Part shown: positions 1 through 64,000 of the stretch, in pieces | Position numbering within the stretch: the stretch's first letter is position 1 | Layout: each line of letters starts with the position of its first letter | Origin: a bacterium | GTDB lineage: Bacteria; Electryoneota; Electryoneia; Electryoneales; Electryoneaceae | Assembly: GCA_963669175.1 (NCBI GenBank) | Contig: OY769902.1 | Location: 3,936,001 to 4,000,000 of the forward strand | Direction of reading: 5' to 3' | Length of the DNA: 64,000 nt | The notes under the pieces: generated by a model | Told to the model about the DNA's origin: nothing | Database searches by the model: none | The model's input: only the letters and a program-made list of their open reading frames with translations | Translations under genes and position numbers: made by a program

Positions 1-720
1 CCGTGCCAGTAACGCGGCCATCACACTGCTGTCTACCCCGCCGCTGACACCACCGATCACGAGGTTGTCACCGACCTGTTCACGTACACGTTCGATGGTC
101 CACTCTTCGAACGCTTCCATGGTCCAGCCGGTTGTAGCATGGCAGATATCAAACAGGAAGCGACGAATGATATTCTGTCCGTCCGGCGTGTGGCGCACCT
201 CCGGATGGAACTGAACTCCATACAGATGCCGTGAACGGTCAGCCATGGCGGCAATCGGACAGGTATCACTCTGGGCGATGGAAGAAAACCCACGTGGCAG
301 GTTTTCAACCTGTACACCATGGCTCATCCAGGTCTGTATCTCACCACGCAATCCGGCCAGTGGTGTTTCAGCGCCAACAGTCACATTGACCGGACGACGT
401 CCGTATTCACGGTTGTCTGCTGCCTTGACCACCCCGCCAAGCAGATGCGCCATTAGCTGCATACCGTAACAAATGCCCAGAACAGGGATTCCCTGATCGA
501 ACACGGCAGCATCGTAGGTCGGTGCATCTTCCTCAAACACACTAGCCGGACCACCGGAGAGGATAATACCCGCCGGTTCCATCTCGAGCACCTTTTCCAA
601 CCCCTGGGTGCAAGAGAAAATCTCGGCGTACACACCCTCTTCGCGAATACGGCGTGCGATAAGCTGAGTATACTGTGAGCCAAAATCCACAACAGCAATA
701 GCGTCGTATGCACGGTTCAT
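1..720 (-). CDS. guaA: GMP synthase (glutamine-hydrolysing), N-terminal part; runs off the window start
   Basis: Hand translation from ATG 720 gives MNRAYDAIAVVDFGSQYTQLIARRIRE, then GATase motifs GICYGMQ, MSHG and QFHPEV, and SGGVDS near the window edge. Absent from the ORF track because it is truncated. Confidence 0.95.
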   Translation of the reverse strand, partial: MNRAYDAIAVVDFGSQYTQLIARRIREEGVYAEIFSCTQGLEKVLEMEPAGIILSGGPASVFEEDAPTYDAAVFDQGIPVLGICYGMQLMAHLLGGVVKAADNREYGRRPVNVTVGAETPLAGLRGEIQTWMSHGVQVENLPRGFSSIAQSDTCPIAAMADRSRHLYGVQFHPEVRHTPDGQNIIRRFLFDICHATTGWTMEAFEEWTIERVREQVGDNLVIGGVSGGVDSSVMAALLAR

Positions 721-724
721 GGCG

Positions 725-1498
725 CTACTCCCTCCACCTGCGCTCCCACCCACTATTTCGTAGCTGGTGAAGCGTGTTTTCTGCTGTCATATCCACTTTC
801 AGCGGGGTTACTGCAACCCAGCCATCCATCACCTGTTCATCATCACCGTCAGGAACCGGTTCGAAGGTGTGCACGACCCCACCCATCCACCAGTAGTCAC
901 GATCCCGGACATCCTTGCGGTGATCGAACACTTCACGGAAACTGCTTCGCGAAACACGGGTTACTTTTATTCCCTTCAGTTCCTCGGGCGGTATGCCGGG
1001 TACATTTACGTTGAGCAATTCATATCTGCCAATATCTGAATCTGAATTTTCAAGCAGTTTCAACACTTCCACTGCCGCCTTGGCGCTGCCACGGAAATCT
1101 CTCGAGAAGTAGTCCGCCAAAGAGACAGCAACCGAAGGAATACCGAGCATGGCGCCCTCAATGGCCGCTGCAACGGTTCCTGAATAATTGGCATTCAATC
1201 CGACATTCGACCCGATATTGATACCGCTGAAGATAAAATCGGGCTTCTCTTTCAACAACGCTCCCACACCAATTTTGACACAATCCGCGGGGGTGCCATC
1301 CACATACCAGCCCGGAAGTCCGTTTTCTTCGATCTTGTAGGCGCGGAGGGGACGGTTCAACGTGATCGCCAAAGAGATCGCGCTCATCTCACTGGCGGGT
1401 GCGACTACTGTTACTTCTGCAACTTCAGAAAGCGCCTCATACAGCGCCTTTATTCCCGGACTGCGAAAACTGTCATCGTTCGTCAATAAAATCTTCAT
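725..1498 (-). CDS. surE: 5'/3'-nucleotidase SurE
   Basis: Motifs KILLTNDD, DGTPADCV, SGINIGSN, YSGTVAAAIEG. Confidence 0.95.
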   Translation of the reverse strand: MKILLTNDDSFRSPGIKALYEALSEVAEVTVVAPASEMSAISLAITLNRPLRAYKIEENGLPGWYVDGTPADCVKIGVGALLKEKPDFIFSGINIGSNVGLNANYSGTVAAAIEGAMLGIPSVAVSLADYFSRDFRGSAKAAVEVLKLLENSDSDIGRYELLNVNVPGIPPEELKGIKVTRVSRSSFREVFDHRKDVRDRDYWWMGGVVHTFEPVPDGDDEQVMDGWVAVTPLKVDMTAENTLHQLRNSGWERRWRE

Positions 1499-1518
1499 GA
1501 ATACATCTCTTTTCTGCG

Positions 1519-3012
1519 TTACTCTTTTACTTGTTCAACAAACTCGTTGATCGCTTCGAAAATCTGTTCGGCGACCAGTTGACGGAACTCCGTCTTGTTC
1601 AGCAATTTCTCTTCTGCATGGTTCGAGATAAATGCGGTCTCAACCAACACTGCCGGCATGGATGCGCCGATCAATACATAGAACCCGGCCTGGTCAACCC
1701 CTCGATCTTTCAACCCGCTGCGTTCAACCAGCTTTTCCTGAATTGTTGCCGCAAAAACCTCGGATTCCTTCACAAACTGCGCCTGGGCCATGGCCAGAAG
1801 AATGTAGTTCTCTTCTGTCAGGTCCACATACCCTTCCTGGGACTCTTCGTATTTTATTACGCTGTTCTCTTTTAATGCGACAGCCATGGCACGCTCCGTA
1901 CGAGCCGGCGCAAGAAAATAGGTTTCACTTCCATTGGCGCTTCTACTTCTTGCTGCGTTACAATGCAGGCTGACAAACAGTTTCCCGCCGTTCGTGTTCG
2001 CAATACGTGTACGTTCATGCAATGGAATAAACACATCGTTGTCACGTGTCATGACAACCTTTATACCCAGTCGTTGCTGAATCAATCCACGCAACCGTAA
2101 ACCAATATCCAGCACGACATCTTTTTCATATAGGTTGTTGGGACCAATTGCTCCCGGATCCTTGCCTCCATGGCCGGGATCAATCACGATAACATCGATT
2201 TCCCAGTTCTTTCTTGCGTCTTCCAGCTCTTCATATACTGTTTTATCTCCATAGGCAAGCGGGGATTCCACTTCTTCAAGTGGTATCAGGTGCAACTCGA
2301 AAACATTTCCCCGGTCAGGGCCCTGTAACCTGACTCCCCCAATGGGAAAACCGGTTGTGATCTTGAATCCCTGGTTGGCCAGATCCCATTGCAGGTCAGC
2401 AGGCAGACTATCCTGCTTCGATACTTTTGTTTTTACCGGTATCAACCGGGCGCCCTGGCATTGAAACATGACGGTTGCAGAATCGAGTAGCTCCACATCC
2501 GCTTTCAGGGGTTTCGCCGCAACGATCCTGAAAATGATCTCCAGTGAATCGCCACGCCCATCAATTGTCAATAGATCCGATTCCGAAGGCACATACACAA
2601 TGGTCCGTGTCAATTCACGCACATCAACAAACCCGGCAGTATGATTTCGAACCAGGTTCAGGGCAATTTGTTCTGTCAACCAGACTTCATTGTCACCAAA
2701 CTCCACCGGCATCGGAAGATGTACAATTTCATTGCCAATCGTAAGAAATGATCCGTGTGGAACCACAACCAGCGGGGCTTCAGGAAAGAAGAAAACCTGT
2801 TCGCCATCAATATCCATCTGGTGATGAATGCCAAGGAAATCAGCAAGGGCGATCATTTCAAGCAGCGTTTCATCGCCCTGGGTTTTCACCGGGAGCTGAA
2901 CCGGCGCCCCCCCACGTTCGACAAGCGACCATGGAGCGCCAACAGCAGTCACTGCCACAAGGGACAGGACAACCAGCAATCCGTACTTCACTGTGTTAAA
3001 ACGGGAAATCAT
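1519..3012 (-). CDS. N-acetylmuramoyl-L-alanine amidase (Amidase_3 family) with signal peptide
   Basis: Motifs VIDPGHGGKDPGA, EKDVVL, FVSLHCNA, PAVLVETAFISN. Confidence 0.92.
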   Translation of the reverse strand: MISRFNTVKYGLLVVLSLVAVTAVGAPWSLVERGGAPVQLPVKTQGDETLLEMIALADFLGIHHQMDIDGEQVFFFPEAPLVVVPHGSFLTIGNEIVHLPMPVEFGDNEVWLTEQIALNLVRNHTAGFVDVRELTRTIVYVPSESDLLTIDGRGDSLEIIFRIVAAKPLKADVELLDSATVMFQCQGARLIPVKTKVSKQDSLPADLQWDLANQGFKITTGFPIGGVRLQGPDRGNVFELHLIPLEEVESPLAYGDKTVYEELEDARKNWEIDVIVIDPGHGGKDPGAIGPNNLYEKDVVLDIGLRLRGLIQQRLGIKVVMTRDNDVFIPLHERTRIANTNGGKLFVSLHCNAARSRSANGSETYFLAPARTERAMAVALKENSVIKYEESQEGYVDLTEENYILLAMAQAQFVKESEVFAATIQEKLVERSGLKDRGVDQAGFYVLIGASMPAVLVETAFISNHAEEKLLNKTEFRQLVAEQIFEAINEFVEQVKE

Positions 3013-3459
3013 GAGCGGTCGCCAATCCTGAACAGGTCATTCATCATGGGGCAAAAGTAGGCTACAGAAGACTCTCTCGCAAGCGTTGATCATCCTCACG
3101 CATTTATCCGGGTGACAAATTCGAGTTTGTAAATATGGCTTTTCACAATTCTGTTCAATTACCAGGAAATTGCACGGAAAAGGAGATAATAATTTTGGCG
3201 CTTCGCTGTTTCGTATGGGTAAAGAGGTTCACATAGTGATGCGACACGACAATAGAATTTCGAGTCGTTTCACTGGAATCAGTCAATAAGGTCTGGTTCC
3301 AGTGTATGTCCACCGAAGGTGGGCCACTTGAATAGCGTGGTGCGTAAGCGCCGGAAGTACACATCAGAACTATTTCCAGATGTAGCGTACCCACACGAAA
3401 TAGCGAGGCATCATCATACTCTTTACGTTTTGCAACACAGCTTGAGTAATAGAGAATCT

Positions 3460-4458
3460 TCAGACAGCTTCAGCTTTTTCTCTTTTCTTTGCCGGTTCGA
3501 GCTTTGCTCCAGCCTGGCTTGACGCTTTCAGATCCATGATATGCTGGCCATTGATATACTCTTTCTCCTGCAAATGTGTAATGGTCAACAGACGTTGAAC
3601 CAGAACCTGCATCCGGAAGACCATTCTTGCAATTCTCTTCATAGCTTCCTGTTTGCTCGGTTCCATATCATCCAGTTCGGGCTCAATATGCAAGTCGTAG
3701 GTTGCCTGGATAATGGCCAATGGATTATTGAATTCGTGAGCCATCGTACTTGCCAATTGCTGTGCGGTACGAAGGTTCGCTGCTTCCATTGCCTGCTTTC
3801 TGTCGGATTCTATTTGTTGTTGAAGCAGAAAATCATGCCGCGCAAAGTATTCCATTGCATAGCATGCAAAACCACAGAATACAGATGCTACAACGAACAG
3901 AATGAAGTCATAGGCAACTCTGGATGGCGAGGCAATGGTGGTGTGCACGTCGAACAAGGCAATTGTGGTGATTAGGACACCCGCGATCAGGGCATGAGAA
4001 AAACGCAGGCGCATGAAGGTAAAACCTGCCACAAGAATGATAAGATGACCTGCTTCAAAAGGGATGCCTTCTCCCAGGGCTATCGTGCGATTCATCAGCA
4101 TCAATCCCAGGCTGGCAGCAACAATCCCGAAAAGCGCAAGCCAGGGGACAGCTTTTATCCACTTCTTCTGAAAACTGGCGACAATAGCGCTGACCAGCGC
4201 AGGCACAACCAACCCATACCGGATCAACCAGTCATTGTGCAGCGCATCTGATTTTATCCAGATCATATCTGTAATCCCGAATATGAGCCAGAACAGAACA
4301 GCCAGAATAGCTGCGGCTCTCATATACTGCAGATTGTTCACATTATATGATGTTACAAATTCTTCTTCCTTTCCAGGATCAAATGAAAGAAAGAAGGGAT
4401 GCATCCCATACCGGCGAGGCGCAAATGGACTGAGCCTGAACGCTGACGTCTTGGGCAT
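3460..4458 (-). CDS. Multi-TM membrane sensor with a HisKA H-box but no ATPase domain
   Basis: About 6 hydrophobic segments, a coiled linker, then TMAHEFNNPLAII. The protein ends about 85 aa later without N/G boxes. Confidence 0.7.
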   Translation of the reverse strand: MPKTSAFRLSPFAPRRYGMHPFFLSFDPGKEEEFVTSYNVNNLQYMRAAAILAVLFWLIFGITDMIWIKSDALHNDWLIRYGLVVPALVSAIVASFQKKWIKAVPWLALFGIVAASLGLMLMNRTIALGEGIPFEAGHLIILVAGFTFMRLRFSHALIAGVLITTIALFDVHTTIASPSRVAYDFILFVVASVFCGFACYAMEYFARHDFLLQQQIESDRKQAMEAANLRTAQQLASTMAHEFNNPLAIIQATYDLHIEPELDDMEPSKQEAMKRIARMVFRMQVLVQRLLTITHLQEKEYINGQHIMDLKASSQAGAKLEPAKKREKAEAV

Positions 4459-4463
4459 GGATC

Positions 4464-6401
4464 TTATACCTTAATTTTTTTATCTCCCAGGAGAAACCAC
4501 TCGTCGTAGATATCTTCCAGTTGACGTTCTGTTTCCGTCAGTTTTTCTCTTTTCAACGCTTCCCGTTTCGTATTGCCTTTATCAACTTCTACCTGGATCT
4601 CCTCCTCAAGGCGACCCTTCTGCGCTTCCAGTCGGTCAATTTCTGCTTCCAGCTCAGCGAATCTTTTAGCGTCAAATTTGATTTTACGTTTCTTCTGAGT
4701 ACCGCTGGTCCGTGCTGCTTTTTCTTCCTTTTTCTGTGATTCTGCAGCTTCCAGCTTTGCGATACGTTCTTCTTTCAAGGCTGTCCAGAAATCTGAGAAG
4801 TTTCCTTCGAACGGAGTAATTGCCGGTGGGACCAGATGCAGGATTCGATCAGCCAGTTTGTCCAGGAAATAGCGGTCGTGACTGATAACAAATATGGTTC
4901 CCTGGAATTCTTCGAGCGCGTCTTCCACGGCTTCACGGCTGAACAGGTCAAGGTGGTTGGTAGGTTCGTCCAGCAACAGGAAGTTAGCCCCGGATGCCAT
5001 CATGGCGGCCAATTGAACCCTGGCTTTTTCGCCACCGGAAAGCACAGCGACAGGTTTTTCGAAATCATCACGATTGAACAGGAATCGATACAACAGGGAT
5101 TCGGAATCATTCCGTCGCAATCCGCTCAGCCGCATCATTTCATCAATCAGCACGTTCTTGCGTTCAAGCGGTTCGGCCATCTGGGCAAAGTATCCCAACT
5201 TCATGGCTTTCCCCACGCGAAGAACCGGGTTTTCCCATCTCCCTTCCTTAATAATATCCTTGAAAAGAGTACTCTTCCCTGTCCCATTCGCGCCGACAAG
5301 AGCCATGCACTCGCCCTGGGCGATCCGGAAATTCACATCATCCAGCAGCCATGGCCCTTCACCATATCGACGTGAATATTTGACAATATCCAGGGCTATA
5401 TCACCCTTTGTCTTTGCATTGCCAAAGCTGATCCCGATCTTCCGCTGATCTTCACGAATCTTTTCAACCTTGTCCATTTTATCGATACGACGTTCCAGGT
5501 GCTTTGCAGTACGCGCCAATCCCGGATTATCATACACATTCGCCCAGCTTTTCAGCCGTTGAATCTGGAATTGCAGCCGTGAAATCTCCTTTTCCTGCCG
5601 CTTGGCCGCCGCTTCCAACTTCTCCATTCGAACCAGTTTTTCCGCACGGTAAGCGGAGTAGTTACCGGCATAAGTAGTAATCGCCTGGGATTCCATTTCC
5701 CAGATTATTTTGCAGGTATTATCCAACAGATAGCGATTATGGCTTACGAGGATGAAGGCGTTTGACGTCGCGTTCAAAACCTCCTCCAGCCAGTCAAGCC
5801 CCTCGAAATCGAGGTGGTTGCCCGGCTCGTCCAGCAGCATCAAGTCGGGATCCTGCACCAGCAGCCGGGCCAGCCCGATCACATTTCGTTCACCGCCGGA
5901 GAAGGTTGAGGCATCCCGATCCCAATCCTGTCGTGGTACCTTCAATCCATCCAGAATGGCCTCTACCCTGTTGTCCGCACGCCAGCCATCACGAGTATCA
6001 TAGAGATCGTGGAGTTTGCCGTAACGCTCCATCACTCTTTTATACTCTATTTCATCTTCCGCCAGCGAAGGATCAGCAAGCCTTTCTTCCAGTTCACGCA
6101 ATTCGCTTTCGATACGGTCAAGCGCAGCTAATCCCTCACGCACTTCAGAGTACAGACTGCGTCCCTCTGAATAGATTGGATCTTGTGCGAGGTACCCGAT
6201 ACGGATTCCCGATTGACGGGCAACATGTCCACTGGAAGGTTGCTCTGAACCACTGATCATTTTAAGGAGAGTAGTTTTACCGATACCATTCCTGCCAACC
6301 AGGCCAATATGCTGACCGGCATTAATGTCAATACTGGTGGGTTCCAGGATAACCTGTCCCCCGAATGATTTGGAAAACGCGTTTAAACTGACGAGACTCA
6401 T
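4464..6401 (-). CDS. ABC-F family ATP-binding protein
   Basis: Two ABC cassettes (GRNGIGKTT, FSGGE, LLDEPGNHLD; GANGTGKS, LSGGEK, LLDEPTNHLD), no TM segments, C-terminal coiled coil. Start placed at ATG 6401. Confidence 0.92.
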   Translation of the reverse strand: MSLVSLNAFSKSFGGQVILEPTSIDINAGQHIGLVGRNGIGKTTLLKMISGSEQPSSGHVARQSGIRIGYLAQDPIYSEGRSLYSEVREGLAALDRIESELRELEERLADPSLAEDEIEYKRVMERYGKLHDLYDTRDGWRADNRVEAILDGLKVPRQDWDRDASTFSGGERNVIGLARLLVQDPDLMLLDEPGNHLDFEGLDWLEEVLNATSNAFILVSHNRYLLDNTCKIIWEMESQAITTYAGNYSAYRAEKLVRMEKLEAAAKRQEKEISRLQFQIQRLKSWANVYDNPGLARTAKHLERRIDKMDKVEKIREDQRKIGISFGNAKTKGDIALDIVKYSRRYGEGPWLLDDVNFRIAQGECMALVGANGTGKSTLFKDIIKEGRWENPVLRVGKAMKLGYFAQMAEPLERKNVLIDEMMRLSGLRRNDSESLLYRFLFNRDDFEKPVAVLSGGEKARVQLAAMMASGANFLLLDEPTNHLDLFSREAVEDALEEFQGTIFVISHDRYFLDKLADRILHLVPPAITPFEGNFSDFWTALKEERIAKLEAAESQKKEEKAARTSGTQKKRKIKFDAKRFAELEAEIDRLEAQKGRLEEEIQVEVDKGNTKREALKREKLTETERQLEDIYDEWFLLGDKKIKV

Positions 6402-6448
6402 CCCTGGCAACCTGAACGTGGTTAGAAAATCTTAGGCTATTACAAACA

Positions 6449-6472
6449 GACCCGACTCACTCGAATCGGGTC
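6449..6472 (-). terminator. Possible intrinsic terminator
   Basis: GACCCGA/TCGGGTC hairpin followed by TGTTTGT on the minus strand, downstream of 6502-7209. The U-tail is weak. Confidence 0.35.
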
Positions 6473-6501
6473 CGAAGATACAGCTTTTTTCAAGGGAATG
6501 C

Positions 6502-7209
6502 TTACTTGATGAGCATGGCTCGTGTCATTTCCACACGACCAAGCGCTTCCAGTTTCACCAGATACAGGCCGCTTGCCATGTTTGGCGTGGACTGGAAGGC
6601 GAAACGATGGCTGCCCTGGGATAGAGTCCCGTTATGCAGTGTCTGAACCCGGCGCCCATCCGGTGTAATAACCAGGAGGTTCACAGGCGCAGTCTGGGGC
6701 AGGCTGAACTCAATGACCGCACTGGAGTTGAAAGGATTCGGATATACCGGCGCGAGATGAAAACTGCTCGGTTGCACGGACAGATCCGTTGACTCTCCTA
6801 TACCTGTTGAAGTGTAAGCGGTGAAAAGGGTGCTGTCAGTTGCATCCGGTTCGCCATCTACTTCGATCTTGAAATAGGTGAATCCTGTGCCGGGTGTGTT
6901 TGTAAAGAAATCAATACTGACACTGGCGGTATCGCCAGCCGCAATGGAATAGGTATAGCTTGTAACATATGGTGGGAAACAGGAGCCATCTGCACAGAAT
7001 GTCAATGTCCAATCATCCGGCATGGTGGTTCCATTGGTGGAAATGGTAAAAGAGGCTTCTGCAGCGCCTGTGTTCTCAATGACACCGTGAAATATTGCTG
7101 CGCTGCCGGCTGTAACTTCCAGATCCTTTTCAGGGTAAGTGAATGTGTATCCTGCGAAAGACAATGCCGGAAGCAGGAAAAGAAGTAGAATCGAATGGCG
7201 GATATGCAT
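6502..7209 (-). CDS. Small secreted Ig-like protein with T9SS type A sorting domain
   Basis: Signal peptide, beta-rich domain, C-terminal VYPNPFNS...MASGLYLVKL...MLIK. Confidence 0.85.
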   Translation of the reverse strand: MHIRHSILLLFLLPALSFAGYTFTYPEKDLEVTAGSAAIFHGVIENTGAAEASFTISTNGTTMPDDWTLTFCADGSCFPPYVTSYTYSIAAGDTASVSIDFFTNTPGTGFTYFKIEVDGEPDATDSTLFTAYTSTGIGESTDLSVQPSSFHLAPVYPNPFNSSAVIEFSLPQTAPVNLLVITPDGRRVQTLHNGTLSQGSHRFAFQSTPNMASGLYLVKLEALGRVEMTRAMLIK

Positions 7210-7671
7210 CGTTTGTTCCTCGCACCTGTTAAATGAAATGGTCTACGGGATAAAATGTACTTGCCAATACACTTGAACACAATGCTGCACAGTGACTTTT
7301 CACTCTTGGGCATACTGGTGGAATAGTTCACCTGGATCGATCCAGTGGACCTCTGCTGAGTTCAGAATCAGTAGTATCTTTCATCTCTTCAGTAATCCCA
7401 AATGCTCTCGAGGCAAGTGTTAAAAAATTTCGAGAAGTGGTCTGGTGAGTTGCACCTGCGTTTTTTGTCGTTCTATTTTAGTGATACTGGATCATTTTCG
7501 GGCCGGTCAATTTAGATACTTCTTCACGCACGGCAACGATACGATTTCAAGCACAGAATTCTGACTGCCCCTTTTGCTCTCCTGCACGGTTTTTTGTCCA
7601 GTCAACAAAATCGGTTTAAACGGAAAAGTCTGTTCATAACCCTTTCACGTTGATGCAACGAGGAGCGTGGC

Positions 7672-10600
7672 ATGAAGAAGGTAATGCTGTTTGTACTGGT
7701 TGCCGGATTGCTTGGGGGCTCCCTGGCTTTTGCTCAGGAAAGCTTTCAAGATGCAAATGCAATTCCGGCTTCTGACGATCCAAGCTTTCTGATTACCGCA
7801 CCATGTAGTGAGCGGTTCAGTGAGCTGGATGAAGTTGCTGTTGCTATTGTGAAGAATCAGACTCCATGGAGTAATAGCAACGAGGCGATTCTTGACACCA
7901 TGGAAGACGTCACCTACGACATTATCGGGTACGAGTCCTTTAATGTTGTCGACTGGGACGATTACGACCTGGTGATTATCGCCAGCAACCAGAGCACAAC
8001 CTTTTACACCAATTTGGCAAACGAGATGGACGATCTCGAAGCATATGTCGATGGTGGCGGTTGGCTCGAGTTTCACGGCGCACATAACGCTGGCGCCAAT
8101 CAGTGGGAACTGTGGGATGGCACCACTTACATCACAGGTAACGTCCCCGAGAATGTGGTCGTTGACGAAGACCATCCTATAACCCAGGGGCTCGATGAAA
8201 CACTTACCGGCAACTCGGCAAGTCACGGAAAGATTGTTGATGAGCCGGATGATTGCAATGTCATCATCGAAACCTCCGATGGTTATCCCAGCCTGATCGA
8301 GTATACCCACGGTCTTGGCACAGTTATCCTGAGCACCATGACCATGGAGTGGTTATGGGCTAACCAGGCCAACTATACTGGTGGACCGGTATTGGGTAAT
8401 ACCCTGAATTATGCCGTCCATCACCCAACTGTTGGCGCGCTGGAAGGTACTGTCACGGATTCAGACGAGGATCCGCTCGAAAATGTTGAAATAACCGTCT
8501 GGACATGGGGCGATGATCCGGAAATGGTTGATCAGCTCTATACAGATGCAGACGGTTACTATTTCTTTGATAACACAATCCAGGAAGGCGCCTATGCTTT
8601 GACTGCCTTCCTGCCGACCTACGTCCTGGCCGAAGAAGACAGCATCTACATCACCTGTGACGACACCTTGACAGTTGACTTCACCCTTGAAGACAACGAA
8701 GATACTGGCACTGTCTCCGGCTATGTATACTCGGCAGAAGAAGAGCTGGCTATCGAAGGAATAGATGTCACTATTCCTGTCCTGGATGAGTCAGTCACGA
8801 CAGATGAAGATGGCTACTTCACCTTTGGCGCTATCCCCACTGGTTCCTACACGATTGTTGTCACAGATGATCCTCCGGGAAGTGAAGGACATCATACCAA
8901 CACCTATCCGGGAATTGAAGTAGCTACCGTAAACGAGGATCTTGAATTCTACATTGCCGTCCTGCTGGATGTTGAAAACTTCACCATAAGTGCAGGCAAT
9001 GGCTATGCTGAACTCGCATGGGATGCTCCATCCAACCATGAAGAAGATCTCATGCTGGTCATGGAAGAGATTGAAGATGTGGAAGCGGAAATTGCCTATG
9101 TGGAAGCACGTAATGTGCCGGAAGAAATGGCAAAGATGCCCGCCGCCCATCAGCGTCTCTACCAGCTCAGGAACATGCGTGACCGTATGATCCTTGCCCA
9201 GGAGAACGAGCTGGATGATCTAGCCGACTTCATCGGTTATGCTGTCCTGAAAGACGGAGAAATCATTCCGGACTACCGTCCGACGTCAACTTCTGTCACC
9301 ATTTCAGGTCTGGATAACGGGCATCTATACACCTTTGCAGTGGCTGCTGATTACGGATATGGCAATGAATACCTGCATTGGTCGGATACTCTTGAAGTTC
9401 GTCCGATGCCTGAACCCGGCTATATCATTACCCCGATGGATTACGAGTGGATCGAAATCAATCCGGACGAAGGCGGCGATGGTGAAGTTGCCCATGATAA
9501 CGGCGATGACGCCAACTCCGGAGAAGTTTCCATTGCCCCTCTCTCATTCTCCTATTATGGGAATGTCTTTGAAAGCTTTGGCGCCTGCACCAATGGCTGG
9601 ATGAGTATGTCCAACTTCACATCCAACACAATTGGACCAAGCATTCCAAGCACGAGTGATCCAAACAACACCATTGTCGCGCTCAATGGTGACTATCATG
9701 CCGGTGTTTCCGGGGATGACTGTAACATCTGGTACTACGTGGATGAAGGTAACGACCGCGTGATCATCCAGTTCTGCCTGCGCCCCTACAGTGGTAGCCA
9801 CACGGATTACCGTCATAATTACCAGGTAGTCCTGGATTGTGCGACTGATTACCTGCACTTCAACTACAATACCAGTGAAGACTGGATGGAATATGTCCGT
9901 GCGAACGGCGTAATCGGTGTTGAGAACGGCACGGGCACTACCGCTTCAACCTTCAACATGTCGGAACTTGAAGATGAGACATCCTACCTGATCAGGTATG
10001 TGGCTGACTTCGGCAATATCGTTGGTACTGTTGTCGATACTTCCGGCAACCCGGTAGAGGGTGCATTCGTCTACCTGATGGGTGATGAAACCATGCACGG
10101 CATCTCCGATGAGAATGGCTACTACGAAATTCTCCTCGCGGATACGACTGGTCAGCCCTACACGGTAGTCTGCCACGCTGATGGCTACGAGCATGAACAG
10201 GAAGAAAGTGTTTCCTGGGAAGAAGGTGAATTCGAGATTACCGTAGACTTTGAAGTAACTCCCATCAGCACACGCACAGCTCCCTACGTTTCGGATTGGG
10301 ATGGCGATTACGACGACGGCATCAGCATTGCACTGGGACAACCGGGATCTTACGAACACAACATGATGCTGCAACTGGACGACGGTATTGCGGCAAATGG
10401 TTACATGATTCCTGAGGTTGGTCAGAACCAGATGATGGCCGTTCCTTTCATCACCTCGCAAGGTGGACGGCTGGTTCAAACAGAGATTCAACTGGCCAAC
10501 CCCGATGGTATCTGGGGAGCATGGCCGGATGCTTCCGCTGGAAACGTGATTGTACGCATTCATGCTGACAACAATGGTCTGCCGGGTGACGTGCTGTACA

Positions 10601-13600
10601 CATCAAGCTCACTGACCCCGGACCTTGGCGCTGTCCTTGACAACCCGCGTATTGAAGTAGGTGAACGGTTCTGGGTTTCTTTTGCTGCAACAGACAATTT
10701 TGAAGGAATCCTGACTGACCGTGAGGCAGACTTCGGCAACAGGCTCCTGTTTACGAACAACGGGCAGGATTGGTACCCGGTTGAAAGCGCTGGTGATCCA
10801 CTTGTTCGCGTAACGCTTACTGATGATTCGCCGATTGAAGCTGTTGACGATTATTCCAACATTACAGTCGACTGGACACAGGTCAATCCTGAGATCCTGC
10901 GCCTGCCTGTTTCTGCGGCACATCAAGCGCCGATTTACGGCAGGTTGTCGAGCTACCCGGTTGCTGATCGTGCGCTGCAAAGTGGGTGGAGTGGAGCCAA
11001 CGAACTCGATGAGTTCATGGGCTTCAACGTATACTATTCGACTGATGGCGAAGATTTTGAACAGGCCAACGATGAGCTGATCGAGGATGATGTTTACTTC
11101 CTGCAGTTGGACAGTGACCTGGAAGATCAGGATATTATCATTTACCTGGAAGCAGAAGTAGACTCCGCCGGTGAAACCATTTACTCTGATCCCAGCGAAG
11201 AAGTAACCTGCGTCTTTAATATGGCGCCGGCGACTCCTACCAGTGTGCAAGTCGTTGACATTGACGAAATGACTCAGACAGGCACGGTAACCTGGAATGC
11301 TGTCACAACCAACGCTGATGGATCTCCCTGCGTTGACCTTGAAGGATACGTCCTGTATCGTGACGGTGAACTGTTGGCAGAGCTGGATCCGGAAGTAACC
11401 GAATACGATGAAGCGGTTATTGACCCCGGCTTCTACAACTACGCTGTCATCGCCTACGATGAAGTCCCGAACGTATCTGGCTTCGGTATGTCGCCAGAAA
11501 CTCAGATTGGTAATCCGCCTTTCTACACTGGTTTTGAGCCTGAAGGCGAGCCGGATCATCCGAACCCCTTCGTCGCTGAAGGCGACATCTGGGAATGGGG
11601 TGAACCCACTGCCGGTCCGGGTGAAGCTTACGCGGGTGATTACGTCTGGGCGACCTTGCTGGATGGCAACTATGCGACCCAGACCTCTGACAGGTTGGTA
11701 GCGACCCAGACCTGGCCTGTCATCGGCAACTTGAAAGTCAAATACTACCACTGGTATTCATTCTATTCCAGCTACGATGGATACAACCTGAAGGTTTCGA
11801 CCAATGGCGGCGATTCCTGGACAGTAGTAACCCCAACTTCTGGTTATTATACCTCCAGTTGCTACGGTTTGAACAACGAGCCGGCTTTTGGATACACAAA
11901 CAATAGCTGGCAACAGGTTGAGTTTGATCTGACCGCATTTAACGATGCCGATTCCATTACCATCGCTTGGGATTTCGGTTCTTATAACTACAATACCGGG
12001 ATGTACTACGGTGTTGCCATTGATGAACTGGAAATCTGGGGTGTTCCACGCGCAGAACGTGGCAGTCTGACTGGTTTCGTCATGGACTCTGATGACGTCC
12101 CGATGGAAGGCGTCCATGTATTCATTCGTCAGTATCCCAACTACGATGCGTACACAGATCCGGCAGGCAATTACTTTATCTTTGCCGCCCCGGCTGAGAC
12201 ATTGGATGTCGTCGCTGAATACATGTACTACTGGCCCAGTGTCGCCTCTGAAACCGTTATTCTGGATCGTGACACCATCACGGTTGATTTCACCAATGGT
12301 ACAGGAATTCCGATGGTCTATCCTGACGGTGAGCCAACCACAACGTCGCTCGAAATGCTTGTCGACATCAACGCAACTGTAGGTGACACAACTGGCACTG
12401 TACAATTGGATATTGAGAGTGTCGGTACTGGCGTACTCGGCTGGGATGCTTATGTCCAGGTGCTGAATGATGCGCCATCCTTTGCCAACATTGATAACGG
12501 CAACCGTGAGACCAAAGCAGGCCCCGTGACTTCTGAGAACGGGCGCATGATGCGCAAATTCTCGCAATCCAGTCTCGGATCTACGATCACCAGCCCGAAT
12601 GCTGGACGTGGACCGGAAATCGCCCGAGGCGAGCTGGATGAACTGTGGGATATGCTTTACAGCTTCAATCCCCAGATGCCGACACAGAACAACGGGATTG
12701 TCAGTGCGGTGATTGGTGTTGATGGCATTTATGTTGGCGCTATTGACAATGGTGACGGTGGTGTCAACGCCATTTACAAGTTCAGCCGTACAGGTGTTTT
12801 GCAGGAAACCTACCTGATGCCGGCTGAGTTGCATGGTTTCGATGATGCCGGTCCGCTTGACCTGGGTTATGATCCCAAGTCACAGGAATTCTATGGTGGT
12901 GTTGCTGATGGCCACATTTACCGGTTCAATGCACAGATGACGGATGTTGAGTATATCACAACCGTTGACTTCCATCCAACCGGTGTAACCTACGATTGGG
13001 ATCACCACCTGCTGTACCTGCGCGAATGGGATACACGATTTGGCGTATACGATGTTGACAGCGACAGCTACACAGATCTTTACATGGACAACACAACTGG
13101 ATTGTCCATGGGGTTGGCATACATGCCGGCGGATCCCGATGACTACAACATCTATATCCTATCGCAAAACGAGGATGGGTTAGGCGGATACATTTACCGC
13201 TACAGCCCGTACGAAAACGCGTACGATCTTGAGCCGGTTGAACTCTACGCACCTGTTGAAGGTGAAGCTGCCGGTGGTATTGAAATCGGTCGCTGGTACG
13301 CAGAGGAAAATGATTCCTGGGATATTGCCACTGTTTACCAGCGTTCGCAGGACATCGTAAACATCTGGGAAGGTTACTATGCGCCACCGACCTGGGTGAG
13401 TATTAACCCGAACGAAGGTTTGCTGGAACCGTCAGAGATCCAGGAACTCACGATCAACGCTGACTTCCGCGGTGTTGAAGATTTCGCGAATGTGCAAGTC
13501 GGTGAAGAGTTGCAGGCTGAAGTTGTCTTCCGCGGTCCCTACTGGGCCAATCCGCCGGTCGTAGACCTGATCATCCTGTTCTACGATAGTGCAGAGGAGC

Positions 13601-13884
13601 TCGGTGAAGATGCTATGCCGACCACTTACGCATTGCATCAGAACTATCCGAACCCGTTCAACCCGTTGACTTCGATCAGGTTTGACCTGGTAAATGCGCA
13701 AGATGTCAACCTTACCGTTTTCAATGTAATGGGGCAGGAAGTTGCTCGCCTGGTCGAGGGACGCCTTGAAGCTGGATTCCATGAAGTCCGTTTCGATGCA
13801 CAGAACTTCGCCAGTGGTGTTTACTTCTACCGCATTGAAGCCGGTCCATTTACTGATCTGAAGCGCATGGTCCTGGTGAAATAA
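7672..13884 (+). CDS. Giant (2070 aa) acidic multidomain secreted protein with carboxypeptidase-regulatory-like, FN3-like and probable beta-propeller modules and a T9SS sorting domain
   Basis: AGGAG RBS, signal peptide, repeated GxLxGxVxD...TDxxGYY units, C-terminal YALHQNYPNPFNP...ASGVYFYRI...RMVLVK. Confidence 0.88.
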   Translation: MKKVMLFVLVAGLLGGSLAFAQESFQDANAIPASDDPSFLITAPCSERFSELDEVAVAIVKNQTPWSNSNEAILDTMEDVTYDIIGYESFNVVDWDDYDLVIIASNQSTTFYTNLANEMDDLEAYVDGGGWLEFHGAHNAGANQWELWDGTTYITGNVPENVVVDEDHPITQGLDETLTGNSASHGKIVDEPDDCNVIIETSDGYPSLIEYTHGLGTVILSTMTMEWLWANQANYTGGPVLGNTLNYAVHHPTVGALEGTVTDSDEDPLENVEITVWTWGDDPEMVDQLYTDADGYYFFDNTIQEGAYALTAFLPTYVLAEEDSIYITCDDTLTVDFTLEDNEDTGTVSGYVYSAEEELAIEGIDVTIPVLDESVTTDEDGYFTFGAIPTGSYTIVVTDDPPGSEGHHTNTYPGIEVATVNEDLEFYIAVLLDVENFTISAGNGYAELAWDAPSNHEEDLMLVMEEIEDVEAEIAYVEARNVPEEMAKMPAAHQRLYQLRNMRDRMILAQENELDDLADFIGYAVLKDGEIIPDYRPTSTSVTISGLDNGHLYTFAVAADYGYGNEYLHWSDTLEVRPMPEPGYIITPMDYEWIEINPDEGGDGEVAHDNGDDANSGEVSIAPLSFSYYGNVFESFGACTNGWMSMSNFTSNTIGPSIPSTSDPNNTIVALNGDYHAGVSGDDCNIWYYVDEGNDRVIIQFCLRPYSGSHTDYRHNYQVVLDCATDYLHFNYNTSEDWMEYVRANGVIGVENGTGTTASTFNMSELEDETSYLIRYVADFGNIVGTVVDTSGNPVEGAFVYLMGDETMHGISDENGYYEILLADTTGQPYTVVCHADGYEHEQEESVSWEEGEFEITVDFEVTPISTRTAPYVSDWDGDYDDGISIALGQPGSYEHNMMLQLDDGIAANGYMIPEVGQNQMMAVPFITSQGGRLVQTEIQLANPDGIWGAWPDASAGNVIVRIHADNNGLPGDVLYTSSSLTPDLGAVLDNPRIEVGERFWVSFAATDNFEGILTDREADFGNRLLFTNNGQDWYPVESAGDPLVRVTLTDDSPIEAVDDYSNITVDWTQVNPEILRLPVSAAHQAPIYGRLSSYPVADRALQSGWSGANELDEFMGFNVYYSTDGEDFEQANDELIEDDVYFLQLDSDLEDQDIIIYLEAEVDSAGETIYSDPSEEVTCVFNMAPATPTSVQVVDIDEMTQTGTVTWNAVTTNADGSPCVDLEGYVLYRDGELLAELDPEVTEYDEAVIDPGFYNYAVIAYDEVPNVSGFGMSPETQIGNPPFYTGFEPEGEPDHPNPFVAEGDIWEWGEPTAGPGEAYAGDYVWATLLDGNYATQTSDRLVATQTWPVIGNLKVKYYHWYSFYSSYDGYNLKVSTNGGDSWTVVTPTSGYYTSSCYGLNNEPAFGYTNNSWQQVEFDLTAFNDADSITIAWDFGSYNYNTGMYYGVAIDELEIWGVPRAERGSLTGFVMDSDDVPMEGVHVFIRQYPNYDAYTDPAGNYFIFAAPAETLDVVAEYMYYWPSVASETVILDRDTITVDFTNGTGIPMVYPDGEPTTTSLEMLVDINATVGDTTGTVQLDIESVGTGVLGWDAYVQVLNDAPSFANIDNGNRETKAGPVTSENGRMMRKFSQSSLGSTITSPNAGRGPEIARGELDELWDMLYSFNPQMPTQNNGIVSAVIGVDGIYVGAIDNGDGGVNAIYKFSRTGVLQETYLMPAELHGFDDAGPLDLGYDPKSQEFYGGVADGHIYRFNAQMTDVEYITTVDFHPTGVTYDWDHHLLYLREWDTRFGVYDVDSDSYTDLYMDNTTGLSMGLAYMPADPDDYNIYILSQNEDGLGGYIYRYSPYENAYDLEPVELYAPVEGEAAGGIEIGRWYAEENDSWDIATVYQRSQDIVNIWEGYYAPPTWVSINPNEGLLEPSEIQELTINADFRGVEDFANVQVGEELQAEVVFRGPYWANPPVVDLIILFYDSAEELGEDAMPTTYALHQNYPNPFNPLTSIRFDLVNAQDVNLTVFNVMGQEVARLVEGRLEAGFHEVRFDAQNFASGVYFYRIEAGPFTDLKRMVLVK

Positions 13885-13906
13885 GGATCACTTCCTTAGA
13901 ACACTT

Positions 13907-13938
13907 GCCGGCAGCGTGAAAGCGCTGCCGGTTTTTTT
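13907..13938 (+). terminator. Intrinsic terminator
   Basis: CCGGCAGCG-TGAAAG-CGCTGCCGG followed by T7. Confidence 0.85.
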
Positions 13939-14214
13939 ATACCGGTACTACCATATGGTGCCTCTCCTGACTCACAGTTGAATCCCCAACCATACCGGTT
14001 TTTCGGTTCATTAACTCTAGAAATCATGGTAAGACAACAGTTTGCATACTCGATAATGCTTTTACTATCCCTCTCATTATTTTGAATAATCACGTAAGAG
14101 GTATGGTTCTATTCATGTGCAGGGTTATTTTACGTTCGATTGAGATGTATATTCTTGGGTTCTACAAAACATTTTCCTGCAGTATACAAGTACAGCGCTT
14201 GGAGAGACAATTCA

Positions 14215-15822
14215 ATGACCTCTTTAACCTTGCTGGACCTGTTTTCTTTTGTTGCCTTTCTTGCCATTGTTGTCGGCGTATCCCTGTTTGCTTCACGAAA
14301 AGAAAAGAGCACAGAAGACTATTTCCTTGCCGGACGTAGCCTGACCTGGTGGTTGATCGGTTTTTCCCTGATCGCTTCCAACATTTCAACGGAACAGTTC
14401 GTCGGCATGTCCGGGTCAGCTTTTGGCCGGGTAGGGATGGCGATTGCCAGTTATGAGTGGATGGCCGCAATTGTATTGGTGCTGGTAGGTTGGTTCCTGT
14501 TGCCACGTTTTCTGCGCGCAGGTATCTATACCATGCCGGAGTTTCTTGAATACCGTTACAACGCGACAACTCGTGCCATCATGGCAACCTGGTTGATGAT
14601 TGCTTATGTCGTGGTTGCGATGGCTACTGTCCTGTATTCGGGGGCAATCGGGATCAATGCCATCTTTTCCATCCCGGAGCATTTTGAACAGCAATTTGGA
14701 ATGAGTCCTGAAAACGCTCAATTCTGGGCAACAGTGGCAGGAATCTGGTTCATTGGAATCGTTGCTGGCGCTTATACCATTTATGGTGGTCTGAAGGCAG
14801 TTGTCTGGTCAGACTTGATCCAGGGATTTGCCCTGATAGCAGGCGCAACCATTGTTACAATCATTGGATTCCAGGTTCTTGGCAATGGCGAAGGGTTTCT
14901 GGCCGGGATCCATAATTTCGCAACTGTGAATGAAGATAAGCTCCACAGTGTTCTTCCCTGGAATGATCCTGAATTGCCCTGGATAGCCGTGTTCATTGGA
15001 GGCATGTGGATTCCCCACACGTTTTACTGGGGGTTGAACCAGTTTATAACCCAGCGGACACTAGGTGCGAAAAGCCTGAAAGAAGGCCAGAAGGGGATTC
15101 TTTTCGCAGCAGCATTGAAGATATTTTTACCTCTAGTCATCGTTCTCCCGGGCATCATGGCGTACCAGTTGTACTCCGGTCAGATCAGCAATCCGGATGA
15201 AGCCTATCCCCATATGATTAACCAGATTCTCCCTCCTTCGCTGCGTGGAATCATGCTTGCGGCGCTATTCGGCGCTGTAATGAGTTCATTTAACTCCATG
15301 CTGAATTCTGCCTCCACCATTCTCACGATCGATCTGTACAGGCGACATATAAGACCAGACGCTTCGCAACAGAAAATTGTCATGTTCGGCAGGATAGCAA
15401 CAGCAGCTTTTGTCATCGTAGCCTGTCTTTGGGCGCCGATAATCAGTCGATTCCAGGGAGTCTTCACTTACATACAGATGGTCTGGGGATTCATTACACC
15501 GGGTATTGTGGCAGCTTTTATTGTTGGCCTTGTAGTAAAAAAGACGCCACCTCTTGCTGCCAGTGGCGCCATGATCCTGGGAGTTCCTCTTTATGGCTTA
15601 CTGCTATGGCAACTCCCCCAGATCGCATTCCTTCATCATATGGGAATCGTTTTCGTCGTTGAAGTGATATTCATGCTGATCGTAACCCGGTTTGCACCGA
15701 TGCAAAAAGCTGTTGTTCTACCTGACGCAAAACTTATCGATACAACTACTTACAAATCAGTCTATTGGCTTGGCAGCGCTGTAATCGTTGGCGTGGTTAT
15801 CATGTACCTGATCTTCTGGTAG
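14215..15822 (+). CDS. Sodium:solute symporter (SSS, SGLT-like sugar transporter)
   Basis: Motifs DYFLAGRSL, SLIASNISTEQFVGMSG, TMPEFLEYRY, YGGLKAVVWSD, NQFITQRTL; many TM segments; GGAGAG RBS before ATG 14215. Confidence 0.92.
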   Translation: MTSLTLLDLFSFVAFLAIVVGVSLFASRKEKSTEDYFLAGRSLTWWLIGFSLIASNISTEQFVGMSGSAFGRVGMAIASYEWMAAIVLVLVGWFLLPRFLRAGIYTMPEFLEYRYNATTRAIMATWLMIAYVVVAMATVLYSGAIGINAIFSIPEHFEQQFGMSPENAQFWATVAGIWFIGIVAGAYTIYGGLKAVVWSDLIQGFALIAGATIVTIIGFQVLGNGEGFLAGIHNFATVNEDKLHSVLPWNDPELPWIAVFIGGMWIPHTFYWGLNQFITQRTLGAKSLKEGQKGILFAAALKIFLPLVIVLPGIMAYQLYSGQISNPDEAYPHMINQILPPSLRGIMLAALFGAVMSSFNSMLNSASTILTIDLYRRHIRPDASQQKIVMFGRIATAAFVIVACLWAPIISRFQGVFTYIQMVWGFITPGIVAAFIVGLVVKKTPPLAASGAMILGVPLYGLLLWQLPQIAFLHHMGIVFVVEVIFMLIVTRFAPMQKAVVLPDAKLIDTTTYKSVYWLGSAVIVGVVIMYLIFW

Positions 15823-16188
15823 AATCCTCGAATACTCCGGAAGGTTTGGTAATAGGGAGGTATCACCTCAATATTTCACTTGCAATTATTGGTCTGATAC
15901 CGTATATATCCCCCAAATTATTCGGCAAAGACAAGCATAGAATTAACAAGAGTTTACGAATTGGATATTTAGCAGATATCGCAAGATATACAGCAGTTTT
16001 GTTCTTGACATTGCTTTTTTTGAGAGAATTGTTGCAGTTGTGTTAGGATGCAAATCATTTCCTAACATTCACAACCCTATACTCGTGGTTGATTGAAGTA
16101 TTAGCCAGTTGTGAGAGCAGCTTGTCTGCAATTCATGTCATCCGGTTGCTGGTGACAAAACCTGAAGGTGTACATCGCAGGCCCATTC

Positions 16189-17469
16189 ATGGACTTCCTG
16201 ATTTCAGTTTTTCAAACCACAGACACACAGTTTATCATTCTGGGTTCTTTTGCTGTGGTTTTTGGTCTTTACATGGCTTGGACGATCGGCGCTAATGATG
16301 TAGCCAACTCGATGGGGACTTCGGTTGGCTCTGGCGCTATCAATTACAAGCAGGCTGTCATTCTTGCGGGCACGGCTGATTTTTTGGGCGCCTGGCTGGC
16401 AGGCGGAACAGTCACCGATACTGTTCGCAAGAGTATTGTAAATACGGAATTATTCACTCAAGACCCCAATTTGTTGATTCTGGGTATGATCGCGGCGCTC
16501 CTGGCAGCCGCTGTGTGGTTGCACAGTGCTACATTCTTCGGCCTTCCTGTTTCAACAACCCATTCTATTGTCGGTGCAATAGTTGGTTTTGGTCTGATTA
16601 CGTACGGGATTTCAGCCGTCAATTGGGTAAAGGTCGTCCAGATTATTTCTTCCTGGGTGTTGTCACCGGTTTTCGGTGGGTTGCTTGCCTTGCTGGTGTT
16701 CACATTCATTCGGAAGGCCATTCTCCAGGCAGCAGATCCATTTAAACGAATGATGATTATTGGTCCTTTCCTGGGCGCATTCACCATTTGGATCATTGTA
16801 TTGTCTTCAATCTGGAAGGGATTGAAGAACCTGCATTTAGACCTAAGTGGCGCTCAGATATTCCTGTTGTCGCTGGGTGGGATGATCGTTGGTTATATCA
16901 TTCTGCTTCTTCTTATCCGACGGGCCAAAAGCCACATAGATCCGAAAGATAAGCTTCGTCCCATTGAACGAATCTTCATGATTCTCCAGGTTCTTACAGC
17001 GACGTATGTAGCATTTGCTCAGGGCGCCAACGATGTAGCCAATGCTATTGGTCCCGTTGCGGCCGTGTTGCAGACGATAAAAAACGGTGTTGTGCAGTTG
17101 AAGGTTCCGGTTCCGGGTTGGATCCTTGTCCTGGGCGGGGTTGGAATTGTACTGGGTCTGGCAACTTACGGTTTCCGTGTAATGCGTACCATTGGCACCA
17201 AGATTACTGAGCTTACCCCTTCGCGTGGGTTTGCCGCTGAGTTTTCTGCTGCAACAGTCGTTATGGTTGCTTCCAAGATGGGATTGCCGATTTCAACCAC
17301 TCACACTCTTGTAGGCGCTGTTCTTGGAATCGGGCTCGCACAGGGGATAGAAAAGATAAATTTCCAGATTGTCCGCAGCATCATATTCTCCTGGCTGCTG
17401 ACCTTACCCATTGCAGGTATTCTGTCTATCATTATTTATCAGCTACTTAAAGTATCATTTGCCATGTAA
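16189..17469 (+). CDS. Inorganic phosphate transporter, PiT family
   Basis: Two GANDVAN signatures plus GLPVSTTHS and GLPISTTH. Confidence 0.93.
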   Translation: MDFLISVFQTTDTQFIILGSFAVVFGLYMAWTIGANDVANSMGTSVGSGAINYKQAVILAGTADFLGAWLAGGTVTDTVRKSIVNTELFTQDPNLLILGMIAALLAAAVWLHSATFFGLPVSTTHSIVGAIVGFGLITYGISAVNWVKVVQIISSWVLSPVFGGLLALLVFTFIRKAILQAADPFKRMMIIGPFLGAFTIWIIVLSSIWKGLKNLHLDLSGAQIFLLSLGGMIVGYIILLLLIRRAKSHIDPKDKLRPIERIFMILQVLTATYVAFAQGANDVANAIGPVAAVLQTIKNGVVQLKVPVPGWILVLGGVGIVLGLATYGFRVMRTIGTKITELTPSRGFAAEFSAATVVMVASKMGLPISTTHTLVGAVLGIGLAQGIEKINFQIVRSIIFSWLLTLPIAGILSIIIYQLLKVSFAM

Positions 17470-17496
17470 GCGTGGAATTCACTTCGCAAGTAATCG

Positions 17497-17520
17497 ACGG
17501 GTCTGCTGACCCGTTTTTTT
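17497..17520 (+). terminator. Intrinsic terminator
   Basis: ACGGGTC-TGCT-GACCCGT followed by a T run. Confidence 0.8.
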
Positions 17521-17662
17521 GCCAGTTTTTTTGATTTGTTCTTTTGGGATTCCCCTTCGAAGTCTTGTCTTTACGCCAAAAAGATGGTAGGTTGTTCCAT
17601 CTTTCCCAAGCATTCAGTTACAGTGTTTATTCATAGGTCTCGTAAGCTGGCAGGAGAACACG

Positions 17663-19714
17663 ATGGGTGACAAGAGGCTGTGGTTCAAAGCCGTCATGTT
17701 GTTGGTTGTTGGCCTTATGCTTGTTAGTTTCATGGGTATAGGGTGCAGCGAGGATGATGAAGATACGGTAACGCCTTCACATGGTTCCACACCACCGGAG
17801 GATTTCCAGGGGAGTTGGTATTTATACGCCAAGTATGCGGTTGGTGGATCGACTCTTTATGCAGGCAACAGTCCGCTCCTGGAGCTCTTGGTAGACTCTA
17901 CCGGTACCTGGAAAATGAACATCAACGGCTCTCGGCAGGCATACGGTGATGCTTACTGGAAATCAGTCGGTGATGTGACCTACCTGGATCTCTACCAGGA
18001 AGTGTACGGCGAAACAAAACTTTACAAGTCCATCAAAGTCGCAAGTTATTCAGACTACAAGTGCAAGCTGGAATGGCCGGGCACCGCGACCTCGGATACA
18101 GTAGACGCTGTGGATACGGTTTGGGTGATGGCCCGTGGAACAAACAAGATTTTCGGGTTTGTATCCGATGGCTATAATGATAATGTCGCGCTTTCCACAG
18201 CGACAATTACAGTTTCACCACTGGATATGCCGGATTCCATCATCACCACCTTCCAGCCTGATGGCGACGGTTTCTATATGCGGGATGAAACCGAACCGGT
18301 AACGTACAGCATCACTCATGACAACTTCGATTATACCGAACTGGATGTTACCCCCTCACTGGAACGTCCCAAGTTTGCAATCTTCGCTCTGCAACCTCCT
18401 GTTGTCGGTCATATCAGCGGAACCGTCAAAGATGAGGAGACAGACAGAGGCATTGCTGAAGCTCAAGTATGGTCAAATACTGGTGATTCAACCATTACCG
18501 ACTCTGAAGGCAACTATTCCTTTGATGTTCATGCCGGCAGCCGCAGAATTCTCTATGCCAGCCATCCGGATTACCATCAGAACAACCGGATGATGAACAT
18601 TGCTGCAGATGCTGACATTACCGTGAATTGGAACCTTACACCACTTCCCACAACCGGTGTATTGAATGTTCATACGTACAGCATCCACACTGAGCTTCCG
18701 ATTGGCTACAGTACAGTCATTATTGACGACTCACTGGAATACCATACAAACAACTATGGTAACGTGAGTATCGTTTTGACTGGCGGCGCCCATGATGTCC
18801 TCGCGCAGCAGGAAGGCTATCGTGACACCCTGGTTACTGCCGAAGTAGTCCTTGGTGGGAGATGCGATATCGATGTTTTCCTGACACGTCTTCCGGCAAG
18901 CGTAAGCGGCATGATCACTGACGCTGTTTCCAGTGAACCCATTCAGGATGTGCAGGTTGTTTCTGAAGAGGGTGATACTGTTTATACTGATGCGTCCGGG
19001 CTGTATGCTTTCAATGTCTGGCCGAATAACCAGACCATCTTCGTAACCAAAGACGGCTACTTTGATCAGCAAGCGGCTATCACGCCTTATCCCGGCGACG
19101 AGATCACATTGAACTTTGAACTTATCTACATCCCGGATGAAACCACTCTGGACACCCTGGTTTATGACCCGACTTCAGTGACCGCGTTCGGTTATATTCC
19201 TGGTGGTATCCTGGGTACAACCATGACCACGGAAAATCAGGCCAGGCTGATTGAACTCTGGTACTACACCACAATCGATCCTGGTTTCACCCAGGTAGAT
19301 TTTGATGCAGTCCTGTATTCAGTTACCTCTGATTCAACTGAACCTGTACAACAGATCTACTCAACAAATATTATGCGTTCCCAGAATCCCAGTACTTACA
19401 TCTGGGTCAAGGAAAACATCCAGTTGGAAGATATCCAGGTTAACGGCCACTTCTTCGTAGGCTTTGAAGATATCGGTGGTGAGACCTTCCTCGGTTACAA
19501 CGAGAACTACATCAACCATCGTACCTGGGGCTGGAATGCTGACAATGGCTGGATGGATTATCGTGAAAGCCTGTTGGTCAATATTCGCGTTGTCATTCAG
19601 AACCTGGATGGTTCCTACAGTGTGCTTGGCGGTGACGATTTCCCGCGTGGCCCGCTGTATGTGCCGGCTTCCGGTTCACAGTTGCCGTACGCTATAAGGA
19701 CATTGGGCAACTGA
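17663..19714 (+). CDS. Lipoprotein with tandem carboxypeptidase-regulatory-like/PEGA beta-sandwich repeats
   Basis: Lipobox-like GIGC after a hydrophobic signal; repeats such as GHISGTVKDEET...TDSEGNYSF and ASVSGMITDAVS...TDASGLYAF. Confidence 0.8.
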   Translation: MGDKRLWFKAVMLLVVGLMLVSFMGIGCSEDDEDTVTPSHGSTPPEDFQGSWYLYAKYAVGGSTLYAGNSPLLELLVDSTGTWKMNINGSRQAYGDAYWKSVGDVTYLDLYQEVYGETKLYKSIKVASYSDYKCKLEWPGTATSDTVDAVDTVWVMARGTNKIFGFVSDGYNDNVALSTATITVSPLDMPDSIITTFQPDGDGFYMRDETEPVTYSITHDNFDYTELDVTPSLERPKFAIFALQPPVVGHISGTVKDEETDRGIAEAQVWSNTGDSTITDSEGNYSFDVHAGSRRILYASHPDYHQNNRMMNIAADADITVNWNLTPLPTTGVLNVHTYSIHTELPIGYSTVIIDDSLEYHTNNYGNVSIVLTGGAHDVLAQQEGYRDTLVTAEVVLGGRCDIDVFLTRLPASVSGMITDAVSSEPIQDVQVVSEEGDTVYTDASGLYAFNVWPNNQTIFVTKDGYFDQQAAITPYPGDEITLNFELIYIPDETTLDTLVYDPTSVTAFGYIPGGILGTTMTTENQARLIELWYYTTIDPGFTQVDFDAVLYSVTSDSTEPVQQIYSTNIMRSQNPSTYIWVKENIQLEDIQVNGHFFVGFEDIGGETFLGYNENYINHRTWGWNADNGWMDYRESLLVNIRVVIQNLDGSYSVLGGDDFPRGPLYVPASGSQLPYAIRTLGN

Positions 19715-19742
19715 TATTGGATAACTCATAGAACTGCCTTTC

Positions 19743-19775
19743 AACCTGCTCCCTTCGGGGAGTAGGTTTTTTTTT
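19743..19775 (+). terminator. Intrinsic terminator
   Basis: AACCTGCTCCC-TTCG-GGGAGTAGGTT followed by a T run. Confidence 0.9.
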
Positions 19776-19907
19776 GTGCATATTCGATTGGAAATGGGAA
19801 CTGAAGAGGATCCCGTAGTTTGGACAGGTTCTTCGCTAAAGATGACACAATTCGATATTGTTCATAAGCATCGGAACATCATTTGCCTGTCCTCTGGCAC
19901 ATTATTA

Positions 19908-20147
19908 CTACTCCGCAGGAGTTGGATAAGTGAGCCCAGGGTTGGGCATCGTCTGTTTGATGCAAACCCTGGGTTCGACAGACGAGTAAAGTCAACTCTG
20001 AAAGAGTTGGATAGAGGCTGGCACAAATCATAGACACAAACCTTATCCAACTCCTGCGGAGTAGGTTTATTTTCATTCTTTACCCCGGGTGCGCGCCAAA
20101 CTGACGGCGCGTACCCGGGGCTCACTTTTCGTACTCCTTCGGAGTAC
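19908..20147. repeat. Nested palindromic REP/REPIN- or MITE-like element
   Basis: Perfect 23-bp inverted pair at 19908-19930 and 20042-20064, two related inverted GC hairpins (19931-19975, 20081-20125) and further short ACTC-N-GAGT palindromes. Confidence 0.7.
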
Positions 20148-20386
20148 TCCACACTATTGACCTCATTTCCCTCAAATGCGTTGGGTACTTGTCTGACTGT
20201 AACTGATCCTCTGGAATACCTCAATTCCACACACAATAATCGCCTCAATTCTGCAAACAAAAGTCGCCTCTGGTTGATATCGATGCTCGAAAACAATGTC
20301 GCATTGCGCTCAATGCATAGGCATAACCACTTCTTCGAAAAACAATTTCTATCCCATTCCAAACAGCGAGACACCTAAAAACAGAA

Positions 20387-20410
20387 AACCGCCTCAAAAA
20401 AAGGCGGTTC
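20387..20410 (-). terminator. Intrinsic terminator after tatA
   Basis: AACCGCCT...AGGCGGTT hairpin followed by TTCTGTTTT on the minus strand. Confidence 0.65.
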
Positions 20411-20432
20411 TATATCAGCAGTCAAACCTGAC

Positions 20433-20624
20433 TCAGTCTTTATCTTCGGGGATCTTTTTGTTCTCGTCCTCTTCGTCCTTGATCCCCTTCTTGAACTCCT
20501 TCACCCCGGTTCCAAGGCCACGCATCATCTCAGGAATCTTGCGACCGCCGAACAGCAGTAGCACGACAGCCACAACCAGGATGATCTCCCAATGCCCGGG
20601 AATATATAACAGGACAAAATGCAT
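20433..20624 (-). CDS. tatA: Twin-arginine translocase TatA/E subunit
   Basis: [39 protein letters not shown]. Confidence 0.93.
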
Positions 20625-20632
20625 GAGATCTC

Positions 20633-21028
20633 CTACTCGTCGGCCTGTTGTTCTGAAAACAGGTTGATGATCTTGACCATTACCGTGGTCTCAAGGTATT
20701 CAAGATCAATCGGCTTTGTCACAAAATCAGCGGCGCCAAGCTTCAAGGCTTCACGGCCGATACTGATTTCCTGGACTGCCGTAACCATGATAACGCCAAC
20801 ATCCGGATCAACCTTGCGAATAGCACGTAGTGTTTCAATGCCATCCATCTCCGGCATGCGAACATCAAGCAGAATAATATGTGGCTTGAAGACCCGCAAT
20901 TTTTCAACAGCTTCCTGACCGCTGTTGGCCACTTCCGGCGTATACTGTTTCATCCGGAAAAACGCTGCGAGGAAATCGGTGATGTCCGTTTCGTCGTCAA
21001 CGATCAGAATCCGTCCTTTGCTTTCCAT
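20633..21028 (-). CDS. Single-domain response regulator (REC)
   Basis: Motifs [29 protein letters not shown]. Start placed at MESKG. Confidence 0.92.
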
Positions 21029-21120
21029 GAAACTCTCTTGTAAGGCCTGTTTCTTTTCCGAACCTAATTTAACAAAAGTAAAACCCAAATACTCCACATT
21101 CAAGCCGGAATCCACACCTT

Positions 21121-22026
21121 TTACAGTTCCCGGTCCCTTTTATTGGAGGACAATGTATGTTGCCGGGCGAGCTCCTCCGCACGATAGGAGGATCTGACCA
21201 GAGGACCACTCGCAACATATTCATATCCTATTGATTTTGCGTACTCTTCATACTGTTCAAACTGTTCCGGCGTGACATAGCGAACGACGGGAAGATGGTG
21301 CCCGGAAGGCGCCAGGTACTGGCCGATTGTGATGCTGACAACGCCCGCCTCTCGAGCGAGTTTCATGGTTTTCTGGATTTCCTCGTCGGTCTCACCCAAG
21401 CCTACCATGATGCCTGTCTTCACAGGGATATCCCCCGGATGTTCCGAGGCAATGCGAAGCGCCGCGAGAGAATCCTGAAAACTTGCTCGTCGGTCCCGTA
21501 TCTGACTGGTCAATCGTTCAACTGTTTCAAGATTGTGAGCAAAAACATCCGGCTGCGCATCAAGCACATGAAAAATGGCTTCCCGGTCCACCTGGAAGTC
21601 CGGAGTAAGCACTTCAATGCCTACGTCGGGACAATGCCTGCGTACCTGCCTGATCACCTCCGCAAAATGCCCCGCTCCAAAATCGGGGAGATCATCACGA
21701 TCCACCGAAGTGATCACTGCGTAGTGAATCCCCAGCTCTGCAATGGACTGGGCCACATGCTCTGGTTCTTCGGGATCGAGTGGCAGTGGTTTCCCGCTGG
21801 TCACATCACAGAATTTGCAGTGACGGGTACAGATGGCGCCCATGATGAGAAATGTGCAAGTCCCACGGTTGTAACATTCACCCCGGTTGGGGCAGTCGGA
21901 TTCCTCACAAACCGTATGCAACCCAAGTTCACGCAGACTCTTGCGAACTCGTTTTGCTTCAGCCGTTTTCTGCCACTGCGTCCGTATCCAGCGTGGTTTG
22001 CGCAGCGTGTCTACCTTTACGCTCAT
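21121..22026 (-). CDS. lipA: Lipoyl synthase
   Basis: Motifs CEESDCPNRGEC, CTRHCKFC and C-terminal VRSSY. Confidence 0.96.
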   Translation of the reverse strand: MSVKVDTLRKPRWIRTQWQKTAEAKRVRKSLRELGLHTVCEESDCPNRGECYNRGTCTFLIMGAICTRHCKFCDVTSGKPLPLDPEEPEHVAQSIAELGIHYAVITSVDRDDLPDFGAGHFAEVIRQVRRHCPDVGIEVLTPDFQVDREAIFHVLDAQPDVFAHNLETVERLTSQIRDRRASFQDSLAALRIASEHPGDIPVKTGIMVGLGETDEEIQKTMKLAREAGVVSITIGQYLAPSGHHLPVVRYVTPEQFEQYEEYAKSIGYEYVASGPLVRSSYRAEELARQHTLSSNKRDREL

Positions 22027-23401
22027 CTACTTTCACCAGAAGAATAATACCAACGACAAAGAAAAACACCAGGGAAACAATACCGACCCTGAGCGAACCT
22101 GTAACCCAGACCACCAGGCCATAAACCAGTGGTCCCATAATCGTTGAAAGCTTTCCGCCAACAGCGAAGAAGCTGAAGAATTCAGCTTCATGCCCTTGTG
22201 GAACAAATGTGGAAAGCAAGCCGCGAGCCACAGACTGGCTTGCGCCCATGACCATACCTACCACTACGCCAAGCGCATAATACTCACGTATTGGGTGCCC
22301 GCTCCACCCGATAAAGTAAGCAGCAACGACAACACCGCACCAGATGACAAGTGTCAGCACCAGCGACCACTTGTTCCCCATCCACTCCGTCAGTTTTCCG
22401 AACAGGGTCGAGCCGAAAAAAGCGGTAAACTGAATCATGAGGAAGAACATGACCAGTTGCCCGGCGTCCATACCCAACTCCTGTCCACCGAAAATGGAGG
22501 CCATGCGTATTACGGTTTCAATACCCTCGGAGAAGAACAGGTAAGCTATCAGAAACCGCGCCATTTCCTTGTAATGCCCGAGATGACGAAGGGTCGTGCT
22601 TAGCCTGTGGATAGCATCTCGAGCGCTTTCCATATAGCCTGCTGTAGCGCGAGGCATCCGTTCACGAACATTTAACAGCAGTGGAATGGAAAACAGCAGC
22701 CACCAGATGGAAACGCTGAGAAAAGTATGCTGCACAGTAAATAACGGAAATGATGCTGTGTAGCCGGTAAAACCGTTGCCACTTCCCATTGACGGTAATG
22801 TGAGAACAAAAGGAACTTTCAGCATGGCCAGGTTGATCGCCAGTAATGTTCCCCCGCCGATGTACCCTATCCCCCATCCCCAGCCGGAGACCTTGCCGGC
22901 TTCATCCGGTGTGGCGATTTCATTGAGAAGCGCGTTGTAATACACATTTCCTGCTGCAAAACCGATGTTGGCGACAATGAACCACAGCCCGCCCTTCAAC
23001 CAGTCACCCGGCCCCACTGTAGCCAGCATGGCTGTGCCAATAACACCCATGAACAGGAATAATGCCAGGAAGCGTTTCTTCGCGACCCGCGCATCGGCCC
23101 ATGCGCCAAAGAAAGGAGAGCTTAGCACCACAATACTCATGGCGATGGCGATGATAAAGGTGAACATCGTCGCGCCGGGCACACGAAACGTATGTTCGAA
23201 TGCCGATATCAAGGTGCCTTGAGCGCCACCTGCGACAACATCGGAATAGTAGAAATTGTAGATGACTGCCAGAATGGTTGTTGCAAACGCGGAGTTCGCA
23301 AAATCATAGAAGCACCAGGATAGTACCTCTTTCCTTCCGGCTTTACTTGTCGTGAACAATCGGATGAATCGCTCTCCCCTGAAAAACAACCCCTGCCGCA
23401 T
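21959..23401 (-). CDS. MFS transporter, Atg22/UMF1-like
   Basis: Motifs SWCFYDFANSAF, VSGWGWGIGYIGG, GASQSVARG; about 12 TM segments. Start uncertain. Confidence 0.85.
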   Translation of the reverse strand: MRQGLFFRGERFIRLFTTSKAGRKEVLSWCFYDFANSAFATTILAVIYNFYYSDVVAGGAQGTLISAFEHTFRVPGATMFTFIIAIAMSIVVLSSPFFGAWADARVAKKRFLALFLFMGVIGTAMLATVGPGDWLKGGLWFIVANIGFAAGNVYYNALLNEIATPDEAGKVSGWGWGIGYIGGGTLLAINLAMLKVPFVLTLPSMGSGNGFTGYTASFPLFTVQHTFLSVSIWWLLFSIPLLLNVRERMPRATAGYMESARDAIHRLSTTLRHLGHYKEMARFLIAYLFFSEGIETVIRMASIFGGQELGMDAGQLVMFFLMIQFTAFFGSTLFGKLTEWMGNKWSLVLTLVIWCGVVVAAYFIGWSGHPIREYYALGVVVGMVMGASQSVARGLLSTFVPQGHEAEFFSFFAVGGKLSTIMGPLVYGLVVWVTGSLRVGIVSLVFFFVVGIILLVKVDERKGRHAAQTTLDTDAVAENG

Positions 23402-23455
23402 CCGGCAGGGGCAATATACGCAACAAGATGTTCGGTATCAGCGAAACAACGCTAT

Positions 23456-24493
23456 TTATTCCGAAAGCAATCCTTCCACCATCGTGCTGAGTTCTTCATA
23501 CTCTACCGCCCCCACACGATACTGGATAATCCCTTCCTCATCCACCAGGAAATTGGTAGGAAAATCCATAATGCTATATAATTCCTGGATGATGTGCTGC
23601 CAATTGTCACCGTTGTACAGCATCGGAAAAGTTAAACCGATATCCTTCACATCCTGGAATTCTGGAATATTATCGTTGTTGTATCCTGCGTTGACAGCTA
23701 GAATACGGAATCCAGCATCCTGATGATCCTGGTACACCTGTTCCAATCCGGGAAATTCCGCCCTGCAGGGAGCGCATTCAGAGTGCCAGAAATTGACCAG
23801 CAGAACACGTCCACGGTATTGCGCTGGCGAGAAAGGGCCACCGGAGAAGTCCGTCCCGGTAAAGCTGTTCAATTCAAATTCAGGCGCCAGTGTTCCCACA
23901 GTATTGCCGGTTTCAACCTCTTCCAGGGTAAAACTGAGCGTCGCTGAATCAGCGGCAACCGCATCCAGAGCATAACCGGACGGAGACACAGTTTTCATCC
24001 CGGGCGCATAACAGGAAATGAAGTATTCACCGGGCGTCAACAGGAATTCAGCAGGCGTTGTATACTCGGAAAGCTGGTCGTCAACAATCACAATTGCATT
24101 TTCCGCATCAGATTCAACAAATACACTTTGGTTGTTGAAAACACTTGTATCCGGTTCATTGAACTGCAAGACAGCAAACGCTGTATCCGGCGGAACAAGC
24201 TCAACCGTCTGCGTCACAGTAACATATCCCTGGCCCGGACGCACGGAAACTGTGTACTGCCCTTCGATCTTGTTACTGATCACGGCAGGCGTACGCAGGG
24301 TCTGGAGCTGGTCGTTGATAAATATCGAAGCTCCTTCGATGCTGTCGCCAGTTGTTGTATCCACCGCGGACACACTGATCACCCCACGTGCGGGCAGATC
24401 GGTCTCCTCGATCTCACACCCGATAACTGCCAGGCACAACAATACACACACTATCAGCGTCGGTCCCTGCATGAAACCGTAACGTCGCTGCAT
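23456..24493 (-). CDS. Lipoprotein with PEGA-like repeats and a C-terminal TlpA/redoxin domain
   Basis: Lipobox VIGC; xTPA repeats; LVNFWHSECAPC, FPTNFLVDEEG; AAGGAG RBS before ATG 24493. Confidence 0.85.
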   Translation of the reverse strand: MQRRYGFMQGPTLIVCVLLCLAVIGCEIEETDLPARGVISVSAVDTTTGDSIEGASIFINDQLQTLRTPAVISNKIEGQYTVSVRPGQGYVTVTQTVELVPPDTAFAVLQFNEPDTSVFNNQSVFVESDAENAIVIVDDQLSEYTTPAEFLLTPGEYFISCYAPGMKTVSPSGYALDAVAADSATLSFTLEEVETGNTVGTLAPEFELNSFTGTDFSGGPFSPAQYRGRVLLVNFWHSECAPCRAEFPGLEQVYQDHQDAGFRILAVNAGYNNDNIPEFQDVKDIGLTFPMLYNGDNWQHIIQELYSIMDFPTNFLVDEEGIIQYRVGAVEYEELSTMVEGLLSE

Positions 24494-24682
24494 GGCACTT
24501 CTCCTTCGTTGACCGATCCACATGCCAGTATCCCAGAAAATACAAGAATTGAGAAGCATTTCAAAGCCTGTCTTAATTCATATCCTGTGATCGCCGCCTC
24601 ATAAGCAGCAAGAATAATTCATTGATATCACTATTCTTACAACAACCAACACAATCAACTTCGCTCAGGAAAACAAATCCAA

Positions 24683-27043
24683 CTACCCGTGCCACCAATG
24701 CAGCATGCTATCCAGCAACACTTCCCTGTCATCGGTGACGTCCGAATCAGCCAACCATTCCGGCGCAATGGTTTCATATTGAGGCGTGGCGAAACGATCC
24801 CCGACGAACAGAAGGATTCCACGTTGATCCGGATTTCGAAGCAATCGGCCACTGGCTTGCACTACAGTCCGCATCGCCGGGATGGCATAAGTTTCCAGGT
24901 ATCCCGCCTCACCACGTTCATCGAGCACGGTACGAAGAATCTCGTTCTCCGGTGTAATAGGCGGCAACGCAGGACCAATCACTGCCAATCCATTGTACGC
25001 GCCAACCGCAAGGTCTACACCTTCACGCAGGGGACCGTGTATCTCCAGCACATGGACTTGCGGTTTGGAATCTCGTGAAGCGTTATGGATCAGGAACCGC
25101 ATGACTTTCTGATCTCCGCCACGTATCGCCAGCGTATTGATATCCGTCCTGCTTTTCAACGCCAGGGTCAACCATTCCTGGTACTGTTTCGACGACACAA
25201 AAACCAGCCATGCGCCCCCGGTTGTCATCTCTGCATCCGCGAGAAGATCCGCCAGGTCTACCAGCGTGTTTTCACGGTCCCGCGCACGAGTCGACACCCC
25301 AGAGTAGCGGATAACCAGCCGATGATCGCGTAATATTGTATCCGGAGCCTGTAGCGTATCCGTATGCTCACCATCCAGTCCCAGTTCCTTCAGGATGACC
25401 TGAAACGGGGATAGTGTAGCGGAGAACGCAATCACTGATGAACAGCACTGCCATCGTGGTTGCAGGTACGAGGCGGGCGTGACCAATACCATATTCAGCA
25501 TCGGGGCGGGAATATCACGGCTGGCATAGGTGGCAAAGGAAGCAAGCCGCCCGGTAGCGAAAGCCGCAGCATGAATTGCTCTCAACACATCATCGGTCTC
25601 GTCACCCTGCTCGCTTCGCCCCGTACTGAGTACCAACGCGCATTCCTGCAACGGTGTGATCAGGTGATCCAATTCGGAATCCAGCCGGGTATAGAGAACC
25701 GTCTGATCCTCATCAAAAATTTCATCAAAAACGTCTCTGGCCCTGACAAGGAACTGACGGATCAACGCGCCAGCCTGACGTTCGATCAAACCGCCAAGCA
25801 TTTCCAGTTCCTGCCCCTTCTCTTCCAGTTGTATCAGGTTCAGGTGAACCAGTTGTGAAGCCCGCAACCGGTCCACAATACCATGCGCTTCATCCATCAA
25901 CAGGATCGTGCGTGGATGACGGTGATCTTCAGCGGTGAACCAGCCTGACGGTTGCATGAAAGGCTGGATGAAATAATTCTGATCACCGATCAGTACGTCC
26001 GCCATTCGAGTCAGGTCTTTTTGTAATCGTCTGGGGCAAACATCCTGCTCATCAGCAAGTTTGACCAGTTCCTTGCGTGAAAGAATGCCCTCGAAGCGTT
26101 CCCACGCTTTCTCTGCCCATTCCGGCGGTTCCCAGGGATCAAAAAGCGTTTCCACACGTCCTGCTTCACGACAGGCGCAGTATTCATCCACACAAAGCCG
26201 TTCACCGGCAGTCAGGTTTAGAATCCGTCCACGCGCCTCAACTGGAATCGCAGCACGGACCAGTTTTATCCTGTCGTTCTGCTGCGCAGTCCGTGACGTT
26301 GCATAGGCTACACGTTGACGAGTAGAAGCGGCATGTTTCAGCGCTGTTATCAGGATTGGCGCCGTCTTGCCGCTTCCAGTCGGCGCTTCGAGTAGCAGGT
26401 TTCGTTTGTTGTCCAGCGCCTTTGCTACCGCGTCTTCCATTTCACGCTGGTTGATCCGGTATTCCGGGTAGGGCCAGTAAATTCGCCGTGCCGCTTTCGC
26501 ACGTTCCTCCAGGCGCTTTTCTTCTTTCTCGAACCAGCGCAGGATGATATGCAGGCGCTCCATGATCACTGTTTCAAGGTGTATCATTTCCGGATCGATG
26601 ACACTTCGCACCGATTCTCCGGTCCACAGGTCAACTCGTGTCAGGCAAACCTTGACCAGGTCACCGGTCAACCGTTGTTGCATCCAGGAGTAGATTTCTC
26701 CCTGCAAACGGTGCGAATCCAGCGGTTCCCCCTCCAATCCGCTGGTAACACTTTTGATCTCTTCAACAACGGTGAATTGTTTCATTTTCCAGCGGCCATC
26801 AATTCGACCACGGAGGAAGACGGTATGCTCGCCAATTTCCAGTTTGACCTCAAGCGGAACTTCAACTTCATAGGAAGGTTTTTTCGTGGCCTGGTATTCG
26901 GTGTATTGCTGATGGGCACGTTGCCCGAGTAGCGAACGGTCGGCGACTGTCCAGCTCCGGGATTCGCTGCGTCGTTCTTTCCAGAGCAGATCGCTGACGG
27001 AAATACGTAGAGATCGTGTATGTGCGTCAAATCGTGGAGGCAT
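24683..27043 (-). CDS. DinG/XPD (Rad3)-family helicase with an N-terminal PD-(D/E)XK nuclease domain
   Basis: Nuclease GRIDG...EEIKS...LQGEIY; helicase EAPTGSGKT, DEAH, FSATL, EGVD, QASGRLLR; Cys cluster. Confidence 0.85.
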   Translation of the reverse strand: MPPRFDAHTRSLRISVSDLLWKERRSESRSWTVADRSLLGQRAHQQYTEYQATKKPSYEVEVPLEVKLEIGEHTVFLRGRIDGRWKMKQFTVVEEIKSVTSGLEGEPLDSHRLQGEIYSWMQQRLTGDLVKVCLTRVDLWTGESVRSVIDPEMIHLETVIMERLHIILRWFEKEEKRLEERAKAARRIYWPYPEYRINQREMEDAVAKALDNKRNLLLEAPTGSGKTAPILITALKHAASTRQRVAYATSRTAQQNDRIKLVRAAIPVEARGRILNLTAGERLCVDEYCACREAGRVETLFDPWEPPEWAEKAWERFEGILSRKELVKLADEQDVCPRRLQKDLTRMADVLIGDQNYFIQPFMQPSGWFTAEDHRHPRTILLMDEAHGIVDRLRASQLVHLNLIQLEEKGQELEMLGGLIERQAGALIRQFLVRARDVFDEIFDEDQTVLYTRLDSELDHLITPLQECALVLSTGRSEQGDETDDVLRAIHAAAFATGRLASFATYASRDIPAPMLNMVLVTPASYLQPRWQCCSSVIAFSATLSPFQVILKELGLDGEHTDTLQAPDTILRDHRLVIRYSGVSTRARDRENTLVDLADLLADAEMTTGGAWLVFVSSKQYQEWLTLALKSRTDINTLAIRGGDQKVMRFLIHNASRDSKPQVHVLEIHGPLREGVDLAVGAYNGLAVIGPALPPITPENEILRTVLDERGEAGYLETYAIPAMRTVVQASGRLLRNPDQRGILLFVGDRFATPQYETIAPEWLADSDVTDDREVLLDSMLHWWHG

Positions 27044-27094
27044 GCCGGAAGATAAGGCAAGGAAGTGTATGGGAAAAACAACAGGAGGATTGAT

Positions 27095-27724
27095 TTACAT
27101 CGAGCGGTAAAGCATTTCCTTTTCGATAATAGCAGCGACGCCCGGTGGTACCAGATCACGAATATCCTGCTCTGCTGCGACCATTTCACGAACCTGTGTC
27201 GAAGAAGTATCCATCACGGGAATCTCGATCAACATGACACGATCCAGCCAGGCCGCTGCATTTTCACTGCGCTCTTCTTTCCCGCGGTTCATAACTGCAA
27301 CTTCGACCAGCTCAAGTATTTCCTCCGGTTCACGCCAGCGATAGAAGCTGTTCAGGGCATCCATGCCGAAAATCAGTGTGAAGTGAGTTTCTGGAAAAGT
27401 AGAGGTAAAATGACGAAGTGTTTCAACTGTAAACGAAGGCCCTTCGCGATCAAGTTCAGAAGTATCGATGCAGAAATCAGGGCTATGCCCCAACGCGGCC
27501 TCCAGCATTTGCAGGCGTATCGCGGGGGGTGTCACTTCACGGTCCAGCTTATGAGGACTGACGCGATTCAGGACGAAAAGGATTTTGTCAAGCTGCAATA
27601 TCCTTTGCGCATGTTCCGCCGCGATAAGATGTGCGCGCGTCGGTGGATCGAAGCTCCCGCCGAACAAGCCAACTCGCTCGTTCGGCTTCAGGCTGTACCT
27701 GCCCTTGCCCTCTGTCTCCCCCAC
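27095..27724 (-). CDS. nadD: Nicotinate-nucleotide adenylyltransferase
   Basis: Motifs GLFGGSFDPPTRAH, SPHK, SFTVETL, SSTQVRE. Confidence 0.93.
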   Translation of the reverse strand: MGETEGKGRYSLKPNERVGLFGGSFDPPTRAHLIAAEHAQRILQLDKILFVLNRVSPHKLDREVTPPAIRLQMLEAALGHSPDFCIDTSELDREGPSFTVETLRHFTSTFPETHFTLIFGMDALNSFYRWREPEEILELVEVAVMNRGKEERSENAAAWLDRVMLIEIPVMDTSSTQVREMVAAEQDIRDLVPPGVAAIIEKEMLYRSM

Positions 27725-27735
27725 ACTGCCACCTG

Positions 27736-29109
27736 CTATTTGGAGAACAGTACGATGCCTACCCCTGCGCTGGCGGACAGACCGCTCCAGTCCAATCGCA
27801 TCTTTTCACCGGTCGCGCCTAACGGGATATCATCGGATTCATTGATACGATAGCCCAAGCCCAGGATGACAGAAACCCTGTCCCAGACAAAAGTCTGCAC
27901 CTCAACGAACGGCCGGAATCCAAGCTTTGCTTCATCGTAAGTCGTGTAATAGTTGTTATCATATCCTGAGAAATGAGACAGGAGAGAAACATCCGGCATA
28001 TACCAGCCAATCCCTATACCGGCATACAGATCAATATCTTCCCCCCTGATCACGTGATAACTTGGGGCAATTTCAATCACATTAACCGGAATCTGGAAGG
28101 ACAATTTCCCATCGGAATCCTTGTAGTCTGCATTACCACCCATCCTGTAAGAATATAGGCCGAGCGCTCCCAGGTGCGGCATGACCATACGCAAACCGGC
28201 CTGGTAATTCGTACCGAAACTTATCGTCTCCATCTCTTTTTCTTCATCATCCCAGGCTTCCAGCCGATCATTGACATCGTTCATCTTGTATGTATTGAAG
28301 CCTACAGAGCCGTAAAGTTCAACCCTGAAACTGTGGGATATTTTCTGTGCATGCCCCAGCATACGATTCAACCCATTTCGGGCACGCGGTTCAAGCGCAT
28401 CCTCAGAATACTTGGACAGGAAAGTAGCATACTGATCAATCGCGCCCTGCGTATCAGCTACAGCTTCATAGGTCATTCCCTTTTCAAAGAGAGCCTTGGG
28501 CGCGTATTCGGTATCGTAGTAGTTGTTCAGAACCTCATCGTAATAAATTCGGGCTGCGTCGTATTCCTTGACTTTCTGGTAAAGCCGTCCGTTTTCAAAG
28601 ACCTTTTTCGCCAGTTTATCCCTGATCTCATCGATCATGTCCAAAGCATCACTTTTGTATTCAGAAGCAGGAAACTCTTCCAGAAATAGCTGGAAAGAGT
28701 CAAAAGCCCTGTGGGTGTAGCTTTGGTCGAGCGAATACTTGGGGGAAAGCTTATAAAAGCTCAGGCCCATTTTGTAGGACGCTTCTTCTACCAATGGACT
28801 CTGGGGATATTGCGAGACCAGTTTCTCGTATTCAGCCGCGGCGATGATGTACTCTTTCATCTTGAAATGAGATTCAGCCAGGATGAATTGCGCGGAGTCC
28901 GCCTTTGCTGTACCGGCATGGTTGATCAGGAAGATCTCGAGATGCTCAACCGCATCGAGATATTTCTTCCGTCCATAATAGTTCTGGATCTTTTCCCAGG
29001 CCACATCAGCCGGTTGATCCACCCATTTACGTCTGCCGGCACATCCTGACAGCATTGTCAGCAACATTGCGAACAATAAGAAAGAGGCGAGCCTCATACG
29101 CCACTGCAT
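27736..29109 (-). CDS. bamD: BamD-like TPR lipoprotein fused to a C-terminal beta-barrel-like domain
   Basis: Lipobox LSGC; TPRs, SPKYSLDQSYT, LAKKVFENGRLY; last ~190 aa are amphipathic beta strands. The start overlaps the upstream stop (TGATG). Confidence 0.8.
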   Translation of the reverse strand: MQWRMRLASFLLFAMLLTMLSGCAGRRKWVDQPADVAWEKIQNYYGRKKYLDAVEHLEIFLINHAGTAKADSAQFILAESHFKMKEYIIAAAEYEKLVSQYPQSPLVEEASYKMGLSFYKLSPKYSLDQSYTHRAFDSFQLFLEEFPASEYKSDALDMIDEIRDKLAKKVFENGRLYQKVKEYDAARIYYDEVLNNYYDTEYAPKALFEKGMTYEAVADTQGAIDQYATFLSKYSEDALEPRARNGLNRMLGHAQKISHSFRVELYGSVGFNTYKMNDVNDRLEAWDDEEKEMETISFGTNYQAGLRMVMPHLGALGLYSYRMGGNADYKDSDGKLSFQIPVNVIEIAPSYHVIRGEDIDLYAGIGIGWYMPDVSLLSHFSGYDNNYYTTYDEAKLGFRPFVEVQTFVWDRVSVILGLGYRINESDDIPLGATGEKMRLDWSGLSASAGVGIVLFSK

Positions 29110-29501
29110 CAACGACTCCTGATGGAATAAAGGCCATAGGTAACACCTCCCGCGACAAGGGTTACCGCAACAGGCCACAGCCAGCGGGAATATGCGGATT
29201 CAGCAGGTTCGCTATCAACACCACCGTCTCCGCCGCTGGACTCGAACAAGATACTTGGATATCGTACCCGATCACGACTGTTTTGTTCCGTGAAAGAGGC
29301 TCCGAATTCCTTGTGCTTTCTACTGTTTACCTGATTGGATGCCTCATTGGCCCCGTGGTTTATTGAGCTCCCCATTTCATTCAACAAACCTTGATGATCT
29401 CGAAAGGGCACCGCCTTTTCAGGAGTTCCCACACGATCCGCCCCAAAGGAACAGACCGCAAGCAACACCCCCAAGAATAGAAGCAGGCTCTTTCGTAACA
29501 T
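29109..29501 (-). CDS. Hypothetical exported/membrane protein
   Basis: Signal-like N-terminus and C-terminal TM ending YSIRSR; TGATG coupling on both sides. Confidence 0.6.
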   Translation of the reverse strand: MLRKSLLLFLGVLLAVCSFGADRVGTPEKAVPFRDHQGLLNEMGSSINHGANEASNQVNSRKHKEFGASFTEQNSRDRVRYPSILFESSGGDGGVDSEPAESAYSRWLWPVAVTLVAGGVTYGLYSIRSR

Positions 29502-30502
29502 CACCCGATCTCCATGGTAAGACTCAGCAGGTGAATGGTCTCCCACACTTTATCCGTGCGCTTCTGCACCATAGCGTAATTCAGCATGAACTGAGGGACA
29601 CGAAAGTAATGCCGCTTATCGGTCATGATATGTCGATCCAGCAACCCTATTCCCCACGTGTAATACTGGTCACCAACCTGGGTTGAAGGCATGGTACCGG
29701 CACGAAGGCACAGCCAGTCATTCAACCGGCGTTCGGCTCCGAATCGCGCTTCCAGGGTACGGTCGCCCTCCTCCTTGAAAACATTTCGCACATCGAAGGT
29801 CAACAGGGTCAAACGGTCCGGTTCGTAACTGATGCCGACATTTACAGTCTGGTCCTCCACTCCTGAGAGGAACCTGCGCGAATCACTGAAACCGTCAGGC
29901 AGTTCGGCGAAGAAAACACCGATGTTAAAGTTAGGCCCCGGCTCAAGATAAACGCCATATGAAGCGCCGTAAGCATGAATTCCCTGCTCGCGAATATAAG
30001 CGGAAAGTGTTCCTCCCACTTTCACTCGTGGCGTTATGGTAAATACCAGGAATCCCTGGCTGCGATAACGCTCGGGAGTTCCACGTAACTCAAACAGTTC
30101 TTCAGACCCGGCGGACGGTAAATCAAACTCCTCTTCGCCTAATAAGACACCTATAGTGAAGGGGGACCGGTATACCGTGATTCCCCGTAATAAGAAACCG
30201 GCATGCGCCACAGGTGATTTTCCCGGAATACTCTCACCGGCAAGAAAATCGGCAGAATACCCAATGGCAGCCGCAGGATTGATATTGAAGGAGATGTGCA
30301 GCTTCTCCGGCTCGAAACCGTCATTATAGCGTGATATTGTAGCTGGATTATACAAAGCAGACTCGAGTCCGCCCAACCGAGCCGTAACTGCGCCAGCCAT
30401 GGCTATCGGAGTCGCTTCAAGGGTTGAGAAACTAAAGATGCGTTGCGCCCTGGCACTGGAGCATAAAAGCAGCAGTATCAACAAGAGCGATGACTTACGC
30501 AT
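29501..30502 (-). CDS. Outer-membrane beta-barrel, PorV/FadL-like
   Basis: Signal peptide; ATPIAMAGAVTA...SALYNPAT and RFGAE...LCLRAG motifs. Confidence 0.65.
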   Translation of the reverse strand: MRKSSLLLILLLLCSSARAQRIFSFSTLEATPIAMAGAVTARLGGLESALYNPATISRYNDGFEPEKLHISFNINPAAAIGYSADFLAGESIPGKSPVAHAGFLLRGITVYRSPFTIGVLLGEEEFDLPSAGSEELFELRGTPERYRSQGFLVFTITPRVKVGGTLSAYIREQGIHAYGASYGVYLEPGPNFNIGVFFAELPDGFSDSRRFLSGVEDQTVNVGISYEPDRLTLLTFDVRNVFKEEGDRTLEARFGAERRLNDWLCLRAGTMPSTQVGDQYYTWGIGLLDRHIMTDKRHYFRVPQFMLNYAMVQKRTDKVWETIHLLSLTMEIG

Positions 30503-32039
30503 CCTTTTCCTCCTGTTTCCTGGCACGTTTTTCCCGCAACTCGCCAATCCCCAACGCGATCCAGAGTCCCAGCGCAGCGGCTGCAAACAGGTACTTGATC
30601 AGCCATCCGCCACCGACATACGCTGTCATCGCCGGTCCGGGCGCAATGGCGTAAACCGCACCTCGAGCTCCGATAGGTAATTCAGCCAGGAAATGCCCAC
30701 TGGGCGCAAAGATAGCCGAGATACCGGTGTTGGTTGCACGCACCATGGTCCGTCCTGTTTCAATACTCCGGAATCGTGCCAGTAAAACATGCTGACGTTG
30801 TTCGGACGTACCATGCAACCAGCCGTCATTGGTCTGGTTCACCAATATATCAGCGCCAAGCTTTACCGAACGATAGGACAGATGCGAAAAGATATCTTCA
30901 TAACAGATTAACGGGCTCACTTTGAAAGTTATTGAGTCATGCGGTACGTCCCATGTGGTCAGCCCCGGTCCCGGTTTAAACTCGGCTTGCCCCAGGTTCA
31001 GCTTGCCAAGTCCGGGATATATCCATTGGAAAGGAACTCGTTCGCCAAAAGGCACCAGATGGACCTTGGCATAATAGTCCATCACCCCTTTTCCACCCGG
31101 TTTGATTAAAAATGAGGCGTTGTAGGGAATCTTCACACCATCACGGTATTCCCGGTGTGACGCCCCCGTGGCAAGCGAGATATTCAGTGAATCGACCATA
31201 TCCTGCAAAACCGTGCGCCAGTACCTGCTGTTCTTTAAGCGAACCGGGGAAGCAGTCTCTGGCCAGACAACCAGATCCAACTGATTGTTTTCTGCCATGG
31301 ATTTGGTAAGCGACTGGTAAATATCCATGCTGTACTTGGCGCCCAGTTCCCATTTATCCTCGGGATCAATGTTTCCCTGCACCAGGCCGACAGTACCGAG
31401 TGGACGAGACAGCGTAGAACGTAACAAGGCGCTACTCCTGAGAGCGCCGCCGCCCCAGGTCAATACCAGTAACGCGATGATCACGAACCCGGTCCTACGT
31501 TTTTCGCGGCCTACCATAGCAATAGCGTTTACCGCTACAACCCATGCGGTAACCAGGTACGTCCCCCCCACCGAAGCGAGCTGAATAATCGGCAGGTACT
31601 CCGCCTGTGTCAGCGCCAGCAACGCCCAGGGGAAGGCCAGTTCACCGTACGCCCAGAACAACTCCTGCGCAGGGTATAGCAGAATAAGTGCAAAATGACC
31701 GGCATTTCCGAATCGATTAAGCGCGAGTTTGTATGGAATAGAAACGATACCAAACCAGATGCTGAGGATTGCAACAGTACCGATACCGGAGAGAATGCGT
31801 GCAGTCATATCGGCGCCGGTGTTCATGGCAACCCAGTACACAACGCCAAGATGATACACAAGCCCGAACAGCATGCCTAATTGAAACGCTTTTTTTACAG
31901 AATCAGCTCTCTCGATTGAGAACATGAAGGGGAGCAACCCTAACCAGGCCAGGAAGCCGAGAGGTATCGGTGGAGTGGCCAGCACGAGAAGAATGCCGGA
32001 AGCAATGGCTCCTGTCGCGCCTGAGAACCGTTTACGCAT
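30495..32039 (-). CDS. lnt: Apolipoprotein N-acyltransferase
   Basis: Motifs VQGNI, VVWPETA, KVHLVPFGE, ICYED, TNDGW, RATNTGIS. Confidence 0.96.
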   Translation of the reverse strand: MRKRFSGATGAIASGILLVLATPPIPLGFLAWLGLLPFMFSIERADSVKKAFQLGMLFGLVYHLGVVYWVAMNTGADMTARILSGIGTVAILSIWFGIVSIPYKLALNRFGNAGHFALILLYPAQELFWAYGELAFPWALLALTQAEYLPIIQLASVGGTYLVTAWVVAVNAIAMVGREKRRTGFVIIALLVLTWGGGALRSSALLRSTLSRPLGTVGLVQGNIDPEDKWELGAKYSMDIYQSLTKSMAENNQLDLVVWPETASPVRLKNSRYWRTVLQDMVDSLNISLATGASHREYRDGVKIPYNASFLIKPGGKGVMDYYAKVHLVPFGERVPFQWIYPGLGKLNLGQAEFKPGPGLTTWDVPHDSITFKVSPLICYEDIFSHLSYRSVKLGADILVNQTNDGWLHGTSEQRQHVLLARFRSIETGRTMVRATNTGISAIFAPSGHFLAELPIGARGAVYAIAPGPAMTAYVGGGWLIKYLFAAAALGLWIALGIGELREKRARKQEEKDA

Positions 32040-33078
32040 TATTCAGAAATACTTCGCGCCCGGTACGAACGCTCTGATACAACAGGTCAACGACCTGCAT
32101 CGTTTTGGCTGCGTCTTCGATGGTGGAAATGGAGGTTGTCTCACCACGAAGCGCGTAAACAAAATGCTTCAATTGAGCCTGGAAGGACGTATGATACAGT
32201 TCACCGGGGCTCATCGGTTTTACCGGCGCGACATTGACCAGCTCGCCATGCATGTGCTTCCAGATGGAGAGCGGATTCAATTGCGCGGACCCCTGGGTTC
32301 CTTCGATATAGCTGTAGGCGATGCTGCGTTCTGCCCGAAGCCCCCAACTGACATCGAGATGAATAGTCTGGCCATCTTCATATTCTATCACACCGTGAAG
32401 AGTATCTTCTACGTTACGTTTGAGCCCTTCCTGATGTGCAAATGCGACGACTCGGCGAATGTCCGGGTATTTGAACATCCAATGCAAAAGGTCAACGAAT
32501 TGAATGCCCAGATCCATCAGTACACCGCCGCCGGTGATATTGGGTTGATCCAGCCATGGGGATCGGTCCCAGGCGCTCGCCTGTTTCAACCATCCGGCTC
32601 GCACACGCCAGATTTTGCCCAGTTCGCCGCCGTTGATGAAATTCCTCACAACCTCGACATCCTGACGGAAGCGGAAATTCATGGCAACCTGCACCAGTTT
32701 CTGCGCCTTTTCAGCAGCAGCTTTCAGCCGAAGCACTTCTTCCAGGTTGCGGGTCGCAGGTTTTTCCAGGATCACATGCACATTGTTACGTAACGCTTCT
32801 AAACCAAGAGGCAGATGCGAGATGGTTGGCGTACAAATAAACACAACGTCAGGCTCAACGGACTTGATCAGGTTTGTGGAATCAAGAAATCCGGGAACGC
32901 CATACCGGTCCGCCAGTTTGCCCAGCTTATAGGGTTCTGTATCACACAGACCGACGAGCTCGATACCATTCGTTGAGGTGAGAAGCGGCAGGTGCAGCAC
33001 CTGGGCAGCGCTCCCCAATCCAATCATGCCGACACGTAATGGTCTGTCACCGGGAACAGGCTGAAAAGAAATGGCCAT
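32032..33078 (-). CDS. Gfo/Idh/MocA family oxidoreductase
   Basis: Motifs VGMIGLG, HVILEKP, GGGVLMDLGIQ. Confidence 0.9.
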   Translation of the reverse strand: MAISFQPVPGDRPLRVGMIGLGSAAQVLHLPLLTSTNGIELVGLCDTEPYKLGKLADRYGVPGFLDSTNLIKSVEPDVVFICTPTISHLPLGLEALRNNVHVILEKPATRNLEEVLRLKAAAEKAQKLVQVAMNFRFRQDVEVVRNFINGGELGKIWRVRAGWLKQASAWDRSPWLDQPNITGGGVLMDLGIQFVDLLHWMFKYPDIRRVVAFAHQEGLKRNVEDTLHGVIEYEDGQTIHLDVSWGLRAERSIAYSYIEGTQGSAQLNPLSIWKHMHGELVNVAPVKPMSPGELYHTSFQAQLKHFVYALRGETTSISTIEDAAKTMQVVDLLYQSVRTGREVFLNNA

Positions 33079-33179
33079 CGTTGCACCTGTAGTTATGCAC
33101 GAACGGCCCCGAAACAATTCAGGGCCGAGTATTGGCAAATACCTTGCAAATCGTCTGCTACTATCGGACAGAAGCCCTG

Positions 33180-33593
33180 CTACTTCTTTTTACTATCCAG
33201 GTACTCCTGTAGAAATAAGGCTGCAGCCGCCCTGTCTACCAGCCCTTTGTTCCTGGAAGGTTTACGATTCAGTTGCTGAAGTTTGGTGGTAGCATCCACA
33301 CTCGAATACCGTTCATCCACCATTTCCACAGGCAGACCAAACCGTCCAACATCCAGCGCGAACTCCTTTGCATGCAAAGCGCTTGGTCCCAGATCTCCAT
33401 TCAAGTTGAACGGCAGACCAATAACAATGCGCTCGACCTCTTCATCTTCGATGATCTTCTGCAAATCTACCCACAACCGCTCACGTGGTTGCGCTGCGAG
33501 AGTAGAGTGCGGAGTCGCTAATGTGCCTGTCAGATCCGAAAGCGCAATACCGATACGCTTTCGTCCCCAGTCGAGTGCCATGGTTCTGCCCAT
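33180..33593 (-). CDS. ruvX: YqgF/RuvX family pre-16S rRNA nuclease
   Basis: Motifs ALDWGRKRIGIALSD, IGLP, VDERYSS, DRAAAALFLQEYLD. Confidence 0.93.
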   Translation of the reverse strand: MGRTMALDWGRKRIGIALSDLTGTLATPHSTLAAQPRERLWVDLQKIIEDEEVERIVIGLPFNLNGDLGPSALHAKEFALDVGRFGLPVEMVDERYSSVDATTKLQQLNRKPSRNKGLVDRAAAALFLQEYLDSKKK

Positions 33594-33621
33594 GGACCCC
33601 CCGGTTTCGCGGATGAATACC

Positions 33622-33930
33622 CTATTCGTCCAGCGGCAATTTCAGTGCTTCTTTCAGCAACTTGCCTGGCTTGAAATGGGTCTTGCGACGCGCCGGAACA
33701 TAGATGATTTCGTTGGTCTTGGGATTGCGTGCTTTCGGTTTCGGCTTTGTCTTCTTTACTTCAAAGACACCGAAGTCACGAATTTCAATACGCAACTCAA
33801 CATCATCGCCCGCCATAATTTCGCGTAAGCTGTTAAAAATTTCGTTCGTTACACGAGCGACAATTTCGGGCTTCTCACCGGTTTTTTCGGTGACCTTTTC
33901 GACCACGTCCTTCTTGATGTAGGTCTTCAT
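33622..33930 (-). CDS. HU/IHF family DNA-binding protein
   Basis: IEIRDFGVFEV...ARNPKTNE...HFKPGK. Confidence 0.93.
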   Translation of the reverse strand: MKTYIKKDVVEKVTEKTGEKPEIVARVTNEIFNSLREIMAGDDVELRIEIRDFGVFEVKKTKPKPKARNPKTNEIIYVPARRKTHFKPGKLLKEALKLPLDE

Positions 33931-34000
33931 GAATCGAGCCTCCGGACCTCACGTTAAGTAACAGATAAAAGGCGACTACGAAAACGCATTATACAATATT

Positions 34001-36232
34001 TCATGCCACATCGGCAACGTGTACACGCTCCACTTGGACAACATTCTTAATCTTGCTGAGCCGAGTGACAACTTTCTGAACATGAGACTGACTGCGTACT
34101 TCGAGAATCATGGTGCCAATTACCAGCGCGCCTTCAACACGCAAGTGCGCTTCAATTATATTTAGGTGTTGTTTGGACAGAATAGTTGTGATGTCGCGCA
34201 ACAAATTGGGCCTGTCCTCCGCAAAAACCCTCAACCTGGTATGGAAGAACGAACCTTCCTCCACATCCCAGTCCACCTCCAACAGACCATCCTGGTTGGC
34301 TGAAAGATCGGCTATCCTGGGACATTCCGCCCTGTGGACCATGACACCACGATTCTTTGTGGTATGCCCCACGATTTTATCACCAGGTAACGGATTACAG
34401 CAGTTGGCAAACGTATATAGATAGTGCTCGCCCCCCTTCACTCGAACATTGGTGATAACACCATCTGAACCATTTGATTTGTCTTTTTTGCGGATTTTCG
34501 GCTTCTCTTCCGCTTTCTGAACCTTGCCACCCAGCTTTGAGATTATGCGTGCTGTGCTGATTTCACCGGTTCCTATCGCAGCAAAAAGAGCCTCGGTATT
34601 ATCAAAACTGAGTGAAGAATACAGTTCCGCAAGATCTTCCCGTTTGATAGTCAAATGCTGTTCTGACAGACTGCGTTCGAACAGATCCTGGCCTGTTCGT
34701 ACCGACTCTTCAAACTGTGTCTGTTTGATAAATCGTTTGATCTGAGTCCGTGCACGTGTTGTCCTGATAAAACTCAGCCATTCTACATTGGGTGTTGCGG
34801 TAGAACTGGTTAGAACTTCCACTGTGTCGCCATTATTCAGCTTTTCTGTCAGGGACACCATTCTACCGTTTACTTTTGCGCCTAAAGCATGCAAACCGAT
34901 GTCCGTGTGTACGGCGAATGCAAAATCGATCGGTCCCGATTCCTTGGGAAGCTGGATCAGTTTACCGCGAGGAGTAAAGACATAAATTTCATCAGTGAAG
35001 AGGTTAATCTTCAGGTTATTCATGAATTCTTCAGAATCAGACTCTTCCTTCGATCCTTCGATCAATTGCCTGATCCATTTATAATAATTGGACAGGTTAT
35101 CATGGCGCTGGGCCGCGCGCGTCTCCTGTCCTGGTTTTGCCTCTTTATAATGCCAGTGCGCAGCAATACCTACTTCTGCAACCAGGTTCATCTCATGGGT
35201 ACGGATCTGTACTTCCACCGTATACCCCTGCGGCGTGATTACCTTGGTATGCAGCGACTGGTAGCCATTCCCCTTGGGCATGGCGATATAATCTGAGAAC
35301 CTCTCGATAATCGGGGTAAACATGCTGTGGACAATGCCAAGGGTCTGGTAGCATTGCGGAATCGTATCAACTGTAATTCGAACAGCCAGGAGATCCAGGA
35401 TTTCTTCGAAGCTTTTCCCACGACGGCGGATTTTATTGTAAATACTATAAAAATGTTTGGCTCTACCGTAGACTTCAGCCTGAATACCGTCAGCCTTCAG
35501 ACGTTCTTTTGAAGGTTCAACTACCGCCTCAAGCGCCTTTTCCCGTTCTTCCAGCTTCATCGCGACACGTTCCGCAATACGGCGATAAGCAACCGGGTCC
35601 AACACTTTCAGCGCATGATCTTCCAGCTCCCAGCGGATGCGTCCGATACCGAAACGGTGCGCCAAGGGCGCATAAATATCAAGGGTTTCCTGTGCGATTC
35701 GCTTCTGGGATCGTGCAGGCATGACATCGATAGTACGCATGTTATGCAACCGGTCAGCCAGCTTGATCAGGATAACGCGCAGGTCATGCGCCATGGAAAG
35801 CAGCATCTTGCGGAAGTATTCCGCCTGACGCTCTTCATTACTTCGAGTATCATAACGCAGAGATGATAGTTTGGTCATTCCCTCTACCAGCAGGGCGACC
35901 ACAGGACCGAACTCCCGTGCAACCTCTTCCAGGGAAATCCCGGTATCTTCAATAACATCGTGCAGTAATGCGCCGGTAAGTGTTACCGTATCAACATTCA
36001 GTTCCGCCAGTATTCCCATCACTTCCAGCGGATGTGTGATATAGGGATCACCGCTTAACCGGGTTTGGGCATGATGGGCGCGACAGGCAAAAGTAAACGC
36101 ACGTGTCAGACCGCCGATCTGCTTTTCGGTCAACGGGTCTTTTCTCGATTGAAGAATCTCATCGAACCGTTCCTGCAATTCCGGTTCGATCTCGAGTACA
36201 TCAACTTCTTGTCCCTGGCCGGTGCTTGTCAT
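34001..36232 (-). CDS. spoT: Bifunctional (p)ppGpp synthetase/hydrolase, RelA/SpoT
   Basis: HD domain (LLHDVIED, KLADRLHNMRT), synthetase (YQSLHT, EVQIRT), TGS, CC and ACT regions. The start overlaps the dnaB stop. Confidence 0.93.
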   Translation of the reverse strand: MTSTGQGQEVDVLEIEPELQERFDEILQSRKDPLTEKQIGGLTRAFTFACRAHHAQTRLSGDPYITHPLEVMGILAELNVDTVTLTGALLHDVIEDTGISLEEVAREFGPVVALLVEGMTKLSSLRYDTRSNEERQAEYFRKMLLSMAHDLRVILIKLADRLHNMRTIDVMPARSQKRIAQETLDIYAPLAHRFGIGRIRWELEDHALKVLDPVAYRRIAERVAMKLEEREKALEAVVEPSKERLKADGIQAEVYGRAKHFYSIYNKIRRRGKSFEEILDLLAVRITVDTIPQCYQTLGIVHSMFTPIIERFSDYIAMPKGNGYQSLHTKVITPQGYTVEVQIRTHEMNLVAEVGIAAHWHYKEAKPGQETRAAQRHDNLSNYYKWIRQLIEGSKEESDSEEFMNNLKINLFTDEIYVFTPRGKLIQLPKESGPIDFAFAVHTDIGLHALGAKVNGRMVSLTEKLNNGDTVEVLTSSTATPNVEWLSFIRTTRARTQIKRFIKQTQFEESVRTGQDLFERSLSEQHLTIKREDLAELYSSLSFDNTEALFAAIGTGEISTARIISKLGGKVQKAEEKPKIRKKDKSNGSDGVITNVRVKGGEHYLYTFANCCNPLPGDKIVGHTTKNRGVMVHRAECPRIADLSANQDGLLEVDWDVEEGSFFHTRLRVFAEDRPNLLRDITTILSKQHLNIIEAHLRVEGALVIGTMILEVRSQSHVQKVVTRLSKIKNVVQVERVHVADVA

Positions 36233-37650
36233 CAGAACGGTGCCGCCTCCGGTTCCTGCAATTGACGTTCCTTCTCGTGGAACAAGGTGCACTGATCCAG
36301 GAACACCAGTTCCACTGACCCGGTTGGGCCATTACGTTGTTTACCGATAATGACTTCTGCTGTGTTATCGGGTATGTAATCATCCTGACGGGTTTTCCCT
36401 TCAAGACGGTCATAATATGATTGACGATACACAAACATGACAACATCCGCGTCCTGTTCGATTGCACCACTGTCACGCAAATCGGACAGGATCGGTTTCT
36501 TGCTGCCTCCCCGGGTCTCTACAGCTCGGCTCAACTGGCTGAGTGCGATAACCGGAAGCTCAAGGTCTTTTGCCAATCCCTTTAACTGGCGACTGACTGA
36601 CGCAATAAACTGCTGCTGGCTTTCTGCACGATCCGTAGGCTGCATCAACTGCAAGTAGTCAAGAACCAGCATACCTACGTTATGCTGCATTTTCAAGCGA
36701 CGCGCCCGGGCACGTACATCCACAATGCTCTGTGCTGACGATTCATCAATAAAAATCGGATATTCAGACAAACGGGAACAGGCATGCGAAATCTGCCCGA
36801 CCTCTTCCTGCGACACCTTCCCATTACGAATCTTGCCCAACGCCATTTTCGTTTCGAAGGCGATCAAACGCATGGCAATCTGCTTGGCGTTCATTTCCAG
36901 GGAGATAATCCCGACCGGAACCTTGTGCAACCGGGCCGCATTCCAAGCAAAACTCAACGCCAGCGCTGTTTTTCCCATCGATGGACGTGCAGCAAGAATC
37001 ACAAGATCCGAAGGCTGAAAACCGCCGGTCATGCCGTCCAGTTCACGATATCCGGACCCCACACCGGTAAGCGCACCCTTACGCTTGCTGAGCGCTTCGA
37101 TATCGGTAAGAGTGTCCTTCATTACTGAATACAACTCTTTGTATCCAGCACGTTCATTGGACTGCTGCAGCTTGAACAATTGCTCAAGGCTGGTCTCAAT
37201 CAGGTTGGCCGGTTCAGTTGACGGCTCCAGCGATTTCGAGCCGATCTCCTCGCCAACATCACGTAATGTACGAAGTAAATACTTGTCCTGTATGATCTTT
37301 GCATAGTATTCGATGTTGCTGGGGAATGGGACGGCGCCGGTCAATTCAGACAAATAATAATAGCCGCCAATCTGTTCCAGCTTCTCTTCCGACTTCAGCG
37401 CCTTGGCAACAGTAACAGCGTCAATCGGTTCGTTATCATTGAACAGTTTGAGCATGGCCTTGAAAATTTCACCATGCTTTTTCCAGTAAAAGGACTCCGC
37501 ACGAACAAACTGCCATACCTTCGCAAGCGCGTTGGTATCCAGCATAACCGCGCCCAGAACTGCCTGTTCAGCCTGTAAATCACTGGGCGGAATCCGCCCG
37601 CCAGCATCTGAGTCTCTCGTGGCCGCTTGCTTTTCTGCAGTTTCGTTCAT
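36232..37650 (-). CDS. dnaB: Replicative DNA helicase
   Basis: Motifs AEQAVLG, AARPSMGKT, DYLQLM, LSQLSR, DLRDSGAIEQDAD, KQRNGPTG. Confidence 0.97.
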   Translation of the reverse strand: MNETAEKQAATRDSDAGGRIPPSDLQAEQAVLGAVMLDTNALAKVWQFVRAESFYWKKHGEIFKAMLKLFNDNEPIDAVTVAKALKSEEKLEQIGGYYYLSELTGAVPFPSNIEYYAKIIQDKYLLRTLRDVGEEIGSKSLEPSTEPANLIETSLEQLFKLQQSNERAGYKELYSVMKDTLTDIEALSKRKGALTGVGSGYRELDGMTGGFQPSDLVILAARPSMGKTALALSFAWNAARLHKVPVGIISLEMNAKQIAMRLIAFETKMALGKIRNGKVSQEEVGQISHACSRLSEYPIFIDESSAQSIVDVRARARRLKMQHNVGMLVLDYLQLMQPTDRAESQQQFIASVSRQLKGLAKDLELPVIALSQLSRAVETRGGSKKPILSDLRDSGAIEQDADVVMFVYRQSYYDRLEGKTRQDDYIPDNTAEVIIGKQRNGPTGSVELVFLDQCTLFHEKERQLQEPEAAPF

Positions 37651-37747
37651 GCTACCTGTTCTTGAAGAAGCCCTACGTGAATATACTCACTCCAACTTCG
37701 AAAAACCTTACCTCGCTATCATCCATTCCCTTAGATGAGCTATGTAT

Positions 37748-38599
37748 CTAACTGAGGTCATCAAGGTATTTTTTCACAGCCTGTACATCTTCCCAGGTCG
37801 GGTGTTTCCATTTGGGATTTCGCAATAATGCGGCCGGGTGATAAGTTACCATTAGCCCGACACCGTGATAGTCATGCACCTTCCCGCGCAAGGAAGTTAA
37901 AGATTCGGAAGTTCGTAAAAGTGTCTGTGCGGAAATACGCCCCAACGCAAGGATAAGCTTGGGCTGGAGTAACTGCAATTGTTTTACCAGGTGCGGCTCA
38001 CATTGTTCTACTTCTGATGGCTGTGGATCACGATTATTCGGTGGACGGCATTTCAGGATATTGCAGATAAAGACATCTTCGCCACGTTTCAGATCAATCG
38101 CTGCAAGGATTTTATCCAGCAGTTGCCCGGCTCGGCCGACAAACGGTTCACCTTTTTTATCCTCTTCCGCCCCCGGCGCTTCACCAACAAGCACCAATCG
38201 TGCTTTCGGATCGCCGGCTCCAAAAACAAACTCGTTTCTGGTTTTTCCAAGCGGACACTTTTCACATCTATGAATAGCGTTTCGGAAAGAATCAAGGTCA
38301 GTGTATGCCGGGAATGGATCTTCGATTTCGCCGGGCACAGGTACTACCGGTTCCGGTTCAGGCGCTCCGCGTGACCAATCCTGGGACGCTTGCATCGGGC
38401 TTTGCTCCCTGTTAGAAGCCATTGTTTCGGGTTGTAGTGGAACCTTATCGACAGCATTCATTGGTTCTGCAGGCGCTTCTGCTTCAGGTTCCGGCTGCGG
38501 GGCTGTCTCCACAAGGTTCCCGGGTGGCGCTACCCATAACCGTGAACGATGCTGCGCCTGTTGCGCAAGAAAACGCTTTGCGTCGTTTTCGATACTCAT
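37748..38599 (-). CDS. Uracil-DNA glycosylase, family 4
   Basis: Motifs [34 protein letters not shown]; Pro/Glu-rich N-terminal extension. Confidence 0.92.
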
Positions 38600-38614
38600 C
38601 CCCTGCCCGTACCT

Positions 38615-39829
38615 TTATCTGTTCCAGCCCACGACCTGTTGAAACACCCATTTCGCCAGCGCTGATTTTGGCTGTCGTCCACTGGGCGCCGCATTGTCTT
38701 TTGTAATCCAGTAAAATTCAGAGTCCTGGCTGCCCATGGCATCCAGTGTATTCAGCAGGATTGCATCTACTCCCTTGTCCTGCAGCTTTTTATTGGCTTT
38801 TTCCTGATCGAAGGATTCCTGCAATGCGAATGCGACTTTCAGCCCTTTGCACAATGGGGCGGTTGTAGCTGCAACATCAGGATTCTCTTCAAGGATGATC
38901 GAAGGCGGTTGCCCCTTTTTCCGTTCAGCCTTGCCATCAGCCAACGGTACAGGACGCCAGTCAGACACTGCGGCAGCGTAAAGCACAACGTCCGCTTCCG
39001 AAACAACTTTCCGGCAGGCATCAAGCAGTTGCAACGCTGTCTGAATCTTCACGGTATCCACACCGTGAGGAATGCCTACGTCCACTGCGCCATGGACCAG
39101 CGTAACACGCGCACCCAGCCTGACAGCTTCTTCTGCCAGCGCAACGCCCATCCGGCCGCTGCTTCGGTTGGTTAAAAACCGTACTGCGTCAATCGGCTCT
39201 TCTGTCCGTCCAGCTGTAATAACAACATGTTTGCCGGATAAAGGTCTATCCTTTGGTTCATTCAATCTGACGAGCTGATCCACGATAAACTCAGGTTCGC
39301 TCATCCGTCCCACACCCGGCTTTTCATCCGGTGCAGCCATCGCGCCGGATTCCGGTCCGATGAAGTTTATTCCACGATTCTTCAGGATATCCAGGTTGGC
39401 TTGCGTTGCAGCGTTCAAGTACATGCTGCTGTTCATGGCAGGCGCAACAGTTACCGGGCATGTGGCAGCGATAAGCGCAGTCGTAGCCAGGTCATCGGCA
39501 ATACCATGCGCCATTTTGGCCAACAGGTCAGCCGTGGCGGGCGCCACCAGGATATGATCAGCCCAATGCGGGTATTCAAGATGATCTACATCAGGCAAAC
39601 CCGCATCGGAAAACATCTCCAAGCCCACTCTCTGACCTGAAATAGCGGCAAAAGTTGTGGGATGGACAAAAAAAGTGCCCGCATGGGTCATGATGACACG
39701 GACACTTGCACCGTGTTTCATGATCCGACGGACAACATCAACAACTTTATAAGCGGCGATTCCACCACCGACGATTACCAGGATGCGTCTACCGTCCAGT
39801 CTTCTTGACTTTACGGCAGAATCATTCAT
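38615..39829 (-). CDS. coaBC: Phosphopantothenoylcysteine decarboxylase/ligase
   Basis: Motifs GGIAAYK, APATAD, APAMN, ITAGRTEEPIDAVRFLTNRSSGRMG. Confidence 0.95.
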   Translation of the reverse strand: MNDSAVKSRRLDGRRILVIVGGGIAAYKVVDVVRRIMKHGASVRVIMTHAGTFFVHPTTFAAISGQRVGLEMFSDAGLPDVDHLEYPHWADHILVAPATADLLAKMAHGIADDLATTALIAATCPVTVAPAMNSSMYLNAATQANLDILKNRGINFIGPESGAMAAPDEKPGVGRMSEPEFIVDQLVRLNEPKDRPLSGKHVVITAGRTEEPIDAVRFLTNRSSGRMGVALAEEAVRLGARVTLVHGAVDVGIPHGVDTVKIQTALQLLDACRKVVSEADVVLYAAAVSDWRPVPLADGKAERKKGQPPSIILEENPDVAATTAPLCKGLKVAFALQESFDQEKANKKLQDKGVDAILLNTLDAMGSQDSEFYWITKDNAAPSGRQPKSALAKWVFQQVVGWNR

Positions 39830-40229
39830 CCTCAGCTTGGTCCGGTTCGTCCTTTGTGATCTCTTCCAGCATGGACAGGTCTAGCCGTGGCGGGAAAGGA
39901 ATACCGAAATCGTTATCTTCCTTTTCCTCTGGCTTTTCTTCCGGTCTGATCACGGTAAGTTTTTCTGCCAGCATTTCACGAAGTGCGAGAACTGTCGGTT
40001 TTTCGAACTGAAGGACGGGCTCGTGCAGGACCGGGTTATCCTCGATCATCCCGGCGTCTTCACCTTCCTCAAACTTCTCCATCATCTCGACAGAGCTGAG
40101 GTAATTGTCCATCTCCTTGCGATGGGCTTCGCCGATTTGGCGCGCACGCTTCGCGATAACCATAATCGCCTGGTAGATATTCTGTGTGTCATGAATAAAA
40201 TCTTCAGCGAGAAACATTTCGTGACTCAC
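39822..40229 (-). CDS. rpoZ: RNA polymerase omega subunit with acidic C-terminal tail
   Basis: NIYQAIMVIAKRARQI...KPTVLALRE; gmk-rpoZ-coaBC gene order. Confidence 0.85.
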   Translation of the reverse strand: MSHEMFLAEDFIHDTQNIYQAIMVIAKRARQIGEAHRKEMDNYLSSVEMMEKFEEGEDAGMIEDNPVLHEPVLQFEKPTVLALREMLAEKLTVIRPEEKPEEKEDNDFGIPFPPRLDLSMLEEITKDEPDQAEDE

Positions 40230-40822
40230 CCTGCACCTCCTTCGTTCAAGTAAGCGTCGACGATAGACACTACTTCCGCCGCCGCCCTATCCAGATCGTC
40301 ATTCATGACGATCCGATCAAAACGATCCGCTTTGGACCGTTCAAACGCGTATCGTTGCATACGTTTCTCGAGCTCTTCGTCCGATTCACGCTTGCGAGTG
40401 GTTAAACGTCTTCGAAGCTCCTCTACCGAGGGGACATCGATATATAACAGCAACGACTGCGGGTACAGCCGCTTCAGCGACAATGCCCCCAGCACATCTA
40501 CATCAAACAGGACTACGTAACCTTCATCCAACAATTGGTTTATACGTGATTTCCGTGTCCCATACCGCCAGCCATGCACATCTTCATGTTCAACAAAATC
40601 ATTCAGCTCGATCTGGCGTTCAAATTCTTCCGGCGATAGAAAATCATAGTCAACACCGTCAACTTCGCCCTGACGTTGGGGGCGAGTTGTTGAGGATACG
40701 GAAAACCGAAGCCGCTCCCCGAAATGATCCAGAACACGATGCGCAATCGTAGTCTTCCCTGCCCCGGAAGGCGCAGCAAAAACGATCAATTTATAGGTTT
40801 TTCCTGTGTCCTTTGTGGACAT
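40226..40822 (-). CDS. gmk: Guanylate kinase
   Basis: Motifs APSGAGKTT, SSTTRPQRQGEVDGVDY, YGT. Confidence 0.96.
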   Translation of the reverse strand: MSTKDTGKTYKLIVFAAPSGAGKTTIAHRVLDHFGERLRFSVSSTTRPQRQGEVDGVDYDFLSPEEFERQIELNDFVEHEDVHGWRYGTRKSRINQLLDEGYVVLFDVDVLGALSLKRLYPQSLLLYIDVPSVEELRRRLTTRKRESDEELEKRMQRYAFERSKADRFDRIVMNDDLDRAAAEVVSIVDAYLNEGGAG

Positions 40823-40844
40823 AGTTTACAATCCAATGTTCAAA

Positions 40845-41723
40845 TCAGGCGATGTTCTGAACCTGCTCGCGCATCTTTTCCAGTTCTTCTTTACAGTCTA
40901 CGACCCAAGTGGAAATTTCCGGATCAGCGGCTTTTGATCCCATTGTATTGATTTCACGGTTCATCTCCTGGAGCAGGAAATTCAACCGTTTTCCCACCGC
41001 AGCGCCATTGGACAAAGCCTCGGTGAACTGTTTCACATGACTGCGCATCCGAACCACTTCTTCTGTGATATCAATACGGTCAATCATGAAAACTACTTCC
41101 TGCTCCAACCGGGCCGGATCTATCTGTTCCGAAGGAATGTAACGGTCAATCCGCTCCTTCAGACGCTCCAGCAACGCAGTACGATTCTCGGCTGCACGTG
41201 TTTCAATTGAATCAACACGCTGGGAGATGGCTTCCAGGCGCTCATTGATATCTTTCGCCAGGTGCTCACCTTCCACACGAGCTGTGGTCAGGAATTCGTC
41301 CAACGCCAGCTTCAGCCCTTTTAACGCAAGCTTCTGCCTGCGATCATTGAGCTCTTCATTCTCGGCAGGCGCCATCTGGTCGAGGAGTGAAAGCAGATCC
41401 GAAAGCTTCAAATCATCTTCCAGACCTGACGTTTCTCCCAGTTTCCTGATACTGCCAACAAACTCGTGCAACGCCGCTTCATCAATACGATAAAATGCGT
41501 TGCTGCCGATCTCACGTGGTTCATTGATATGAACCAGCACTTTGCCCCGGTCAATCTTTGACTTGACCAGGTTGCGAAGATCGTTCTCTATGGCGTTTAA
41601 TGTCCGGGGCGTACGAATATTGATCTCGAGAAAACGGCTGTTCACCGAGCGTACTTCCACGCTAAGTTTCAGCGGATCGTCCTCGACTTCCGCACGTCCA
41701 AAACCAGTCTGACTTGCAATCAT
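40845..41723 (-). CDS. yicC: YicC/YloC family endoribonuclease
   Basis: MIASQTGFGR, VRSVNSRFLE, DITEEVVR, GKRLNFLLQEMNREINTMGSK. Confidence 0.93.
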   Translation of the reverse strand: MIASQTGFGRAEVEDDPLKLSVEVRSVNSRFLEINIRTPRTLNAIENDLRNLVKSKIDRGKVLVHINEPREIGSNAFYRIDEAALHEFVGSIRKLGETSGLEDDLKLSDLLSLLDQMAPAENEELNDRRQKLALKGLKLALDEFLTTARVEGEHLAKDINERLEAISQRVDSIETRAAENRTALLERLKERIDRYIPSEQIDPARLEQEVVFMIDRIDITEEVVRMRSHVKQFTEALSNGAAVGKRLNFLLQEMNREINTMGSKAADPEISTWVVDCKEELEKMREQVQNIA

Positions 41724-42106
41724 GTTCGTTCCTCTAAAGCCTAATAGTGTATAATGACTACGCTTGGAAAGCAATACTTAATTCTCTAGAGAACAGGAGC
41801 CTGAGTCAACTCTCAACTCCTGAATCCCGGACTACAGGGATGAATGTTTCTGTAGCATTTCGCACGCAATATCTTTCTGTATTGTAGCAGAATAATACTC
41901 TTAGACATGCTTTTTGCTAAAAATGTTTTCGCCTTCATAGCCCCAAGTGGATGTGTCCCCATAGAACACTTATATCCCCCAAGGGGGACAACAACAAAGA
42001 AAGCTTGAATTAATAGCTATTTATCTCGCTGATTCTGTCTACATTTTTCCTGCCAATTCTGTAAACCAGGAAACATCATGTCTTCCTGACAGCAGTAGAC
42101 TCTTTA

Positions 42107-42122
42107 TGGCATATGAATTGCA
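42107..42122 (+). promoter_or_regulatory. Sigma54 (-24/-12) promoter
   Basis: TGGCAT-ATGAA-TTGCA matches the TGGCAC-N5-TTGC consensus, with GG and GC correctly spaced. Confidence 0.6.
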
Positions 42123-42133
42123 AAATGATTAAG

Positions 42134-42261
42134 CAAGTTCTTACACAATCGCTGTTATTTGTTGCATCCCCTACGCTCGAGAACGGAAGCGTTCGCGTCA
42201 TGAGTTGAACCGGCTCCGGCTCATGCCCCCCTTCTTCCCTCTCGAACGTAGGGATTTTTTT
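42134..42261 (+). ncRNA. Putative sigma54-dependent small RNA
   Basis: Long imperfect hairpin CCCTACGCTCGAGA...CATGAG...CTCATG...TCTCGAACGTAGGG ending in T7, downstream of the sigma54 motif, with no credible plus-strand CDS. Confidence 0.45.
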
Positions 42262-42263
42262 CT

Positions 42264-42824
42264 CTACGCCTCACTGAAGTCTTCCAGTGACAGCCAGATC
42301 AGTTTTGTATCGCCCAGTTTTTTCTCTCGATCCACAACCCAACCTTCCGGCGCTTTCAGTTCAGATCTCGATGCGGCCTCAAAGACAAACTGACCTTCGC
42401 TGGCTATCACGCCATGCTTTCTGATTCGTTCCAGGAGCGTCTCCATCACATCATCTTTGTAAGGTGGATCTGCCAGAATGATGTCAAATGCTTGTTGCGA
42501 AGGAGTGAATCTTTCCAGCCATTTGATTGCATCAGATTTTACCAGTTGCGCTCTTTGCGCAAAGCCACATCGCTCAATATTCTGCTGGATAACGTGTGCA
42601 GCTTTGCCCTGTTTTTCGACGAATACGGCCGTATCAGCTCCACGTGCCAGCGCCTCGAGGCCAAGCATACCTGCCCCTGCGAAAAGATCCAGCACACGTG
42701 CCCCGGGTAATACCGGCATCAGGATCTGGAACAGGATTTCCCTTGTCCTTGCTGAAGTGGGACGCACAAAACTGGGAGGTGCAACCAGGATACGACCTTT
42801 CCCATCACCACCGGTTAACCTCAC
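42264..42824 (-). CDS. rsmD: 16S rRNA m2G966 methyltransferase
   Basis: Motifs VRPTSARTRE, LDLFAGAGMLGLEALARG, ADPPY. Confidence 0.93.
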   Translation of the reverse strand: MRLTGGDGKGRILVAPPSFVRPTSARTREILFQILMPVLPGARVLDLFAGAGMLGLEALARGADTAVFVEKQGKAAHVIQQNIERCGFAQRAQLVKSDAIKWLERFTPSQQAFDIILADPPYKDDVMETLLERIRKHGVIASEGQFVFEAASRSELKAPEGWVVDREKKLGDTKLIWLSLEDFSEA

Positions 42825-44086
42825 GGCAGCCCCGCGAGGAAATACTGATCCTCTTCAGCGCCCCGGTGAATGGACAGCCTGTACGGCCGTAACGCAGCAG
42901 CATCAAACAGGTTCAACAGTTCATCACGTTGTGCCTTGGTCAACACGGCGTGAGTTGATGGATCAGGTGAAAGGCCAAGGAGTTTCAAATTGTCAAGCAT
43001 CTGTATTTCACTCAGGGTGCTATCCCCTGTTGCATGCAGCTTCACATAGAACACCAGATCTTGTGTTCCCGGCACGGACGCGCCGATACGCAGGCTGTCA
43101 AATCCTTCCAGCGAAGCGATATGTTGCGCCCAGGTCATCATCGGTTCTTCTTTGGCGTTGATCAGCAGACGCATTTCATCGCCCTGCAAGACCAATCCAT
43201 CGACAGCCACACCAAGCGTATCTGCCGAGTGATACATATCCAGTAACGAGGAAGCCATGGTCAATACAGGCGCCTGTTCCCCGTTCTTCATCTCGTAGAT
43301 TCGTTGGATCAAACCTGAAATCATCGCTTTCGGGCCATCCAGGTGCGTAAAGACATACGCCCCGGCGCCGCCCAAGATGATAACAAGTGCGGCTACCACA
43401 ATGGCAACAATCTTCAGGACAGAACCACCGGACTTTCGGGGAACCTGTTTTCTTTCTTCCCGTTCGTCAGCGCTCTCAAAGGCGGATGTATCCAGCTCAT
43501 CCTTTTCATCCTCGAGGCCAACTGCACCGGAACCTGTAGGCGTTTTTCCATGATGCCGTTGCCAGATCTTGTATAGAGTGAGCAAGTCGGCGCTCATCTC
43601 CACATCTGCAGGCACCAGCCCTGTGTACAGGGTGATGGAATGGACATTCATCCGGAGACTACGCACCATCTCTTCCCAGAAGGCAATAATCTCCGGACGA
43701 ACAACAAAGGCGTAAACGCGCTGGCCTATAGGCTGCCAGGCGTAAATGTAGTCTTCGAGATCGCTGTCAAGCCGTTGGCTTAGTTCCCATTCAACCATCT
43801 CCTCAAGCACATCCGGCGGAAGATCCTCCAACTCCAGCAACCATCCGCTTCCCCATGGCGGGGCAAGCATGATGCTTATAGGTTTCTTTGGATCCAACCA
43901 GTTGTCTTTAATGCGCTTGAGGGTTTCCTTGAGTAATGCTTTAAGTTCAGGATGCCCGGCTGATACCGGATTAGAGACGCCGGAGCGGGACTTTGCCTTT
44001 TCTACATACCCCAGCCCTTCATCCCATTCTTCCAGAATCAGGTTCTTGTCGTCCCAACGTAGACGATACGGAGGAACATCCGCCAT
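42821..44086 (-). CDS. Hypothetical bitopic membrane protein (PilM/PilN-like topology)
   Basis: Cytoplasmic N-domain (VEWELSQRL), acidic linker, single TM, C-terminal domain; stop overlaps the rsmD start. Confidence 0.55.
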   Translation of the reverse strand: MADVPPYRLRWDDKNLILEEWDEGLGYVEKAKSRSGVSNPVSAGHPELKALLKETLKRIKDNWLDPKKPISIMLAPPWGSGWLLELEDLPPDVLEEMVEWELSQRLDSDLEDYIYAWQPIGQRVYAFVVRPEIIAFWEEMVRSLRMNVHSITLYTGLVPADVEMSADLLTLYKIWQRHHGKTPTGSGAVGLEDEKDELDTSAFESADEREERKQVPRKSGGSVLKIVAIVVAALVIILGGAGAYVFTHLDGPKAMISGLIQRIYEMKNGEQAPVLTMASSLLDMYHSADTLGVAVDGLVLQGDEMRLLINAKEEPMMTWAQHIASLEGFDSLRIGASVPGTQDLVFYVKLHATGDSTLSEIQMLDNLKLLGLSPDPSTHAVLTKAQRDELLNLFDAAALRPYRLSIHRGAEEDQYFLAGLP

Positions 44087-44122
44087 GAAACCATCCCTGT
44101 TGGTTGCTGTCCTGAACCCCGA

Positions 44123-45370
44123 TTACTCTTTTTCACTCCAGGAAAGATCGTCGTTTTCAACATATCCCGGGAACTTCACCGGTCCGACATTGAACAACTT
44201 ATCAAGGAAACCAGCAGACGGAAGCTGGAATTCCTTTTCAAACGGCGGCTTAATGGTAACGCCGACGGTATCGACTGAACTCAGGAAGTACTGTTCTGAA
44301 AGCTCTATCTTGCCAAGGATTTCCTGGGTCTCGGGCAAGTTTGTCCAGACACGGATCAAGCTGTCATAGCTCGTGCTGAAGAGGTAATCCTTGATAATGG
44401 CTGCGTCTTCATAATTACCAACGGAATCCGAAGGTAAAGTTTTTTCGGATTCTGCTTCAATTGTGAGATCCTTGCCCGGCCCCATGGTTGAAAGCTGGTT
44501 GTAGAAGAACTCGCCCTGCAACTCAAGCTGGCGTTCATACAGGGTTGTATCCTGCTTCATCTGCTGATCCAACTCGCCACGAGCCATACGCGCCAGCTTG
44601 TTCACGAACAGGTTAATCATCAGCTCGTTTGTGCCAATCGGGTTTTCCGGTTCACCACGTTTTACGACTGCGTAGTTGATCTCGCCGACCATCTTCATGC
44701 GGGCGTTCAAATTCAACAGGTATTCCTGGCCACTGATCGGGTCGGTTGCAATATCCTCAACCGGCAGGGTCAACAAATACTCTTTGGAAGGCACAACCAG
44801 TGAATCATAAGGAAGCTCCGTGATGTTGACTTTCTTCCTTGACCATACCTGCCAGTAAATATCCTCATCACCTTTACCGCGCCACTGTGCTTTCACCGAG
44901 TCGGTCGCTGCCATAGCGATCTGGGCCGGCGGCATGACGTCAGAGAAAAGCTTCTTGGGAGTCAGGCTTAAAATGATCGAATCTGCGTTGATCCGGTTCA
45001 TCTCGATTTTTTCAATGTGGAAACGATCCACGTAACCGATCAGGAAAGAGTCATACTTGGAATCGTAAAAGGTCAGGGATTCGATTTCGAATGACGGACG
45101 TTTAATCAGAATGGAATCGTTCTTGATAAAAGTCAGCAGCGTATCAAGATCATCAACATAAGCCTTGTTAATATCATGATATCGTTGAACGATGAAATTG
45201 ATATTCCTCATCCGTTCACGCGACAGTTCCGTCACCTCATCCTGCTTGGTCCAGAGTTTCTGGGGATACAGAATCGCTGCAATAACGAACACAATCAGCA
45301 CAACCACGAGTAAACGCAGAATCCAGCTACCCTTGGGAACCATCATCGAAATGGGCTTGTTAGAAGCCAT
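44123..45370 (-). CDS. Hypothetical N-terminally anchored protein
   Basis: 415-aa ORF with an N-terminal TM and GGAGG RBS. Confidence 0.7.
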   Translation of the reverse strand: MASNKPISMMVPKGSWILRLLVVVLIVFVIAAILYPQKLWTKQDEVTELSRERMRNINFIVQRYHDINKAYVDDLDTLLTFIKNDSILIKRPSFEIESLTFYDSKYDSFLIGYVDRFHIEKIEMNRINADSIILSLTPKKLFSDVMPPAQIAMAATDSVKAQWRGKGDEDIYWQVWSRKKVNITELPYDSLVVPSKEYLLTLPVEDIATDPISGQEYLLNLNARMKMVGEINYAVVKRGEPENPIGTNELMINLFVNKLARMARGELDQQMKQDTTLYERQLELQGEFFYNQLSTMGPGKDLTIEAESEKTLPSDSVGNYEDAAIIKDYLFSTSYDSLIRVWTNLPETQEILGKIELSEQYFLSSVDTVGVTIKPPFEKEFQLPSAGFLDKLFNVGPVKFPGYVENDDLSWSEKE

Positions 45371-45387
45371 TATACTCCTCCGATCCT

Positions 45388-45963
45388 CTAAACCCGAACC
45401 AGGGGTTTAATCTTCTCGAACCGTTTAGCGCCAACGCCGCGAACGAGGAGAAGATCTTCCACTTTTTTGAACGCTCCATGTTCCCGCCGAAAATCAACAA
45501 TACGTCCGGCAAGCACAGGGCCGACGCCGGGTAATTGTTGAAAATCTGCGACATCAGCAGCGTTTATGTCAAGTAATCCATGGGATGAAAGGCCTTTTTC
45601 GGTGCCCTGTGCCATCCCGGAGGTCTCCTGCTGTTCTCCAACAGAGACAGAATCGCCGTTAAGATAAGTAAAAGTATGCTGCTTTTGCGCCCTCGAAGAG
45701 AAGTTCGAGGACTCTTTTTTAGCTGTTCTTTGTGAATTTCCTAAACTCGAGCCTGATTGTTGCGGCAGCATTAGTGAATCAGCCTCCTGCATTCGAGAAA
45801 GATCAACGTCACTTTCATCGGCTACAAGTCCACGCTGAATCACCAGAACCAGGCTACCAATCACCAGCAAAAAAGCCAGAGTGATTAGAGCACGCATTTC
45901 CGCACGTGAAAAGGGAATGCCTGTAAACGGTTTATATTTCTTGTTGTCAGGAAACCGGGGCAT
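45388..45963 (-). CDS. comEA: ComEA family helix-hairpin-helix DNA-binding protein
   Basis: N-terminal TM; LDINAA...LPGVGPVLAGRIVDFR...LLLVRGVGAK. Confidence 0.88.
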   Translation of the reverse strand: MPRFPDNKKYKPFTGIPFSRAEMRALITLAFLLVIGSLVLVIQRGLVADESDVDLSRMQEADSLMLPQQSGSSLGNSQRTAKKESSNFSSRAQKQHTFTYLNGDSVSVGEQQETSGMAQGTEKGLSSHGLLDINAADVADFQQLPGVGPVLAGRIVDFRREHGAFKKVEDLLLVRGVGAKRFEKIKPLVRV

Positions 45964-45992
45964 ATCAACTCCGTATCCTAACCGCGTCTATA

Positions 45993-47135
45993 TCATCCGA
46001 AAAAGGCGTCTTTCACTTTCTTGAAAAAACCTTTTTCTTTTTGTTTCGGGGGTTGCATGTTTTCTGACTGAACCATGTCTTCAAACATATCGCGCTCGTT
46101 CTGAGATAATTTTTTTGGCACGTAAATGTCTATACGCACCAACTGATCACCTTTTGCATTGCTGTTCAGCTTGCCAAGCCCTTTTCCACGCAGGCGCATC
46201 ACCTTGCCCGGTTGAATCCCTGTCGGGATATCCAGCTTGACTTTTCCATTCAAGGTCGGGATCTCTATTTCTCCACCCAACACAGCCATGGGAATGCTGA
46301 TGGTCTGCTGGTAGAGGATGTCATCGCCATTACGTTCAAAATGCTGATGTTCTTTCTCTTCGATCACCACGATCAGGTTTCCGGCAATCCCTCCACGTGG
46401 TGCGGCATGTCCTTCACCACGAATGGTCAGGTAGTTGCCTTCCTTCACCCCGGCCGGAATTTCTACGGTAACCGTGGAATCCGAACGAACCCTGCCTTCT
46501 CCGCCACAGGCTTCACATTTTTCACGAATGATCTGGCCTTCACCGTGACAGGTTGGACAGGTTGTAACAGTTACCATCTGCCCCAGCAGGGAGCGTGTCA
46601 TCTGACGCACTTCCCCAGCGCCGTTACAGGTTGTGCAGGTTTTCTTCCCACTACCCGGTTTCGCGCCAGTGCCATCACAGGTTTCGCAGGGATTGTACCG
46701 TGAAACGCGGAGTTTCTTGGTAACTCCTTCAGCAATTTCCTCAAGGGACAGGGACAGGTTTATCTGAAGGTCGCGCCCACGTGGTGTACCGCGACGACCT
46801 CCACCTCCTCCACCACCGCCGAAAATATCGCCGAACCCGAACCCGCCCATGAAAGACCGGAAGATCTCGAACGGATCGATATCCATGCTGTAGCCACCGC
46901 CGCCACCCGCTCCGCCCAGCCCGGCCTTGCCGAACTGATCATAGCGTGCACGCTTCTGTGGGTCGGACAGCACTGAATACGCTTCGCCCAGCTCCTTGAA
47001 CTTCTCTTCTGCATCCGGTTCCGAATTCCTGTCCGGATGGTACTGCATCGCCAGTTTACGGTACGCTTTTTTAATCGTTTCTTCGTCAGCGTTCCGGTCA
47101 ATGCCTAACAGATCGTAATAATCCTGGTCAGCCAC
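45993..47135 (-). CDS. dnaJ: Chaperone DnaJ
   Basis: J domain with HPD, G/F region, four CxxCxGxG repeats. Confidence 0.97.
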
Positions 47136-47152
47136 AATTCAATCCTGTTTTC

Positions 47153-47767
47153 CTACGCTTCAGCCGCTACGATCACTCGTGCCGGGCGAAGCAGTGCGCC
47201 TTTGATTGTATACCCCTTCTGATGAATCATCAGAACAGTACCGGGTTCAGCGTCCGGGGACGGCTGTTCCATCAAAGCTTCGTGCAATTCCGGGTTGAAA
47301 GGTTCCCCTGTTGGGTCCATGATTTCAACCCCACGTCTTTTCAACGCATCCAGTAACTTCTGCCGAATCATCACCGCACCTTTCAGGAACGGTTCCAGTT
47401 CAGTTGAATCGTTGTTATTGGCCAGCAGCAGATCCAGATCATCAATTGCCGGCAGCAGATCTTCAATCAGATCTCTACTGGCAGTTGAAGTGATACGCTC
47501 CAACTCCGCGCTGCGACGCTTTTTGTAGTTTTCAAACTCGGCCGCCGCACGGAGCATCTTGTCACGCAAAGCATCTTTTTCCTGCTGAAGCGCTTCAATC
47601 TTATCAGTCAGGGAAGAAAGCTCCACCTTATCTTCGACGTTTGTATCGTTAGAAGTTTCATCCGTCTCCTGTCCTGCCTCTTCCACAACATCAGCAGCAG
47701 TGGATTGCTCTTTTTCCTCGACGGTTGCGTCTTCTTGCGTAATCTTGATTTTCTTCTTCTTGCTCAC
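47153..47767 (-). CDS. grpE: Nucleotide exchange factor GrpE
   Basis: Motifs AEFENYKKR, FNPELHEA, QKGY...LLRPARV. Confidence 0.96.
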   Translation of the reverse strand: MSKKKKIKITQEDATVEEKEQSTAADVVEEAGQETDETSNDTNVEDKVELSSLTDKIEALQQEKDALRDKMLRAAAEFENYKKRRSAELERITSTASRDLIEDLLPAIDDLDLLLANNNDSTELEPFLKGAVMIRQKLLDALKRRGVEIMDPTGEPFNPELHEALMEQPSPDAEPGTVLMIHQKGYTIKGALLRPARVIVAAEA

Positions 47768-47793
47768 TTCCAGACTTCCTTATGTGGTACACC

Positions 47794-48846
47794 CTAATCA
47801 ACCAGTTTCCTGTGAATTGCTTCAGCGGCAAAGGTCACCAGCGCAGAGACACGCGCATAGTCCATCCGTGTTGGACCAATCACACCAAGGCTGCCTTCCG
47901 CATCTCCAACGCGGTACATGGTGGAAACCAGGCTGCATCCATACAGCCCATCCCTTTCCAGCTCACGTCCGATGGCGATGCGAACACGCCTTCCGGTGGA
48001 ATGCTCGCCTTTCTCCAGCAATTCCGCGACTTCATGCCGCCTGTCAAGTACTTCAAAGACATCACGCATCCGCTTCATATCCGTAAACTCCGGAAGATCA
48101 AGCAGATGACGTGTTTCCCCAAAATGAACTGCCTGCACATCACGACTGTTCAATAACGCATGGGCTACAACGGAAAACCTATCCACGAGACCACGAATTG
48201 CCTCGGGGGCTCCATGCAGTCGCTCTTCCATACTCTCGCTGATTTGCGAAAGTTTCAAACCGCTAAGTCGTGCATTAACAAAGCGGGCAAACTCCTCAAT
48301 CGCAAGATCTCCGGTCTGTTCCGGGATCTCGAGCAACATACTCTGTACCTGGCTGTCACGCATGGTCAGGATAACCATGATTTTCGCTGATGCCAGCCGG
48401 GTGACATCGATTTTGTGCAGCTTGGATTTATTCAAACGTGGCGCCAGGATTACGGATATCATGGCGCTAAGCCGTGACATCGCAACCGAAGTATTGTCCA
48501 GCGCTTTGCCTAATCCGCTGATCCGCGCATCTTCAATCGCGTTGTTGATAGCTTTCCGCTCAGCCGGTGTTAAAACAGCTTTGCCCATCATATTGTCAAC
48601 GTAATAGCCGTACCCGAAATCTGTCGGCACACCGCCTGACGACGGATGCGGTCGCTGGAGCAACCCCATGTTTTCAAGATCAGCCATTACGTTTCGCACC
48701 GTAGCCGGGGAAAGCTTCAATTCCAGCATCTGGGCCAGTTGTTTGGAGCTAACAGCCTGCGCGGACAGCACATAGCCCTCCAGCAGCAGGCTGAATACCT
48801 GCCGTTGACGTTCTGTCAACTCGGGATATGATGAAGTCCTGACCAT
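47794..48846 (-). CDS. hrcA: Heat-inducible repressor HrcA
   Basis: Motifs LSPATVRNVMADLE, PHPSSGGVPT, GVIGPTRMDY. Confidence 0.95.
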   Translation of the reverse strand: MVRTSSYPELTERQRQVFSLLLEGYVLSAQAVSSKQLAQMLELKLSPATVRNVMADLENMGLLQRPHPSSGGVPTDFGYGYYVDNMMGKAVLTPAERKAINNAIEDARISGLGKALDNTSVAMSRLSAMISVILAPRLNKSKLHKIDVTRLASAKIMVILTMRDSQVQSMLLEIPEQTGDLAIEEFARFVNARLSGLKLSQISESMEERLHGAPEAIRGLVDRFSVVAHALLNSRDVQAVHFGETRHLLDLPEFTDMKRMRDVFEVLDRRHEVAELLEKGEHSTGRRVRIAIGRELERDGLYGCSLVSTMYRVGDAEGSLGVIGPTRMDYARVSALVTFAAEAIHRKLVD

Positions 48847-48900
48847 GCTGAAATCCTGAAACAGTCTAACCTTTGAAGGTAGTTGCAGTGCTCTGGCGTG

Positions 48901-49767
48901 TCAAGCAACCCGTTTCAATTCCACACCACGTGGGGCAGCGATTAATGCAGCGAAAAATCCAATCATTCCCATAGCCAGCAAAGCCAGCAGGGCTCTGAAA
49001 TAATCCGGAGCGGGGACGATGCCGCCACTCCCCTGGAATACCTGTTGAAGGATCAGGATGAGGCCGATGCCCAAGCCTCCTCCGAGCACTCCGCTAATCG
49101 TTCCAGCCACGAGAAACGGCGCCTGCACCTGCCATGCTGATCCACCGATGATAGTCACAGCGCGCACCCACCGTTCGACCGCCCGGGCAGAGACACGAAC
49201 CGCCTGCAAAGTCAGCAGGAGCGATACTGCCGCAATAATCCCGGCAATAAAGAATAACTTGTTCCGCACTGCCTGAATGACACTCTCGAGACGTGCAAGG
49301 AGATCTCCCTCAAATACGACCTCCTCAATTCCATCCAGTTTCCCAATCTCCAAGGCTTCCTGGTCGAGTGTGCCACGGCTTATCTTCGTTGGATTATACC
49401 GGATGCGTAGGGATGCCGGAAGTGGGTTTTCACCCAGCAGATCGAAAAGCTCTTCACCGTATTCTTCTGCAAACAACTCTGCTGCTCTTTCTTTGCCTAC
49501 GACCTTCACCTCTTCAACGCCACCTCGCCTGCGTAACACTTCCGCCAGTGAATCCGCCTGTTGTTCCGCCCCGGGCTGGAGATAGGCTTCCAGTTCAAAC
49601 AGGGCCAGCAAGCGTTCCTGTGCCTGGTCCAGGGTCTCTTCCGCCGCCAGCAGCAAAATAGTCGTCGTGCCGAGAATGAAGAAGGCAAACACAGTGAGCA
49701 TTCCCATAATCCCGGACCGGGCAAACGCGCCGATTCCTTCACGGACATAAAACCAGAATCGTCTCAT
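48901..49767 (-). CDS. ftsX: Cell division permease FtsX
   Basis: GENPLPAS motif, four TM segments, coupled to an ftsE-like gene. Confidence 0.85.
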   Translation of the reverse strand: MRRFWFYVREGIGAFARSGIMGMLTVFAFFILGTTTILLLAAEETLDQAQERLLALFELEAYLQPGAEQQADSLAEVLRRRGGVEEVKVVGKERAAELFAEEYGEELFDLLGENPLPASLRIRYNPTKISRGTLDQEALEIGKLDGIEEVVFEGDLLARLESVIQAVRNKLFFIAGIIAAVSLLLTLQAVRVSARAVERWVRAVTIIGGSAWQVQAPFLVAGTISGVLGGGLGIGLILILQQVFQGSGGIVPAPDYFRALLALLAMGMIGFFAALIAAPRGVELKRVA

Positions 49768-50414
49768 TCCACCTGCCTCCCCTGTTTGATCTTTACGATT
49801 CGAACAGGCAGGTCTTCCAGGAGTTCCGGACGGTGGGTTGCGATGAGAAGCGTTGATCCCTGCTCGTGAATGGAGGAAAGCAGTTCTACAATACCCCGGG
49901 CGGTTCCCAGGTCAAGATGACCGAATGGTTCATCGGCAATAAGAGCGAAAGGTTGTGCGACAAGCGCACGTGCAATGGCAAGCCGACGACGTTCACCGTA
50001 ACTCAGCGTAGTCGTTTGCGCATCGATATGAGCGTAGAGTCCAACACGGTTCAAGACATGGAGTGAAGCCTGCTTGGTTTTTCTGGAAGGCCATCCCAGC
50101 ACTTCACCGACCAGCGCCACATTGTGGAAAACCGAACGATCCGGCAACAACGCCAGATCCTGATCAACCACACCCAGCATTCTTCGAACCTGCGGCAGCT
50201 TGCGTTTGGGCAAGCCATGCAGACGATATTTGCTGACCATGATCTCGCCCTGGTCCGGCTTCTCCAGCCCGTAGATACAACGCAGCAGAGTAGACTTCCC
50301 GGCGCCGGCATGGCCAACGATAGCGACCCATTCCCCCTTTTCCACCTGCAGGTGAATGTTCTCGATACCGCGTCCCTTGTTGAATCGTTTGCTGACGCCG
50401 ATCAGTTTAATCAT
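49764..50414 (-). CDS. ftsE: Cell division ATP-binding protein FtsE
   Basis: Motifs GHAGAGKST, LSYGE, ADEPFGHLD, IATH; adjacent to ftsX. Confidence 0.85.
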   Translation of the reverse strand: MIKLIGVSKRFNKGRGIENIHLQVEKGEWVAIVGHAGAGKSTLLRCIYGLEKPDQGEIMVSKYRLHGLPKRKLPQVRRMLGVVDQDLALLPDRSVFHNVALVGEVLGWPSRKTKQASLHVLNRVGLYAHIDAQTTTLSYGERRRLAIARALVAQPFALIADEPFGHLDLGTARGIVELLSSIHEQGSTLLIATHRPELLEDLPVRIVKIKQGRQVE

Positions 50415-51229
50415 ACTGGCCGCACCACAAAGTGTACCCGGTCGCTCTGTTCCGAACCCTGCTTGAATGTATAGCCATCGTATTGAGAAAGCAGCTTGAA
50501 ATCACATTGTTCCACCATCTCAACAATCTGATCCAGGGACCAGATGCGCTGCTGATGATGCTCCAGGTACATTGTATCCTCTTCCATTACAAAAATCTCG
50601 AACTGGTTGTTCTGGATGCGTTCGTGCGGATCATACCAGGCCTGACGGTGAATCACGGTTCCGCGAATTCTCTCTGTCTGGTTCAGCGAGCTGAAATGCG
50701 AAAGGCTATTGGTTTCCGTACTACAGTCAAAGATAAACAGACCTTCATCACGCAACGCCGGACGAACGGCACGGAAGAACTCCATAACATCTTCCGGATT
50801 TAAAAGATAGTTCATGGAATCGTATAGGCACAGGATCAGGTCCTGTTCCATTACCGGGGGAACCTGCCGAAGATCGCCCACATGAAACTGTACCTGGAAT
50901 CCTTTGGGCACAGGTTTCTTTTTAGCAGCTTCGATCATCCGGGGATCGCCATCCACACCAACGACATTCAATCCCAAATCCGCCAGCTCCATGGCCAGAT
51001 TCCCGGTTCCACAGGCCAGGTCTGTAACATTGCTGATCTGCATCCGGTTCAGACGATGCAGGTTGATGACATACTTTGCCCATGTGCTATAGTCAACATG
51101 TTCCATGACAAGATCATAATAACGTGCGAGGATCTCGTAAGGCTCAACCTCAACCGTGCGGGACACGGTCGGCTTGGAAATGGTACGCATGAAGTTCATC
51201 TTTATCCGGTTTAGCAGCGAACGTTCCAT
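50411..51229 (-). CDS. Class I SAM-dependent methyltransferase
   Basis: Motifs DLACGTG, CLYDSMNYL, GLFIFD. Confidence 0.88.
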   Translation of the reverse strand: MERSLLNRIKMNFMRTISKPTVSRTVEVEPYEILARYYDLVMEHVDYSTWAKYVINLHRLNRMQISNVTDLACGTGNLAMELADLGLNVVGVDGDPRMIEAAKKKPVPKGFQVQFHVGDLRQVPPVMEQDLILCLYDSMNYLLNPEDVMEFFRAVRPALRDEGLFIFDCSTETNSLSHFSSLNQTERIRGTVIHRQAWYDPHERIQNNQFEIFVMEEDTMYLEHHQQRIWSLDQIVEMVEQCDFKLLSQYDGYTFKQGSEQSDRVHFVVRPV

Positions 51230-51280
51230 GAAACACCCTCTGCCAGGGTTGTTGTAAGGCTATCTTCAGGCTGCGATTGT

Positions 51281-52072
51281 CTACTCTTGGTTAAACGTAA
51301 ATCCAAACAACCGTTGCGCATTTTCGGTGGTGATACGCGCAACATCATTCAGGGTCATATCACGTATCGCAGCATGTGCGGCTGCAATATACGTAACATA
51401 AGACGGCTCGTTATCCCGTCCACGGCGCGGCACCGGCGCCAGAAAAGGGCTATCCGTCTCGAGCAACAGTCTATCATCAGGCACCAACAGGGACACTTCA
51501 GGTCGATCTGATTTTTTGTAGGTGATGTTGCCTGTAAAGGAAATGTAGAATCCGCGCTCGATCACTTCTCTCGCCATAACCTTGTCCCCGGCAAAACAGT
51601 GAAAAACACCGCCGGGGCCATCAACACCATTGAAGTTTTCATCATCCAGCACACGGAGCAGGTCACTGGATGCTTTCCTGTCGTGCAATACTACCGGCTT
51701 CCCTTTTGCCTTCGCCAGCTTCAGTTGTTTACGAAACCACTCTTCCTGCAATTCCGGGGCGCTATGCTCACGGTAATAATCTAACCCGATCTCCCCCAGG
51801 GCAGCACATTTATCCCCGTCAAGGAGCGTAGAAATTGTGTCCAGATCTTTGGTCGCCGCTTTTGACACATCGTTCGGATGAATTCCGGCGCCATACCAGA
51901 CCGATTCAAACTGTCGCGCGTGTTCGGCTGCACGTAATGAGCTGGAAACATCTGTCCCCAGGTCAAGTATGGCGGCCACACCCGAACGATTTGCACGTGC
52001 GACCACTTCCTGAACCTGACCATTATAGGTCGGCCAGGTCAGGTGTACATGAGTATCGACTATCCGTTCCAT
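51281..52072 (-). CDS. tatD: TatD family hydrolase
   Basis: Motifs DTHVH, GIHP, GEIGLDY, HCF, LLETDSPFL. Confidence 0.93.
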   Translation of the reverse strand: MERIVDTHVHLTWPTYNGQVQEVVARANRSGVAAILDLGTDVSSSLRAAEHARQFESVWYGAGIHPNDVSKAATKDLDTISTLLDGDKCAALGEIGLDYYREHSAPELQEEWFRKQLKLAKAKGKPVVLHDRKASSDLLRVLDDENFNGVDGPGGVFHCFAGDKVMAREVIERGFYISFTGNITYKKSDRPEVSLLVPDDRLLLETDSPFLAPVPRRGRDNEPSYVTYIAAAHAAIRDMTLNDVARITTENAQRLFGFTFNQE

Positions 52073-52355
52073 CATTCCTCTTCCAACTATGCGGGTCTCC
52101 CCCGCAGACAGAAGTCCAAGATAACCTTCACAGCTGGTAAACGCTACCTGGAGCAAGCAGTTCCGCCAGTTCAGATTACAGGGAGGCGAGGAGCCACACC
52201 ACGGAAATACTGAAACTATTTCACTGGTTAAGTTGTCTAATATAAAGTAAGAGGTAAATTCGATTATTTCCTTGGATTACCCGGATAATGACAACAGTAA
52301 ATCCAGATCTGACACCAATACCAATGGAATCCTTGAAAGAAGGTTGGGAGGCAAC

Positions 52356-52562
52356 ATGATCAATGTGGAGCGTTTTCTTACAGAGCGAGGCATTTCAGTA
52401 ACGCGGGTACGTGACAACCGTAAACGGGATGTCGTGCAGTTAAACCTTGCCAATACGAGCCTTACAGAGCTCCGTCGGATGGGATTCCGCGTGTGCCGTT
52501 CGCCCGGAAATTCGCAGTTCCTGTTGTATTACAAGGGCAACTTCTGTGGGGTAGTCGTCTGA
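52356..52562 (+). CDS. Small basic hypothetical protein (68 aa)
   Basis: Strong GGGAGG RBS before ATG 52356; sits alone between two minus-strand genes. Confidence 0.55.
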   Translation: MINVERFLTERGISVTRVRDNRKRDVVQLNLANTSLTELRRMGFRVCRSPGNSQFLLYYKGNFCGVVV

Positions 52563-52572
52563 TACGGGGTGA

Positions 52573-54396
52573 TTATACCGTAAACTCTTTCTCGCATAAC
52601 TCTGCATATAGCTTGCTGGTTTTCATCAATTCAGCGTGTGACCCATCCGCTACCAACCTGCCGTGATCAAAGACAAGGATTCGTTCAGCTCCGGCTATGC
52701 TGGACAGACGATGTGTCGCCAGTAGAACCGTTCTTCCTTTCCCGATCACATCCAGCGACTCGAGAATTTCTTCCGCGACATCCGAATCCAGCGCTGAAGT
52801 CGGTTCATCCAGCAGCAGGATCGGCGGATCTTTCAGCAGGGCGCGTGCAATGCTGATACGTTGCCTCTGTCCCCCACTCAACCGATCCCCCAGGTCACCA
52901 AGGTTCGTATCATACCCTTCCGGCAGGTCCAGGATGAATGGTTCCGCCTGGGCCAGTTGCGCAGCACGATGAATTTTTTCATCCGGGATGGTCACATCAT
53001 TGTAGCAGATATTGGCTTTTACTGAATCATTAAACAGAATGATTTCCTGCGTGACAAAACCGAACAGGTTCCGTAGTGACGCCAGCTCGTAGTCGGTAAG
53101 TTTCCTGCCGTCAAGGGAAATGGTTCCGGTTGATGGGTCATAGAAACGTGGCAACATGTTCAGCAGTGTGCTTTTTCCCGAGCCGGACCGTCCCACCAGC
53201 ACAACACGTTCACCCGGTTTAATGGATACACTGACATCGACAAGGGCCGCTTCACGTCCTTCCGAATACGTCAAGCCGACATGTTCCAGCCTGAGTTCCT
53301 GCTTGAAACCGGATGCGGCAACAGCTCCGGGTAGCTGACGAATGTGATGCTCTTCGTCCATCAGGTCAAACACACGCTCCGCTGCGCCCTCAGCGACTTT
53401 CAGGTTGCTCTGCACATTGCTGAGGCTGACGATAGGATTCAGCATTCCCATCAGCATCAACATGAAACGAATAAAATCATCCGTCGAAATCCACTGTCCC
53501 CCCAGCGCACGTCCTCCGACAACAAACAGAATTCCCGCCACAACCACAATGCCGACCACTTCATTGAGTGGACTGATAACTCGGCGAAGCCGTTCTTTCC
53601 CAATCGCCTGGCGGAAATGATCGTTTGTTGCTGAAGTGAACCTTTCACGTTCATACGGTTGCGCTCCATAGGCCTGTACGATACGCATCCCATAGAGCGC
53701 ATCATTCAAACGTGAAGTCACAACCGCCAGCTTCTCCTGGGTGCGTTTAGATTTTCGCTTCAGGCTCATCCCGGCAAGCGTAACCACCCCACTGGTCAAC
53801 GGCGCAATCAACAACGCTGCCAGAGTCATTTGCCAGGATATGGCAAGCAGCAGGATCAGAAAGAGAATCGCGGTGATGGGATCACGGATCAACTTGCTGA
53901 AACTGTCCGCCAATCCGGCATTCAACTGGTTCACATCATTCACGGCGGCTGATACAAGGTCACCGCTTTTTCGGGCATGGAAAAAAGCCAGATCCTGTTT
54001 AAGCAGGCGTTCGTACAGTTCATCCCGCATCTGTTTGGCGACACGCTGCTCTACCGAAGCTGCCAGGATGGTTTGTAGATAGAGAGCAAGGTTTTTGAAA
54101 AGAAATGCTGCGACAATGAACAAGATGGCTCTTTTCAACGTATTCGAAGGCGTATCGGCTGCGAGGAAAGATGCACTCAGGTGTTTCAACGCATCAATAA
54201 AATTGTGCAAACCGATGGCGCCTTCCGGCATAGGCGGGACAATCATCTGCTCTCGCAGCAGAGATTGTATAAAATCCGCTGCCAGCCAGTAACTCACCCC
54301 GGAGAACGCCACGAAAAGGAGGCTGGCAAGCACAGTCCCCAGAACTCGCAGCCAGTGTGGACGTAAATAGTGTATGTATCGAATCAGAAAAGTCAT
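52573..54396 (-). CDS. ABC exporter, MsbA-like (fused TMD and NBD)
   Basis: TM domain plus GRSGSGKST, LSGGQRQR and LLDEPTSALD. Confidence 0.9.
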   Translation of the reverse strand: MTFLIRYIHYLRPHWLRVLGTVLASLLFVAFSGVSYWLAADFIQSLLREQMIVPPMPEGAIGLHNFIDALKHLSASFLAADTPSNTLKRAILFIVAAFLFKNLALYLQTILAASVEQRVAKQMRDELYERLLKQDLAFFHARKSGDLVSAAVNDVNQLNAGLADSFSKLIRDPITAILFLILLLAISWQMTLAALLIAPLTSGVVTLAGMSLKRKSKRTQEKLAVVTSRLNDALYGMRIVQAYGAQPYERERFTSATNDHFRQAIGKERLRRVISPLNEVVGIVVVAGILFVVGGRALGGQWISTDDFIRFMLMLMGMLNPIVSLSNVQSNLKVAEGAAERVFDLMDEEHHIRQLPGAVAASGFKQELRLEHVGLTYSEGREAALVDVSVSIKPGERVVLVGRSGSGKSTLLNMLPRFYDPSTGTISLDGRKLTDYELASLRNLFGFVTQEIILFNDSVKANICYNDVTIPDEKIHRAAQLAQAEPFILDLPEGYDTNLGDLGDRLSGGQRQRISIARALLKDPPILLLDEPTSALDSDVAEEILESLDVIGKGRTVLLATHRLSSIAGAERILVFDHGRLVADGSHAELMKTSKLYAELCEKEFTV

Positions 54397-54614
54397 GGCG
54401 TGAATATACGAAGTGAACCGGCTCACGACAGGGGCTTTTTGAAAAACCCTCACGGTGAAAGGCTTGTGATGCTGCTCGCCTCGGAGAGTCTTTCTTTGTC
54501 AGTACCTTATCAGAGAACGAAGTTCGATATTTTGATTGAAGATCACATTCCAGTGGATCGATTCACATGGATCGATCCACCAGGCTCCAACTTCGACATA
54601 AACGGTTTTTACTC

Positions 54615-55793
54615 ATGCGCATAGTAAAACTGGAGAACCTGCATACCGGGGATATTCTTGGCAAATCACTTTTCAACAAACGTGGTGAACTTTTACTCGC
54701 TTCAGGCTTTCAGCTTTCCGATGAGATGATCGCAAAGATCCGCAAATCCGGGTTCCATTATATCTATGTCATGGATGAAGCGACCAGAGATATCGTCCCG
54801 GAAGAAGTAATCAGCGATACTGTGCGTCAAGTTGCCAACCAGAAACTGGCGGAAACTATTGATGGCGTGAAAGGCAACCTGGCCTTTGAAAAATTTGCTC
54901 CTGCCGAAATAAAGAAGCGTCTTGAAGAGGACCAGAAGCTCCGCTCATTTGTGAAGGTGGCGGATATCAGGAAACAGGTTGGCAATATCCTTGAAGAAAT
55001 CATCGACAACCAGATCATGATGTTTTCGTCTCTCCCGATGAAATCGGACGAGGGGCATGAGATGGAACATGCCATGGATGTGACACTTTTGTCACTCCTG
55101 TTGTCGCGCGAATTCAATTTTGATCATCGTGAAATGCGTGCCCTGGGCACCTCAGCCATGCTTCACGATATCGGAAAGATGGTGTTCCCCACGTTGCTGA
55201 AAACACCTGTATCCGAGTTGTCTCGTGATCAGAAGATGATGCTCCGCGAACATCCCGTCTATTCCATGCTGATTCTTCAGGGCAGTGAACCGACGGCTTA
55301 TGTCGAACAGGCAACCGTCCTGCAACACCATGAACAGCACAATGGCAAAGGATTTCCAAAGGGACTTCGCGGCTTTGGACGTCCTCCGATAAAAGACCGT
55401 GGCAAAGACCAGGGCTTCATTCATCGCCATGCCGAAATTCTGGCAGTGGCAAATGTCTACGACAACATGGTTTCCGGGACACAGGACGGAACCGTGTATT
55501 CCCCGGATATTGCGATACAGAAAATTGTAAATGGTGATACCGGATTATGGAATCCCTGGGTTGTGAAAGCCTTGAGTAAAGTGATATCGGTCTTTCCCAA
55601 GGGTTCGATGGTCCGCATCAACAAAACGGCCACCCATGCTTTTGAAGGCTATGTCGGAGTAGTAGCCAAAACAAACGAGTCAGATCCACATCGTCCTTTC
55701 CTGGTTCTTATCCAGAACGCGGTTGGCGCGGACATCACTCCGAAGATTCTGGATCTGAATTCGGAGAAACACGCAACTATTGAACTGGCATAA
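54615..55793 (+). CDS. HD-GYP-like phosphohydrolase with variant motifs
   Basis: Motifs HAMDV, LHDIGK, EHP, HHEQHNGKGFP, AVANVYD. Confidence 0.85.
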   Translation: MRIVKLENLHTGDILGKSLFNKRGELLLASGFQLSDEMIAKIRKSGFHYIYVMDEATRDIVPEEVISDTVRQVANQKLAETIDGVKGNLAFEKFAPAEIKKRLEEDQKLRSFVKVADIRKQVGNILEEIIDNQIMMFSSLPMKSDEGHEMEHAMDVTLLSLLLSREFNFDHREMRALGTSAMLHDIGKMVFPTLLKTPVSELSRDQKMMLREHPVYSMLILQGSEPTAYVEQATVLQHHEQHNGKGFPKGLRGFGRPPIKDRGKDQGFIHRHAEILAVANVYDNMVSGTQDGTVYSPDIAIQKIVNGDTGLWNPWVVKALSKVISVFPKGSMVRINKTATHAFEGYVGVVAKTNESDPHRPFLVLIQNAVGADITPKILDLNSEKHATIELA

Positions 55794-55833
55794 TAGCCCG
55801 AATCGTTTGATTCGGTTCACAAGTGGAGAAAAC

Positions 55834-56508
55834 ATGCGCACAGACAAAATCATGCAACGGAAAGTCTTCCTCGCGCTTTTCCTGGTGAGTACGCTCGCCT
55901 TTTCCCTTGGATGCAAAACAACGAGCGATCAGGCAAAATCACCCGCTTCTACAGTTGACCTGGACCGTCTCGCCAACATGATGACCGGAGTATTCAGTTC
56001 AGCATCGCAAGCTGCGGCCGATCCGGACAATTTCCAGGATACACGACTTATCATGCTTCCCATCTGGACAACACGCACAGATGGTCACTGGTTATACGTG
56101 GAAAAGGCTCTGGGCGTGCGTGAAGACATCCCTTACAAGCAGCGTGTGTATCATCTGTACATGCGTCAGGACCAGAAGCTCGTTTGCGATATCTATCAGC
56201 TCCCGGGTGACCCGCTCAAATATGCCGGTGCAAGACGCGACCTTTCGGCCTTCTCCGGATTGACGCCTGACTCTCTCATCACCATGGCTGACTGCAGAAT
56301 CCTGTTTACGCTTCAAGCAGACGGTGGTTTCTCTGGCCAGACTGAGGGGAAGGGTTGTGACGGTGGACTTCCCGGCTCCAGGTACACCATCACAGAATTG
56401 ACCATATCCGATTCAGTCCTTGTTTCCTGGGAGAAAGGATTCAACGATTCAGGCAAACAGGTCTGGGGCGGCGCAGCAGGTTATCGGTACATCAAAGAGG
56501 GAAACTGA
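55834..56508 (+). CDS. CpcT/CpeT chromophore-lyase-like lipoprotein
   Basis: Lipobox SLGC; GVFSSASQA, WLYVE, PYKQRVY, SWEKGF...QVWG. Confidence 0.75.
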   Translation: MRTDKIMQRKVFLALFLVSTLAFSLGCKTTSDQAKSPASTVDLDRLANMMTGVFSSASQAAADPDNFQDTRLIMLPIWTTRTDGHWLYVEKALGVREDIPYKQRVYHLYMRQDQKLVCDIYQLPGDPLKYAGARRDLSAFSGLTPDSLITMADCRILFTLQADGGFSGQTEGKGCDGGLPGSRYTITELTISDSVLVSWEKGFNDSGKQVWGGAAGYRYIKEGN

Positions 56509-56660
56509 TCGATCGTTCATTATCATTTACCCCCGACAGGGTTACAATTTATCTTGTTGTAATTATTACGCAAACAGCTTCACAAACCATTTTCTCACTT
56601 CTTGCGGCAATCTCCAGCAAGCCGTAGCTTATAAGTATCGACTACTACCAGGGGCTTCCC

Positions 56661-59600
56661 ATGCACCGTTGCTACCGTTTTCTGATTACTGCGATAGTCC
56701 TGACAGGTATCTTTTCCCTTCCCGCTTCTGGCGAAGTGTACGAGACCGGCTCGTTACGTGGTTTCATCCTGGGTGATGAACCAGCCTGTGCCTACGACAA
56801 CTGGTTTTCTCGTACCGTCGAAGGACTCGCAGTTGATGGTGGTTATAACGACCATATCCCCCCCGAACTTGATCCGCAAACACGTGGATTCGGGAATTTC
56901 GAATACATCGAAGAAGAAGATGCGGGCACCATGGAAGCGCTATGGCTGCATCTTTTTCAGGCATTGTGGCTCGGTGACCATGAGACGGCTGAAGGATTAA
57001 TCGGTGAGAATGAACTCCCTTACGAGTTTGTCTATTTCACAGACACAGAGACGGGCAATCAGTATTACATGTTGCGTGAATTGATTAACACCGCCTATGT
57101 GGATACAGGTTTTTACGCCGGTCCTGAAGATGATGTGATCGGCGGATTCGATTACGGTTGGGGTTTGTACATTGTTAATCCGGACGCTGAGTATCCGGGC
57201 GTAAATATCCAGGTTTGCCACGTCAATGACGACTTCATTGCCCCACCTTATGCCGTTGAGGCATTCCTTGAAGGTGATTTCAATTCACTGGCGCTTTGGG
57301 GAACCGGACGTGAAGTCATGTCGGTGGAAGGTGAAGATTACAACAACAGTCGTTCCCTGTCTGACCCGTCGCGAAACGGCAACCTGCCGTTCCAGTGGTT
57401 TACCGAGTTTTTCGTGGATACAACACGGAGCCAGGGACTGCATGACCTGGTAATACAGGTACACAGTTATGACACTGAATCCCACAACGGCGAGCCAACC
57501 CTGCAAGTCAGCGGCGGCAATGCAGACGGCTATCCGAACCGTCCCACACGCGACCTGTCCTATACGGGTTTTGATTGGGTGAATTGCTGTCCGACAATTA
57601 TGGTTCCGGCCAATTATTGCATGGAAGGTCAGGAGGAAGTTGAAGTCCAGGAAATGTTCGCCATCTGGCGTGGTTGGGGTGTCACTCACATTGAAAGTGG
57701 TGCAGGTATTTCCCGTGATTGCTATTTACCAGGATACCCGGACAGTCCGCAGATGTGGACTTGCAGAGAGAACACCAATTCTTATGAGACCTATGATCAC
57801 TGGCTGCATTTTGAATTGGATGAGCTTCCCTGGGCTTTGCAGGATGCTGAAATTACCGAGCTTGAATACTACGCCGGCACAGCGCCGCCAACAGAAGCGA
57901 ACTGGGCTGCATTTCTTCGCTATTTCGAGACAAGTTTAGAAGGCCTGGTTCAGAGCGTACATAACATGTACGAGTACCTGGATGAGACACCGCCAACCGC
58001 ACCACAATCTCCCTATATCTACTATGCCGGTGATAACTTCATGGAAATCGGCTGGAGTACACGTTCCTATGATCCCTATTTCCAGGCCTATGAGGTTTAT
58101 TTCGGAACCACGGAAACTATTAATCTGGACAACACTCTCTGGACAATACAGAACGACCCGAACCTGGTAGGGCAAAACCTTCAGTATACACGCGTTGAAG
58201 GATTGACACCCATGCAGAGTTATGGATTCCGGGTACGCGGTGTTGACATGTCCGGCAATGTGAGTGAATTGAGTACTGCGACCGCTTGGGGATTCAGCCA
58301 GGAAGGCAGCGCTTCTCCCCTGGCATTTGACCTGTTTGCACCGACCAGCGGCGACACCTGCCATACCCTGGATACGACACTGGTCTGGTACAGCACATCT
58401 GACCCGGATTTGTACGATATCCCCCGTTATGATGTATGGATGGATACGCTGGCAAACATGTCAACCATGTGGATGGTTGCGGATGGCGACAGCATCCAGG
58501 ATACTACAATTGATGTCAGCGGCCTGCTGAACTTCAAGGATTATTACTGGACTGTTCGCGCCACGGACCGGAACACGGAAGGCACATGGGCCAACGACAC
58601 CCTGTCTTTCCGGACCTACCGCCCGGTTCCACCAGCCGAATTCACGCAGGATTACCCGCTTGAACGCTCAACATTGTGGAACGTGGAAGAAACAGACCTG
58701 GTTTGGAATTCAACCTACGATCCGGATGGACTGGCCGATATCACTTACCAGGTATCCTGGGCAACAAATATAGAATTCACAGAGAATTACGGTTCATTCA
58801 CGACAACTGACACATTCACAACAATCGACGATCTGGAAATCAATGCTACCGTGTATTGGAGGGTCTTGGCCTGGGATAACCTGGACACGACCTGGACCGA
58901 CACATGGCGCTTTTATACCTGGACACCGGACTACCCAGAGTTTTCTCTTGACACTCCGACTGACGGAGAAACTGTCCTCAATGATACAGTAACAGTGACC
59001 TGGACTGCCCCGGAAACATCCTACCTGCCTGAAGATTTTGCATTGGCCGAACTGGATGAACAAACGTACGTAAATGCAGCCTTTGCTGACCTGCCAAAGG
59101 GGTCTGAGATTGCGTTCGGGGCTGGTGAATCCGAGCTGGATGATCATGGCGGTCCGGATTCCTTCGGACATGTCTGGATTGACAACAAGGAGCATGGCGG
59201 CCCGGCATTTGACTGGGTGGACATTTCCGAAATTGGAACCCTTTCAGATGCAAGCAATATCGATGATGGTTGCGCTCCGGCGACAATCCCCTTCCCGTTT
59301 ACCTATTATGGTGAGGAATACGAAACTGTCCATGTCGGTTCGAACGGAAACATGAACTTCCTCACCTCTGATGATGCCGACTGGAGCAATAGTGGCATCC
59401 CGAATGACGATGGTCCCTCCGCCATGATCGCACCGTTCTGGTGCGACCTGCGTCCGAATTATCGTGGCGACATCTACACCTGGGGTGACTCAACCATGTT
59501 TGTGGTGTCCTGGCTGAATATCCGTCAATACAGCCACGAAGAATGGGATTATTATTTCCAGGTAATCCTGTACCCTGACGGTATGATCAAGTTCCAGTAC

Positions 59601-61118
59601 CTGAACATGGACGGGGACCTGGATATCGCCTGTATCGGTATAGAGAACGGTGATGAGGATGACGGGTTGCAGGTTGTATACAATGCAGCGTACCTGGAAG
59701 ACAGGATCGCGATCCTCTTCACACCGGATGATTACCTGTATACGGTTGAATGGTCCGCTTCGGCAGAATTCGCACCCTCTACCCTTGAATACACACTGGA
59801 TAATGAATTCACCATTACCGATGTGGAAATTCAACAATTCCTTATACAGAACAGGTTGCTGGAAGAACTGGATGAACTTCCCGATGATATAACCATTTAC
59901 TGGCGTGTGAACACACGTAACTTGTACAGTCTTCGGAGTTTTGCAGCTCCCGGTATTAACGGCCAGACCTTCACAGTCTTTGTCCCGGAACCGCCGGTCG
60001 CTTTTGATATGGCCTACCCGGCAAATGAAGACACCGTTGTAACAGATACAGTGACAGTTGGCTGGAATGCAGCGTACGATCCAGATCCTGACGACACGTT
60101 GACGTACGTCGTTCAGTGGTCCCAAAACAGTGACTTCTCCGATTTTGCTGTGGCGACAACCCAAGATACTTTCCTGATCCTGACCGGAATGGATATGGAA
60201 GTATTCACCAGAAGCAACAGCTCAGAGTTTGCATCGGTTGCCCGTAAAAAGACGGCGCCACAAGCCATGCAGGTTAAGACCAAAAATCCATCCAAGGCCA
60301 GACAGATCTCGGGGACTGCCTTGTCAGGTGGTGCAACAGCGAATACACTTGACGAACTGGATGAGCTCCCGGATGACAGCCATATCTTCTGGCGGGTACA
60401 AGCGGTTGATGAGCTGAGAAACAGCGTATGGGCCAACCAGGGCACAGATGGCTGGTGGTTCCATGTGCAGGTGCCGGAACCGCCGCCTGCGTTCGCGCTA
60501 CTGGAACCGGAAAACGATGACACACTGGCTGTCGAAGAAGCCACCCCGGCCACACTTCGCTGGGAAGCGGCGAATGATCCGGACCCGAACGAAACAACCA
60601 GTTATAACCTGTATTACCAGTATACTCAGGGACAGGATACGGACACACTTTACTATAGCGATTTAGCAGACACAGCACTCGTCATCAACCTGGCGGACTC
60701 GCTGGGGATTGAGTATTGGGAAGAAACAATACAGGTCACCTGGTGGGTGCTGGCCGGTTCAGAAAATGACACAACGCAATGCGATGAGGATTTCATCTTC
60801 CACATCGCCCCGAATTCAGCAGTACCGGAAAAACCATTTGCAGGGATGCCAACGGAATACAGTATCGCAGCCCTGTACCCGAATCCGTTCAACCCGACAG
60901 CAACTGTGGTCGTGGGATTGCCCCAGGCCAGCCACCTGAAAGTACAGGTATACAACATTCTCGGTGAACTGGTTGAAACGGTTGTCAACAACGATATGCG
61001 AGCGGGGTATCACCGTCTGATCCTTGAGGGATCGAACTGGGCTTCCGGGCTCTATTTTGTTCGTGCCGAGAGTCCGGGACAGATGAATGAAGTACAGAGG
61101 ATTTTCCTGGTCAAATAA
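56661..61118 (+). CDS. Large (1485 aa) acidic secreted protein with a putative N-terminal hydrolase domain, FN3-like repeats and a T9SS sorting domain
   Basis: Signal peptide; repeats PxxFxLxxP...W...DPD...YWxV; C-terminal LYPNPFNP...ASGLYFV...IFLVK. Confidence 0.88.
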   Translation: MHRCYRFLITAIVLTGIFSLPASGEVYETGSLRGFILGDEPACAYDNWFSRTVEGLAVDGGYNDHIPPELDPQTRGFGNFEYIEEEDAGTMEALWLHLFQALWLGDHETAEGLIGENELPYEFVYFTDTETGNQYYMLRELINTAYVDTGFYAGPEDDVIGGFDYGWGLYIVNPDAEYPGVNIQVCHVNDDFIAPPYAVEAFLEGDFNSLALWGTGREVMSVEGEDYNNSRSLSDPSRNGNLPFQWFTEFFVDTTRSQGLHDLVIQVHSYDTESHNGEPTLQVSGGNADGYPNRPTRDLSYTGFDWVNCCPTIMVPANYCMEGQEEVEVQEMFAIWRGWGVTHIESGAGISRDCYLPGYPDSPQMWTCRENTNSYETYDHWLHFELDELPWALQDAEITELEYYAGTAPPTEANWAAFLRYFETSLEGLVQSVHNMYEYLDETPPTAPQSPYIYYAGDNFMEIGWSTRSYDPYFQAYEVYFGTTETINLDNTLWTIQNDPNLVGQNLQYTRVEGLTPMQSYGFRVRGVDMSGNVSELSTATAWGFSQEGSASPLAFDLFAPTSGDTCHTLDTTLVWYSTSDPDLYDIPRYDVWMDTLANMSTMWMVADGDSIQDTTIDVSGLLNFKDYYWTVRATDRNTEGTWANDTLSFRTYRPVPPAEFTQDYPLERSTLWNVEETDLVWNSTYDPDGLADITYQVSWATNIEFTENYGSFTTTDTFTTIDDLEINATVYWRVLAWDNLDTTWTDTWRFYTWTPDYPEFSLDTPTDGETVLNDTVTVTWTAPETSYLPEDFALAELDEQTYVNAAFADLPKGSEIAFGAGESELDDHGGPDSFGHVWIDNKEHGGPAFDWVDISEIGTLSDASNIDDGCAPATIPFPFTYYGEEYETVHVGSNGNMNFLTSDDADWSNSGIPNDDGPSAMIAPFWCDLRPNYRGDIYTWGDSTMFVVSWLNIRQYSHEEWDYYFQVILYPDGMIKFQYLNMDGDLDIACIGIENGDEDDGLQVVYNAAYLEDRIAILFTPDDYLYTVEWSASAEFAPSTLEYTLDNEFTITDVEIQQFLIQNRLLEELDELPDDITIYWRVNTRNLYSLRSFAAPGINGQTFTVFVPEPPVAFDMAYPANEDTVVTDTVTVGWNAAYDPDPDDTLTYVVQWSQNSDFSDFAVATTQDTFLILTGMDMEVFTRSNSSEFASVARKKTAPQAMQVKTKNPSKARQISGTALSGGATANTLDELDELPDDSHIFWRVQAVDELRNSVWANQGTDGWWFHVQVPEPPPAFALLEPENDDTLAVEEATPATLRWEAANDPDPNETTSYNLYYQYTQGQDTDTLYYSDLADTALVINLADSLGIEYWEETIQVTWWVLAGSENDTTQCDEDFIFHIAPNSAVPEKPFAGMPTEYSIAALYPNPFNPTATVVVGLPQASHLKVQVYNILGELVETVVNNDMRAGYHRLILEGSNWASGLYFVRAESPGQMNEVQRIFLVK

Positions 61119-61139
61119 GGAAATACTTCCGGTAGGTTT
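61118..61139 (+). repeat. Left terminal inverted repeat AGGAAATACTTCCGGTAGGTTT
   Basis: Matches the reverse complement of 62886-62907 with one mismatch. Confidence 0.9.
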
Positions 61140-61217
61140 GGCGATTTGCTTCTTGTTTGCGACCTTTGTATTCGGGTTGGCAATCGGAAGCGATCGCGTA
61201 ACATGCTGGAGGACAAG

Positions 61218-62051
61218 ATGTTACATACTTCAACGAGCCTGTATGACCGGTGTATGGAGAAGACGCCGGAGCAGGTGTTTGTGAACTCGCTTCGTCGCGA
61301 GTTTGAGCTTTCACCGGCTGCGAGTACGGGGATATTGGAGCTTGCCAAGCGTTGTTTGTTCGGTACGATGCCGTCAACGCTTGGCAAGCTTCGTTTTTTA
61401 TGTGCGTCCAAGAAAGCTCGTCACGGTCGTCCCTTACGCGAACAAGACCTGATTCGTGTCGAACTGACACTGGATGACGGTGTTGAGGACTTGGATGTTC
61501 TGCGCGAACTGGGCGCTTCATCGCTTCGTCAGCAACGGATTCTTCGGCTAACCGAAGAGACGTACCAGCAGGGTGGGTTGCTGACACAGGAGGATCTGAG
61601 TCGTCTGCTGCACGTTTCAGATCGGACCATCCGCAAGGATATTGCGTTGCTGCTTGCTGACGGGAATACGGTGCATACGCGTGGCTACGACCATGACATT
61701 GGGCGTGGGTTATCGCACAAGGCACGGATCGTTGATTTGTACCTGGGTGGCCGGACCTATGATGAGATCATCCGTCTGACACGTCACAGCGCGTTTGCGA
61801 TCAAGCGCTATGTGAGTACGTTTGGACGCTTGTTGCTTCTGCTTAGCCATGACATTACCGAGCTGACCGACCTGAGCCGTCTGCTTCAACAGAGCGAACG
61901 GTTGACGGGTGAGTACCTGGATCTGTTTGCAAAATACAAACAGGGTGATCACTGGCCGACAAGCTATGTCGAACTTCTGGAGCAGTTGCAAGCACAGTAT
62001 CCCTCAAAAAAAAGAGCGGGACAAGGTGGCGGAGGCGTCCATGAAAACTGA
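61218..62051 (+). CDS. DUF1670-like protein A
   Basis: ETYQQGGLLTQEDLSRLL..SDRTIRKDI, TRG..DIG..SHK, RHS..AIKRY, recognised from memory of the family; GGAGG RBS before ATG 61218. Confidence 0.8.
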   Translation: MLHTSTSLYDRCMEKTPEQVFVNSLRREFELSPAASTGILELAKRCLFGTMPSTLGKLRFLCASKKARHGRPLREQDLIRVELTLDDGVEDLDVLRELGASSLRQQRILRLTEETYQQGGLLTQEDLSRLLHVSDRTIRKDIALLLADGNTVHTRGYDHDIGRGLSHKARIVDLYLGGRTYDEIIRLTRHSAFAIKRYVSTFGRLLLLLSHDITELTDLSRLLQQSERLTGEYLDLFAKYKQGDHWPTSYVELLEQLQAQYPSKKRAGQGGGGVHEN

Positions 62052-62871
62052 GGTACGGAACCGTTATGAATCCCTGCCGAAGCGGAACTTTCGCACTGCG
62101 ATCATCCGGTTGTTGGAAGAGCAGTACAAGATTCTTGGCAGCCACAAGGTCTTGGCCATGGTGGCGGATGACATCATGCAACTGCACCGTGAGTTCTATC
62201 CGGATATCGAGCAACGCAGCGGTGGCAGTATTGTGTGGCGTACGACAGGTGCACAGTGCCACAAGCCCAGCTATGGGACACGGGTAGAAGACTATGAGGT
62301 GAAGACCGTCATTCTTCCGCTTGTCACTGAAGAAGATGTGGTTGATCGTATTCGTCGCCACTATGGAAAAGACGGTGCGGGCAAACAGCGCGACAGGGAT
62401 ATTGCAGTGCTGGCGCGGTTGGTGAAAAGCGCGTACGAACAAGGCGGGTTATTAAGCGGCGCGGAATTGAGTGTGTTGTTGAACCGGTCGCTGACGACCA
62501 TTGGCAAGTACATCCAACAGTATCATGAAACGCATGATGACATCCTGCCGACGAAAGGAATCATGTTGGACCAGGGAAGCCGTCCCACACACAAGGCCGC
62601 AATCATTGACCTGTACGAACAGGGCTATCCGGAACCGGATATCGCTCGCTTGACCACGCATACCCTTGAAGCGGTGGGTCGTTACTTGCGATCTTACAAA
62701 AACATCAAGTTCCTGATGGTCAAAGAACTTAATCTGATGGAAATTGTGCGTACTACCGGACTCGGACGTAGTACAGTGGTCCAATATCAGAAACTGGTGA
62801 TGCAGTATCATCCTGACCTTAAACCTAAAGATAAACAAAAAGATACAACGAAAAAGGACAAGAAAAAGTAA
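62041..62871 (+). CDS. DUF1670-like protein B
   Basis: AYEQGGLLSGAELSVLLNRSLTTI, PTKG..DQG..THK, THT..AVGRY; GGAGG RBS; overlaps the ORF A stop. Confidence 0.8.
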   Translation: MKTEVRNRYESLPKRNFRTAIIRLLEEQYKILGSHKVLAMVADDIMQLHREFYPDIEQRSGGSIVWRTTGAQCHKPSYGTRVEDYEVKTVILPLVTEEDVVDRIRRHYGKDGAGKQRDRDIAVLARLVKSAYEQGGLLSGAELSVLLNRSLTTIGKYIQQYHETHDDILPTKGIMLDQGSRPTHKAAIIDLYEQGYPEPDIARLTTHTLEAVGRYLRSYKNIKFLMVKELNLMEIVRTTGLGRSTVVQYQKLVMQYHPDLKPKDKQKDTTKKDKKK

Positions 62872-62885
62872 CCACTATCAACTGA

Positions 62886-62907
62886 AAACCTACCGGAAAT
62901 ATTTCCT
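62886..62907 (-). repeat. Right terminal inverted repeat (AAACCTACCGGAAATATTTCCT on the plus strand)
   Basis: Inverted copy of 61118-61139; contains the perfect palindrome GGAAATATTTCC. Confidence 0.9.
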
Positions 62908-62944
62908 AATAGTAAGTAGAACAGGTTTCAGATTCTAGAACCTC

Positions 62945-62972
62945 GAGATCCCCGGTCAGGCTCGGGAATGAC
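62945..62972. repeat. Degenerate REP-like palindrome
   Basis: GAGATCCCCGGTCAGGCTCGGGAATGAC resembles the GATCCC...GGGA(A)TGAC extragenic palindrome type. Single copy in this window. Confidence 0.35.
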
Positions 62973-63020
62973 ATGATGGAACATGGTTGACAAGCTTTAC
63001 TGCTATTCCCTTCATTCACG

Positions 63021-63056
63021 AAAGCGGGACTGACATCGTTGTCAGTCCCGCTTTTT
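63021..63056. terminator. Intrinsic terminator, probably bidirectional
   Basis: AAAGCGGGACTGACA-TCGT-TGTCAGTCCCGCTTT plus TT, lying between convergent genes. Confidence 0.85.
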
Positions 63057-63075
63057 ATCTCAAAAAATCGTACTC

Positions 63076-63570
63076 TCAATCCTGTTTGACAATCTGCACC
63101 ATCTTGAACTCTTCCAGACGGTCAGTCCGTTTCACACGTTTGCCTTCGATAAGCGGCGGATGGTACCAGGCATAATCCACATGTCCCTGTGCGGATGCCA
63201 GGATCAGGCAATCCGGCTTGGCCACCTGGTACAGAAATTCGCTATCCTGAGGATTGGCGTAAGCATGAATTATTTTCGTCTTTTCATCGAGCCATGCCTT
63301 TCCTTTCCCGGAATGCAGACGTAACGCTACTCCCTTGGGAAGGACTCCATTCAGTTTGGCGACCAGCGCTTCTTTCTTTTCGACATTATCTCCAAAACCA
63401 ATATACACAAGATGCCTGATTTCCAAACCATCCAGCTTTACATCCTGCTGGCCGGGATTACGAATCTGCACCCATTCATCGTTCAGGATTTCGTTGGGTA
63501 CCCACTTGTTCATCCACGCATGCTTTTTTCGTGGTTGAACCATCGCAGCTTCAATAAAGATAACAGGCAT
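63076..63570 (-). CDS. Lamin-tail-domain-like protein
   Basis: LNDEWVQIRNPGQQDVKLDGLEI...LRLHSGKG...VD pattern; GAGGGG upstream. Confidence 0.6.
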   Translation of the reverse strand: MPVIFIEAAMVQPRKKHAWMNKWVPNEILNDEWVQIRNPGQQDVKLDGLEIRHLVYIGFGDNVEKKEALVAKLNGVLPKGVALRLHSGKGKAWLDEKTKIIHAYANPQDSEFLYQVAKPDCLILASAQGHVDYAWYHPPLIEGKRVKRTDRLEEFKMVQIVKQD

Positions 63571-63760
63571 GTTCCGCTCGGTCCCCTCAATACTATACCG
63601 AACCCTTTTGTAAGAATTTACAACAACTTTCTTCGTTTACAAATCCTTTTCAAACAATTAGATGCACAACTGGTCTCCAACAAGAAAGGAAAAGCCTGCC
63701 GACAACTTCACATGTATAAGTCGTCAACAGGCCCAATGTAAAGTCTTACTTTTTCTACAA

Positions 63761-63994
63761 TTAGTCAACCAATGCAACAGCCAGCAATGTAGAAAGCGCC
63801 AGCCTTTCAGCCCCATCAGCACGTCCCGCAAGGGCTACAGGCGTCATTCCACCTACCATCACAGAACCGGCTTGGGCGCCACATAGAGTCACTGCCGACT
63901 GGTAGATAGTACGTGAGACTGTCAGGTTCGGACCGATTATTCCATCCGCTTGTCCGGCAACCTCACCCTTCGCCTTTTTCTTCTCCGCTGCCAT
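63761..63994 (-). CDS. Possible small hypothetical protein
   Basis: 77-aa ORF at the window edge with no recognisable motif. Confidence 0.3.
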   Translation of the reverse strand: MAAEKKKAKGEVAGQADGIIGPNLTVSRTIYQSAVTLCGAQAGSVMVGGMTPVALAGRADGAERLALSTLLAVALVD

Positions 63995-64000
63995 TTTATT

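Follow-up and report, generated by a model that had tools for sequence, protein, structure and literature searches.

A multicopy, site-specific IS-like element that carries a pair of DUF1670 proteins and inserts at the final codon of genes for T9SS cargo

Towards the end of the 64,000-nucleotide stretch of DNA analysed in this study (the window), two overlapping genes of the DUF1670 family lie between inverted repeats, directly behind a gene for a secreted protein. The locus raises the questions of whether this segment is mobile, how it finds its place and which protein moves it. The initial annotation proposed an IS-like element, and the element is clearly mobile: it is multi-copy, patchily distributed and of an architecture that recurs in many phyla. 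A total of seven copies were found in the genome, each exactly 1790 bp long and 0-5 substitutions apart, with both ORFs intact and strongly conserved in every copy and with flanks that are unrelated beyond the last host codons. In public contigs, the unitig 61113-62915 has 5.5-6.4 times the depth of its flanks. One relative with 67% identity is also present in the genome, and other T9SS gene ends contain left-end sequence, in one fragment of 152 nt and two scars of 15 nt. The element thus shows the general features of an insertion sequence, namely near-identical copies at unrelated loci, inverted repeats and a content of two conserved ORFs only. The contigs over the stretch contain neither a circle junction nor an empty allele, which is uninformative either way because contigs drop rare forms. 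In our best reading, the locus is a member of a site-specific IS family that is still undescribed, a prior description in ISfinder being possible.

As read here, the limits of the element are 61113 and 62913, a length of about 1801 bp (Table 1). The 22-bp inverted repeats around the two ORFs were confirmed, an arrangement far beyond chance, and the left one is kept in 24 distinct related elements in an alignment of left ends. The left 5-mer is read as carried by the element rather than by the host, and the repeat unitig of the public contigs begins at its first base. The 6-nt tail on the right is part of the element, since it is constant inside each subfamily and different between subfamilies; the 31 insertions comprise 13 with AATAGT, 12 with AAACGT, five with AATAGA and one with AACAGT. 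The features of the leader were taken from a promoter scan and the alignment of left ends, and two degenerate internal copies of the end motif ACCGGA(A/G)G are found in it (about 61180-61191 and 61201-61214).

Table 1. Positions of the element, its genes and the adjoining host features in the window.
Feature	Position	Strand	Description
Host target gene	56661..61118	+	1485-aa secreted protein with C-terminal T9SS type A sorting domain; from the ORF list
Left 5-mer "core" AAATA	61113..61117	+	Lys codon and TA; same in 7/7 copies
Left inverted repeat	61118..61139	+	AGGAAATACTTCCGGTAGGTTT; 12-bp near-palindrome, then GGTAGG
Leader	61140..61217	+	78 nt; promoter-like site 61177-61204; SD GGAGG 61208-61212
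ORF A	61218..62051	+	A-type DUF1670 paralogue, 277 aa; own N-terminal region, then HTH units
A8 homopolymer	62006..62013	+	In the ORF A/ORF B overlap; candidate slippage site for an A-B fusion protein
ORF B	62041..62871	+	Canonical full-length DUF1670, 276 aa; start ATG 62041
Right inverted repeat	62886..62907	+	Reverse complement AGGAAATATTTCCGGTAGGTTT; matches left repeat 21/22
Right "tail" AATAGT	62908..62913	+	6 nt; first four bases are the right-hand AATA of the initial annotation
AAGTAG	62914..62919	+	Right hexamer; not constant across the 7 copies, which are otherwise near-identical
Hairpin	63021..63054		Perfect 15-bp hairpin, then T run; from repeat search and sequence

Both ORFs belong to the DUF1670 family and are paralogous, as had been supposed: the HMM check gives PF07900 for ORF A (E 2e-45, 155 bits, profile positions 45-220 covered) and for ORF B (E 9e-49, 166 bits, whole profile 1-220 covered), in each case with a cut-off of 25 bits, and the two proteins share 36% identity across 106 aa. 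Judged from 18 aligned homologues, the most likely start of ORF A is the ATG at 61218, which GGAGG precedes, and not 61146. The structural model and fold searches of ORF B predict a low-confidence N-terminal domain followed by three HTH/winged-HTH units, with a pLDDT of 70 for the whole protein and 52 for the N-terminal domain alone; complex modelling gives weak support to an A-B complex. The family-wide invariant residues H184, K185, H207, Y215, Y249, R126 and D177 are located in or beside HTH helices, and could act in DNA recognition alone. The two-ORF layout is common to 23 of 25 elements, and no antisense ORF is conserved across elements. Moreover, a run of A8 or A9 is found at the equivalent place in 26/26 elements, and natural A-B fusions exist among family members. 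Since the frame offset between ORF A and ORF B varies among elements, transcriptional slippage is a better fit than a ribosomal frameshift fixed at -1.

The target of the element was shown to lie just before the terminal Lys/Arg codon and stop of genes for T9SS sorting-domain proteins. From a total of 31 distinct insertions, 29 could be assessed and 28 of these lie where a T9SS-like ORF has its K/R-stop; a regex for the N-terminal motif of the sorting domain matches 25 of the 31 upstream ORFs, several of the others being cut by contig ends. The last 120 aa of the host gene in the window match TIGR04183 (Por_Secre_tail) with 35.9 bits (cut-off 23), and its stop TAA at 61116-61118 is composed of the TA of the 5-mer and the A with which the left repeat opens. 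A Lys/Arg codon and TA adjoin the left repeat in the seven copies, and relatives in other phyla are alike. The AAGTAG on the other side is read as the original Lys codon and stop of the host, displaced by the insertion, and in 30 of the 31 insertions a Lys/Arg codon and stop make up the right hexamer. The element is always co-oriented with the T9SS cargo gene and directly 3' of it, and supplies AAATA(A), so that the host ORF stays intact. Further downstream, the hairpin is probably the terminator that originally served both the T9SS gene and its convergent neighbour 63076-63570. The genome has 239 ORFs with a T9SS tail. About half of the T9SS genes end in TAA, compared with 0/8 occupied targets, and the working model leaves this absence unexplained.

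Elements about 65-70% identical were found in KSB1, Ignavibacteria, Bacteroidota, Neomarinimicrobiota and Lentisphaeria, and within the phylum PF07900 is confined to 3 of 79 genomes. Most homologues are located on contigs of 1.8-2.5 kb. The family comprises 749 clusters at 50% identity in a library of 1.84 billion proteins, and automatic Atlas labels place its members in Bacteroidota, Chloroflexota, Planctomycetota, methanogens and others. Terminal inverted repeats, which the initial annotation suggested looking for at other tandem DUF1670 loci, are present there: among 67 loci with a length of 1.7 kb or more, 31 reached a repeat score of at least 13, versus 4 of 40 shuffles. The tandem A-type/B-type signature occurs in 36 of 80 metagenome loci, 19 of which have a run of A7-9 or G7 between A and B. 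The repeat design, a palindrome with GGTAG, recurs around distant DUF1670 pairs and tracks the DUF1670 subfamily. The DUF1670 genes of the element presumably act in its movement.

No known catalytic motif was recovered by Pfam, NCBIfam or fold search, in agreement with the first reading of the ORFs. Domains of DDE, DEDD, HUH, serine- and tyrosine-recombinase enzymes were found neither in the two proteins nor in fused family members, and the transposase families in Pfam give no match for either ORF at E up to 1. This includes the IS110/IS1111 DEDD domains PF01548 and PF02371, and the Y1 HUH domain PF01797 of IS200/IS605; PF00239 of the IS607 type has no match, and the resolvase-type HTH PF02796 matches weakly. 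The phage-integrase family PF00589 has no match and is not among the fold matches listed, an absence from that list which cannot exclude the family; spacing and predicted fold of the conserved R126, K185, H207, R214, Y215 and Y249 do not fit a tyrosine recombinase. Pfam and NCBIfam return only DUF1670 and HTH families, NCBIfam with a sub-threshold match to the IS21 HTH (13 bits, cut-off 160), and the fold searches list only HTH proteins, the N-terminal 110 residues being poorly modelled. Longer family members are DUF1670 multimers, or have DUF1670 behind an unannotated N-terminal stretch. For a guide RNA, Rfam at E up to 1 gives chance-level matches only, and the leader is short.

We favour, with a probability of roughly 0.55 for the explanation as a whole, a recently active, autonomous and site-specific element that is moved by its DUF1670 pair. 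The two translationally coupled proteins would be multi-HTH DNA binders, and the conserved A8 run may additionally give rise to a fused A-B protein. Their binding sites would be the 22-bp subterminal inverted repeats (palindrome and GGTAGG) and the related sites in the leader. The ends would then be paired, probably in an excised or circular form, in which right repeat, AATAGT, AAATA and left repeat are joined. Insertion would follow in one orientation, exactly before the terminal Lys/Arg codon and stop of a T9SS gene, with the target chosen partly by the likeness of the element core AAATA to the target AARTR. The element's own Lys codon and stop keep the host protein unchanged, and none of the target bases is duplicated. 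The odds that DUF1670 itself would do the chemistry are about even. We put forward more tentatively that DUF1670 may constitute an unrecognised class of transposase or recombinase, unrelated to DDE, DEDD, HUH, serine and tyrosine enzymes, which works as an A/B hetero-oligomer or A-B fusion in a conservative, core-homology-guided and orientation-specific insertion, with subfamilies tuned to different short targets, here the Lys-stop of T9SS genes.

A non-autonomous, host-dependent element is a less probable explanation, though one with real weight. The DUF1670 pair would bind the ends and pick the target, or act as a regulator, and the cutting and joining would be done by an enzyme encoded elsewhere, e.g. 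a host Xer-type or other recombinase, a topoisomerase or the transposase of another element. Xer-dependent integrative elements, with no more than an HTH activator of their own, offer a parallel. This explanation conforms to the lack of a catalytic domain in both proteins and the fused forms, and to the location of the conserved residues in HTH regions. However, a compatible helper would be needed in every one of the five lineages named above from KSB1 to Lentisphaeria, and the exact repeat motif occurs in the genome only at the 14 ends of the seven copies, so that no other element type has it. The strong conservation of both ORFs, intact in every copy, also speaks against it, and a two-arm dif-like layout is not obvious by eye at the junction or the target.

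The element is very unlikely to be a classical IS that prefers the site AAATAGTAARTR and duplicates the four target bases AATA there, with the pair as its conventional transposase of the cut-and-paste or copy-paste type. AATA does stand beside both repeats (61114-61117 and 62908-62911), as the initial annotation stated, and does so in 7/7 copies. The additional copies foreseen there exist, seven in total, but the different 4-bp flanks do not: all seven have common flanks, AAATA on the left and AATAGTAA[AG]T[AG] on the right. A 4-bp duplication was rejected, as the bases after the right repeat are AATA in 18 of 31 related insertions and AAAC or AACA in the other 13. A site of the flank form, a target of 12-13 nt, is found unoccupied once in 5.45 Mb, versus about 2.6 expected by chance, and none of 34 unoccupied T9SS genes ending in AAATAG then has the required target sequence. 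The orthologous locus of a sister species in the same genus is empty and ends in ...GTGAGGTAG, without the motif of the predicted empty site GTCAAATAGTAAGTAG; insertion proved to be site-specific. The Lys/Arg codon and stop of the right hexamer would also be left unexplained. A perfect direct duplication of fixed length that abuts both ends, the classical sign of DDE enzymes, is not what the 31 insertions show, and the right candidate repeat is set off from the right inverted repeat by the 6-nt tail. Since the 5-mer on the left is unlike that on the right in 10 of the 31 insertions, including three of the seven near-identical copies, insertion is by core homology and orientation-specific, without gap-repair duplication. 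The least probable explanation, a domesticated cassette that is not mobile at present, e.g. a regulator pair of T9SS cargo spread by duplication or gene conversion, would suit the constant place and orientation behind cargo genes and the resemblance of the proteins to transcription factors, but is contradicted by flanks unrelated beyond the last codons, by copies 0-5 nt apart while their host genes differ throughout, by the empty site in the sister species, and by a patchy distribution with the same element in other phyla.

The favoured site-specific element was further compared with known systems. IS110/IS1111 elements insert sequence- and orientation-specifically, with no real target duplication and a short core common to element and target; members of the IS1111 group have subterminal inverted repeats, and IS110/IS1111 form a circular junction. 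The element resembles them in its specific one-orientation insertion without duplication, common core, subterminal repeats and expected circular junction. IS110/IS1111, to which the abstracts of PMC11187229 and PMC11208160 refer, have a DEDD transposase with a bridge or seeker RNA. The element, in contrast, has no DEDD domain (Transposase_9/Transposase_20), no long non-coding region and no Rfam match above chance level, and encodes a pair of HTH proteins where IS110/IS1111 have a single enzyme.

IS3 and IS1 encode OrfA, OrfB and a frameshifted OrfAB DDE transposase, with inverted repeats, an A-run in the ORF overlap and an HTH-rich OrfA. The size range of 1.3-1.8 kb, the inverted repeats, the two overlapping ORFs with a conserved A-run and the HTH-rich first protein are similar, whereas ORF B has no RNase-H/DDE domain, no fixed-length duplication is made, the target is strict and the A/B offset varies. 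TnsD of Tn7 recognises the conserved 3' coding end of glmS, whose product is unharmed, and the element shares this "safe haven" strategy of attTn7 at the 3' end of a host gene. Unlike the element, Tn7 lands downstream of glmS, duplicates 5 bp there and depends on five proteins, among them a DDE-type transposase; the element has hundreds of possible sites per genome and two small proteins only. IS200/IS605 and IS607 make no target duplication and insert beside a short specific sequence similar to one of their own ends. This is also true of the element, which differs in having no HUH Y1 or serine-recombinase domain and in its true 22-bp inverted repeats instead of same-strand hairpins. Xer-dependent integrative elements (IMEX) have no recombinase gene of their own and carry an HTH activator. 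Here too no recombinase gene is recognisable and HTH factors are carried, but the target is a gene end rather than dif, with many sites and many copies per genome.

To our knowledge, the well-studied prokaryotic insertion sequences all use one of a handful of enzyme classes. The large DUF1670 family behaves in an IS-like manner yet shows none of them, and the element may move by a type of enzyme not yet described, since it carries only two HTH proteins of the DUF1670 family. As the element homes to the last codon and brings a replacement codon and stop, every T9SS-bearing host offers hundreds of harmless landing sites. The mobility of DUF1670 elements explains why metagenome assemblies break at these genes. 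If the pair is catalytic, it would be a new and compact recombinase of about 550 aa in total, and integration at a short defined sequence, in one orientation and with no duplications, would be of clear interest for genome engineering. If it is not catalytic, the family would represent a widespread mode of hijacking a host enzyme. With either outcome, DUF1670 gains a testable function.

The genome of the window, a single 5.45-Mb contig (C1), contains seven copies of exactly the same 1790 bp, which differ from the window copy by 0-5 substitutions and whose flanks are unrelated past a few bases. In public contigs from the same study, the element was found as a separate 1803-bp unitig with 5.5-6.4 times the depth of its flanks. 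No element-skipping joint, circle junction or empty allele was found among these contigs, which cannot show rare forms. We regard the element as a real and recently active mobile element with a probability of about 0.95. The inverted repeats described in the initial annotation match in 21 of 22 bases, with AATA directly outside both, and a repeat search showed this pair to be the sole long-range inverted repeat within 60900-63200. Between the repeats lie the two overlapping paralogous ORFs noticed earlier, ORF A (277 aa, A-type) and ORF B (276 aa, B-type), 36% identical across 106 residues. Both belong to PF07900/DUF1670 by HMM, with 155 and 166 bits against a family threshold of 25.

Coordinates of the element, its relatives and neighboring features (C1, contig of the window's genome; other positions are those of the window unless a locus is named)
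Feature	Position	Remarks
Element	about 61113-62913
Left repeat	61118-61139	AGGAAATACTTCCGGTAGGTTT
Right repeat	62886-62907	inverted partner of left repeat
ORF A start	61218	ATG, preceded by GGAGG; placed by aligned homologues
ORF B start	62041	ATG; 11-nt overlap with ORF A end
Unitig in public contigs	61113-62915
T9SS sorting-domain gene	56661..61118 (+)	host target
GC-rich motif, ~40 nt	62938-62985	ctcgagatccccggtcaggctcgggaatgaca...; just right of element
GC-rich motif, tandem clusters	C1:3573330-3573694; C1:2312032-2312187	examples
Hairpin	63021-63054	perfect 15-bp stem and T run
Convergent gene	63076-63570
L008, intact relative	C1:~3751530-3753325 (minus strand)	tail AAACGT
L009, left-end fragment	C1:2071034-2071185	152 nt, 78% identity
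T9SS genes with partial left repeat	C1:800637; C1:2946991	end in AAATA, then only first ~15 nt of repeat
Purine-rich arrays	C1 2090142, 3357370, 4184316, 4741323; L059:1050-1130	examples; GAAAGTAAA, AAAAGGTAA, AAAAGTGAA

Other related sequences are also present in this genome. The single-copy relative L008, 67% identical to the window copy, is found at another T9SS gene, at whose K-stop it lies between GTGAAATA on the left and AAGTAG on the right; the outer end of its right repeat is degenerate. The diverged fragment L009 is preceded by AAGTA, so the five bases left of the left repeat (the 5-mer) are not always AAATA. This fragment and the two partial left repeats behind T9SS genes are probably scars of lost copies.

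A total of 1628 relatives of ORF B were found at E <=0.001 in a 90%-clustered collection. The 120 matches listed are 64-100% identical to it and lie mostly on contigs of 1-2.5 kb, as is typical for repeats at which assemblies break. PF07900 is present in only 3 of 79 genomes of the host phylum, many of them fragmented MAGs, where repeats often stay unassembled. Searching genome contigs with the single ORF B protein gave no relative, whereas an alignment query gave 29 loci from named MAGs of KSB1, Ignavibacteriaceae, Melioribacteraceae, Bacteroidota, Neomarinimicrobiota, Caldithrix, Lentisphaeria and Fibrobacteres; eight of these copies come from one complete 6.5-Mb MAG. ORF B had no tblastn match in the plasmid collection.

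The related loci and the seven local copies provide 31 distinct insertions with both ends. The 5-mer is AAATA in 27 and AGATA or CGATA in four. The six bases after the right repeat (the tail) read AATAGT in 13 insertions, AAACGT in 12, AATAGA in five and AACAGT in one, and beyond the tail, 30 of the 31 have a hexamer made of a Lys or Arg codon and a stop. The upstream ORF, in frame with the 5-mer, possesses a typical T9SS sorting-domain end (...SG.YF......K..L.K/R) in 28 of the 29 assessable insertions; two are cut by a contig end and one (L051) lies away from an ORF end. In the window, the last 120 residues of the host gene match TIGR04183 above the cut-off. It is highly probable that the element homes to the K/R-stop of T9SS sorting-domain genes and enters with a single orientation.

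The simplest reading of the right hexamer is that the host gene contributes it as its own final codon and stop, in which case the element would consist of 5-mer and repeat at the left and repeat and tail at the right. Three findings support this reading. The hexamer varies among the seven near-identical copies (AAGTAG in one, AAATAG in four, AAGTGA in two) while their left 5-mer is constantly AAATA; left and right 5-mers are unequal in 10 of the 31 insertions; and in one local copy AAGTGA is followed by the same purine-rich 9-mer array as behind many uninterrupted T9SS genes. The element would enter exactly in front of the last codon, and its 5-mer together with the first A of the repeat would rebuild Lys-TAA, leaving the host ORF unchanged. 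Arg-type 5-mers pair with Arg-stop targets in four of four cases and Lys-type with Lys-stop. This likeness is not random and suggests that the target may be chosen partly because it is identical to a short core that the element carries, which is the case in conservative site-specific recombination and in the IS110/IS1111 and IS200/IS605/IS607 families. Sites ending in TAA make up 0 of 8 occupied ones in this genome versus about half of T9SS genes, a bias that is unexplained.

The initial annotation took AATA to be a 4-bp target duplication and expected copies with differing 4-bp flanks. All seven copies are instead flanked identically, by ...T-N-AAATA on the left and AATAGTAA[AG]T[AG]... on the right. 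A duplication of AATA would require every target to have been AAATAGTAARTR, the empty site predicted earlier. Only one unoccupied site of this form exists in the genome, fewer than the 2.6 or so that chance predicts for a 12-mer having two two-fold positions, and it is not at a T9SS gene. By regular expression, 239 ORFs with a T9SS-type C-terminal domain were found in the genome, most of them ending in L[LVMI]K-stop, and the continuation TAARTR occurs in 0 of 34 unoccupied T9SS ORFs ending in AAATAG. In one same-genus genome the orthologous locus is syntenic and empty, with a T9SS protein ending in ...RKMMLVR and a convergent 165-aa gene; its sequence, ...ATGCTGGTGAGGTAG, runs into a tandem 9-mer array. 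Since this genome is only ~70% identical here, the locus represents an unoccupied gene end and not a pre-insertion allele. The unequal 5-mers rule out duplication by gap repair. A duplication was rejected on these grounds, and AATA is very probably not one. It is a coincidence of this subfamily, in which AAATA ends, and the tail AATAGT begins, with these four bases.

Several other repeats are found around these gene ends. Purine-rich tandem arrays with units of 8-9 nt begin a few bases past the stop of many T9SS genes in both the window's genome and its same-genus relative. The units look like a Lys codon plus stop; decoys, element footprints or unrelated sequence are candidate readings. The GC-rich motif to the right of the element recurs, at 82-97% identity, more than 30 times in the genome, with some of the copies clustered in tandem, and looks like a REP-like repeat family. 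The hairpin between the displaced end of the T9SS gene and the convergent gene is probably a bidirectional terminator, now split from the T9SS gene by the element.

The left end contains the terminal repeat and, in the leader, two more copies of a motif (T/A)ACCGGA(A/G)G, the last overlapping the ribosome-binding site, an arrangement that suits end recognition combined with autoregulation. Overlap of the A stop and the B start is usual in relatives and suggests that the two ORFs may be translationally coupled. A run of A8 or A9 was found in the overlap of 26 out of 26 elements, B is shifted against A by +1 in some elements and by -1 in others, and A and B are fused in one natural element (L037). 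This pattern fits transcriptional slippage that would yield some A-B fusion, as several IS families produce it.

The initial annotation had seen no DDE triad, HUH motif or serine-recombinase motif in either ORF. Pfam and NCBIfam give DUF1670, HTH_11/DeoR-like, HTH_23/28/29 and only a weak resolvase-type HTH_7, with no transposase or recombinase catalytic family. PHROGs gave a weak regulator match for ORF A and none for ORF B, and Rfam, searched up to an E of 1, gave only chance-level matches. In the AlphaFold model of ORF B (pLDDT 70), two helices (17-27, 35-52) precede a beta hairpin (63-70, 87-93). Three HTH or winged-HTH units follow, covering about 113-177, 180-230 and 210-265. Foldseek against PDB returned nothing at E <=0.001 for this model; among the matches listed by a wide VIA-align search there are only HTH proteins, with Z <=6.2 over residues 94-273. 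The N-terminal 120 residues predicted alone (pLDDT 52) are too poor for a fold search. Longer relatives, namely A-B fusions of 485-544 aa, triple DUF1670 proteins of 930-952 aa and DUF1670 behind ~190 unannotated residues, possess no known enzyme domain. The homologue source names seen are 'DUF1670 domain-containing protein' (NCBI, JGI), 'hypothetical protein' and one JGI label 'GIY-YIG endonuclease' (P0107), with no transposase name among them; that label is spurious, as the protein is a partial A-B fusion without such a domain. With the longest antisense ORFs of four elements staying below 90 aa, we rejected a hidden third gene on that strand.

Among 76 diverse full-length members, whose identity to ORF B is 23-47%, every sequence has H184 and Y215, and H207, G179, Y249, R126, K185, G62, P170, D177 and G173 are conserved in at least 93%. 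A-type and B-type proteins share the signature [KR]-G-x3-D-x-G-x3-[ST]-H-K ... H-[ST]-x6-R-Y. Tyr9, in an unstructured N-terminal segment, is invariant in both ORFs among close FCB-type homologues (alignments of 16 and 18 sequences), and Ser11 of ORF B is conserved as well; a Tyr also heads the family-wide consensus and is invariant in a distant subfamily alignment (A4, 10 sequences). These residues are candidates for catalysis and could equally serve DNA binding. Prediction of an ORF A-ORF B complex gave 'weak support' (0.33 versus 0.00 for the best control), which we take as a hint only; its runs agree in at least 61% of contacts, with partner pLDDT of at least 65. In the tool's calibration, 58 of 80 solved complexes attained this mark, as did 2 of 110 mismatched pairs; only seven of those 80, but both mismatches, had scores <=0.60, and a pass as low as this is more likely to be wrong than right when the pairing was not probable in advance.

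We further analyzed 80 metagenome loci of distant DUF1670 subfamilies, retrieved with alignment A4. A-type and B-type signatures stand in tandem, 815-881 nt apart, in 36 of them, with an A7-9 or G7 run in between in 19. The association of DUF1670 loci with terminal inverted repeats proposed earlier holds here: pairs scoring >=13 with a span of 1.3-2.8 kb were found in 31 of 67 loci of at least 1.7 kb versus 4 of 40 shuffled controls, although, judged by eye, roughly twelve of the 31 resemble chance pairs. Convincing pairs consist of a ~12-bp palindrome followed by GGTAG(G), in subfamily-specific sequence (e.g., GCGAATTCGC-GGGTAGGG, GCCAAATGGC-AGGTAGT, GGCGTATGTCC-GGTAGG). A few bases outside both repeats are conserved between independent loci of one subfamily, so that site-specific insertion seems to be a trait of the family.

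Two of these subfamilies show features of their own. In the one with repeat AGGCCATATGACC (L095, L101, L102, L076-L078), loci have the same asymmetric outer bases, ACTATT/AGG ... CCT/TATTT (slashes at the repeat edges), relative to which the ORFs point in the other direction; the interior may at some evolutionary stage have been flipped within the repeats. This subfamily targets AT-rich AAAT(T/A)N and not gene ends. The one with repeat TAGCGCAGAATTGCGG comprises four independent loci (L109, L111, L112, L126) flanked by TTATCAG on the left and TTTCA(C/G)TTT.GGGG on the right, two of which continue into a GTCATTGCGAG-type repeat, suggesting that it homes to repeated extragenic sequence.

On the proposed mechanism, A and B would probably bind the repeats and pair the ends, and the element would insert from an excised state or a circle, predicted to be joined as right repeat-AATAGT-AAATA-left repeat, the exchange taking place at the 5-nt core or next to it. 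That DUF1670 itself cleaves and joins DNA, as first proposed for this ORF pair, has at best an even chance. The main rival, in which a host or trans-acting enzyme does the cleavage and joining, is less likely, though it would suit proteins whose only recognized folds are HTH units. The recurring repeat design around DUF1670 pairs argues that proteins and ends evolve together and that the DUF1670 genes would not be passengers.

The element works most like IS110/IS1111, IS607 and IS200/IS605, which are site-specific and leave no duplication, and it resembles IS3/IS1 in gene layout and Tn7 at attTn7 in strategy, but HMMs detect none of the enzyme features that define these families. In the literature library searched, neither DUF1670 nor PF07900 is mentioned, and nothing relevant stands among the matches listed on site-specific IS with T9SS, new IS families and Methanosarcina IS. 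The element is an insertion sequence, and there is a substantial chance that its enzyme is categorically new.
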